From: Orbicella franksi
Lineage: Eukaryota
DNA length: 64,000 bases
NCBI GenBank assembly: GCA_964199315.1
Contig: OZ116698.1
Span: forward strand, 34,038,001-34,102,000
Reading direction: 5' to 3'
Positions 1 through 64,000 of the stretch are shown here, one piece after another; within the stretch, counting starts at the first letter, position 1, and each line of letters opens with the position of its first letter. Below the pieces are notes generated by a model, which had not been told where the DNA came from, ran no database searches, and saw only the letters and a list, made by a program, of their open reading frames with translations. A program made the translations under genes and the position numbers.

Positions 1-3000
1 GAATCATCTTGTGTGAAAAACACATCGAATTTGGCAGGCTGAGAGGCGCAGTCTGAGTTTGGTTTGGGCGCTTTTCTTAAGCCAAGCATGTATCCGGTTC
101 TTCAGAGTGTTACAGTTGAACTAGAACTTGAAAGGGCATCATGAGCGCACAGATTATGAGAAGTACTTTGATTGTTATCTTTTTTTCTTCCCGTCGTTAA
201 TGAGGCATCTCAGAAACAATAACTCATGGGTTTTTCTTTTCAGTAGAAGGGAATCTATCAAAGGATAGAAAGTAATTCTTCATTAATTCATCTCAAACTA
301 GTCTCAAGAAAACAGAGCTTAAATTTAAGCATCTCGCACAAGAATATTTGTGAAAATAATGACGCATAGATCATATACATGAAGTTATTTCACAGCGAGT
401 CAGTATCAATACCTTATCAACAGAACTAACTCGCCGCGTGTTAGATAATTTCATTACGTTTTAAAAACCCAAGCGCTTTAATTATGAACATACGTTTGCG
501 CCAGAATGATACATTATGCCGGCAAATTTTAAGAGGGCACAACTTCGAGCTTCGATTATTAGGATATGAAAGACGATGACACGAGCAAATTTTGTAGTAC
601 CTTGCTTTGAAGAAACATTCGTGATTTTAAATCGTAAATACTGATTACTTTTAGTTTGACTTATCTCACTGAAGAAGTATTTGTGAATTTAAGTTCTTAT
701 TGGTAGATCAGTAAAGGTACTGATTAAAACCAGCTGAACTTAGGTTAGAATAAACTACTACGAAGTCGAAAAATATCCCATTAGAAGCCACGAAGCCGAC
801 ATTTGAAGTGTAGACTTGAAGCAAAACTGTCTGTTTGAAATATTCATAACCTTAATCTTAAGCTACAGTGTTTTACCCTTTTCCAATATTTAGATTATGA
901 AGTGAAAAGATGTTAGCCGCTTTGGATAAAAGGAAACCGCGAAAACAATAACACGCACCTTTTATGCGCATGCGTTGAAGAGTTTCATCAAACAGTACAA
1001 TTAACCGTAAATATAACATCATTTTAAATTTGGTTTTCTTTTAGTCAGAAAGTATTTTGACGTCGAATTCTCAACATAGCGTGCAACGCTTTATTGTTAA
1101 ACTACTATGATAAACCGATCGATATAACAGACAAACTACTAATAAATTAAGATGCTGATATTCCTGTTAAAGCTGGGATGCCGACCATCTTGACGGCAGG
1201 TTATATTCCAGAGATAAGTGGTAGAGTTATAACTCTAATCCTTGTAAATCAAGGGGAATCGTTTGCGTTTACTCATGTACACAGTGTTAAAATTCTCGAT
1301 TCTCTTTGGCGCTTGACGTTTTCAATCATCACCAGCCTTATTCAACAAGCCTTATTCAAGCTACTGGGAAGACAATTATCTTATTTGAACTTCTTGTCGT
1401 GTCCTAAATTAGAAAGCTCGTTAGCAAATTGCAAACTAAACGCAACAAAGACTTTCTGAAATATTCTTCGAATGATGCATTTACAGGTATTAATTACATT
1501 AGCATTATTGAATAGATTTGGGTTCTTTGTCTCGCTGGTGATATCAACAAAAACAGAAGTAATCTTTCAACAGTAATTCGTATGTAAATAGCCGACACGT
1601 GAATCGTTCCTAGTAAAATACGTGGAATAAATTTAAGATTTTCGTGCTTTTATGTTATATGGAGTTTGTCTTCTCGGCTTATTTTTGTCCGAGCAGGCGA
1701 ACTACAAGTGAGTTTTGTCAGTCAGTCACTCTTTTAGTTTGGGAAGAACAGCTTGAGTGTCGACGGTCAATTTGGTACAATGGCCGGGACGTGATTGTGA
1801 CTATTGGTCGTTGGAAAACATTTGTATTTCAACTTTCAAAGGTAAGTTGTTATCTTGCTAATATATTAAGCGTTTGGTTTCATCTGTTGGCGGTTTATTA
1901 AAATTGAACTCAAATGATTATAGAAATACGGCAGAGAGTCTATGATTTCCGCTTGTTACAATGAGTAATGTCATGATTATGAAGAAAAAACTTTGAGCGA
2001 GGAATCATTATTCATTTCGCAAACTGAGCTTGATGAGTTTGCGGCTGTTTTGTTTTTCTCCTTACGGATTACTAAGGTATGTCTAGCTCTTTTTATTATT
2101 TTGAACTTCCAGGGGAGAGTAAATTTACACCACAGTATATAGAATACGCATAAATTATGAAACATTTGCGGAAGAATTAAAAACTGACTTACAAGCCTTT
2201 AATTAAGACCATACTATTGCTTGAAAGGATAATTTAAATTATTAAAACAAGGAAAGGAAACATCTTGCGGTCTTCAGAATTCTGTCGTTATAGTGTCTTT
2301 ATTTTCAAACTAAAAAGCAAAATTTGCATGTTCTAATGTGAAGCCGGATAATGTCAAAATATACATGATTCTGAAGCAATATTCGACTTCCGTCGCAAGA
2401 TTTTCATATTAAAGAGTGTTAACTTGTTAATGTCTTCTTGTGTTTCGACGATTTATCACAATATCTAAAATTAAGAACCAGAAATTGAAAGAAGACCTTG
2501 TCGATTTAAACTGAAAGAGCGTTTGATTGATTGGTAAACCAACATGAAACAGAACATGGCGGTTTTGGCCTGCGCAAACTGATTTGAATATATAAGCCCT
2601 TTGTTAAAACTTTAAGAACTTTTCTCCTTGCATGATAATGAATTCGCTTTTTGCAGTTTTTCGAAGCACTTGTTTGAAGCAACAAGCTTATTCCAACCGA
2701 GGGTCTAACGAAAAAAAATAGGTTTTGGTGAAAGTTGTTCAATGTATCCTAGGAGCGACAGTCCACTTACATTTATTTGCTGGCCTGCAATAAACCTCCT
2801 GAATTAAACGTAACTGCAAATCCAATTCAGATACCCTCGATAGAGATCTTGATCAGGCATAAATGGTGCAGCGAGAAACTAATATTTGACTGAGAAAACC
2901 GACATCTCATTAGGTGTAATTTATAAGAAATCACGGTCTTTTTCTTAATAAATGACCTTTTTTTGATCAGAAAGAATTTCTAGAAATGTCTCCAAATTCA

Positions 3001-6000
3001 TAAACTGATCCAAAATGGCAAGCGAATTTGTTTCGGGAGGTAATTCGCATGCATGTTGGTAATCTTTCGGCAAAAATTGTTATCGGAAACTATTCACACA
3101 ATCAAAGCCATGCGTTTCGTCAGTTTGTCAGCAGGTGACTGAGATGAAAGAAATTTCCATCTTTTGCGGCGAAGGAAGTTTACTTCAGTTTGGATTGAAA
3201 TGTTGAGTTAAAATTTGATTTGTTACTGTCCTAGATGTTTCTTACTTTGAAAATAAATTTCTGAGTCAAGTTGAATTGCGGGATTGTAAAATAGAAAATC
3301 ACCAGGTAGGACAGCCCAGTTGTGTATCGAGTAGTTTTTAGAGATAACGCCCGGGAAATAACGTATACTTTTCCAATACTAAATGCCAGATTTTCGGTTG
3401 TATTAAGCATCAACGAATGTCACAAAAGCTGCTTTTTAAGGAGAATATTAGCATTTTTATGTTAAAAACCATTAATACAAAGCAGGCACGTGAACTGAGG
3501 TGTGGGAAAAAAAGTGTAAATTGTCGGCCGCAGCAACCAGTCCCAGCACTTAACAATGAACTGATATGTACACACATCAACACTGCGACATCTAGCTAGC
3601 GCCTTCTATGAATGCACAAACTCCTATTCCGACGAATTAGTGCTTAATTAATATAGAAATAGAAATAATCAACTCCACCGAAAAGCCGGCGTTTTAATTT
3701 ATTTTCACATTTTCCTTCTCTACTGGGTGGAAGAAAATCTACGGTGTCGTAGATATGTTCCAGACCAACGTAGTTTTTAATAAGGAGCTCTAAACTATGT
3801 TTTTGTCGTACTTTTCTCAAGGATTTTGCGATATGATTCAAAAATAATTTGCATGTAGGGATAGAGATGTATGTTTACAAGCTTGTAACGAAAGGAATAC
3901 AACAAAAACATGATTATGGGAATTGAACAAGAAATACACCCAAAACTATTTACATAAAATTAATTTTAAGGTCAAGCACCGAAAACATTTTTATGTTCAT
4001 ATTTCTACTTTTCCGTTTATTTCCTCTTAGTATAAAAACAAACGATCAAAATTAAGATTGCGCGGGCGATATAACACAGTGGCTATGGACAGCAATTAAC
4101 ATATGCGGTCAAAAAGGGTCTTTCAAAGCCTACTGAAGCTTGATTTCCTGTGGTAAAGTGAAGCTCTTCAATCAAACAATCAGACTTAGACTCACCACAG
4201 ATGCCGGTGAAAGAGTGATGTTAATGAGTTACGCAAAGTTTGAACTCAAATAATCTGAGGCGAAGGCACAAATACGCCCATTCTGAGCCCGGAATAAGTG
4301 TTTTTCATCTAAAGTAAAATTTTTGGGATTAACAGCACAATGTACTAACCCAAGGAAAGACTGAACAAAAGCATTAAGTAGGTCAAGAGAATGCGAAACA
4401 AAATGTTTAATACGTAATAGTTCTACTTAAAACGCAATTTCTTTTGGGATCAAAATACAATGAATACAATTCTTCTTTAAGTGATTGTTAGTGTGTTAAT
4501 GAAACTGATAAACTAGTCACGAATTTATGGCAGAAATACGAGCATAGAAATAAAACTTTGACTCACAGTATATGTAAAAATGTACAATATTGTTTACCCT
4601 CAACTGAAAGCGAAATTAGTTAATAAGAGTACAAAACGAGCTCTCCAACGCTACTTCAGCGTATTTGTATTTCAATGTAAAGCTTCCGCTGACGAATACA
4701 TTGCAGTTTTCAAAAAGCTGTTGTCAAGCAATTGTTAATTATTTTTTGAGGAAGTCCGGATATTTCGAGTTGTCATTTGGTAGGCTCTGTGGAGGTCGTT
4801 CTAATAAGAAAGCATCACGTTCGGAAGCCTTCGATGTTAATCTGTTTGCTTGTTCCCAACGTGATTGGGCTTTCACCATCCTCGTCAAATAGCAGTCAAA
4901 TTAAATTCGCAACAGAAAAAATAGAAACCTGAAGAAGCCAAGAATGTAAACGGTGTTTAAAACCAAACATCACGACTGCGTGCAAATCAAACGAGGAAAA
5001 CCTACAATACCATTCGGATTTGTTTAAATTCGTATATAGCGAGTGCAAAGTAAAAATAGGCCAGTTAAAATCGACTGAGGATTGAAGAACACAGCAAAAA
5101 AACAAAGATCTTGTGGCTGAATTCACTCAGGTAAGATGTAAACCTAAAATTTACACTCCGTGAAATTTTCGTTTTCACAACCAACTACACTGAAAGAAAG
5201 TAGTGAAAACTTGTTTCTCGTCCGTGAACGGTCTAACATGAAAGCGCTTTTGGAATAAATATTTGGCCATTTTGCCACTTTTGCGATATTACTTTCATGC
5301 AGTAATCGACAGGTGATGAACACAAATCTAAACCGCGAATGGGAAACTATTAATGATTTTAATCAGATAAGAGAGAGCAACTATTTTTCGGAGCACAACA
5401 GAGTACTTTGCAATAATTTGAATTAGTATTTCAGAATCTTTTTTTTTTCTACACTGAGAAAGAAAGCTTGAGTATCTGTCTTACTGAGATCGGTACTTCA
5501 AACAGACCGATTGGCAAACACGTGCATATGAGTTTACAAACAACCCCTTCACATTGCCTTCGAAATTTTAAATATGAATCTTTACTTACATCAAATTCCT
5601 TCTCTTAACAAAGAGATATGTTGATTGCATATAACATGTCAGTTGATTGCTGATGCGATAAAAAACATCTTCAGATAAAGTTAGTTATATAGTCAACTCA
5701 TCGCTTGACAAATTGAACTGAAGAGGACACGGATACTTAAACTACAATTTGCTGTGCATTTTAAAAATTAATGATCCGAAACAGACGTATAGAATGTTGG
5801 CAATAAATTTCTTAATAAACACACCAAAATCTTAATTTTGAATATAGCAGCATTATACTTATTAAAATAGACACACAAAGTCAGATTCATATCTAAGAAA
5901 AAATGCCAGTTTGTCAAGGTGTAAAATTATATGTCTGGAGACTAATAGGTCGAATAGCCGTTGCAAACGCATTTCGCTGTTTATTTCGGTGTCCTTAACT

Positions 6001-9000
6001 CTTCGCAGCCATACTAGTTGTAGTATTTTTAAATTTAAGTGGTTTGGGGGTTTATGACCATGACACGTGTTAAACATTTCCATCTTGGTTGAGTCAAGTT
6101 ATACGTCACAAGGTGATACCCGTCGACTACCTGACAACAGGGACCAGCCACGAGTTTCCCAAGAGACATTTCCTATTTCAACGACTGCTTTCCTGTTCAT
6201 CTCTTTCACACTTAAACGCGAAAAACAGTTCCTACGCTTTTCCTATTCTTAAGGAAAGTTGCTTGGAATAAGATTCATTTTTATTTTACAAAATAGTTAG
6301 AGAAGGCCATCTGCTTCATGCAAACTCAGAAGCCAGGCGAATATTAAATTTATAATGTCTTTGACAGAAAAAGTACATGCTTTAACCATCAAATGAGATC
6401 TCTTTTTTTACCCTTGCAAATTAAACCAGATTGTTAAGTTGAAATAACATTGATTCACCACGTGCAAACGCATATCAAGGCCGGCGTGTGAATCTAGAAC
6501 ATTTTCAAAACAGACGATGAATAAAAACGGTCCGTTAAAGGCATTGTCAAAATATAAATGTTTGTCATGATTTTGGAGTCTAGTAAACACGTTTTGAATC
6601 ATATTACAAAGCTTGATTTCGTTTTCAATTTTTTTATATATTTACAGGAATTTAAAATGGCAAGATTGACTGAAAATTTATTATGGAGCCATATGTCATG
6701 ATAGTAAGAACTGAGTGCGAAAAATAAATAAAAAAAAAAAAATGCTGTGAAAATCTTTAAATAAGCTACTTCGATAACACTTTGGAAATGAAGCGATAAT
6801 TTAAAAGCGTCTGGTTTTAATACAGTAAAATTTGTTAGATTTTTTAGTAAGCACAGAACTGTTTCTTTCTATGATGCAGCTTTCATTACGTATTGATGAT
6901 TTTCATGTTTGATGTAGTGCCGGATGTAAAATCCAAAATTAGTTTCGCAGTCGCATTTCAAAGTGTTTTTCCTGAATAATTCCTGCTGTTCGGTGAGGGG
7001 AAAGAGAGTTTGAAAAACAAAACTCTTTATGCCACTGCATCACACAAAGCAAAATTTACAGAAATCAATATTTAATGAATTTTTCTGTTTCAATTTTCTG
7101 ACACAAAACCAACTGCTATCAGAGAGATTAGAAAGCGCCTGTTAATTTAAATGACTAAAACTCAAGTAAAATTGAACTGCAAAGCCCGTCGAGGGTTTTA
7201 GCTTACGGAAGAATTGTTATTTAAATCAGGTATACTTTGCGAATAAGACTAATTACAAAACGACGTTCTGAGGCCTTGTTTCTCGACTGCTGTTGATTAT
7301 TTGGCTGTTGGCTAAGTTATGTTGAGGTCGCCAAGCCCAGTTTCTTGGTTGCTGGCACAAGATGTTTAGTAACAAAATCAGTACAAAATATTCATCACTG
7401 AATTTATGGAAACTGGAGAATAAGTCGTTTAATCCAACTTGTCTGCAGGTGTTCAAGGAATCCACAAGGTAATTTTACCATCTTTATATATGGCCAAACT
7501 TCATCAGAACTGACAGCGAATTAAGTGGTGTAAATTGTGATAACTAGAAGAAAAATCTGTTGCAACATATGATATAGTGTTTAGACAACACTTATGAAAC
7601 AAATCCTATGACAAGAAAGCCTCGCTATACGAACTGTAACAACATAATGTTCATGTCTCATTGAGGGCATAAGTAATAAAATCCTAAAACAAAACATTAG
7701 ATCGATTTTCCTGAATATTTTACTTTATTTTAGATATTGTGCGAAACGATATTTCCAAGTAACTGAGATGTAAGATAGGATATTGCAGTCAGAGTATTTA
7801 AGACAGAGTTTAATGCAGCTGTTATCTGAGGTATTTAATATTTTGACTTTCTCAAGCTCGTGCTTGCACCCACACGACATTGTATCAAGTATCACTGTTA
7901 CCTCCGGACACCGTTTTGGCAGGCACTTCTTACGTACGATATAAGCTTTTCACAGAACCCGCATCACATTTTACTCCTACTTTACAAAACAGGGACCTCC
8001 CAACAACATCCAATTATTTACAGAATTAAATTCTGCCCTAGAGTGGCTGTTTAAGACAAGTTCAAACAACGACGATTTTTCGGTGAAGAAAGAACGTTTC
8101 CCAGACGCAAAATGTTAGACGTGTTCTTCAAGATGAATCCAATTCCTTTGGAAAAAAATAAAAAGACTGAAAAATCTCAGATAGCTGCCTAATACGACGA
8201 AACTTAATCCACTCGGCCGGTCGACTTGTCAGAACAAGTAACTCCAAACAACCTCTCCCCAGATAATCAACCAACAATTCGTTTTCATCGGTTGCTAGGT
8301 AACCAACAAGAGCAGCAAGAAATCGTTTCACCTCTGTAGCTGAAAATACGGTAATTATGGCAGTAAGTTCGGAAAGGAACAGAGAAAGACAGCTCGATGA
8401 CAAATTGCTTCCGTTAACTTTCATCTTTAAAATATTCACAATCCGTTAACCCAAAATAAGATACCCCTGGCGAGGGCGAAAAAAGTGTTTTCTTCGCTCT
8501 ATTACCCTGTTCAGACGCTAAACTTTGGCCAAAAATAGACCCCCGCAATTTAATCCAGTTAATGTAAATGCGATCGTTACCGACATCAAATACTGTAAAC
8601 ATAAAATGAATAAAAGTAGAATAATAAATCCATCCCTTTACCAATAATAGACTGCTAGCAGTCTCTTTCTTTTCCTAGCGTGTGACGCGAAATCAATGCA
8701 CGAATGCGAAACTGACATAAGCAGAACGACTGAGTGACGAGAAGCGCGAGCGCCTAAAGAAAAAAGGTGTTTTCCTGTCTCGCCTCATTCTCTTCTCATT
8801 TCTTTCCCTGACTAGCAAAATTTTCACTTTTCCAACTGCGCGGGGGATTTCAGGAACCAAAACCGAGTGTATTTGTCCACCAAATAAGGAATTGTGCTTT
8901 AGCAACCAGGCACAAACTTCTTATGTTCCGCACACTTTCTTTTAACTTAGTTTTGTATGCGGCTCACACTAGTCGTGAAACCTTTTCTGCACAATTTTAA

Positions 9001-9817
9001 CCCACCAATTTACCACGATATTATCGTGAATTTTAAGCTCGCGAAAATGGAAGGTATTAGGATAGCTTGATCAAATGGGAGGAACGTAGATGTTCCTTGA
9101 AGTGTAATGTTGTGCCATGTTGTGTTATAATTATAATTAACAATTATTCGCTCTCTATTTCTATTTTAACAGTAGAGTGTTTCTGTCGAGGAACTATCGG
9201 CTTATAGTTGCCCCACGGTAATTTGATGATGTTTAATGTAAAACAAAACTTTGCCCGAAAAGCGAAGCGAGATTTCGTTGCATCATAGTTATATGTCAGC
9301 TTAGATTTACCTGGTAAATCTTCCTCGAAACATTAGAGCAACTAGGAAATGTGGTCACTATGCCGACGACCTCTAGCCACTGCACTCTAATGGCTGATAC
9401 TATACGAATAGCTCAGCCAATCAGATTGCATCAGTATACTTGTAGAGTCCTACTAATTGTTACTGGTACATTGTATATTAAATAAATACTGAGCACGTCA
9501 GATTGAATTCTCACATGAACTGAATTTCGGACCTTAAAGGAAGGCATTGATCATTTTGCCGTAAACAGGCCAGCCAATCGAAACTCTCCAGTTAACTTCA
9601 AAACCCCACTTTTACAGGTGTTGGTATAAGGTGTAAGTTACTCACAGAATCGGTTTTTACTTTTCTCGTAAACATTAAATGATATGATTTGTTCTTATTG
9701 TAGGTTCTATTGCAAACATATCTACTGGGATCAGTAACAACATACCCTGAAGCAGCAAAAAGCTTCAAAGTCCTCCAGTACTAATCAACAGCAGGGAAAT
9801 AAAGAGCAGGAGAAAAC

Positions 9818-10909
9818 ATGTCTGATAACTCCACACAACCTTTCCAAAGACCAGCGGAAAGAAATATACGCGTGGGATTTTACATTGCCACGTTTGTCAT
9901 CGGCTTGATTGGAAACCTTCTGGTTTTAATTGTCATCGCCGCCAAACGAGCCAAGAAAACAGTAAACGATCTCTTTATCATGAATTTAGCAGTGTCTGAC
10001 TTAACACTGATCTTTTTTCTTCCACTTCATATCTATGGCATGTTTCACACCATTCCCGTCAATGCATTCTTCTGTCACTTTATTCGTCCACTCATGACCG
10101 TCTCGTTCTTTGTCAGCGTCTACACACTGACTTCAATGGCTATCCACCGTTGTCACGTGATCTTAAACCCGTTTAAACAGGAAATACGTCAGAAGTCGGC
10201 TGTGCTGTGGATCACACTGCTATGGATTTTGTCGTTCACAAACGTCCTTCCGCTGATGATTGTCACCATACCTGACACAACCCCTGAATGCCTTGAAAAC
10301 TGGCCGAGTCTTGACCACAGGCGGGCCTATACTGTAGCTCTGTTTATTCTTCAGTACGTGCTTCCTTTGGTCATCATCGCAATAGCATACGTCAAAATCG
10401 GTTTAGATCTCAATCGCTCGTGCTCTCGGCGGAGCGTTAGAACTGCTAGAGCCGCTCATAGCCTGGAGAACCAGGCGAGACGGCGCGAAAACTTTAAAGT
10501 AACGAAAACTCTGGCTATAATCGTTATGATATTTGCTGTTTGTATGCTTCCTAGCCAGGTGGCATGGATCCTGTTGGACTTTGGCAATGAAAAGCAGCAG
10601 AACATGGCCATGATAATTTTTAAGTTTTCTCTTGTTCTCACTGTGTTCCACAGCTGTCTCAATCCCCTCGTTTACGGAAGCATCACCAAACAGTTCCGGC
10701 GTGGTTACGTGAAATATCTCTCCTATTTTTGTTGCTGCTACAGGGTATCAATCTTGAAGGAGCTGAAAATTTTACGTCCGTTTGAAAGTTCATCGCAGCA
10801 AGGGCATACAGATTCAAAACGAGCTCTCAACGGGAACAAGCACAAAACAAAACTTGAATCAAGGTTAATCTCCAGTGAAATAATCATGGACACAGTAACT
10901 GTACTGTAG
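9818..10909 (+). CDS. Single-exon rhodopsin-class (class A) GPCR, galanin/allatostatin-A-like neuropeptide receptor family, 363 aa
   Basis: Seven hydrophobic segments. Motifs: TM1 GN (GLIGNLLV), TM2 NLAVSD, TM3 AIHRC in place of DRY, TM4 W, ECL2 Cys (ECLENW), TM5 YVLP, TM6 CMLP, TM7 NPLVY, and a Cys cluster after helix 8. The N-terminus has a sequon (DNST). The subfamily call is from motif resemblance only. Confidence 0.93.
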   Translation: MSDNSTQPFQRPAERNIRVGFYIATFVIGLIGNLLVLIVIAAKRAKKTVNDLFIMNLAVSDLTLIFFLPLHIYGMFHTIPVNAFFCHFIRPLMTVSFFVSVYTLTSMAIHRCHVILNPFKQEIRQKSAVLWITLLWILSFTNVLPLMIVTIPDTTPECLENWPSLDHRRAYTVALFILQYVLPLVIIAIAYVKIGLDLNRSCSRRSVRTARAAHSLENQARRRENFKVTKTLAIIVMIFAVCMLPSQVAWILLDFGNEKQQNMAMIIFKFSLVLTVFHSCLNPLVYGSITKQFRRGYVKYLSYFCCCYRVSILKELKILRPFESSSQQGHTDSKRALNGNKHKTKLESRLISSEIIMDTVTVL

Positions 10910-13900
10910 AGGTAAGAGAAGAGAGTTTTTCTTTCTAGATTAAGACAGAATGAAGAAGAAAGTTGCGAGAATCAATAACTTGCCATCTTGGCCAGCGTCC
11001 CATCCCCTCCACCCCTACTGTCCATTTTAACTTGAAAAAAACGCCGATAAACAATGTTATAGAGGCGTACAATATCTAAATATTCTTGTTGATACATGGT
11101 ATGTCGATGGGGGCAGTTACACTTTTTTACAGTTCATGCTATTTTAAAACGTGTCTCATCCATAAATGTATAGAGTTTAGACCACGCATAGGCTACGTTT
11201 TTATTTACGGCAGTCACATTTTTTTAAAAGGAAATGACTGCCATGTTGTCGAGTTAAATATTTATAAAATCAAACACTGTAGCACTTGAAAGTAAATGCG
11301 ATCCCAAAATGCTATTTTGAAACGTTTCGGTATCTCTGGATGCAAAATGCTCTCTTTAGCTTGTTTTTGATAATATATGTAGGTTCTGATCAGTATGTGG
11401 TTAATTTAGTTTATCATTAGGTGTCTGGCTTTAAAACGGCATAAAGCGATTCATTCTGACCACTTCTTTCAATTCTGTTTCTCTTTACGGCGACCATTTT
11501 TACATTTTACGTAGAGTTGAAAATTCCGTGATGTATCAATCCGATCTCAACATAATAATTGTTTTTCGTCTCTTCATCTGTCTGTTTCACAAAGCACCTC
11601 ATAAAAAAATTAACACTTATAGGCTTAAGGTATCACAAATTTAGGAAAAGGGAGAGGGAAATCGTTAAGTAAATTGATGTGAATTACAAGGGAGTTTCCT
11701 GATGAAGGAAACTGAGAAAAACTAAGAACTTTTTGTTATGTTAAGAGAAGACAGAAGCAAAATTAAGAACAAAGCAAACCGTAACAGATTCAGTTGTTTT
11801 GTAAATGGATTACAAACTCTACAAAACAAAGAGGAACTGGAAACTGAAATGTCGTAAAACATGTACCAAGTATTTTAAAGGTTTCGGCTTTAAAAGATTC
11901 CTTATAATAAAGATCAGATTCTCTATGTCAAAGATTTCACATTTCAGATATTCCCCATATTCAAAGTTGCCCCATTCCATGTTTCCTCTTTGGATTATAC
12001 TCAACTTCGGTCCAAGCACTAATAAAAAATAAAGTTTTTATTGTCGGTTTGAGGTGCAAATTGTAACTGCACCGGACCGTACCGTTCTTCCTCCTTGTAC
12101 AGCCATGACAGCGGTTGAAGCGTGACCTGGGTTCAACGCGATGTAGGGCGGAGAAAGGGAAAGTTCAGAGACTGGATTAAATGATAGTTTACAAAACCCA
12201 TGGTAAAACATTCAACACGTTTTCTTCAGATTTGAAAGTTGACTGTTGCCCACGACTAACGGCGTGAATCCTACAAACTCGTTGGCATGTGCAACAATTA
12301 TAAAAATTAAGACTTGTCACCGAAACAATTTCTCATCTTAATGACTACAATCACACGCATGCTAAACAAATCATGTAGATTAAGGCCTACAATGCTGCTG
12401 AATGTACTATACTGACGTTGGCTGGCTGGCTGGGTGGGACTCTCGCCGCTTTCAGCAAGAACTATCTCGCCTTATTCAACAAGATTTGCAAATCATTTTA
12501 TCGTAAAAAAGCTAATTAACACATCATCGTGGTTTTGCTAGCCTGCGTAGAAGGCTTGGTTTGAAAAATGATTGAAGGAGACCACTCCAGGCCCTTCGGT
12601 TTTTGTCCCCTCTTAGATGTAGTTTAGCCCGAACCTATTCGCATGCGCACAAACTGGCAGCTGTTTCGTCCTAGTTATGCTTCACTAGTAAGTCTCAAAA
12701 TAAATCGTCGAACAACCCGCGGTTAAATGTAATCATTGCTTTGTGATCGTTCTTTTGTTGCATCTGCACGTTTGTCAGACGAAATTTAACTTTTGATGAA
12801 TTTATGCTGGTGAAAGTTCAAAAAACACCGATGTAAAGAAAGACCACCCAATGGAAAGCGATCTGCCGACTCCGCCAGGTGCCTACGCAGCGGTTGATAG
12901 GTGCACTAAAAGTCCTTCAGAAGTGAAATATTTCAGTGAATTTTGTACTCCGTTATCACAAGCATTATCTTAATCACACGCAGGAAGCGGGGAGGTCTTG
13001 ACGACCGCGTCGACGAGATATCACTGCATTTGTGAAGAAAATGGAAAAGATGAGTGGAATTCGAAACTTAGTGGCCTCTCGAGATCTATTACAAACCAAA
13101 TATGGCGACCACCTGGCACATGGATGTCGAACAGTGTCATAAAGAAATGACAAAAAGGTTGACAGGTTAAGAATTTAGTAGAATTCAAAAAGTAGTGAAA
13201 GGAAATTTTAACATTGGTGAACATTTACCATCATGTCATGTCTGCAATTTCATTTCAATCTAACCACCCTGGCGTATTTGTTCCTTCTATAATATTATCT
13301 CTGTTTCAAGTAAATATTCACAAGGTACCAGTTTCTGTTGGTTGCAAAATCCACCGTCAAGCAAATAAAGAGAAAGCCCATAGCTGTGTTATGATGTTCA
13401 TAAATAATAAAAGGAAGTAAAAAATGTACAGACAGGTGTATGCACGCATGGATTATTTAATTTCCTAGGCTATACACATGCAACTTAACTTCTTACAATA
13501 GCATATTCGCTGAAAAAATTAGGCATGCAGTTGGGGATAGTTTGGGAAAACGTAATATACGCCACAACCGGACGAGTTGTCTCGGCAGAAACTGAACTCT
13601 CTTTGCTGTATCTTTTTCCTTGTCCCTTGATGGCTTTAACGGATGACATCGAGAGCTACAACTAAGTAAGTCAGACCTAAAGCAGAAATCGTTAATAAAC
13701 GAGATTTAGCGCAGTTCGTCAAGGTTCTTCAAGTCATTTCACCGCATTGGCAGATGATTGATGGTAATTCACAGTTCATTCTACATTCATTCAACTGAAC
13801 TGAATCCTGAATCCAGCAAAACAGTCGAACCGTTGGGAAGGTAAGGGATTTGTAGCGGCTACATTCAATGGAAATAATTCTCCAGTTTTCTGATTTTCGC

Positions 13901-15084
13901 TCCACAGCTATTTTACAGATCAGTTGAGAAACACAAATGTTATATTTGATTACTTCACTCCCTATGGATTCTGTTTATTAGCAGCTTTATGATAAGCGTT
14001 CATGCAAGTACGGGCGCCGTAAAAACTTGTGTATCTATTGTCAAGATATAAAAAAAACTGGTATACGTAAGTTGGTTTATTAAACCATTCAAAGCATTTC
14101 AGAAGCTGGGAGAAAAGAAAGAGAGTAGCGTACAATTGATTATGACATTGTGTACCCAACAATTTCTAAAAGGAAATGATATGAGGACTGACTGAAACTA
14201 GTTATTTGAAATTATAGTTAAATAAAGCACTTAAAAAGTCTGCCATTCAGAACACTGTATTAAAAACTGTTCGCTCCCTATCCTCGCCATGCAAAGTTAG
14301 CATACCAGTTTTAAATTGAATGAAGCCTGCAAAACTGGTTTACCAGTAACGTAAATAGCCTTTCTCTACTAACGATTTAAAACATGATTGGCCCATTACA
14401 CAGTGGTCATTGAAAAAAGGGATGTATCCGCTGTACAGGTGTTTCATGATCAAAACCGAAAAAAAAACTACGATCATTGCTGGCAACAGAATGAAACCAA
14501 AATATTGCGTGACGATGTTATAATTAGATTGGTTCTTGCTATAAAATGAGCCAGAAATATTTTCTAGAATCAACACCAATCTGCCGTTTACCGTTAGCTA
14601 CTATGACAGACTGCATGATGTTTAGCTATCTTGCTGTGAACAGTTCCATGTAGTTGTAATAAACAAAGCCACTGATCTACTGTTAAAATCAAACCTTGAT
14701 AAAGGTAGGCTTTATATCACATTTCCTAAAGTGAAACAAATTCTAATTTTTTTTTTCGCTGTACATCGTAACCAAAGAAGGTTGCTGGGTTAACCTTATC
14801 ATAACTGTTAAGAGTCCACTGAGTGCAGCTACCTCCAGGGTCTTTCCATTCACACACACACACACACACACACAAAAATAATAACTTTTGCACGCCTTGC
14901 GTGCCTATGTTTAGTATAGATGTTATGGATTTTCTCAGCATGTTGTTTGACGCATAGTTTCATTTTATTTTTATGTTTAGCATGTTTGCAAATGGCGGTC
15001 CTTTATATCTAAATTGCTTGTAATGTTTAAAGGTGTCGATAACGGGTCACACCCACTTGGGCCTGACCCTCGCCGTTGCTTTAA

Positions 15085-16915
15085 AGTGCCACTGAAACGA
15101 AATTTTCGTACTCTCTTTTTTTAGCCCAATTCATAGTTTCAAACGTGCTTAAAATAATGGTGAACTTTATTTCTGTCAAATCCTAACGGAAAGTGCTCTT
15201 TTTAGCTGCTGAAATCGACTTTTTGGAGCAAAACTGTGTCCGGGCTCTGGAACCGAGTTTAAGGACCTTGTGACGTCACTGGTTGTATTCACGCAAGAAG
15301 CGCTTAAGATTCTCTCTTGTTTTCACTTGATTTATTTAAGTTTATTCTTCATATTGTCGATACCTACTAGTTTCCTACCTTGTAATCTCAGTCCAGCCTT
15401 GACAGGAAATACACATCATAAACGTTGGAGGGCGCCAAAGAATGTAGATTCACCAAAATGAATGCTACAGATTAGAACAGCTCAGTATACTTTTCGAACA
15501 TCTTGAGTACTCGATTGGAGATTTCGAAGACGAGTGTGGCAACTTTTGTATCACGTCCTGAAGCCTAAACACGATATTTCGTCGTCTGTTTTCAGCCTGG
15601 TTCTGAAATTTGGATTCTCACGTTTATCTAAGGTCTATTAACAAGGTTCGAATATGTCCTCGGCAACTTTGCTGCATTAAAAGCCGTAAGCGCATCAGCC
15701 ATCCGCACAATCATGAAGTTATTAACGGTCCACAAGCTTTGAGTCGAGTACTTCTTTGCACACAGAGAGCATCTTTTTATGATACTAATAAGTGAGAGTT
15801 CTTGTGGTAGACAAAATGTATCTTTGAAAATTGTGATCCGCAGCAGGGTTTGCTTTATCGCCGCATACGTATCAGTGTAAACAAAGCGGGAATTTCGCTT
15901 CTCTTTTACACGTATCTCCCAATTGTAATATTTCACGGCCGATGGATAACTTGGAGTTCTTTAGCACATACTTATGTCTATGATCTTCATTTAATAGTAT
16001 TCAAGTTCAAAGCAATTCGTTAAACGTCACTAGTTTATTATTTAGTCGAAGGTTTATTAAACAGAATTTGAACTAATTTGCATATATGACCTTTCGCCGC
16101 CGACATTGTCACGCTTTCTCTCGTTTCCTGAAAACATATAATTGTAGGGTCATGGCAGCTAAGTTTACCTTTATAGTTTAAATTCGCTCCCTCATATAAA
16201 ATAAGAGGGTTTCTTAAATTGTTGCTGTTGTGATAACTTGTAGGATGTAGCAGATACAACTAGACTAAAGGTCACTGTGGCACAATCTCGTCCGCGGTGA
16301 AACTCACAAAACGTCCGGTTTCCTCGAAGCGAAGCGACTCGAAAACTCGAAACGTTGTTGCTACGATTCGTGCAGCAGCACTCCGGATAATATTTTCAAA
16401 AGCCGCTTTCTCTTGTTTTCATTTCTTTTAACTTTATGAGTGTAGATATTGTTTAATTGAGTGCTGGCCATTTCACTAAGAGTCCCGAACATTTTGCGAT
16501 CTAAGAACTCCCACTCGTTTGCTTGCTTACATAAAATATCCAATTAAATAGACTGAAAAGCCCCAGGATCGACTCTCCACCTCTTCATGTCTAAGGCTAC
16601 TCTTATTATCTGCTTTACAGCCCTGAGATGTCCTTAAGATGTTTTTGGGGGGCTTCGAACAGTATTCTCTTCTCCCATAATCACTCTAAATTTTCAGCGC
16701 GGCATGAGAGCAATACAACCAGTGACGTCACTAGGCTGTTTTGGCCGCGCCAAGATGGCCGCCAATTTTGGGCTTAACCAGCCAATTTCGAACGGCTGAA
16801 AAAGCAGTTTTCGCTTACCGTATGCGAAAAAAAAGTCTGCAGTGTTTCCAAGTAAGGTTGAAACTTTATTACTAAGCAAAAATCTCACATACGAAAATTT
16901 CGTTTCAGTGGCACT
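15085..16915. mobile_element. Non-autonomous DNA transposon, Kolobok-like, 1831 bp
   Basis: Terminal inverted repeats AGTGCCACTGAAACGAAA(A)TTT at both ends, flanked by TTAA at 15081-15084 and 16916-16919. No intact transposase ORF inside. Confidence 0.8.
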
Positions 16916-18347
16916 TTAACTGAAATGGCACAAATGCTAATTAAAAGTCCAAGCTATGAAGATAACGCATAGGTTTGTAGCGATCTGTGAATGTAATCAA
17001 GGACCCATCAATCGTTGAAACTCTGTATTTTTTTTTTTTTATCGGATCCCAACTCTGTAACATAGCCAAAAACGATAGTAAAATATCAGTTAGCGTTTTC
17101 GGAGTAACGCATAAACGTTATAAAATTTTTATTCAAAAACAGATTATTACACATAAAAATCTGTGCTTAGAAATTGCTAGTGCATGTATTTTAATTTCAA
17201 TGTTTACCTCTTGACTTGCTGGAATATGAAACAAAGGTGATTTTCACCTAGTTTTCAAAGGTTGTGTTACTTATTTTAAGGTATATTATCAAAGGTGTAA
17301 AATTATTGCGAGAACATTTTCAAAATCTTGAACAATTCATCCAAACAAAGTAATCATGACCGTAACATGGCCCTGATTAACATCATGAGATGCTTTTCAC
17401 TTCTCGACTTTTTTGTTATCAGTGACGCTTTAAAGTCTTTTAATAAACTAACCAGTTTACAGCAGCAATACTTGAGCCCTGAACTTTTCGCAAAAAACCT
17501 CATTTGTTACGGCCGGTAGTGCTAGCTAGTTTAGCGCATTATTGTTAATATGATACGTGGAAATTACTTGCGACCATTAAATAAACAATACAGGTGCCAG
17601 AATCGAAACAAAACGCTTACGCCTCCGATGATTAACCACGAATCAGGCGAAACAGTTCAACTTCTAGTGGTATTGAAACGCGTGTTTCTGAAAATTAAAG
17701 AGTTCAACATGTGGAATCCGGCATCGCTCGAGGACTAAAAGAAACACACGAGTCATTTTCTCGCTCAGATCAAGGTAGATTCAAGGTGGAAAGAAAAGAT
17801 TCTTTATTGTGAAAACAACGAGAACGATCTAAAATTGAAAAGGCCACAGGAGGTACGAATACCTGCTGCTTTAAAAGATGCCTTATTGTACAAATTTTTA
17901 ACTGATTCAATATTGTCCAGTCTGTAGCCATTGATAAGTATGATTCCGATATATGCAAATTAACAATTTCTGATATTCGTGTTAGTCACGTAAGGTTACA
18001 ATACACTTCAACCAAGCTTACCTCAAGCTTTGTTTCCGGCTCTGCTGTACAGTTGCACTACAACTCTTACTCACTCATGTTATAATAAAAAGAAATAAAC
18101 AGTCAAAAAGTAAAGTATCATTCCTCTGTGTTTAATTTATAAGTAATTTATGAATGTCATTCAGACTTATTGGGACTCGTTAGATGCAGTTTTGCAATAA
18201 GTTTATGAAATGGAGAACACAACAATGAAAAGCGTTGCATATTTGATATAAGTTACTACCGTTCAAGGTAAGACTTCGCGACAAGATCACAATATGCCAG
18301 ATCAGTCATGAGATGACTGTTCAGCTATTTTAAAACTTGGTTAAAGT

Positions 18348-18541
18348 NNNNNNNNNNNNNNNNNNNNNNNNNNNNNNNNNNNNNNNNNNNNNNNNNNNNN
18401 NNNNNNNNNNNNNNNNNNNNNNNNNNNNNNNNNNNNNNNNNNNNNNNNNNNNNNNNNNNNNNNNNNNNNNNNNNNNNNNNNNNNNNNNNNNNNNNNNNNN
18501 NNNNNNNNNNNNNNNNNNNNNNNNNNNNNNNNNNNNNNNNN
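18348..18541. other. Assembly gap (N run)
   Basis: 194 consecutive N. Confidence 1.
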
Positions 18542-20166
18542 ACTCTACTCTACTTTACACCATTAAACAACTTGAAAAATGAACGAAAAAAATTTCGCGA
18601 CAGTATTGAGAAAAAATACTTACAGCTCTACTGGAAGCAAGGATATATATTTTCTATTTATTTTTCAAGGTCGCTTTTGAACATTGCCCATTGTTTGGCA
18701 AATAACGTATATACGGTGGGTAAATAGCACTTGTGACGGCAAATACAATATGTGCAGCAGTTTCCTATATAAAAAGTCTTGGTTATAGCTTTTTAGAGTC
18801 AAGCTCTGAAACCTTTGGAGTGACAATTAAAAAAAACGAGTCCAAAGCCAGGTTTTCAATGGTTGTAAACAATTGTAATAAAAGTAAAGACAAAACGGCC
18901 CAGCCTCTAAATGTAAATTTTTGCGACAGGTAATTCTATCGGGTTTTAAAACAAAGATGACGAGATTCATTAGCTGCCAGCCGACAATTCACCAAAAACG
19001 CCTTCTTTACAAATATCAGCTAATATCAGATGTTTTAAGATAATAACCGATAATTAAGAAAACCTGACAAAGCCGATATGTTTCCGTATTACCTTCGCCA
19101 GATATCGTTTTACCTTCATAAGAGGATACATCTTATTCGTTAATTGCAAAACAGCAGGTTACAATTTCCAAGGTAATATCTGATAAGTTGCTAGGCGGAA
19201 CTAGCTTTCTAATTATTTTTCCACTGCGCGACAGCAAGTGACAATATTACAACTATGAACTCCCAAAACCTGCAGTTAAGAAACACCCTGTGTGATTAAG
19301 GTAAAAATAACATATTAATCAACCAAAATTGAGGTTTTTTATTTATAAACAGATGTCAGCGAGAAGTGATATTGGAAAATTAATAGCAGCTAACACGGAA
19401 ACCTGCTGCAAACGGCCAATGGTTTCAACCATTTCTGAAACGTCACTTTAGAAGTTCGAACTCAAGATTATAAATTGTCTCATGTTAGAAAGACATCAAT
19501 GTAAAAACGTAAGTCTTATTTCGAGCCCGTTAGAAATTTTAATGCAGGTTAGTAAATAAAACTGCATGTTATTACTTTGAAGCTAATTGTTAACCACAAG
19601 ATTTAATTTTGGAATTCCGAGCAATATGTAGTTCGCCTAGGCCAAGCGCTGATTGAAATCACGCTTCACAAATTCAATTTCATCTTACACCAAGTACTCT
19701 ACTCGTAATCAACTCCTTCTCAATTCAAGTTTAAGTAGCTTGAAACATTTCTCCTGACATTGTCGGCTTTCTTGAATGCTCAAAATTAATTTACCCAATA
19801 CCAGCCAGTACAAATTGTTACCGAATATGAAATGAAAATTCAACCAAAATGTATGCTCATTGCGTTCTGTTCCACGGAGTCCAAGGATTGTAATAATTGA
19901 TAATAATTTTCCTTTTATTTAGAACCTTGTACCTTAGTAAAAGGTTGTTTCCCGGTATATAACTAAGATAGATATTCATTATCGGTCAAAGCGATCGCGC
20001 GCTGATAAACCTGTTTAGTTTTCTTTGACTAATTGCCGATAATTATTTTCTGTCTTAGAGGTAAATTCAATCTTGGGCGCTGTCATCAAACAAGGGATAG
20101 TCAAGACACAGTAAAGTCAACTCCACATCAAGCAACATTTGGGTTTAAAAACCTGCTGGTCCATAA

Positions 20167-21207
20167 ATGTCGAATAACACAGATTCTGAGCTACCGAATG
20201 AAACCATAAGAAATGTCAAACTGGGCTTTTACATCGCCAGCGTAATAATCGGTTTTATTGGTAACACTTTGGTGATTGCAGTCATTTCGGGCAAGAAAAA
20301 CAAACGGTCAGTTTATGATCTTTTTATTCTGAATCTTGGAATTGCGGACTTGAGTTTCATCGTTTTCTACATGCCTCTATACATCTACGAGCATCTTAGC
20401 TCAATCTACAAAACACTATTGTACTGTCGACTTGTGCAGCCCTTACTGACCATCTTCTATTTTTTGAGCATCTTCACCATCGCTTCTATGGCGATCCATC
20501 GCTGTAGGTTGATTACCAACCCTTACAAACGCAAGATGAAGAAGCGAGGAGCATATCTGTGGATTGCTGCTATTTGGATTTCTTCGTTCATAATCATCTT
20601 ACCATTGTCGATCGTGGCAAAAGTAAAAGACGGCTACTGTTTAGAGAACTGGCCCTCCATGGATCATCGTAAAGCCTACACGCTGGCACTTTTCCTCCTT
20701 CAGTTTCTGTTGCCTTTGTCGATCATCGCGGCAGCATACCTGAGAATTGGTGTTTATCTCTGGCGATCAGCTGATCCACAAAGCTCTTTATCCACAGCGA
20801 AGAAGAACAGGGCACAGAAGAGACGGAAACAGAACATCCAAGTCATCAAAACACTCGCATTGATAGTGATTCTTTTTGCTATCTGTTTGCTTCCAGGTCA
20901 AATCGCTTGGCTTATGTGGGACTTTGGAGATCAACATGACGAACGCATCGTCCATGTGATTTTTATTTTCTCCGATATTCTTGATTGCTTGCACGCATGT
21001 GTAAATCCAATAGTCTATGGCCTGTTGACTGAACAGTTTCGTCGACAATACATCAGATATTTCTCGTATTGTCTTTCATGCGGAACAAAGCAGGTGAACA
21101 CAGAGCCTGAAACGCGAAATGTGGAAAGTACGGTGGAAATTTTATCACCAGCGAGGAATAGAAGACACCTTATCTCTGAGGAAGTCGAGACAGTGGCGAA
21201 TAACTAG
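20167..21207 (+). CDS. Single-exon rhodopsin-class GPCR, tandem paralog of 9818-10909, 346 aa
   Basis: Same architecture: GFIGN, NLGIAD, AIHRC, CLENWPSMDHRKAYT, FLLP, CLLP, NPIVY. Several blocks are near-identical to the first GPCR (CLENWPSxDHRxAYT; KTLAxIVxxFAxCxLPxQxAW). Confidence 0.93.
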   Translation: MSNNTDSELPNETIRNVKLGFYIASVIIGFIGNTLVIAVISGKKNKRSVYDLFILNLGIADLSFIVFYMPLYIYEHLSSIYKTLLYCRLVQPLLTIFYFLSIFTIASMAIHRCRLITNPYKRKMKKRGAYLWIAAIWISSFIIILPLSIVAKVKDGYCLENWPSMDHRKAYTLALFLLQFLLPLSIIAAAYLRIGVYLWRSADPQSSLSTAKKNRAQKRRKQNIQVIKTLALIVILFAICLLPGQIAWLMWDFGDQHDERIVHVIFIFSDILDCLHACVNPIVYGLLTEQFRRQYIRYFSYCLSCGTKQVNTEPETRNVESTVEILSPARNRRHLISEEVETVANN

Positions 21208-21325
21208 AAGGGGTCACCGGCTTCTAAAGATATCAGTACGTGCAGGGAGAGTTCCTCTCCAAGATATTCCTTTTCTTGGCAGAACCCTACCCTATGCACA
21301 AACTGGCATCCCGTGAAACCCACGT

Positions 21326-24000
21326 CAAATCAAATCAAATCAAATCAAAACTTTACTTATCGAGGGTGACACGTAATAGTTTATCAACTAATAAATTTGT
21401 GGCCCTCTTAAATGTACTAAAAGTTAAAAATTTACTATAAACAATAATCAAAGATTATCACTAAAATATCGCAATCTAAAAATTGTTATTTAAAAAAGGA
21501 GTAAAAATCTTATCCTTGAGCTCACTTCATTTAAAATGTTTGTGCAAAGCGTTCTTAAGGATATTTACAGATGAAGAGTCGCGCAGCTTAAGGGGGAGAT
21601 GATTCCAACGTTTAATAGTCGTTGCAGAAAACGTGCGACCTCCCTCTTTCGCTCTATTAAATCTTATCGGTAAAATGGTAAAATTAGCGCCCCGTGTATT
21701 CCTATCGTGCTGGCTGTTATTTAGTCTTAATGAATCGTTTATGTGTAACGGGCAAGCACCCATAGTCCTTTTATGAGCTATTGTACATCTTTTTATATCA
21801 GTCTCGATCAGGAGCCATAATCGGGGACGGAGACCGTAAGCGCGCGCCATTTCAAGTATTGGGGTTGTCCCCATGATATGGCCATGGGAAAATAATTCTA
21901 TTTTTAGAACAAATTGCGCCATCACGTGCGGCACACGCGCGTACATGCTGCGAGGATTTCTACGGATGTCGCGCGGGGGAAATGGCGTCCGAAATTCCCG
22001 AAATGTTTCATGTTTTTGCCCCACAACTCAACGCGTTTACGTCTGTTGGAATTTTGCTTAAGTATTTTCGTCGTAAGCTGCTCCAGTTTGAGTGAAGTAA
22101 GACAGTGTCGAATTTAGGTATGTTCCGCTGTAAGCTTATATATATCGCTGACCAAGTTGTGTTCCGACGGATGCTTCTTTTACATGAGCTGTACATTACT
22201 CCACTTTAAATTTCACATATGTTGAAGATTAACAGCTTTTCCATTACACAGCAAAAAACTAGCTGGATATATTTAGATATAGCAGAGCTTCAGGACTTCA
22301 TAGTTTCCTAGCTCCTATTGCCACACGCTTGCGAGGAATTTGTCAGTCTATCGCGATCGAAAAGTAAAACAAAATAATTGCTAGTTTGAGTTTCGCTTGA
22401 ATTGTAAGCAACGCTTGATTTTTCATCAAGGCTTAATAACTTTACGTCCGTAGATACTGCTCAGTTTTATTCGTGTAAAAATCCAGTAAATTCTCTGTTG
22501 TCGATGAATGAGAGCGCCCGCCGATGCGTGTTTTGTACAGTCAGTAAACATGACAAATTGTACTTCCGCCGCACTTTCGTGTGAAAGCGTACATCGAATT
22601 CAAACAATAACTCTATAGTTTTTAAATATGTTTAAGATTGATAAATGTTTGAGAACATATTAAAAGCTAAGCTGGAAATATGTGAATAAAGCAGAAACAA
22701 TCAGCAAAGTTACGATGACGCTTTCTTTAATCAACTTGGAATAACGATTTCGATTTAGATGATCGAGTTATCAAAACTCCTTGTCTATTTTCATTTTCGC
22801 AGTGTAAAACTTCACTATGCTTATGTTGAAGAAACACACATGATGTTAGTAGCCTTTTTTTCATTCGTGAAATTTGTTGCAGCATCTCAGCACAAAAGAT
22901 AACGAAAGAAATCTTTGTCAAGAGTTGTTGACAATTGAAAACACCGACTCGGACTTGAAAGTGCACGAGCTGCATGCGCTATGCAAATGAGCTAATTGTA
23001 CGCGTCAGACTTTCCTTTCAAAAACTTTTGCAAACTCACCAAACAAGCAGAGACAATAAGAAACCATCAAAACAGGTTTTGGTTATGATTAAACATTGTC
23101 TGAGAAACTCACAAATTAATTCGATACCAGAGTAGAGAGTTTTCTTGCTATATTCTTAAGCATACGCGTAAGCTTACAACTAGCGTGAGCAGATCTTATT
23201 ATTCATTCCCAGCGCGAGATTGAAGTCTTGTTTTCGACCCTGAAAAACCCACCTTTTCCGTTAGCTCAGAGCATAAAACTACATATAAGCGCCCTGGTTC
23301 GTATTCCCTGCCTTATTCCCTGCCATCGCTGTGAAAAATACGCAAGAGAATCTCTCAACTCTCACCATTTGATCACGCAACGTTACAACATCCGCGCGAG
23401 AGCCCCTGACATGTGCGTGAATCCGCGCGCATATATGACGTCAGGATGGCGCAATTTGTTCTAAAAATAGAAAAATTGTCCCATATCATAGGTGCGCGCG
23501 AATCCCGAGACTTGCGGTCTCCGTCCCTGATTATGGCTCCTGTCTCGATGTAATATGGCACCCATCCTAAGGTATTAAATAGATCTACAGTGCTATGGCG
23601 TTGTTGGGCGTCAAGGATATTACGAGCACAACGTTTTTGCAGCCTGAATATCTCACTTATGTTGTCTTGGCTTCAGCAGCTTGTCCATGTTACGCTGCAA
23701 TATAATATCAATGGCTTAATTAAAGAGTTATAATAAAGTATACGCTCTGCTCTTGGAAGATAAGCCTTGATTCTGTTAAGTATACCGATACGCTTCACTA
23801 TCTTCTTACATAAAGAGTCGATATGAATATCGAAACTGAGTTCTTCATCAAGTTCAAGGCCTAGCAGTTTAACGTTCTTAACCTGCTCTAGTGTGCTTCC
23901 TTCGAGCTCTATCTCAAGCTTTCGACCTTCATCACTCAAACGTTTCCGTAAGCGCGGTCCATCAATTAGCATTGTCTTCGTCTTGGAACAAGACGGTCAT
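21326..24000 (-). mobile_element. 5'-truncated L2/CR1-clade LINE (RT C-terminal region and 3' end), split by a DNA-transposon insertion
   Basis: ORF 23673-23972 (KTKTMLI...VKLLGLELDEELSFDIHIDSLCKK...YYNSLIKPLILYCSVTW) and ORF end 21527-21800 (...GGRTFSATTIKRWNHLP) resemble the L2/CR1 RT C-terminus. A (TTTGA)n tail lies at about 21326-21350. The 5' boundary is approximate. Confidence 0.85.
21809..23542. mobile_element. Non-autonomous TIR DNA transposon, 1734 bp, hAT- or P-like
   Basis: Termini CAGGAGCCATAATC(G/A)GGGACGGAGACC with long imperfect subterminal inverted repeats. Direct repeat TCTCGAT at 21802-21808 and 23543-23549 (8 bp, GTCTCGAT, if the terminal G is counted as flank). Confidence 0.85.
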
Positions 24001-24140
24001 CTCTTTGAAAACTACTAAACATCCCATGGCTCATAGTAACTCTCATTTTTTTTTAACTTGGAAAATATTTATATTTTCCAAGTTGTATTGATGGGACAAT
24101 TTCACTCAATCACTGCTTCACTTCCTGTTAGAGATTTAGA

Positions 24141-24565
24141 ACCCCGGGGGGAACTCCCATATGAGAAGGTCAGGGATGCTCGTCGGAAAATTTGGATTTA
24201 GCTCCCAAAGGAGACTAATGTGGGCGTTGCTCGAGCATCATTAGACCCCTAAAAGCTACCACTTAAAAGGGAATAGGTTTGATTACTAGCCACTGTTTAA
24301 GGATCCCGCGCGCACTTGTAGGCTCGACTCTCGTACTCGAGAGAACAGCGGAAAACAAATGACAACGTTTCTTTTATTATTTCTTCGAGTGCACCCTAAA
24401 GGATACTTTGACAAATAAGAATCATTCTTATTTGTGGCGTGATGGTGATGGTGGCGTTCCGTCATCAACACCCTAAGTGAGACCAGAATCCTTGATTTGT
24501 GCCCGAGACGACGAGAATCCCCCACCTTTTCATATAGGAGTCCCCTCCCCCCCCCCCCCTGGGTT
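24141..24565. mobile_element. MITE with CCC(C)GGGGG...CCCCC(T/C)GGG termini
   Basis: Imperfect inverted ends (ACTCCCATATGAGAAGG / CCTTTTCATATAGGAGT). Related elements lie at about 35005-35405, 39310-39640 and 39785-40060. Confidence 0.6.
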
Positions 24566-24572
24566 TCGAATA

Positions 24573-25446
24573 TCGCGCTGTCCAAGGCCGTTTTACAGTC
24601 GTTTGCACCGTGTCAAGTTAGATATTCTTTGGATTTCTGACGCAAGTACTCAAAATCTTAATGCAGAAATGATCTACGTTGAATAGATTTTCGCACGGAC
24701 ATTTTTATAGATAGAAGCTAATTATAAACGAAAATAAACAATTTTTTTCCATGACCTTTCCGAGTTTTCCATGACCAAAGTTAAGCAGTTGTTCTCACAG
24801 CAGTACCAAAACAATCATTTATTTAACGTATTTTCCAACATTATAATGCATAAAATGTGTGCTTGTGTTTATTTCTACTAAAATTGAAGCCTGTTTCTGA
24901 CTCGTCTGTTATTTTTTAAATTTTTAAAATTTGTTTACCAAGCATATTACTTTTCAATGACTTTCCATGACCTCCATGACTTTCCAGGCCTGGAAATTGA
25001 AATGACAAATTCCATGACTTTCCAGGTTTTCCATGACCTGTACGAACGTTGGCTAACAGATTAGAGAATAATCTGTAGGTTTTTAGCCAATGAGAAGACA
25101 GATGGTGACTACAATGTATAATAATAAACAATTATTGGATGACGTTTTTGTGATATCCAGAGTAATCAAGGTCGAGGTAGGGGTTATCAGCCGAAGCCGA
25201 AGACTTTGGCTGATAACCCTTACCGAGACCTTGATTATTCTGGATATCACAAAAACCTCATCCAATAATTGTTTAATTTCGTTTATAATTAAGTAATTAG
25301 CTTATATCTAAAAAAAACGTCCGTGCGAAAATCTATTCAACGTAGATCATTTCTGCATTAAGATTTTGAGTACTTGCGTCAGAAATCCAAAGAATATCTA
25401 ACTTGACACAGTGCAAACGACTGTAAAACGGCCTTGGACAGCGCGA
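24573..25446. mobile_element. Foldback element with ~160-bp inverted arms and nested repeats
   Basis: 24573-24733 is a near-perfect reverse complement of 25277-25446. The interior holds a TTTTCCATGAC-repeat segment and a palindromic MITE (about 25120-25275), which explains the mirror-image ORFs 25083-25265(-) and 25090-25296(+). Confidence 0.8.
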
Positions 25447-25454
25447 CGGGTCAC

Positions 25455-28340
25455 TCCTAGATCTTTCAAACTGGAGCCCGATTACACTGCTTAATGTTGA
25501 TCTTCAAATAGCATCAAAAGCAATAGCCAGACGCATTGAACCGACACTACCAAACCTGATCCACTCTGACCAAACGGGCTTCGTAAAAGGAAGATCACGT
25601 GACATTGGGGAAATATCCGACTTATAAGTGACATAATGGAATGTACGAGTCTACAAAACCTGCCTGGCATTCTAACGTCACTAGACTCCCGTAAAGCTTT
25701 TGATTCGATTGAATGGCCCTTTATAATGAAGACAATAGACCATTTTAATTTTCGTAGTGACATCAAGCGCTGGATTAAGATATTCTACCCGAACACAGAA
25801 AGTGCGGTACAAAACAATAGTTTTATAACCAGTTGGTTTAAACCACCAAATGGAGTTCGACAAGGTTGCCCCCTCTCCCCTTATTTGTTTATTCTCTCTG
25901 CGGAGGTACTCTCAAATAAGATACGTCAGGATTCCAACGTGAGAGGAATCAAAGTCTTCGGTCAGCAAATCAAGCTGTCTCAATTCGCTGATGATACTAC
26001 TCTATTCAATGCGGACATAGAATCTTAAGAAATGGCCTTGAAAATTGTTAGGGATTTCGAAAGAATTGCTGGTCTGTCCCTAAATGTAAAGAAAACGAAG
26101 GCTCTTTGGTTGGGGAAATGGAAAAGTAATAGAAATAAGCCTCTCAGTCTGGATTTAAAATGATTCCACAGCCCTGTTAAGATACTGGAGATATATTTTT
26201 CGTATAATATTAAGGAGAATAACGAGCTCAACTTCGACAAAAAGATCCAAAAGTTGCAAACTAAGCTGGATATGTGGAGTTCACGGGACTTGACGATATT
26301 TGGAAGGGCCATGTTAATTAAAACCTTGGGTATATCGCAACTTATCTATTCGGTCTCTAATCTGGATGCTCCCAAAGGAATTGTGGAAATTGTAAGAACA
26401 AAATCTTTTAAGTTCCTCTGGAAAACAAAAAAGATAAAATAAAAAGATCAGGGCTTTACCAAGACCCAGTCAACGGTGGAATACGCATGACCGATTTTGA
26501 TATTATGTTAAAAGCCCTAAAACTCGGCTGGATCCCAAGACTGTTGCGGACTTTGGACAATAGTAATTGGTGTATTATTCCAAAGCATTATTTCAGAAGA
26601 AAGGGAGCTTTAAACTTTCTACTAAGGTGCAACTATGACACAAATGACTTTAACGACCTCCCGCTCGTCTATAAGAGGATACTAGACTTCTTCAACGAAT
26701 TAAAAACTCTTTACTCGTACGATCAAAAGCGAGAGTTAGTATTGTTTAATAACAAAGATATATTGGTGGACGGGAAACCCATCTTCCTTAGTGAATGGTT
26801 TAAAAAGGGTATTCTATCGATTAATGACCTATTGAATGAAAGTGGCAATATTTTAACATTCCACGAGTTCCGTGATAAATGTTCCTGTGGATCCAATTTT
26901 TTTACAGTATTATCAAGTTGTTAGCGCTATTCCGGAACGCTTAAGGTCTCTAGCCAAGTGCTCCGACACCATCAACAAATCAAGCTTTACCGGAAATGAT
27001 AATATCTTTTCCCTCAACGAATCGACACAAATTAATCTGTACAAGGCTAAGTCAAAGGACTTCTATAATTTGCTGAACGTCAAGATTCACACCGAAGATC
27101 AAACGGGCCCTAAACGTTGGAGCGAAAAACTCTCTTTAAAGAAAGACTTGTGGACTAAGAACTTTAAATCAGTGAAAAACATTCGCAAGGAAACTAAAGT
27201 AAAAGAGTTTCAATATAAATTAACCCATAGAACCATAGTAACTAAGAAAGAACTATTCAGATATGGTATTAAGGCGGACGATGAATGTCTATAGACCCTT
27301 TTCATAAATGGTTGCCAATTATAAATTCTTTTGTAAGTATTAAAATTAGCCTGACTAACCTCGTTTTTAAGTAGACAATACAAAAGAATTTTAAATTGGC
27401 AGCCATTTATGAAAAGGGTCTATACTGCGAAGATAAAGATTCAATTGAGCACTCTTTTATCGAATGCATGTTTACCAAATTGTTTACCCAAAAGATCTTG
27501 AACTGGTTCAACCAAGTGAATGCGTGTCAAATTTCTCCTACCACTGAGGAGACCTTGTTCGGTATTACTGCAAGCTCCCACGACACAACAATAATACGGA
27601 AATTCAACTACACTGCCTTACTTATGCGGCATTATATTTATTCAAGCAAGTTAAATAGCCTGGCCATCTCCGTTCAGGTTTTTTATCAGTAAGCTACTCA
27701 TTAAATACAATCTTGAAAATTTGTCAAATGTTTTATTGAGAAGTACTCCTCCCTCCTCAAAGTCAATATACAGTATAACATTGTAAGTAACTGTATGTTC
27801 AGCAAGTAAAGTAAGTAGAATATTATATTGTTAGTATAGTGTAAGTAGCCCGTATTGCAAGTAATTGTATTTTGTGTTAGTAACTGTATTCAGTATTGTA
27901 TTACTAGCCTGCAGAGCTGGCGAGATTTTTTCGAGCGAGCGCTCACATCGTAAAAAGTTTAGCCGCCATCTTGAATTTTTCATGCAGTGGAAGACTGGGG
28001 AGAGAAAGAAAGTTTTACCAAGGGGGTGAATGATAGGCAAGAGGAAGGATAGGGAAGGGGTGGAGCGAAGAAAATCTCATTTTTCCCCTTCCCCATTCCC
28101 CCACCGTCTAACATGGCGGTCTAACATGGCGGTCTAAAAAGGCGGTCGCAAGGTTGTAACGCTAACTCGCCCCAATAAGACGCCTGCACTGCAGGCTATT
28201 GTATTACCAGCATAGGTAACCCGTATTGCAAGTAACGTAAGTGTTGTTCTGTAAATACAGTAGCGTTACGAGACCTGCATTGTAAGTAATGTTTGTAGAA
28301 TTGTGTTTTGTAAATTAAAATTAATATTATTAAAAGAAAA
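25455..28340 (+). mobile_element. 5'-truncated, degraded L1/Tx1-clade LINE ORF2 (RT plus C-terminal zinc-finger region) and 3' UTR
   Basis: RT motifs NWSPITLLNVD, DQTGFVKGR, LDSRKAFDSIEW, GVRQGCPLSPYLF and QFADDTT. Downstream: KLDMWSSRDLTIFGRAMLIKTLGISQLIY and ECLYC...DSIEHSFIEC. Multiple stops and frameshifts; interrupted by MITEs at 27294-27420 and about 27905-28197. Ends approximate. Confidence 0.92.
27294..27420. mobile_element. 127-bp MITE inserted in the LINE zinc-finger coding region
   Basis: TIR of about 41 bp (GACCCTTTTCATAAATGG...). TATA flanks both sides (27290-27293 and 27421-27424). Confidence 0.9.
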
Positions 28341-29505
28341 AACTTAACCTACGGATTAAAACCTCAAGTCAGTGGCATCAAAATTGTCACTGTTTACAGA
28401 CGATTCATTTTCCAAGTTGAGTGGCTCAAAGCAACTTTGATTTGTTTGGTATGTCTGGATAGCCAAGCGACAGGTAACAGTAACTGTTTTTCCGAGCCAG
28501 AAAGATACAAAACTAAAACCAACTGTGGTTACACGTTTTCGCTTAATTTTGTACTCCTTTCTTGTTACCATAATTTAGATACGTGCGCATTTATTTCATT
28601 GGCGATAGGGCTTTTTTCTGGTTTTTGGAAGTGGGAAAAATGGACCCAAAATTATGCAAATGAGGCTACGAGAACGGACAAAACAAAAAACTTAACGAGC
28701 AGAACAATGGCTATGCACGTGCGCTCGTTTCGTAACCGTCCTCTGCAAAACAGCAACGTGAAATGACCAAGTTCTGCGTACTTTGGAGAACGCAAGGCAA
28801 AACTGATACTGCTGGTAGTTTAAAAAATTATTTTCAAAATTTTCGGCGAAAAGAATCAAACGTCGGAAAACGGCTTAAAAACAGCAGATTTGGTGAGTTT
28901 TCTACCACGGAAATACAAGAAACAACAGGCAATGTCATACCGGAAACAACAAAGGCCGTCCAAAACAGGCCGTTCAACACAACTGGGAGAAGTTTCAAAC
29001 GAAACACTCAATTAGTCGTAACACTTCCGTAAATTTTGTTACCTTAAATTTGGATCTTGTTCTTTTATACCTCAGCCAGCTTGATCGACTCGAAGTGGTC
29101 ATTTCACACGATCTGTAGCCTTGGCGAAGCTGTAAAATAGTAAACTCGTTTCATTTGACTTGCACAATACAAGCACGTAATTTTCAGTTACGCCATTACT
29201 TTGGTTCTTTCCGTATACATCTAACTTTTGTCACAGGTTTCTAGGATATTGACGACTTTAGAGGAGTTTGTGCGAGAAATATTTCGGAAGAAAGCTGTTT
29301 CGCTCGCTTCCACTCATGTTTCCCTCAACTCAAAAAGTGAATTCTGCCGCCTTTTCATGTCATCACGTGGTCTCACAAGGACTGGGAACTACCAAATTCA
29401 CGAATTTGATTGGCTGAAATTGACATTGAAAGCGGTCTAGATTTTCCCATCTGCAGCGGCATCTAGACCGGTAATGGTTTTGCAGTGAAAATTGTTGCAA
29501 ACTAA

Positions 29506-29913
29506 GGCCCAGTTCAGACGCCGAACTTTTCATGAGCCGAACCAAATATATTGAATTAAGTACATGAAAAGTTCGGCGTCTGAATCAGTTAAGAACGGCT
29601 ATTTGAATTTGGAACGGCCCGGCCGTTCTTCCCGCCTAGCTCAGCCGGGAATTTCGGCTTTGGAACGGCTTTGATTCAGACGTCGAACTTTTCATGAGCC
29701 GAACCTAATGCATAACTTATTATAACGTATTTTACAAGCAGTTTTTACTTTGCCTGAAAATCGCTGACATTTCGATGTGTTTTGGTTTAAACTAAATAAA
29801 GTTCGGCGAATTAAGCTCGACGTCTGAATCAACAGGTGTGCTTTTGGTAATTTGGGTCGGTCCAAATTCGAATTAAGTTCGGCTCATGAAAAGTTCGGCG
29901 TCTGAACTGGGCC
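29506..29913. mobile_element. PIF/Harbinger-like MITE, 408 bp
   Basis: TIR GGCCCAGTTCAGACGCCGAACTTTTCATGAGCCGAAC with TAA duplicated on both sides. It sits inside a repeat whose relative occurs in the opposite orientation at about 47240-47720. Confidence 0.85.
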
Positions 29914-30079
29914 TAAAATGCAAAATCATTGTCTATTTTCTTCTAACGATATTTATTTATGGAAGTGCCAAAAATCCTGATGAGAAAAAAAAGTAATGAG
30001 GACGAGCAAACTTTCGCAGAATTAAGTTCAGCTCATCGCCGTTCGCCACAATGTCAGCTAGTACAAACCAGTTACCTAA

Positions 30080-30738
30080 ACCTGATTTCGAATCGTACTG
30101 GTACCATCTATCGGCCAATCCATCTTTCTGCACAAAACGTTTTTTTTGGAGTTTTATCCAAACAATGCCCTTTATCAAATTTATTAAACTATTTCATAGT
30201 AATTGGAAAATTATTTTTGTGGGACTGCAGAAGGAGCCAAACACTTCCTAAAATTCAAGGACTGCAATCAAAACTTAAGATTAAATATGAAACTGAAAAA
30301 AATATCAACAAGAAAAACTTCTTTGAAAAGAAATGGGTGCTCACTCCAATATAATTATGCCCATCTTATTTTATTGCCTTTTTATTTTAATATGAATGAA
30401 TCTTTTATTTTGTTGCTCATTGCCTTAATATGAATTTAAATAGCATCAGTAATCATATTATTTTGTAAGTAGTGTAAGAAGTGGTATCGTAAGTTAAATA
30501 AAAGTAATCGTATTGTTTTGTAGAGTAAGTTATGCAAATTGTACTATTGTAAGTAACACCTGTAATTGCATTGAATTGTAATTAGTGCGTAAGTAATTGA
30601 ACTGTATAAAAACGTTTTGTCGGTAATATAACGGACTTTAGTAGTTGTATTACTTTTGTAAATAGTGTAAGTAGACGTACCATTGTTTGTAAGTATTATT
30701 AATCACAATTAAAGTGTCAAAAAAAAAAAAAAAAAAAA
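30080..30738 (+). mobile_element. 3' fragment of an L1/Tx1-type LINE ending in poly(A)
   Basis: ORF tail ...LLNYFIVIGKLFLWDCRR...KLKIKYETEK...FEKKW, an AT-rich UTR, and an A run at about 30718-30738. Confidence 0.7.
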
Positions 30739-31982
30739 AGGCTGGCACATATAAGGCCCCACTTCTACAGTGTAAGTCGAATAATTCCAGTCTGCGAATG
30801 CATCAGGTTCTCATCCCTCCCAGCCGGTTTAGGTTTGAGAGGCTATATTTCCAGGTAAGTATACATACATTTCCAATTTAATTCATATCAGTAGACGTTC
30901 AGCTTTAATGAATCCGATTGATCTCACATTGTAGTGTATTTGCTGATGCCACAAGTCTGGTAATACTTGTAATTACCTAGGTGGAGTCAGCAGAGGTTCA
31001 CTTTAAGAGTAATTTTTTTCTGCAAATGTAATGACTCCGGTCCGAGCTTGAACTTGTGCCCCTTGATCAGGAGTCCAGGGCACCAACCATTAGGCTGTTA
31101 CATCTGCCCACATGTCCACAGAGTTTCTTAAGGTGATCCCCTAGTAAAAGAACCCGCCATAGATTTCCGATGAAACTTGGTATGCTGTTGTTACAGGACA
31201 AGGAGATATTGAAAACGTAGCAAAAAGAGGGGGTCACCGTGCTTGTTTCTACCCCACAATGCTGACAAATACGGTTATTTAGGCGACTTTTGGTAATCTC
31301 CGTGCGCAACAAATAAGCTGGATTATTTTTCAAAGCAGCGTGTTATATTACACAGAGTTTGACTTTCTTTGATTGTTTATTCATCTACGTCCCAGAAAAA
31401 AATGTCTTAAAATACCCTGCATTTTTTATCCTTTAAAGGAAACAATTTGGACATGCGCTGTTGGGCCCGTTATGTCTCCTTCTGTAGTATGCACAAAATA
31501 AACCATTTTGAAATAACCGGATTCTGGTGATTCTGTCCATCCGGTTTCACTGCGCAGTCTGCGTTTATGGCGCATGCCTGAAATGGTTGCTCCCAGAGCT
31601 CTCGTTTTCCGACCGCTGGTCAAGGGGAACGAAGACTCTGGGAACGAGATTGTAGTATGCATTTCAATTGCCAAAAAAGTAGCCATAGATTTCTGCTAAT
31701 TTTTTTCTCAGTTATTGAGGATATTGTTCTCATTGAAATTATGAAATAAAAAGTGGGGGTCACCGTGCTCGTTTAAGAGAAAAGGAGCATTTACTTCGCT
31801 ATTGAGCTTAGTTTGAGGGAAATTTCTTACGTTCTGTACGCGCACGCACTCATGTAGGGATGCGCAATGTAATACTAAGGAATCACCTTAGTTATACTGC
31901 CACAGTAATTTCAGTGACTGTAGTGCTATGTAGTTTCAAATTTTATACATCTGTCTACAGCCGGATCAAAAGTAAATCCATT

Positions 31983-34900
31983 TCAACCTGAGGTATTTTC
32001 TTCACTGTTCTCTTGCTCTCCAGACATAAATGCAGGCATGTCGGGAGTAGATGATTCCAAGTCATCAAATTCTTCAGTTCTTCTAATTTCTACTTGAACC
32101 AAGCCAGTGGACAGTGCGTACAGTGTCATGGCCAGGGCAGCCACACCAAAAGCAAGCCATTTGTTACGCTTTTCAGTTGAGTCTGATGTGTCATCTTGGT
32201 CGGAAGATGACTGAGACTGTTGCTGTTCTAAAAGCAAAAATAACATCATCAATGTACTCTTGTTATGCTTACCAATGTTTCATTTCCCTTTTCTAGTGTT
32301 GTAAGACTACTTTTTAGTGCTGACTCTGAAATCAAAATTACATGTAGCTTGTGTAAAGAATCAACCCCTTAAAGGCTTGATCTGTAAATGCAGGAAAATT
32401 CTGCTAAAATATTTTGAACATGCTTACCTTCTTCCTCTGGTGGAAAGTAGCGCTGTAATATACGACCACAGAATGAGCACAAGTTATCATATCCTTGCAA
32501 GTAATTACACAACTTATTATTTGGCAAACACGCTTTCCAGATGACTGCAAGGTGAGCAAACACCACTGCATCAAGGGTGGTTGGACTGGAAAAATAATAC
32601 ATAGAAAATAAAATAACATTATCGTTTTAAGAGGATAAATGTGAAGCTTTTAAAGTTGAGGTCTGTTTTTATCCTTATGGAGGGAGGTGTAGTGGCCTTA
32701 TTGTTTGGGTGCTGGACTCAGGACTGAGTGTACCTGGTTCAAGCTCTAGTCAGGGTCAGTGCATTGTTTTTCTATTTATGCTAGACATTTCAATGCTGGG
32801 GGGTTAGCCTGTAATGGACTTGTATCCAAAACATGCTACAAAAGCCAGAGATACAGTGTAAGCCTCAGTATCATCAGAAGCCTTCTTCTTTGTACTCTTT
32901 CACTGTGTTTAATGAGTAAGACGTTAAAGTATCAAACCCGACTGCAAATTAGACAAATTTAAACAAACATTAATTTAACGTTAACACCTAACCGCTTTAG
33001 CTGGTTAGCAGGTGAGATGGTTAGCAGTTTAGTGGACAGCAGCTCTCTAAATCATCCTAATAGTGCACTCTGGACTAACAAACTGCATATGTACATAGTA
33101 AGAATCAAAGGAAGAACGTGATGTCACCTGTCTCCAAAGAAAAACTCTTTTCCATCCAGCACAGTAGATAACAGTTTAAAACATTCCAAGGCATCCTTAA
33201 AAAGCTGAAATTACACAACAACTAATCATGACATCATATCAAACTAGGAATTCAGTTTGATCTAATGCAATAACATGGCCATCACAGTCTTGATAACAAC
33301 TGAAGCTGTGTGCACTTTGACTTGACTTGACTTGACTTGACTCTCTTAAAGCACATAAACTTACTTACACTAATTTGCAAGCTATAAATTCAGTAACCTT
33401 ATTTCAATTTTTTTCTCAATAGAAACCCGCAGCCGGTGGAATTCTGCTGGCTGTAAAGACAAATATGTAGCTGCCTGTTCCAGTTAATCCAGATACACAG
33501 TGTTGTGGTATATGCTACTATTTCATTTAAATATTGGTCATTCGGATAGTAACATTTTCTTTTGTGTGCATTTTTATATATTTTATTGATTCAGAAAACA
33601 CATGCTACATCTAATTTTACGCTCTCAAACAACTTGTTTTCCATAAGTTCAACAAGTACTTAACTGCAACCCTTTACCCCTCCCCCCCCAAAAAAAATTG
33701 CATGAAAAGGCATCTTTGGCAGCCTATAATTTCAAAATTTTCTGGGGGGTGGGGGGCATGGCCCCGGACCCCTCCAGGTTGGGTCGGCCCTTTGGCCTTG
33801 CTTTATTCTGCCTGTTAATATGCGCTATTGGTCACCTGTGAAAAATTCTACTGAGAACCCTTTAAGACAAAAAATAGCTCCTGAATCATTCACAGACAAA
33901 CCTTATTTTCCAGTACATCATCTGTTTCCTCTGAATACATTCCATCAGATATTTGCCATCTTGTCTGTCTTGAGATCCGCCCAGGAATGAAATAGTTCAA
34001 AGGAAATGGCAATCTACGTGCATACCATGGACGAGTGAATTTGGTGTAATTCTTATTATCCACCCAAAATGTAAATGACTGCAAGATCAAGCATAGTGTT
34101 ACTTTCACCTACCTACAGTGATCAACAAAAGAAAATTTGATTTGTTGATATGGTGGGTTTCCGCAAGTAATTTTTAATATAACTTTGAATGGTTCCATCT
34201 AGCTGTCTAGAAAGATCTTTTGTTCTGTTTTTCACCAGGAAGGCAACTAGTTTAACAAGCAGGCAAAACTTTTTGAACTGATCTTCTTTAAAAGAAAACC
34301 TTTCTTCTAGATGGTCAAATCATCCTCACAGCCAGTCAATTTGTCTAGTGTCCGGACCTCATTTAAACCCTGGTTTTCAAAATAATATTATTAATTTGCT
34401 ATATTTAGGGGTTGAGGGGTTAGGAAATATGTCTAGACCATGTCATTAGTTAAGATAAGGCATCTTGGGTATGTTCTCCCAATTGTTTTTCATGCCAATT
34501 ACCGGTTAGTATTTTAGGCATATTTTGTAAGGTTGGACATCAATGGGGAAACTGAAAGTCAGCAAATTTAATTCTAAAGTTATGTACCATTATTTGAAGA
34601 CAATTCTGATGCATAAGAGGTAACATGAAGGATACTACATACAACCCATTCAAAATGATCACATAAATAATTATTTACAAATCGTAATAAGTATAACTTA
34701 CAATTGCTGGATACAGTTTGTTCCGAACCAGAGAAACAAATGCAAGAGTATCTGCCCCCTGTTTGGCTGTCAACTGATAATCAGCATTGAAGTTCTGGGG
34801 AAAAAAAGTACCTTTTCAGTCTCACTAGTCCGATGGGCAAGGGATCAGGCAAGTTGTCTGCCAACTACATCATTAAAAGAGCAAACTATTTCTTGCCCAG

Positions 34901-35274
34901 TGCAAGCATTACTTGAGAGATACTTGCCAAAGGGCAAGCTGGAATTTAAGTTTTCTTCGAGCCCTGTAAACACTTTATTTTTGTGACAATGGATGCGATT
35001 CATTCCCGGGGGGGTACTTTGGGAATTTCTGGGTGGGGATGTGCCGCTGTGACCCCGGAACCCTTAGCCTATATCAGAGCTAGTTCAGCTGAATTTTGCT
35101 AACCTATACTAGAGTAAACTCCCCAAATCCCCCTATCTATTGACACTGTTGAGGCTGATTTGCGTAAATTTAAACTTGCCGATTTGATTTTTTTATATTT
35201 TTGAGTGCAATTTCTGGTTTCCTTACTCTAGATAAAATCTTCAACCAACCAGTCACTTTTGTGAAAAATGATAC

Positions 35275-35311
<37 letters not shown>

Positions 35312-35352
35312 GTGCTAGAGTAAACTGCTTGAAAACTATACCCTTCACAGCG

Positions 35353-35383
<31 letters not shown>

Positions 35384-37718
35384 GCCCCCCCACCCCACCC
35401 GGGGATTCATTTTTATAATGATGGATCTGGATTTACATACATAGTGGATCCATAATATAAGTAACTGCCTGAAAAGCAATTTGTTAGTTCTTGGGACTAC
35501 ATTTTTTCACCAAAAGAATGCGGGACCAGGCTCTTAGGCCATAAGAGGTAACAACAATGGGGCAACTTCATTACATGTCTGTTGGTTACCACCTCACATT
35601 TTATAATTTGCCTTTGGTTCTTCTGCATGCCAATACTGACATTTCAAGGGAGCATAACTGGTAGTCTCCTTCATATCAAATATTTGGGTTGTGATACAAT
35701 GCTTCTTTCCAGTAATGGTTTGGGCCAGCGCATAAGGTTCACAGGACAGTTTGCCAAATATTTTGACCACATCAAATATCAAAATTCATGGCTTATTATG
35801 ATCCTACTGTAGTTTGAAAACCATCAAACAGACCTCATATTTGAAGGTGATATCAGACATCAAAATCAAAACATCCAATATACATGTAGAAACTTCAAGA
35901 AATATTACAGGTACCAAAACTTTTTCAATGTTGCACCCAAGAGACCCAAGATTTCACCATGTAATAAGTTCTACCAGCTCTTAACTATTTGGAGTCAATT
36001 TGTATCTAGCGTGAAACATTCTCTATACAAATTAGCATGTCAATTAGCCAAAAATGTAAAATAATGATGTCAGCAAAGATAGCCCTATAGCTCCTTGGGG
36101 TTACACATCTATATATCAGTCAGTACAAAATGGGTGGAGACGCACTGGCCTCATGGTTAGTGCACTCATCTCCAGATCAAGCAGTCTGGGTTCAAGCCCT
36201 CGCTAGGCACATTTTGTTACATTCTTGGGCAAGACACTTTACTCTCACAGTGCCTCTCTCCACCCAGGTGTAAAAATGGGGACTAGCGAATTTAATGCTA
36301 GGGGGGTAACCCTGCTATGGACTAGCATCCCATTCAGGAGGTCAGAAATACTCCTAGTAGCTTCATGCTACAGAAACTGGTATAAAGCTCCAGCCTGATG
36401 AACTACTTCATGGCTTGTATACAGACGTAACTTTTTACCAGTACAAAATGACAACTGCAGACAGCAGCCTACAAACTGCAGACTGTGCATAAAATGCAGC
36501 CTAGGTACAAAGAGCAGATTCAGAATAAAAACTGCCATAACATTTCACCTTAAAAATTACCCAGTGCCACACAATTGCTCTCCACCAGAATTTTGCATTA
36601 CTGGGGAATATTCTTCTGTGTTTTTAACAAAGTGGTCAAGCCATAATCGTTCTTTAGGAATAGAATTTCAAGCCTTCATAGTCTTCTCACTACACATGCA
36701 AGATATACTACACATGTAAAGAACATGCAATATTCAAGAACAACTGAGTAACAACACAGGTTTGCGTACAGTCCATCGTCTTTACCTTTTTAACCCATAT
36801 ATCAGTATTCATTTTCAAACCGATATAGCAGTGTTCATTTGTAACTGATATATCAGTGTTCATTTTGTTGACAAAATGCAGGCTGTGACCAAAACTGTTC
36901 TTGGTATATTTTCAATGTTGAAGGGTGACCACACACCAATTTTTAAACATTTGTTTGTATTGTAAGCAATGTGACTATTAGTATATTATGAAGTGTTAGT
37001 AGTGCAAGTAAAATTAGTACTGTAAGTATAGTCACTATTGTAAGTAGTATTACAGGTAATTTTGAACGTAATGTTCGTATCGTAAGAAATGTTAGTATTG
37101 TCAGTAATGTTAGTATTGTGAGTTATGTTAGTTTTCCAAATAATGTGTACATTCAAATGAAAATAATTTTAAAAAAATGTAACTACCGGAATATACCTAC
37201 TTTTTCCCTCATGTAATCCATGATCTTGCTTGGTGTTGTTAAAATATCTTCACCGGATTGTAAAACTGGGAATTCTCCTTAAGAAATGCAAACGTATTGT
37301 AATAAGCTTAATACCAATTTGATACCAAAACCATGAAAACATTTGCTTATAATTAGGAAACTATTTCTCTTCCTATCGTCTTTATTAATTAACTATAAGT
37401 ATTGTGAAGCTGCAGATGCAACGTACCGGGGTAGAAGATTGTTTCTGGCCTGTTTCCTGTTGTTTAGACCTCTTACTGGTAGCTATAAAGCGAAGGCTCA
37501 ACGCTTACCTACAGGAGATTTCCAAGGATTGTTGCATCGATTAACTCTTAGCGGACACTCAGCAAATTTAGCGTAAGCCTATGGGAAAAAAAGAGAAGCA
37601 TGAGATATTTGGCTAAAACAAAACTCGTGAAAGAGATTAATTTACGAACCAAAACTTCTAAACAGCTGATGTCTATGGAGGGAAGATTCCAATCGCCTGG
37701 CCAAGAAATTACCTCCAT
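31983..37718 (-). CDS. MTX1: Metaxin-1/3 homolog (mitochondrial outer-membrane SAM complex component), 8 coding exons, 321 aa
   Basis: Exons: 37718-37650, 37578-37509, 37277-37201, 34794-34702, 34078-33902, 33204-33128, 32585-32428, 32227-31983 (966 nt, all GT-AG, phases consistent). Protein: [16 protein letters not shown]...[13 protein letters not shown]...[18 protein letters not shown]...TFWVDNKNY...[17 protein letters not shown]...[15 protein letters not shown]..., with C-terminal TM anchor [21 protein letters not shown]. This matches MTX1/MTX3, which have the anchor, rather than MTX2. Likely co-orthologous to vertebrate MTX1 and MTX3. Confidence 0.93.
36130..36425 (+). mobile_element. tRNA-derived SINE with CORE-like central domain
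   Basis: A/B-box head (TGGCCTCATGGTTAG...GGTTCAAGCCC) followed by TTGGGCAAGACACTTTACTCTCACAGTGCCTCTCTCCACCCAGGTG. Partial copies at about 32690-32850, 41235-41300, 54500-54660 and 63830-64000 (-). Confidence 0.75.
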
Positions 37719-40700
37719 TTTGACTTCAGTATGAATTACCCAGGACAATTTTCGGCCCTGTTACTATTATAGTCGCGAGTAGCACCCAGACCCCGTCAGT
37801 ACTGAACCCGTCCCTGGGGCCTTCTCCTCGACGAGGTTGTTTCTTTCCTCTTCCTGTCTTTCCAAGACCATTTTCGTGTTGTTAGATTAAACAGGGCATA
37901 ATTTTCAATGAAGGATAAGCGAATTAATCGCAACCTGATGCCAGGAGGTTGGTGGTGTGCAGACCGCTTTCCGAAACTCTTACCTTATTTCAGACCAAAA
38001 TCTCCGATTTTCCCTCCGACCCTTTTCAGACTTGACCAGATATTCGATACCCCATTTCATAATCAGTTTCCTAGTTCTGACAATGTTAAAGGAAATGTTT
38101 GTATGATTTTATTACATAGGAGAAGGGTCGAGAGACCAAAAATCAAAAGAAAATGGTAGCCTGCGTGGCAGGTGTCCGAAGGGGAGGGAAAGGGAAAAAA
38201 ACGAGCGCACGAAGCAGGATCGAGCACACCGAGCGCGTGATGGTAGGGTCGATCCTCCCGCGCTCATTTTGACCCTTTCCCTCCCCCTGTACGGCCTGCC
38301 ATGCAGGCTAAAGAAAATGATAAATGTACAAACTTCACCGAACGCAGGATTAGTGTGCTGTCAACCCCACTTTACACACAAATTATACTCTATTCAGACC
38401 AAAACAGCCAAAAATCATACCCTTTCTGGCTGCACTATCTATCTAACCCATATAAGGGACTACCTCTTCGGGTGTTTCAGGCGATGCAGTCACACACTGA
38501 TATGATCCATGTCACGCAACACAGAAGAACTGACAAACAAGCCAAGCAATTCTCATGTTACAATTACTTAGCGTGACCAAACGGGCAACGGAAGCCAAGA
38601 CAGAAGTATAAACCACAGCTGTATAGTAATTTTGCTTTCAAAAGCAGGTATTTTCACAGACGTGTTAACTGAGATTCCGGCCCAGTGTTAATATACTCCA
38701 GGGGATTACGGCTAATGATAATGATAATGATGTTAACAGAGATTCTGCAAAAAAAACTTCACAAGAAACATCAGGTGAATACAATGCATGTGGGGTAGTG
38801 GCACCTATGGCATTGTATACAAAAATCTACACAAAATGGTTGTCCAAGGTCAAAAAGAAAAACAAACAAACACAAAAGCACTCCAAAATTTAATATAACC
38901 CCAAATCGTCTGACTTTGCAAAGTTAATGGATATTGCTATTGAGAATCAGTGGCTTGCTGGAAATTCTGTCCTCTACGCGTTCCTCACTGATTCTAAGGG
39001 ATTGATCATTCTTGAAGGAGAAGATGAACTGGAGATGACCCCCAAAAAGAATTGTTTTCTTTAATGTGTTTCGACCCTTTCTCACGAGGAACTCTTGCCG
39101 TTCGTGTTCACCTATAAATTAATCTTAGATCGTTGTTAACATATTTTGGGTACACAATATTTGCCATTCTGTCGATCAATCTTTGTACTCACTTCAAATC
39201 ATTCTCTTAAGCAAGAGACAAAGCAAAGTTCGACTTTGTGGTAATAATACACGTGTGGAAACCTCCCGTACTGGGAGCAAACTGATTTACGTGCTTCCAA
39301 GGGTAAAACGCCAGGGTGGGGACTCCCATATAAAAATGACGGGGATGCTTGTCGTCCCTTCAAAACCGCTTTTTTTTTTACCCTTAAGCGATTTTGGTAC
39401 CTCTTAGAGTGTTTAGCCTCAAAAGGTCCACAGCGGGAGCTTTTACAGTACGTTTTAGGGTATTGAGCCGAAAAAATATGACAGGAGATAATTTGTTGTT
39501 TTAGAATTAGTACCTTTCAGGGGTGAAAAACATTTCAAGCCACGCCCACAAAACAGTATCTTGGTAACTCTTAGGAGTTCTTTTCAAAATTTCCGACGAG
39601 CACCCCTGTCCTTTTTATATGGGACTCCCTTCCCCGGGCGTAGAACAGCGACGTTCTTAGCTAATTGGGGAATTTTTCAAGCTTATAGTAGTCTTCCATA
39701 TGTAGAGTTAGAGTCCGAACGACCGAAGTTGAATTGAAACACGCTTCAGCTGTAGATTTTATCAGCTGACAAAACAACTATTAGCCCCTCGGAGGAGTCC
39801 CGTATAAAAGGGATGGGTTACTCGTCGGAAATTTCGAAAAGAGCCCCTTAGAGGTACCGGCGTGGCTTGAAATTTCTTTCACCCCTAAGAGGTACCAATT
39901 CTAAAACTATACATTAACTGACATTAACTTTTTTCGGCTCAATACCCTAAAAGGTACCGCGAAGGGTAAACACCCTTATTGGTACCAAAACCTCTTTTTT
40001 AACCTCTGAAAGGTACGACAAGCACCCTCGTTCTTTTTATATGGAAGTTCTTCCTGGGGAGTCAGCTCTTCGGTAGAGTAACATCACTTCGCTCTCTATT
40101 ACTCCGCTTAGTGATTCTTTTACGCAACTCAAATGAAAAAGTGCTCTTGACACGTCATATCGTTCAAATAACAGAAGTCTTGTTTCCGTCAGTCGAGTGT
40201 TGCATTGTGGTTGATTGGGGGAAAAGTAACATAACAAATAGCAAATTAATAAACATCACAGAAGCATAAAATATTAGTCCGAGTTGTCATTTACCAATGT
40301 TTATTTATGATATATATAGGCAAACTCTGCATCGGCGAGAGGCTTCAAAAGCAATCTGGTCTCATACTGAGTACTGATTTTAAAAAAACGCACACATACA
40401 CTCACACTGTCGTTTTATTGGCAAACTAAACCCAAAGAAGAGGAATTAATCTGACTTTTAAAGCAGTGAGACCAACAAATGGCAGAAGGCATTATTACAA
40501 GATTGTTATGCATTGCCATGTCCTCTTCACAATTTTAGGTTAAACGATAGGATACCTTAATTGTATACAAATGCACCTTTAAAGTCTCCATCGTTCTGTT
40601 CAGTTCTTCCCTATGAGCCAACGTTGCATACAATAAATCACTAACTCAAAAACTTTAATCCTTCAATTCTCAGCAGTTGTCTTTAAGATATGGGCATCGG

Positions 40701-40849
40701 GGAGCTGATCGTCTAAAAAACACACGTAGACTAACAGCTTATCTCGACTTAGTCGACACACTGGATTCACACTGTTTTATTCTAAGAGCATGGGACTCAC
40801 GGAAAACTGAAAACGCTCAAAATTCAAAACGCGAAATCACAACTGATTT

Positions 40850-43753
40850 CTACTGAATTGTACAGTCGCCTCCATGGCGTTCCTAAAAAGGAAAAGAGAA
40901 ACAAAAAGGAAGATAAATTACATTAAGAAATAAAAAGTGGATCTAATAGATTTAGTAAAACGTGACTACAAACTCTCGTCATAAATTATCTCTGGAACAA
41001 AGCGTTACATGAAGGGCTGGACTAGCACTGTTCAAATTTTTCTACCGACACCAAAAGAACGTGGAAAAGAAGAACCACGAGACATCCCATCGAGCTCTGT
41101 GCATACAAGCTAACAACTTGTTTTTTTTCCTTTTTGTTTTTGCATTTCCATCGCTCTGAGAAAAAAAGTGCAGTGAGCAGTGTAGCAGTGTAACCTGAAT
41201 GGGCATTTATACTGAGGCATGGTGGTTTCACGTAGAGACGCGGTGGCCTCATGGTTAGTGCGCTCGTCTCCGGATAGAGCGGTTCGGGTTCGAGTCCTAG
41301 GGACCGTTTCTCGAAAGCCCCGGAAACTTTTCGGGCCCGTAAAGCCACTTTTAGTTCACTTTTAGTTGTTAGTTAAGATTAACTAACAACCCAAAAATTA
41401 AACTCGGATATAAAGATAGGGCAATGCAATTTCCAGCCCTTGGGCACTAATTAATATAATTGGAAGTGTGAGGGTCGAAGATCGGCATTGAGCATGAATG
41501 TGGGCAACTTGTAATGTTCCTTATAAGGCATGTGTACCATATATGGTACCACCGCAGCACTTACCGCGAGAGTTTTTATGGTTGCTGCTTGTCTGTCAGC
41601 TTCGCCAGTCCTTATGACTCTCACATCTTCACGGATCAAAGTAGCTTCTTCCTGCAAACATAAAAAATAAATGTAGCAGAGATAAACAAGGTGATATAGC
41701 AAGAAGTTTTAACTGAAAGATTTTGAATTGCGTCATTTTTACTTGAGTGTCAGGTTCGCCAGTCCTACTGATAGTCACTTCTTCATATACTTCAGAAGCT
41801 GCTTCCTGAACAAAAAAAGATATTTTGAAATAAGTATTGCTGCGTCGATGGGCAACAGAGAAAGCGAAGTAATTACAGTTTATGTTTCAGTTAGAAGAAT
41901 TATTAATGTTACTTTAAACATTGTACTGTTTAATTTTGGATAAAATCCAATCGACTCTTTGATTCCTTACACCTCGTTCATCGGTACTGTAAGTTTTCGA
42001 AAGCTGCAACGGGAAATTCAGGAGAACACATAATTGTTATAAAAATGTGCAAAGACCAATCGTAAAATTTAAAGGTATTCTAAGTACATTGATCGACTCA
42101 TACCAATTAAAGAACATTACCGCTTTCTTTACATTCTTTACAAACCTGTCCATCAGAGTCCCTTAGAACTGTCTTTGTTTCTTTGCCAACACCCCAGCTT
42201 GCCTTCTGTTTGAAAACTAGATCTGTTGGTGGCTTGTGCTGACCAGCACCTTTGGATGCCCAGATCTACAATTCACAAAAGTTTGAGTTTGAGATAAATT
42301 CATTGATTTTGGAGACTGGTTCTGTTCTGGATCTACTGAGGGACCCTTGGCCCCATTTCTGATGAGAAGGTTTATCTGAACCATTTCTTTTTTCAAGTTG
42401 ATCTCCGTGAAGTATTAGATGTCTTGGGCACTGTTGATAGGTGACCTGTAGGTCTGCTATAGTCTTCAACACGACGGTAATTGGCAGTCGAAAACTTGTA
42501 TAGGTTACTCTATTTTTAGCCAAAGATGGTTTTCTAAACCATTTTTCTGTGACGATTCATCTAAGCTGTGGCCCCTCGGTATATTTGCAAATTTTTAGAG
42601 TAGTTTAGTAATGCAAGTTGGAGGTGAGAAAATCCAAAGTAACCTGCTCCTCTATTGGCTGAGAAGTTTGAATATGAATAGAAAATGTCTAACAGTTGAG
42701 TTTTTAATATAAAACAGTCATTGCATCACACATCAGAGGAAACATCCTTAACAAGAAGTTTTAACTCACTGTGACATGAGATCCACTTTTCAAAACATAT
42801 TTAGAAGTGAACTTATAAGTGACCGGTGGTTCACCGTCAACTGATCTTTCCACACTCCATCCACCAAGAGGAAAATCCTGAACAAACAAACACACTAACA
42901 AGGTTACTAAGAGTAATTACCATGTATAATATATTATTTTCGACTGAATGTTCACTTCCTCTGAACTCTGATACGTAGAAGCCAATTAGAGACTGCCAGA
43001 CAGAGACCTTTTGCCGGATCTAGACCACCTTTCCTATTTGGAAGTAATTCATCTGATGTGTTCTTTTTTCAACTGTGATGTTTTTTTTGGAAGCACTCAT
43101 AAAGGTAGGTTCTTAATTTTCTCATCCCGCCACATCAAGCAGAAAGCCATGAATTGTCAAACAGTTGTCATGCCACTGTGGAGCTCTCACAACAGTAATC
43201 AAACGCTCTGACTGCGTACGATTCCCGCCACAACTGCGCCTATAAAAGTCTCATTTTTATGAAATCAGTCTCCTTCTGAAAAGTGAAGTTTGCCCTCGAC
43301 ATACGCGTGGATGATTTTACAATCGTTATCTTTATCCACTACTTTTTTAGAACGTTTTTATAATGTTCATAACGTTTCCCGACAAACGTCTTGTATATTT
43401 CGATTCAAACTCTTGCAAAGTTCGATGCGACGAAAAACAGAAGCGGCGTTGGACTTTTGTTTTTAACCGCTGTCAACAAGCGATCAGTTGGTTAGCAACG
43501 ATCCAGGCAAACACCGCAGGCTCATTCCGGTTTCGGAGACTGGAATTCATTTTCAATAGGTTCCCATTCCTTCGCGAGAACGTGAAGAGCCATATCAGTA
43601 TTTTAACAACCATGTGGGTTACTTACTTTAGGTCCACTGTTGAACAACTTGACAAATTTGCCTTCAATGTTTGCTTCCTCAATCTGAATCCATCCCTCAC
43701 TGGAATGTTCATTTACTTCCACTCGCCTACGCATACGTTTCAGACCAGGTGAC
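40850..43753 (-). CDS. Lamin paralog tail cassette B (NLS + LTD + two linker exons + CaaX exon)
   Basis: Exons: 43753-43627 (phase-2 start; SPGLKRMRRRVE...WIQIEEANIEGKFVKLFNSGPK), 42877-42770 (108 nt), 42265-42146 (120 nt), 41805-41743 (63 nt, weak donor), 41651-41565 (87 nt), 40882-40850 (ERHGGDCTIQ*). AATAAA at 40781-40776. Confidence 0.85.
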
Positions 43754-44305
43754 CTGAAAGATGACATTTATCATTAGATACGTATTTTATAGCCCAAGGA
43801 TCTTATACTGGCAAACACAGGTCACATCGGGGAACGCTTTTATTAAAATACCTGAGTTCATCGGACAATCAGTTAAACTGATCAGTTGATGGCTACCAGT
43901 TGAAAATTTAATCAATCACCTATCATAGGCCTCTTATTTTTGCGTGGATTTATTTATTATAGTCGAGTATCTTTAAAGATTCGCATAAGTTTGTAGCCGG
44001 GACGATCAATCAACGGAAAGGAAATATAACTATGATATTCAGTTGCAATTTACACCTAATCGTGCCTTTTTGGTACGCTTCGGCGGCATATCAGCTGAGT
44101 CTTGTCGAGCCATGGTTTGTATTTTGGCGAACCAAAATACTCATGGCGAGACTAAACGAACCTGATATGCTTCAAAGCGTACCAAGGAGGTACGATTAGG
44201 TATTTACCGTACCGAAATTCGGCCAAGTGACCATGATATCGTAGCCTTATCAGGTCAGTGACTTGATATCGCAGGATATTAGGACAGTAGACACGGCATC
44301 TGATT

Positions 44306-44468
44306 GATTCGCTCCGACGAAACGCTCGACGCTCGAAACGTCAGCTTTCGAATCTTTTTACGGTGGCCAATTTACATAATCAACCCAGTTGATAAAACCA
44401 AATTATCTTGTTATACTCCCCATCGACGCAGCAACACAGTTTCTTTAGAAACTTACCCCCTCTATTCA
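44306..44468 (+). mobile_element. Penelope-associated short repeat with a degenerate minimal type-I hammerhead ribozyme
   Basis: GATTCGCT-CCGACGA-(stem II)-GAAACGTC-AGCTTTCGAATC has the hammerhead layout, but the core CUGANGA reads CCGACGA and stem II is mismatched. Family assignment is from recalled similarity to cnidarian Penelope repeats. Confidence 0.6.
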
Positions 44469-44750
44469 TAATTGCGAATCAGTTTGGGTATGGTAAAAAC
44501 ACAAAATAATAACCGGTCAAGGTTTGGTTTTGATTTGTTACTGCTCGTATTATTGACAATAAAACTTTGTTTTAATGACTGAAACCTTTGTGCTAATTTT
44601 ATTTTTAGTGTGTGCCTCGTGGATATCGCAAAATGATAGTCCAAAAAATTTTTACTGACCAATTTTGCACGATGTTCGTGAATTCTAGTGGAAGTAAACT
44701 GACGGACATTACAGGAAAGTGGGATTTTAAAATAAAGTATGTATCAGGTT

Positions 44751-47165
44751 TCAACAACATGGTGATAGTTTCTCACACCTTTCGCCGTCTTCTATTCTGG
44801 ATAATTTGCCGTCTACCTAAAAAGGAACACAAAAAGGAAAATAAATACCCCAACAAATACAAAGGTGATTTAATAATTTGTTATGGACGAGATGTAATCG
44901 GCAAAGGTAGAGACAGCCACTCGTCATAAATTATCTGTGGAAAAAAATCATGAAACGTATGGTGATTAATACTGTTCGCAAATTTTCTATTCTCCGTTGT
45001 AAAGCGGTTAAAAATGGTCAAAAACGAGTGTTCTTAATTTCTTCGTCCCCGTTATGGACGGCGGCTGATCAAACAACGGAGCAGTTGCGAGCAGAAGTTC
45101 ACTCTCGGTTCTCACCGAGCAGAAAGAGAAGGGAATCTCTATCTAACAGGACATACTCACTTCTTCATGTTCTTCAGAAGCTGCTTCCTGAAAAAAAAAA
45201 TGTATTGAACTAAGTAACACTGACGTGGGACTGCTGCATCTTTGGGTGCAGACAGAAAACAGTCATTTCTATTAAATAACCTAATGATATTACTTTAACC
45301 AGTGTACAGTTTAATGTTGCTAAAAGGCGATCGATTCTTTGTATCTCATTTATCAATACTGTAACAGAGCTTTCGAAATCTGCACCTGGAAAATTCTGGG
45401 AAACAAATAATAGTTATGAGGGTGCAAACACCAAATCGTGAAAAGGTATTCCAAACGGTAAATTATAGAACGTTCGTTCCTTTACATCCTCGACAGCAAA
45501 CTGGCAAACAAGGACACGAACCTGTCCATCAGAGTCCCTTAGAACTGTTTTTGTTTCTTTGCCAACACCCCAGCTTGCCTTCTGTTTGAAAACCAGATGT
45601 GTCGGTGGCTTGTGCTGACCACCACCTTTGGATGCCCAGATCTAAAATACACAAAGGTTCGAGTTTGAGATAAAATCATTGATTTTGGAGACTGGCTAAC
45701 AATGACGGATCTACTGAGGGCCTCTTGACCCCAATTCTGCTGAGAAGGTTTATTCGGGCCTTTCTGTTTAATCAAGTAGTCGAACAGTCAAAAGATTGTA
45801 AATTTTAATCCATCTATTGCAAGAGAACGTTTAAAACATTGTTTTATTATGTTTGTCCTGATCTATTCTAGCCGTGGCCCTTCGATAACTTTACATATCT
45901 TTTCTATGATTTTCAGAGTAGTTAGTGAAAATCAACAGAAAAATATCTAAAACTCCGGCATCGACTTATTCAAAACTTAAAAGTTAGCGAGTGACAAAGT
46001 TACCAGATTTTTAACTTACTGTGACATAAGACCCACTTTTCAAAACATATTTGGGAGTGAACCTATAAATGACCGGCGGTTCACCATCAACTGATCTTTC
46101 CACACTCCATCCACCAAGAGGAAAATCCTGAACAAAACAAACAAAATTACATGATTACTAAAAAAAATTATGTACAAATATATTATTTTCGAATACGCAT
46201 ATATAGTACAAACCGTTCAGATTTACATTAAATCTTTGCTACCCTAGAGAGGTAGGAAAGGAGGATAACTTGGGTCAGAAGGCGATTAAAAACTGTCAGA
46301 CTGGAACCTGGACAGATGTGAAAATCAGCAAAACTCGTAAATTCCTGGCTTCGAACCTAAATCATTCGAAAGTTCGTCGAGTATTTTTTAACTCACCCGA
46401 GTTATGCTTGCTCTAATTGACTACCGAGTCGAAGAGCGACCGGCGACATTACAACAAATCACTTAGTGGCCGCATAACCTCCACATTCAAAACAACACTT
46501 GAACAGTGATACCGACTACGATGCGCCAGCGACGGCTACTGCTACAATGGTCAGCGGACTTAGAAAAAAATAAGAGTGGGCAAAAAGGAGTGAAAATTCT
46601 CGCAATACCTACAACTCGGAAATGATAAAGTTACTTTGTTTGTTAAAAATTAAGCTCGTTCTCCGCATATGCATTCATGATTTAATGATTGTTATCTGTT
46701 ATCCACCTATTTATCAGCTTGTAAGTTTGCTAGCGACTTCGACACGTTAATAAAGTTCTTATCTTGTCTTATCTTGTTTTCACCGCCCTTTTCAAAGCGA
46801 TTCCTTACACGTCTTGAACATTCAAACTCTCTCTTGCAAAGTTCGAGGAAACAAAAGCCCTGAAGCGGCGTTAGATTTTTTGTTTAACCTCTACGAGGAA
46901 GCGACCAGTCGATCAGCAACATCCAGAAAAAATACTGCGGGCTTTTTTCTGACTGGGTGACCGGAATTCCTCGTCAACAGGTGCACCTGTTACCTCGATG
47001 GAAAACTTGAAGCGCCACATGTTTTATAACCCTGCAAATTAACTTACTTTAGTTCCACTGTTGAACAACTTCACAAATTTTCCATCGATGCTTGCCTCCT
47101 CAATCTGAATGCATGCCGTTCCTTCGAATTCAATGCGTCTACGTTTAAGTCTATTCATGTTCAAC
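44751..47165 (-). CDS. Lamin paralog tail cassette A (NLS + LTD + 27-nt linker exon + terminal exon ending SPCC)
   Basis: Exons: 47165-47048 (phase-2 start; LNMNRLKRRRIEFEGTACIQIEEASIDGKFVKLFNSGTK), 46127-46020 (108 nt), 45641-45522 (120 nt), 45187-45161 (EAASEEHEE; if unspliced it reads VSMSC* ending at 45143), and putative 44816-44751 (VDGKLSRIEDGERCEKLSPCC*). AATAAA at 44603-44598. The last two exons are less certain. Confidence 0.8.
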
Positions 47166-48549
47166 CTGAAAAATGAAATTTATCATTAGATAAGTATTTT
47201 AAAGCCCAGAGGCGGGTCACATGAGGGAGAGCTATATTTAGCTCTTATTAACCGAGCTGGAGGTCTGTATGGGAGAATCTTGACCGAGGTCGTGAGTACA
47301 GACCAAACGCAGTGAGGTCTGTACACACGACCGAGGTTAAGATTCTCCCATGCAGACCGACTTAGCTCGGTCAATAAGATGTTTATTATATGGCAAAGAA
47401 GAAGACTTTAATTCGTTTAATGTAACTGGTGTGCTAACATTTTGCTTGCGAACGGCGATGAGCTTAACTTAAACCTGCCGAAATTTGCTCGTCCTCTTTA
47501 CTTTTTTTTTTTTGTCATCAGGCTTTTTGGCACTTCCATAAATGATTGAGAAGAAAATAAAAGAAAATGGTGAACATTTTTGTATTTTAGTCTGCTACTT
47601 TTACAACGCAAAATGAAACCGGTCTAGATGCCGGTCTAGATGGGAAAATCTAGACCGCGGTCAATATCGATTTCAGCCGACCAAATTCGTGAATTCGGTA
47701 GTTCCCAGTCCTTGTGAGACACAGCCAGATAATAATGGGTGATATAGACCACATACGATTCCTTAGGTTTTAGTTCATCGCGCAGAATGCCCATTGTTTT
47801 CGGGACATTTACTTACAGTTCATGAAATATTTTAGGTATATCATATCGCCTATTATTATTCAAATAAACGCAAGTTGGACACAAGGGGGAAAGTCTCATT
47901 GGTTAAGATAAACTCGTGCTATTCTCCGTAAGGAATAAAGCCATGCTCATTAACTTGAAGAGGGCGGAGCATCGAAACAATGAAGTTTTCGTGGCATTGT
48001 TTTCGCTATTGTCCGCAACTCTCAAAGTAAATTTACCGCTTCTGCCTGAAAAACATGAGTGAAAATTTTGTTATTGATCCGCCTAAAAGAAAGGAAATGG
48101 TGTGCTCTCTTCTCGTCGCGCGAGCAAAACAATCGTTTGTGTCAAAATCCTTAGTTTTACAATGTTTGGTTGATTCGTTGGAAAGAGTTGCTTGAAAGCT
48201 GCTTCAAACTAACTATCATGTTATTCTTGGATCGCGTTCGATTAAGTTTCTTTGAAAATGGCAAAGTCGCGCTCGCTTATGTTTGCAAAATATAAAGATA
48301 GCGCGGATTGGATCGTGCTCGCTCGAACGGATTTAGTTTTTTCGTTATGTTATGCAAATACAGTTGAACCCCGCTATTTCGAACTCTAAAGTGGAAACGA
48401 AAAATAGCTCGAGTCAAGCAGTCGTTCTATGAGTTTTAAAGTTGGCGGGCTACTGACCAATGATTCGCATTTAACGACTGAGTGATTTTTTTGAAAAGAT
48501 ATGGTAACTTTTAGACAGCCATTGTTATGCAGTCGTGTGCTTCAAACAA

Positions 48550-48920
48550 TAGGGAGTTTACGAAACCACGACAGCAACGGCAACGGGAACGTCACTGAAC
48601 AAAAGAATTAATGAGCAGAACAATGGCTGTGCACGTGCTTTATAATTCTTGGTACTTTTCTTTGCCGTTCTCTGCAAGACAACAACGTGAACTGACCAAA
48701 TTTTGGGTTGTCTAGAGAATGTGAACCACGACGGCTAATTTTTTAAATTTTTATTTCAAATTTATCGCTGTGTTCCGGATTTGGTTTTGCGGCAGTTTTG
48801 ACAGTGATAAACAAAGCAAATGACTTAAGAGTATCACGAGATTCGTAGGTAAAATATAAATTCATTTTTTAATCGACGTTGTCCTCGACGTTGCCGTCGT
48901 GTTTTCGTAAACTCCCTAAT
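48550..48920. mobile_element. MITE, Harbinger-like
   Basis: Inverted termini GGGAGTTTACGAAA / TTTCGTAAACTCCC with T(A/T)A-type flanks. Confidence 0.65.
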
Positions 48921-49950
48921 GGCTCACTAAGCAAAGACGCGCCATATTTAAACGCACTTCCAACTCGCAATTTTAAATGTCAGCTAGTCGTTATTTTACT
49001 CCGATGTACAAAGTAAAGACGGGATCAGTTAAGAAAAACGTCAAACTTTTATTTCCCGTCGTTCACTGTTTTGAAGCCAGTCTCACTTAAAAAATCGCTC
49101 CTCACTTCGTATCGGTCACATGTTCCCCTCTGAAAAAGCCGGTTTGTTCCCAATTTTCGAACGCAGAAAGCTAGTGGAAAAACTTCGTAAAACTTCACAT
49201 TTTTTGGCTACAATTGTAGATATAGCATTCCTCATGAAAAGCCCGTTGTTCAAAACATTAAGTGGGACTTAGGAAAGTCAGGAAATTGTGTTTTATCAAT
49301 GCCCTGCAGGCAAATTAGAGCCTTTTCTCTCTTATTCTTGGCCATTCAAACTACATTCGCATTCAAATCTTGCCGCTTCGGTGCTCATGAATAAGTAATG
49401 ATGTCCGGCCATTCTACGCGATGTACCAGTTTACCTATTTTTAGCCAATTACGATTCAAAGGTAGCCTTTTACTTTTGCGTGAGTTTTATTTTCGTTATG
49501 TCTTATTATCGATAAAGGTCCACAAATAATTTATTCGACGAAAGTTATCCCGTAAAAAGGAAATGTGTTCATATTATTCATCTGCTTAATTGCGAAAAGA
49601 CAAATACAAGGTGGTGACAGTTATCATGATGACTGAAACTTTGTACTTTACTTGGTCTTTGAATGTGCCCCGTGGAAAGTCGGAAAATCTTCTCATGGGA
49701 AGGTTTTTACTCAGCAAAGTAAGAAAAGTTTAATTTTGCTCGATGTTCTCAAATTCTAACGTAACAAGAGTTAGCTGACGCCATTTGAGGAAAGTAGAAA
49801 ATAAAGCATGTAACAGTTTCCTCTCTAATAAAACGTGCAATAAACACCGACAGAAAAAAACCATTTACCGTACTTTTATATTACACTGAAAAGTGACAAA
49901 ACCTATGTTTGAGATTATAAGGCTTCACGGGCATGTTTAGGTTACCACAC

Positions 49951-52900
49951 CTTCCTTCTTCGTCTTCTATCATCCTTCTGTAATCTTTAATATCCGAGTC
50001 CAGCGCTTTCTTCACTTCGGGCATCAGTTCTTCATCGTATTCATGGTTGGTTAGAATCCACTGGTTGCGTTCTTTGATGACAGCATCTCTCTGAGCGATG
50101 ATTTCAGCAGACCTCCTGTTGTCGGCTACTCGCAGTTTTTCTAAGTCTTCAATTTTCAGTAACAAGCTTGCATTCTGAGATAATCAATAATGAATTTTTA
50201 CATTTTTATCTCTAAATACACTCTTTTTCTGTAAGAATACTGTTTTTTCGGCCCAGGCTGAATAGTAATAAAAATTGGACCATGTCAACAAAACGTCAAA
50301 TTATCTGTTCTATCATGACTTTCATAGCGTTGAATCCATTTTTGAGCCAGATTGCAGTAATATGACACACAGAACTTCTTGCAGAAATGTTATTAGATCG
50401 AAGATACAGCTAGGGCTGTTTTTTCTTGTATTTTGGCTGGTTTTCCCGTTTGGAGAAGGAATAATTTTTACACGGTTTAGTTAAAAACACATAATTGTAT
50501 TGTATTTACAAATTTTCAACACAAAAAATTATATTCTTTTCAAAATCTCAGTCTCTGGTTTATTCTCAAAATATTCTTAAAATTTCGCAAATTTTAGCCT
50601 CGATATTTTTAAAAAATGTATTCTTAAAAAAGGAAAAAGAGTGCAAGCAACGAGAGACATGTACGTAGGGATTTATTTTCTCACTACAGCAAACAAAGTG
50701 TAAATGATTTATTTCCAGTTTACCTTAGACTCCCACTGGCCTATCTGTGACTTGAGATTTTCGATAGCAATGCTCAAATGTCTGTTTTCTTCTCGGGCAT
50801 TTGACAACTCTTCCCAATCTTTTGAGTACATCTGCTGCAGCTCGTCACACTGAAAACGTAAAAGTGCAGGACCCGCCAGTTTATGTTCAAATATCTAGTC
50901 CAAAGGTCGAAGCTGGGTGATACGGGAAACATTTTCTTTTAATTAAGTAGATGTGTATCATGCATTGCTGCATTACAAGTTGAAGAGTACTACCTCTGAT
51001 GTGAGTTGCAAAATCATACTGCGCAAAAAAGACAAGGGTTTAACTTTCAGCAGCATGTTGCTGCAACTTGCAACAAGGGTACAAAACGCGTAAAAACGTT
51101 TTACCACTCACAATGCAACAATGTTGCACTGCAAGTTGCAAGGACAGTTTTGACCGTATTACACCGCATTAGTGTTGTGTTTGCTGTTATTTATTTATTT
51201 ATTTATTTATTTATTTTTTGCTTAATTTAGTCATTTCAAGTTGACAATGAGGAAAGTGATTTGAGTCACCCGAAAATGCAGTAAAACCCTTTCTGCGGAA
51301 ACTAGTCCCTCTTCAGAGCATATAAAAGCATTGCTTATGACACAAAGGCATTGCCAATAGTATAAAAACAACATTCTGGTCAAAGATCTTCAAAAGCGGA
51401 AACTAAATTATTAACTACTTATTGACCTCGATCGTTTGGTCTTTATGGGAAATCTCAAACCCAGACCTTGCCCTATTGACCTCGCTATCGCTCGGTCAAT
51501 ACGGCAAGGTCGAGGTTTGAGATTTTCCCGTAAGACCGAACGATCGACGTCAATAAGTTGGCTTTTTGCTTTGTTTTTGCAGGCTCGTGATAAGTCCGTC
51601 GGCATTACGGGAGAGTAATGTCTTAGGATGAGCCAATCAGAGCAAGCGTTATATCGGTTCCGAACACAAGCCATGTAATAAATTTCTATATTACCTTGGA
51701 CTGCCACTGGCTCAGATCTAATCTGAGATTTTCGACATTTATGGACCAAGTTCTTTTCTCTTCTCGAACAGTTGTCAACTCTGCCACAGCTAGTAAAGAC
51801 TTCTGCTGCAACTCATCATACTGAAAGCAATATTGATACAGGAACCATCTCTAAAGAGTCATTACCAGCTAACGTTCCGATAGCCTGTTCCAGGCTCTTG
51901 GTCAGTGGTGACGATCGAAAAAGCCGGCGGGCGACGAGCGGGAACAGTCCCAGGCCCTGCTCGTCGTCCGCCCGCTTTTTCGATCGTCCCCACTGACCGA
52001 GAGCCTTGAACAGGCTAAAGTTTTGAGCCTAGCAAAGGATAATGTTTGAATGATGCTTATTTCGCGTTTTTACTTGGGTTTTCAACCAGACTGCGAAACA
52101 AAAGAGATCACGTAACCATCATTAGTGTCTCTGTAAACGAATACATCCCCATTGAATAAAATAATCAATCAATCAATCAATCAATGAATAGGTAAATAAA
52201 TGAATAAATAATAAATAAATAAATAAATAAATATCTTAATTGACCACTCCCCCAATGGGGCTTTTCAGGGCCAATGAAACCAAATGATGAAACAAATAAT
52301 GCAAATGAACATAACATAGTTAAAAATCCCAACTGGCGGGAGGCAGACCAGTTGGCTATTTACAAGCATGACAGAGGAGCTGAACTAGGGTCTACCGAGA
52401 AACAACTCCAGCTAATGTGAAGGTGAATTAATCAACATGACACGAGCGTGGGACAAAGAAAAATTCTGAGTCCCCGACAGGAATCGAACCCATGACCTCC
52501 CGAACACCGGGCGGGCGCTCTATCCACTGAGCTACGAGAACTCATGGAGAGCAAGGTCATTTAACTGAGTTCATATATGACAGGTGTCCTGCATACTGCT
52601 AGGATCAACGCTATCGAATTCATCGTGAGTAGTGATAAGTTAATAAAGATGGTGAATTTTAAGCTCGGTAAAGAAATGTGAAGGTAAATTAATCAACATG
52701 ACACGAGCGTGGGACAAAGAAAAATTCTGAGTCCCCGACAGGAATCGAACCCATGACCTCCCGAACACCGGGCGGGCGCTCTATCCACTGAGCTACGAGA
52801 ACTCATGGAGAGCAAGGTCATTTAACTGAGTTCATATATGACAGGTGTCCTGCATACTGCTAGGATCAACGCTATCGAATTCATCGTGAGTAGTGATAAG

Positions 52901-55900
52901 TTAATAAAGATGGTGAATTTTAAGCTCGGTAAAGAAATGTGAAGGTAAATTAATCAACATGACACGAGCGTGGGACAAAGAAAAATTCTGAGTCCCCGAC
53001 AGGAATCGAACCCATGACCTCCCGAACACCGGGCGGGCGCTCTATCCACTGAGCTACGAGAACTCACGGAGAGCAAGGTCATTTAACTGAGTTCATATAT
53101 GACAGGTGTCCTGCATACTGCTAGGATCAACGCTATCGAATTCATCGTGATTAGTGATAAGTTAATAAAGATGGTGAATTTTAAGCTCGGTAAAGAAATG
53201 TGAAGGTAAATTAATCAACATGACACGAGCGTGGGACAAAGAAAAATTCTGAGTCCCCGACAGGAATCGAACCCATGACCTCCCGAACACCGGGCGGGCG
53301 CTCTATCCACTAAGCTACGAGAACTCATGGAGAGCATTTAACTGAGTTCATATATGACAGGTGTCCTGCATACTGCTAGGATCAACGCTATCGGTGTTCG
53401 GGAGGTCATGGGTTCGATTCCTGTCGGGGACTCAGGATTTTTCTTTGTCCCGCGCTCGTGTCATGTTGATTAATTCACCTTCACATTTCATTACCGAGCT
53501 TAAAATTCACCATCTTTATTAACTTATCACTACTCACGATGAATTCGATAGCGTTGATTAATTCACCTTCACATTTCATTACCGAGCTTAAAATTCACCA
53601 TCTTTATTAACTTATCACAACTCCAGCTAAGTGGTCAGAGTGGGACTTAAACCCGCGACCTCCGGATTTCAAGTCCGGCGCCCTAACCACTCGGCCACGC
53701 TGCCTCCACGAAATAAATGGCTTTATTTAAGTGTCAAATGTATTTAACCCTACTGTGCTATAAGTGAGGACACTGAAAATAAACAGCCAAATATTGCACA
53801 TAGAACGTAAACTATTAAGAATCCCAACTGGGGGAAGCCTCCCACGCAGACGCTCTTAGGGCTCGTCACGCGTTCCTTCCCCACGTGGGGAAGGAATTGG
53901 GAAATTTCGGAAACCAGTGGTGAGAGAGAATACCTTGAGAGGGGATTACGTTGGGTATACAAGGCCTTCTTAGGGAATAAACTCTTAATCCTCTCTTAAT
54001 TTCTCGGTGTTTGGAACCGCAGAAGATATTCCCTTCATCTTTCAAGAATAAGGCGCAGAGGTCAATGTCTGTATTAGATGAGAGGCTTACGAAATCCGGT
54101 TTTTTGGAATCAAATTAAGAAGTGAATTTTTGTCCGTAAAAGAAAGGTGTCCGTAAGGAGAGGTTGCACTGTATTTCTCTCTACCTTTGAATTGTGACGT
54201 GTCTCAAGTTCGTTCCTCAGTTCTTGCAGCTGTTGGGCCAACATTTCTTCATAACGTGTCTTCATTTTCGATTCAACTTCAAAGCGCTTTGCCTCTGCGA
54301 TTCGTAACTGGCCGCGGATCCCAACTATATCCTAAAGAGAAAAGATTGCAATACATGCACAGCGAGCGAAAAAAATAGGTCAGAAGCGCGGCGAGAGAAG
54401 GCGAAAAAAGTTCTTTCGCTTTCGCTCGCGCGCGTCTCCCCTATTTTTTTCGCTCGCCGTTTTTCGCGCTGCGCCCCAACTAACTGAACGCCTGGAAGAG
54501 ACTAATGGTCAGTGCGTTAAATTCCGGATCGAGCGGTCCGGGTTCGAGCGCTGGCTGGGGTCATTGGGTTGTGTTCTTGAGCGGGCCGATACTTTATTCT
54601 CGCAGTGCCTTACGGTGCTACGGTGCCTCTCTCCACCCAGGTGTACAATTAGTATCCCAAGAGGCAGGCAAGAGATAATAAGCACTCAATGACTGGCCCC
54701 AAGGAAAACACTGAGGTTTGTTTCCCCGAGACCCTTGATGTTTAATAATTACACGCAACATCCAGGAGGGGAGTAGAAATGCTCCTAGTCTCTTAACGCC
54801 AAAATTTAATCTTAAGTACAAGATTAATGGATCTAAACGGAACGTGTTTTAAATCTGAACAAGTTCTGATGTGAGAAAATTGAAATATGTTTTCTAACAG
54901 CTTGCGCAGGTTAAAGCGTCATTTCAAAACTACATGTTTTTGTCGATAGTTAAAACCCATTACCTTTTCGTATGTTTCCTTCATAGAAACCAGTTCTGTT
55001 TCCTTGGACAGTAATTTGCTTTCAAGGTCCATCTTTAAGAGGGTCTCTTGTTCAAGGTCGAATTTAGTTACTTCCAAGGCGTCCTTCAGTTCTTGGCGCT
55101 CTTTCATTAGCTCCAGTATTTTAACTTCTAAGTTCTTAATTTCCTGATTTCTTGCCACTAGCTGTCCTTCTTTTTCAGAAAGTTGCCACTGAGCAGTTTT
55201 CAAGGCATCTTCAGTCACCTTGTGCGCTTCGATCTGTTTATCAAGCCTTTGAGGTGACAAGAAAGTTTAGTAGCCGCCTATTAGCAAGTATTAATTGTCA
55301 ATACAATTATAAAAACAATCCGTAAGTCTCGTACAGTGCTGCTAGCGAATAAGCTGGACGTGATGGAGTAGGCACATTAACTTCGCATAATGTGGCAAGT
55401 CATTGCAATTAAAATACAAGTTCTGCTAAATTATGCTACTGTTATTAGGTATAGAATACGCGGGCTCGTCTGTTTGTTAAATACAGAGTCGAAGGCTAAA
55501 ACAGTGAACTCAGAAATGAAGTAATAAATTCCATGGTAAATTTAATGGATATCTGAATTCATTTATTGCTTCAAAAATAAACTTTCCCGTCTGTCCTGAA
55601 ATGAAGATTTCGATATTCAAAACGATCTATAAGCGAAAGAGTTCAGCCAATCAGCAAGCACTTAAATTTATGCTTATGCCAACCATGTCTTCACTGGATA
55701 GAACACCGAGAAGAACGCTTATGCTTATGTCGTGGCCGTCCCCACTAGCACATAAGCTTCTCATGCCTGTGCTTCTGCTTGCGTCGCAAGTGAGGACCGG
55801 GCTTCAACCGACGGTTATGCACCTAACAGTTTGATCTCATATCTGATTGGTAGCTATCCAATTAACATGTCAAAGCCATTACAAAGAGTCCACGGTTTTC

Positions 55901-56657
55901 TGGTTCGCACAATAATGCGTGAGTGCATGTCAATTCCTTGCGGTTTGATCCCGCATTTGATTGGCAGCTAGGCAGTTAGACATGCCTAACATAGTAATGG
56001 CAACACAGAAGGGAAGCTAAACCCTTTCGCGACGTCTTGCACAGTAGTACACAATAGTCCAGTTTTGAAACACCTTAGAGTACAGCTACGATAAATTTTT
56101 GCGGGCTTATCGCCGATTGCCACAAACTAGGAAATAGAACTCATCGTGGAATATTTTTACAACTTGGAGCGAGAAAGAAATTCTTATCACTACACACAAT
56201 AAAATGTACTTGTCAAGAGAACTGCTGTGTTGTGCATTAGGATGACACCCAGTCTGTTACTATAAAACACAAGAAAAGTGTGTAAAAGACATAATATTAC
56301 TTACTTCTTCTTGTATTCATCAGCCAGTGCCGCGTTTTTCCTGTTCTCGGTATGAAGGCGGGCTCTCTCTCTTAAAATCTCGTCATACAGTCGATTTGCA
56401 TCCTCTAGCCTCGATTCAAACTGCTTAATCTCCTTTTCTTTGCTCATCTTCAATACAGTGATCTCGGCTATCAACTTCTTCTTCTCGTCTGTCAGGTGGC
56501 TGTTCGAATCCTCCAAAGTTTTGACTTTTTTAATGTAAACGTCAAGGCGTTCATTCAACTGTTTAAGTTCATCTTCTTTCTTCTCTAGAAAGTAACGAAG
56601 AGCTTTCTTCGTCGGGGATATAATGGGTGGAAGGTCAATGGGAGGTAAACTCGTCAT
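49951..56657 (-). CDS. Divergent lamin-type intermediate-filament paralog: head and rod exons
   Basis: Exons: 56657-56305 (353 nt; MTSLPPIDLPPIISPTK...KEDELKQLNERLDVYIKKVKTLE), 55246-54964 (283 nt), 54331-54185 (147 nt), 51820-51695 (126 nt), 50849-50724 (126 nt), 50174-49951 (224 nt; ...KALDSDIKDYRRMIEDEEGR). All GT-AG and in frame. Phases and sizes follow the lamin pattern (human LMNA exons 356, 157+126, 171, 126, 221 nt, recalled). Confidence 0.9.
51885..52015. mobile_element. Short palindromic MITE (TAGCCTG...CAGGCTA)
   Basis: Near-perfect hairpin. The same terminus type occurs at about 27905-28197 and 38155-38310. Confidence 0.7.
52416..53616 (-). repeat. Tandem array of 261-bp tRNA-like units with an inverted terminal segment, inserted into a SINE
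   Basis: Three full units and one partial unit at a 261-bp period. tRNA-like segments at 52468-52543, 52729-52804, 52990-53065 and 53251-53326. Inverted partial copy at 53393-53616. Direct repeat ACAACTCCAGCTAA at 52402-52415 and 53617-53630. The host tRNA-SINE head is at about 53630-53708. Confidence 0.9.
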
Positions 56658-57229
56658 TTTCAAAAGCACCTTTTTCAGGCGCAGTTAGTTTTGTTTTTGT
56701 TGTTAGCACCAAATGGATAGGATTTCAGAGATGATTATTCCACAATTGCTGGTGTTTTTATGTCTGCTCGAGTGGCTCAGAACGCTGAAAACCGTGAACT
56801 TCCAATCATATGCGAGCTGTAACAGCCATTAGCTAGAAGGGTTTATTTAATAACCGGGTGTTGTCACGAAACAACCAGCGTTACTGACGCTTCTTTCGAA
56901 ATCAATTAGAACAGTTTAACTTATATCTTTTCTGTTTCAGAGTTTTAACGTAAGCGGAGGAGAGAAAAACGAGTTTTAGAAACGAATGCTCAATTCGCGA
57001 TAATTCAACAGATGTCCACGCCCTCAAGGCACACTTACGACTGCGGTTTCCGCAATAAACATTGTTTAACAAACAATTCTGTATGTTCAAGGTCCGGTCT
57101 TCATAGTTAGCCGAACATGCACTATGTCATGTTTACTGCTAGAAAAGATGTCTTTAATAACCTACGATTCGCCCGTGAATTCTTAAGTGCACTCCCGATT
57201 CCGTTTACGCATTGCACTGAATAGTCACA

Positions 57230-57390
57230 ATACAGTTCAACCCCACTATTTCGAACTCTCAGGTGAAAAGAAAAGTGGTTCGAAATAGCCGATAGAAAAT
57301 TACTGAAGGGTAAATCAAAGGGAAATGGTTTTGACTTCGAAATAACGGCGAATTCGAAATAACCGGGTTCGAATTAGCGGAGTCTAACTG
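57230..57390. mobile_element. Tc1/mariner-like MITE
   Basis: TA-CAGTTCAACCCC...GAGTCTAACTG-TA ends. A related half copy lies at about 48360. Confidence 0.6.
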
Positions 57391-58657
57391 TATATTCGCA
57401 GGTACGAGTTGCTGAAACTCGTGAACTAGTGTTAACTTCCGTGCTAGTTAAGTGTTTTATCAGCTGTTTGTTAATTAGTTGGTCGCTTGGTAGAAGCAGT
57501 CTGTTCCATCGTGAATCATTATTTAACTGTGTTTATTTATTGCAAAGTTTGAATGGCACTCGAACAAAGTGACCAGCTTCTAATTGGCTTGATAGCTCAG
57601 TGCGTAGAGCATTCCACCTGGTAGTACCGCACAGGTCATGCTTTGAATTCAGTTTTTTTTCAGGCTTTCTCTTCGCAACTGCTTAATTGTGTATATGACT
57701 ACGAAGGTGTTTGATGTCGATGCATTAGTAAATTCTTCATCCGCAGTTCTTATACTGAACAAGGCCAAAAATAGGGTCTGTAGACCCGTAAAAATACTTT
57801 GGTGATTTTTGCGGCTACGATTAAGTGATTTCTTTCCGGGAGGGAGGGCTAGTTAATGCTAACAGAGGCAAATTTTTTATGAGTCAAAACTTCTAAGTTT
57901 TATAGATTGTTGCCTTAAGTGAAGAGAAAATGCACAGCTAAGGAAGAAAAAACACAATTCTGGGTAACCATTTACCTAAGTTTATTTACGATATAGACAA
58001 AAACTGCATTGGCGACCGGCTTCGTACAAAATCTAGCCTCACTGAATACATCTTTTCCAAATAAAGACACTTTCGCTATATTTGCAAAAATAGAAAGGTT
58101 TATCACGACGTGGAAGAGAAATTGAGGCTAAATAAAACAAAAAGAGACAGAAAGCAATGTAGTTACAATCTTGATTATTTTGCCTATAGTTACAACTTTG
58201 ATTATTTTGCCGTTTTCAAAAAGGAAAACTCACTTCTTCTGTTATGCTATAAAAGAAAAGGCTTTCACACAATGAATGACTTCAGCCTCCACTAGTGATT
58301 CATTTTTATTCTTAAGTTCGACCAAGGCGAATTGGGTGATGGTGGCGGGACTTAGATGTATGCTTCAGAAGCTGTTGTAAACTGGTCACATCCCCCAGCA
58401 TAAATTAAATATTAATGATGCCGAGTTAACTATAAGTTAAGGAAAGTAACAAACTTGTGTTGGCAATCACTCAGTGTCCAAAATTTGTGTAGAGATCGTA
58501 ATACAATTACATTGGATTACAGTCAAGTACAGCGATAACAAAGAACCTACAAGCATTCCTTTTTACAGAGCAAAGATATAAACCTAATTATTTCAATTCG
58601 AACTGTTTTAGTCTAAGAAAGGCCACCTAATAAAGTACAAAAATTAGTTGCTGATTA

Positions 58658-61600
58658 CTACTGAATTAAACAGCCTTTTGAAGTTTCTCCCTAAAAAGGA
58701 AAAGAAAAAAAGCACTTTTTACTAAAATAGCAAACTTTGAAGTCTGATTTGACCAAATCTAAGAAATCAACACGTGTCTGCATCCGCTTTCTACAACTAC
58801 GATTTCTAAAATCAAACAGAGATTAATGAAGGAAATTTATTGAATAGACGTTAAGAACGAATTTGACAATACAAGTTACAGCAGATAAGTTCATAATATG
58901 GAGATTAAGCCAAACCTCCCATTAAATACTGATCAATTACCAGGACCAATAATAAGCATTTCACCAAACTGAGTGAATTGAACAAACAAGCAAACAGGAG
59001 AAATACAGTGAATATTTTCATATAAACCCAGTGAAATAAACCCAGCCATTTGGAATGGTAGGCTTAGTAGAGTGGATGAATATTTAAAACCTTACAACAG
59101 TTACGTGTGTAGCAGGCATGACAGTTTAATCATGACAAGTATAATTTACCACTTCAATACAATATTATCACTTTAATCCCTATTCCAAAGCTATCTTGTA
59201 GTACCATTTTTGAGAAGAGGTCAAACAATGATCTAAAGGTGCTTAGGGAAACTTCACAGTGCTTATATGACATGTTTATCAAATACTTATAAATTATTGA
59301 GTGCAGTCCTCACCTCACGTTGTCCAGACATTATCACTCGACTGTCAGGTTCATCAGTCCTTAAAATGCTCACTTCTTCACTTATTGCAGTTGCTGCCTC
59401 CTGCAAAAAATATCATTGAAATACGAGAGGCCGAGATAAACAAGGCAACTGGCCATCACAACACAACTCTCGGGTTTTCAGATAACAAAACCATGTAGAC
59501 CAATGTGTAATGACCTGTTTTTACTACATTTTTGTACATCAATAATCCTGGGTGTTTTAAGAATTCTTAAGCAGAATCCTATTAAATCTTGGGGTCAAAG
59601 TCCACTTACTGCATTACCCATAACTCACCACTGACTTGGAAGAAACAGAATAATCTTTTACTTCACTGGATTGGTAAGCAAAGGAATTGGACATTATCAC
59701 TCTTGATATGAAAGGCTTAATTCTTTTACTGATTTCCATACAGTTCTTATAATGTAAGCTCTGAGAATTTGGCACTTCATCAAGACAAAGTTACATAAAG
59801 AGCAGCTGATTTCAAATGTCTATTTAGGCACTTTTCCAGACCAGTGCTTTCTTAATCAAGTTGATCTAATGAAAATATGTTGGCAAAAAGCTAAATGCCT
59901 TTGGAAGTTCTTCACATGAAGTCACACAAACATTGAGAAATTTATGATACTTTAATCTCCACTATTAGATATCAAAACAGTCTACTGTGAACCAGAAAAT
60001 AACATTTTAAATTACATCTAGGTCACATATTTACATGTAAAGATTTACAGCCTAGAAAATAAAGGTACAACTCTAACTGAATTTAGTTCTTTTTCAAAAT
60101 AAGGAATTTTTTAAAATTTTGCGAGGTCTTTGATCACATGCTTCCCAAAATACCCATCCTAAACCCAGCAGAATTAGAATTAGTTTCTCTCAGAAATTGT
60201 AGGAAGTTTTTATTGAAGTGATCGCTCTTGAGATCGTAATTGAACATCACTGATCTACACAGATAGTTAAGTCTACAACCTTTACTTTTATGGCTGCTAC
60301 AATTATTAATGGAGTTATTTTGCAGTTTGTAATCAGATGAGCTCAAAATGATACATACTGATCAATCAATTATTATTAAAGGCAAAAAATCACATCATAG
60401 AGCTGTCATAGAGGTTTGGGCATTTTCCCTTTACAAGGCAGATATTTTAGTGCATTAATCCTTTATCAATATCCAAAACTTCAAAAGCCATACACAAGCA
60501 GAAACAGACAAAAAGACAACATTGGAGTTAAACAATGCAGGTCAGTTCAACTCCATAGAACTCCTGTAAAATGTTTTGTTGAATTAAACAACTCTGCTAC
60601 AGAAATGAGTAAAATCCAAATAATTCAAAGGTACTCCAACTTGACTGGACAGTAACTCAAGTGCAAACATTCCTTCTTCCATGTCCTCATCGGCAAATTG
60701 ACAAACACAGACACAAACCTGGCCTTCAGAGTCCTTCAAAACTGTCTTTGTTTCTTTTCCAACACCCCAGCTGGCCTTCTGTCTAAAAACTAGATCTGTA
60801 GGCGGTTTGTGTTGACCACCACCTTGTGATGCCCAAATCTAGAATTAGAAGAGGAAAAGTGTTATTTGTTAGTTTGTAGATTCATTGAAAGGTGTGTAAT
60901 CCTTTCACTTCCCTGTAAAAAACCTATTTACAAAAATAGGCAGCCGAGGACTCCATGTGGCTACCTTGGATATAAATAATTGCTGAACTCCTCATTTTGA
61001 TAGCAAGTCAAAAGGGCTTGCAAGCCAACTCGTGATATACAATCAGATAAAAAAGATTAGGAGAAGTTACGTTGCGTGACACAAAATAAATTTTGTAACT
61101 ATCATTCACTTACAAAAAATCATTAAGCTTATTTAGGTGTAACAATTGAGCTGTTTTGAATGCTATTTCTGATAAAGTAACGAGTTCCACCAAAAATGAA
61201 TGTGTTATGTACATGTACACAGTACTTCAGAGTTAAAGAACTATCAATAATGAACTTAATTTCTGTCACATGGGTTGATGAAATCCACATTTTACTTTAC
61301 GTCTCCTTGCCTTTAAAATTACCCTAGCAAGTCATGGGCTATTCTGATATCAAAGGTTCTGTCCTTAGGACTTGAGTTACAACAAACATCTTCATTCCTT
61401 TATTACACTAACAAATTCTTGCATCAGAGGATCGAAATTACTCACACAACAGCAGGTCCCAAACTGACCAAAATGACAAATGGACAAAAGGTTTCTAGCT
61501 GAAAACTGCGCACTTTGTAAGATGACGTTTACGAGTACGTACCAAGCGATCTCCTTATCTCCTGACTATGTATATGTTTTTCCTACATTGATGATTCTTT

Positions 61601-63643
61601 TCCTTGAACTGAATTTTATTCTTTTAATGTGTTGTACAAACATTTTATTTTAAACTTGACTCATTAGCTACAAGCTAGGAGCCTAACAAGTTCCAGGTCC
61701 TAGAGTATAAATAAAGCATGTAATAAAACTGTATGCATGTATGTATGAAAGTGAGAAAGAAAACTCCGTCCAGCCTTGAAAAAATATCCATCAATAGATA
61801 ACATGGCCAGTACAGCAAGTCCTTTGGTTAGCAAAATCAGTGATTTCCCGCAGAAAAAAAACTGTCATTTGAATAATTAATTGCTTGCTGTAAGCTCGCT
61901 GTGCAAATTATTTTGTCTCCAATCAACCAGTGGTTTATACCTAACTACAATGACAATATGGATGTTTTACTTCATGAGTCATTCACAGGTGTCAAGTTGG
62001 CAAAGTAATAAGGTTTGTGCCTGAGGATCAGAAATTAGCGGGCTTAGGCTGGTGGTTTGAATCCTATTGTGGACTTTTTTTTTTGAGCTTCTTTTTTGCG
62101 GATGGCTTGTATTTATATAGGTACTGGAAAATAAAAATGTTCAAGCCATAAAGCAATGTAATTACAACAGAAAATGAGACAGTATGGAAATTTGAAACAT
62201 TTGTGGAAGAAAAATGCTTCTCAAGCGCAAAAGGAAGAGTTAAAAGCCACTGTCAAAGTGTTCGACGGATAGAATTATACACCGCCCTTTGTTTCATACC
62301 AAATAGCCTTTAATTTGGGAGTGCTTGTTCGAATCTAAACACGAAAGATCAGTTCATCACTTTGGCAGCCTTCTGACCCATCGACTGACAGGGACCGTCG
62401 ATGCTCTGATTACATGAACACTATCTGGGGATTATGTGTGTATGAACGCACTCTGATTGGCTTTGGAAACTATTCGAGGAATAAGGTTACCTGGAGGAGC
62501 TACAAAAACTATCTGGAGATTAGAGTTACAGATGGACTTACTTACAGAGATGATGACATTAGTGCTATGCCTTTTTGAGGCCGGTGGCCACAAAAACTCA
62601 CATTTCTTGTTACAAAATACATGTACATGTAGGCGCAATACAAAAATCAATGGATTACCGGTAATTCATGATTCCTTAGAGAACAAAATCAAGTCAAAAG
62701 AAAGATTTATAAAGGGTGCAGGTAACCAAAAATGGCTAATGTTTCTATTACTTGAGAAAAACTTTAACTGCTAATTCAACCTTCCTTGCCTTTTCAGTGC
62801 TTACTTTAAAAGCAGAAATCTGAGGGCTCCCTTTATGGCATCAATTAAGTTGTCAAAGTCATCAAAAGTTGATTAAACACAATTTAGCAAGTGAAAATTT
62901 GTTTTGTTTCACTGACTCTCAAACATCAGAGGACTTACTGTGACATAAGATCCAGTTTTCAAAACATATTTAGGAGTGAACTTATAAATGGCCGGTGGTT
63001 CACCATCAATGGATCTTTCTACACTCCATCCACCAAGAGGAAAATCCTGAACAAAACAAACAAAATTACACGGTTGCTATAAATAATCACAGGTTAAAAA
63101 AGAAATATCCAGACACCTCATCCAGCCTGAAATAAAGTTTTTTAAATCACGTCATACCAGGAATGCACAATGGACCAAAATTACGTCTTTCCTGATAGTG
63201 TCTCAAAACTCTTACTTTTGGAAGAACATTATTTTTAAGATCATATGACTTCCTCAGTAAAGCATGTGATAAACACAAAGTGCAAGACACTGCCTACTTT
63301 TATCCAAACAGTTCTTACCCCTCTTGTCAATAGTTTAGACTAAATGTTTACTTTTCCAGGTCTGGAAATCTACCAGTATTCAGAAACTTTTGTTGACAAC
63401 TCCAGACTTTGTAAAAATACTACACAGAAAAACAAGACACACTGTAGATTACTTACTTTAGCACCACTGTTGAAAAGCTTCACATAAGTGCCATCAGCGC
63501 TTGCCTCCTTAATCTGAATATAACCTTGGTTCGAATATTTAGTTCCTATTGTTTCTTCTTCTGTGCGTATACGTTTGGTAGAACGTCTACCAGATTTAGC
63601 AGAAGCTCCAAACACTGGTGATGCTGGGGGAGTGATGTTCAAC
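58658..63643 (-). CDS. Lam: Canonical B-type nuclear lamin, 3' half (rod exons lie beyond the right edge of the window)
   Basis: Exons: 63643-63457 (phase-2 start after the rod-end Arg; LNITPPASP...GRRSTKRIR NLS...GYIQIKEASADGTYVKLFNSGAK), 63046-62939 (108 nt, DFPLGGW...), 60838-60719 (120 nt, IWASQGGG...), 59400-59314 (87 nt), 58690-58658 (GETSKGCLIQ*, CaaX). The 108 and 120 nt LTD exons equal LMNA exons 8 and 9 (recalled). Confidence 0.93.
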
Positions 63644-64000
63644 CTGAAAAAGTACTTTTATTGTTACATGCTTGTTTCATTTATCACCTAATGGCAATTA
63701 ACTTGTAAGCATCTAGTGAAGACTGTGCCCTCCCCTCCCGCCCCCCCTCTGGAGAGTATAAGAATGAGCAGAGAGGTCAGCCAGGGATGTATATAGTTAC
63801 CTGTACCAGTCATGAAAGTTAAAGTCTGTGTTCAAGCTCAGGAGCCTAAAGCCGCAGCTTATCCCAGTTTCCGTAACATGAAGCAACTAGGAATATTTCT
63901 ACTTCTCCCTGGATGCGATGCTTATCCATCGCAGGGTTACCCTCAGCATTAAATTCACCAGGACCCATTTATACACTTGGGTGGAGAGAGACCCGGCCTC

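Follow-up and report, generated by a model that had tools for sequence, protein, structure and literature searches.

A lamin paralogue of the coral Orbicella franksi carries two adjacent copies of a 126-nt exon (hereafter exons A and B) in the part of the gene that encodes coil 2 of the rod, whereas the neighbouring canonical lamin possesses only one. Both copies are conserved and subject to purifying selection, both are present in polyA RNA, and sequencing reads join exon B to the exon that follows it. In the reading which we favour, with some confidence though short of assurance, exons A and B are included in series, leading to a rod 42 residues longer than that of the canonical lamin. A lamin-type protein with a coil 2 exactly six heptads longer would then, with about the same degree of confidence, have existed since before the sampled corals diverged.

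Unless otherwise stated, coordinates refer to the window, i.e. the whole stretch of 64,000 nt analysed here (assembly GCA_964199315.1, contig OZ116698.1, positions 34,038,001 to 34,102,000). The gene is encoded on the minus strand, in parts of the window that are free of N runs, and all six exons of the model (1, 2, 3, A, B and 6) have GT-AG borders. Exon 1 (56657-56305) includes the start codon, a short head and coil 1A with a one-heptad insert; exon 2 (55246-54964, 283 nt) encodes coil 1B, and exon 3 (54331-54185, 147 nt) is the constitutive exon upstream of the pair. The upstream copy, exon A (51820-51695), and the downstream copy, exon B (50849-50724), are separated by an intron of 845 nt (50850-51694), in which a palindromic MITE-like insert is found in some species only. 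The model ends with exon 6 (50174-49951, 224 nt), the downstream constitutive exon, which encodes the end of coil 2. Joined together, the six exons form an open head and rod of 419 residues, which opens with the customary start motif of coil 1A and closes with a degenerate rod-end motif.

Each of the two copies encodes 42 residues, i.e. six heptads, of which 20 are identical between A and B and 22 differ. Phase 0 is shared by the starts of exons 3, A, B and 6 and by the ends of A and B, and the acceptor (tttcag) and donor (AAG/gtaa) are alike on the two copies. The first residue of each exon occupies an 'a' position, and the a/d heptad register runs uninterrupted from A through B into exon 6. 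These results reproduce exactly what had been proposed from the letters of the window (hereafter the sequence-only reading), namely the two translations with their 20/42 identity, and also bear out the exon lengths, the 0-0 phases, the good splice sites and the length of the intron. The Filament profile (PF00038) matches exon 1 at positions 4-88 (E 3e-8) and exon 6 at positions 241-311 (E 8e-5), these single-exon scores falling short of the cut-off set for whole proteins, as is normal for fragments; exons A and B are too short for a Pfam match alone, and their slot lies directly before profile position 241, where exon 6 begins. Judged by its sequence, this gene is a remodelled lamin paralogue, with exons A and B in its coil-2 part.

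When exon A was searched in six frames against the entire 497-Mb genome, three places only were retrieved, namely A itself, exon B (E 0.005) and an exon of the canonical lamin (E 3e-6), and the similarity of A to B is, on this comparison, beyond chance. The same search of the 497-Mb genome returned no processed retrocopy in which a splice pattern would have been recorded. The equivalent exon of the canonical lamin (G000:C1:34105140-34105265) lies 15 kb upstream, just past the end of the window; it is 57% identical to A and 52% identical to B, and 15 positions are common to A, B and this parent exon. The exons of the canonical lamin (G000:C1:34104400-34108700) match exons 1, 2, 3 and 6 of the paralogue in the same order, exon 2 being aligned without gaps over 94/94 residues, and one single 126-nt exon is located between the equivalents of exons 3 and 6. 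Because the canonical lamin displays this single exon at the position of A and B, the pair arose when one exon was duplicated in tandem within a lamin paralogue that adjoins its parent. The tandem duplication of a 126-nt coil-2 exon, as claimed in the sequence-only reading, is thus confirmed, the parent exon being present once in the neighbouring canonical gene. The slot of A and B is presumably that of the 126-nt exon 5 of vertebrate LMNA. The two genes are head-to-tail neighbours, and a lamin-tail exon of the canonical lamin is still visible within the window (63370-63642, minus strand), the rest of that gene being past the window end.

Orthologous genomic contigs were gathered via protein fragments and a metagenome scan. 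Both copies were retrieved, in the same order, from nine distinct coral sources (the window, L006, L008-10, L011-14, L018, L020, L021-23, L024, which is from the same source as L005, and L026), and in all nine each copy is 126 nt long and open, with intact AG/GT borders. Orthologues of exon A, with AG/GT kept, come from the eight other coral sources and from one paralogue. An absence of exon A from L005 was considered and rejected, as this contig is too short and, in a longer contig from that source, the exon is located 1.9 kb upstream. When the 42-residue exons are placed in a tree, the A copies and the B copies form two clades (support of 99-100 and 92-99, respectively) whose internal topologies mirror one another, and the canonical exons form a third group with far shorter branches. 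In L026, the most distant source, the second copy is of the B type and the first is still canonical-like. Since this source already has a B-type second copy, the duplication predates every lineage sampled; from the tree, exon A acquired its special character later than the duplication itself.

The codon model yielded omega values of 0.60 (A), 0.47 (B) and, when the two exons are taken together, 0.53 (p 0.009 versus 1), to be compared with 0.50 for the constitutive exon 6; tested against neutrality, exon A alone gives p 0.14. By these estimates the whole rod is fast-evolving, and neither copy is an outlier. No indel was detected in either exon among eight intact orthologues, versus 8-12 events per pair in the A-B intron, the length of which is 459-2529 nt in the other corals. 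Nucleotide identity between sources is 82-95% for the exons and 79-85% for the A-B intron. Taken together, these comparisons indicate that both copies are working coding exons under purifying selection, and that both are real exons seems to us close to certain.

Some irregular copies were also noted among these contigs. L026 contains a third copy (L026:5983-6300 and 6854-6979), which matches the intact B exon without a single difference over the acceptor and the first 83 nt; an insertion of ~200 nt interrupts the exon, and ~12 nt of it are missing. This third copy reflects either a tandem duplication of very recent date or an artefact of the assembly. In the same source, the donor of exon 3 is GC (AAG/gcaagg, L026:3449) instead of GT. 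A second copy of the remodelled gene exists in one coral source (L007:4391-7523), on the contig of L009 and ~115 kb away. Its exon B reaches 138 nt, from a four-residue LKLQ repeat, no exons 1-3 were seen in the 4.4 kb upstream, and the copy has reverse-transcriptase ORFs on its flanks. Given that its pairwise dN/dS to the window exceeds 1, this copy is probably a decaying partial duplicate.

The sequencing runs in which this stretch occurs bear coral labels, and four RNA runs were placed on 49800-55300. The gene is weakly expressed in these four runs and is covered only by the polyA run X24 and the X8 contigs. In X24, the bin-corrected depth is ~6 on exon 2, ~7 on exon 3, ~4 on A, ~6 on B and ~8 on exon 6, and is zero in the intron bins 50904-51455 (bins 50904-51271 being at zero in all raw RNA runs). 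The X8 contigs have a depth of 4.4 on A, 5.6 on B and exon 6, and 4.8 on exon 3. The B-to-exon-6 junction was observed in seven X24 reads, from seven start points, and in one X8 contig. As full use of B predicts five to six such reads, the seven counted account for all of the exon-6 depth, while A is also covered, at about half to full depth. No joint involving exon A, either A-to-B or A-to-exon-6, is among the best 15 of the 19 joints listed for 49800-55300, and one X8 contig of 189 nt passes through exon A and extends nine letters beyond its donor, these letters being incompatible with the intron sequence.

Within the A-B intron (51440-51620) and just upstream of exon A (51900-52000), palindromic MITE-like elements were identified, which the window shares with L011 and which L006 and L008 lack; reads connecting opposite strands were seen at 51474/51507. 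The repeats of intron 3 (52192-53850 and 54400-54583) display a very high RNA and contig depth, of up to ~4000 in X8, with many loose ends and foreign joints, and the corresponding reads probably derive from transposon copies elsewhere in the genome. A second run search gave shares of 0.26-0.69 in PolyA libraries, which are uninformative since intron and repeat words are counted in.

Among 1.84 billion representative proteins, an A+B+C profile matched nothing but short ORF fragments predicted from genomic DNA, with no full-length or spliced protein among the matches. Word-index protein searches with exon A and exon B returned zero candidates, and that with exon 6 returned 11 matches, all of them genomic ORFs ending in intron-coded residues; the metagenome scan with the B-type alignment added three contigs, all genomic. 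A transcript-derived protein was found in none of the libraries searched, and since these hold genomic ORF fragments only, they offer no annotated product for comparison. Solved structures searched with a 42-column profile gave no lamin match.

Two outcomes had been left side by side by the sequence-only reading, a rod extended by six heptads in register or a pair of mutually exclusive exons, and between the two the evidence leans to the extension. If A and B were mutually exclusive, each mRNA would contain one of them, the length of the rod would be unchanged, and the isoforms would differ at 22 of 42 coil-2 residues. We regard this outcome as rather unlikely, even though the architecture of the pair recalls it: A and B are adjacent, homologous, and of the same length and phase, which is the classic signature of mutually exclusive exons and as such counts against inclusion in series. 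Likewise, both copies are conserved and retain the core motif of the parent exon, and the 15 parent-exon positions kept by both are what would be expected of alternative exons filling the same slot. The arrangement in L026, with a canonical-like first copy and a B-type second one, matches an ancestral exon to which a new alternative was added, and the four joints not seen beyond the best 15 of 19 could hold the exon 3-to-B and A-to-exon-6 junctions.

A precedent for such a pair also exists in another coiled-coil protein. Exons 2 and 3 of alpha-tropomyosin are tandem, homologous and mutually exclusive, and each of them is 126 nt long and encodes 42 residues of a two-stranded coiled coil. Their exclusivity results from a branch point located too near the upstream donor. 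In contrast, the A-B intron is 459-2529 nt long in the other corals, leaving no steric block, and an ordinary pyrimidine tract is found beside the acceptor of exon B. Two other usual bases for exclusive use do not apply to the coral gene either: all sites are of the U2-type GT-AG class with strong pyrimidine tracts, and double inclusion keeps the frame (126 being a multiple of 3) and would thus entail no decay. The alignments of the A-B and B-exon-6 introns display general similarity only, a non-exhaustive search revealing no conserved selector- or docking-like block.

The read depths also argue against exclusive use. In X24, the summed depth of A and B is ~10.5, versus 6-8 on the flanking exons, and the seven B-to-exon-6 reads already equal the full usage of B although A is still covered. 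Our own arithmetic on these read counts, which are small and come from one sample (X24) plus one contig set (X8), favours the inclusion of both exons over exclusive use by roughly 3-6 to 1 in likelihood. The X24 and X8 depths thus favour joint inclusion in a manner that is suggestive, not decisive.

Inclusion in series is the reading that we retain as the best: the B-to-exon-6 reads fill the depth of exon 6 and yet A is covered too; the intron length, the frame and the type of splice sites show no enforced exclusivity; and the heptad register spans both exons in a paralogue in which rod length is changed elsewhere. The tandem duplication of one 126-nt coil-2 exon preceded the divergence of the sampled corals and, under this scheme, splicing would most likely proceed from exon 3 to A, B and exon 6 in one mRNA. 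The predicted product would have a coil 2 longer than that of the canonical lamin by 42 residues (six heptads, ~6 nm), with an unbroken a/d register. The A-to-B junction is one that we infer, and the longer rod consequently stands on the same footing.

Some departure from systematic inclusion can also be envisaged, as the depth of A is below that of B and of the flanking exons, so that some skipping of A is possible. In this case A and B would be together in the main mRNA, and certain tissues or stages would omit one of the two, A more probably than B, as a cassette exon. Such mixed use would agree with the X24 depths (~4 on A versus ~6 on B and 6-8 on the flanks), and dropping either exon would preserve both the reading frame and the heptad register. 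However, the gap in depth is within Poisson noise (about 8 versus 12 reads) and no skipping junction is among the best 15 of the 19 joints listed, making this an improbable refinement of inclusion in series. The sequence-only reading had further envisaged several isoforms arising from the combination of the two exons with two tails, an idea which has no support so far.

Finally, that one copy is a dead, never-used pseudo-exon is hardly credible: the only point in its favour is that omega, tested for A by itself, gives the weaker result (0.60, p 0.14), against nine sources in which both copies are open, exactly 126 nt long and bordered by intact splice sites, no exon indel where the intron rate predicts several, polyA RNA that covers both exons and not the intron, and, for contrast, a truly dead copy, the extra B of L026, which is broken by an insertion. 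The scenario against which the original proposal was set, one copy never being included and drifting neutrally, is likewise excluded by the conservation in nine sources and by the presence of both copies in polyA RNA.

The pair of coil-2 exons is not the only change of length in this rod. Compared with its canonical neighbour, coil 1A of the paralogue has gained seven residues (one heptad), and 14 (two heptads) in L018 and L026. This insert (within 56305-56657 of the window, L018:621-992 and L026:3-347) looks like a local repeat of an LTAE-type heptad. Linker L1 is four residues shorter than in the canonical lamin. Exon 3 measures 147 nt in the window and in all orthologues, versus 180 nt in the canonical gene (L016, about 5750-5929), which amounts to 11 residues lost close to where coil 2 begins. 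The tight conservation of rod length, on which the sequence-only reading had relied, thus fails for this paralogue, since coil 1A (+7 or +14), linker L1 (-4) and exon 3 (-11) all depart from it.

The canonical coral lamin and the paralogue share the size of the duplicated exon, its phase and its position in coil 2, before the rod-ending exon; they differ in that the former has one copy and the latter two, in addition to an altered coil 1A, linker L1 and exon 3 length. Tandem exon duplication is a common process, the outcome of which is either alternative or constitutive exons. Lamins and invertebrate intermediate filament proteins are distinguished from vertebrate cytoplasmic ones by a 42-residue (six-heptad) difference in coil 1B, which is fixed between the classes. 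This difference and the A/B change are both exactly six heptads in size; however, the former separates protein classes, whereas the latter concerns coil 2, arises via exon duplication and is putative at the protein level.

Nematocilin, the tardigrade cytotardin and isomin are, like the coral paralogue, duplicates of lamins that depart from the canonical architecture (PMC4448529, PMC4829535, PMC3065449). Unlike these three, the coral paralogue is young and in tandem with its parent. Term searches of a survey of lamin evolution (PMC4448529) revealed no mention of a duplication or extension in coil 2, nor did the titles and abstracts retrieved from the literature, among them those on lamin-derived cytoplasmic filaments (PMC4829535, PMC3065449). 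Should A and B be mutually exclusive after all, the paralogue would still represent, so far as the searched portion of the literature shows, the first lamin with alternative coil-2 segments, a result of use as well, if less surprising than a longer rod.

In models of intermediate filament assembly, the length of the rod and the overlaps between dimers are taken as fixed. If exons A and B are indeed translated in series, the 42 additional residues of coil 2 would reveal which of these overlaps tolerate a shift of six heptads, and a longer axial repeat would be predicted, with no in-register co-assembly with the canonical lamin. The paralogue, in which coil 1A has also changed by whole heptads, would then constitute an evolutionary experiment in the rod length and axial repeat of intermediate filaments.
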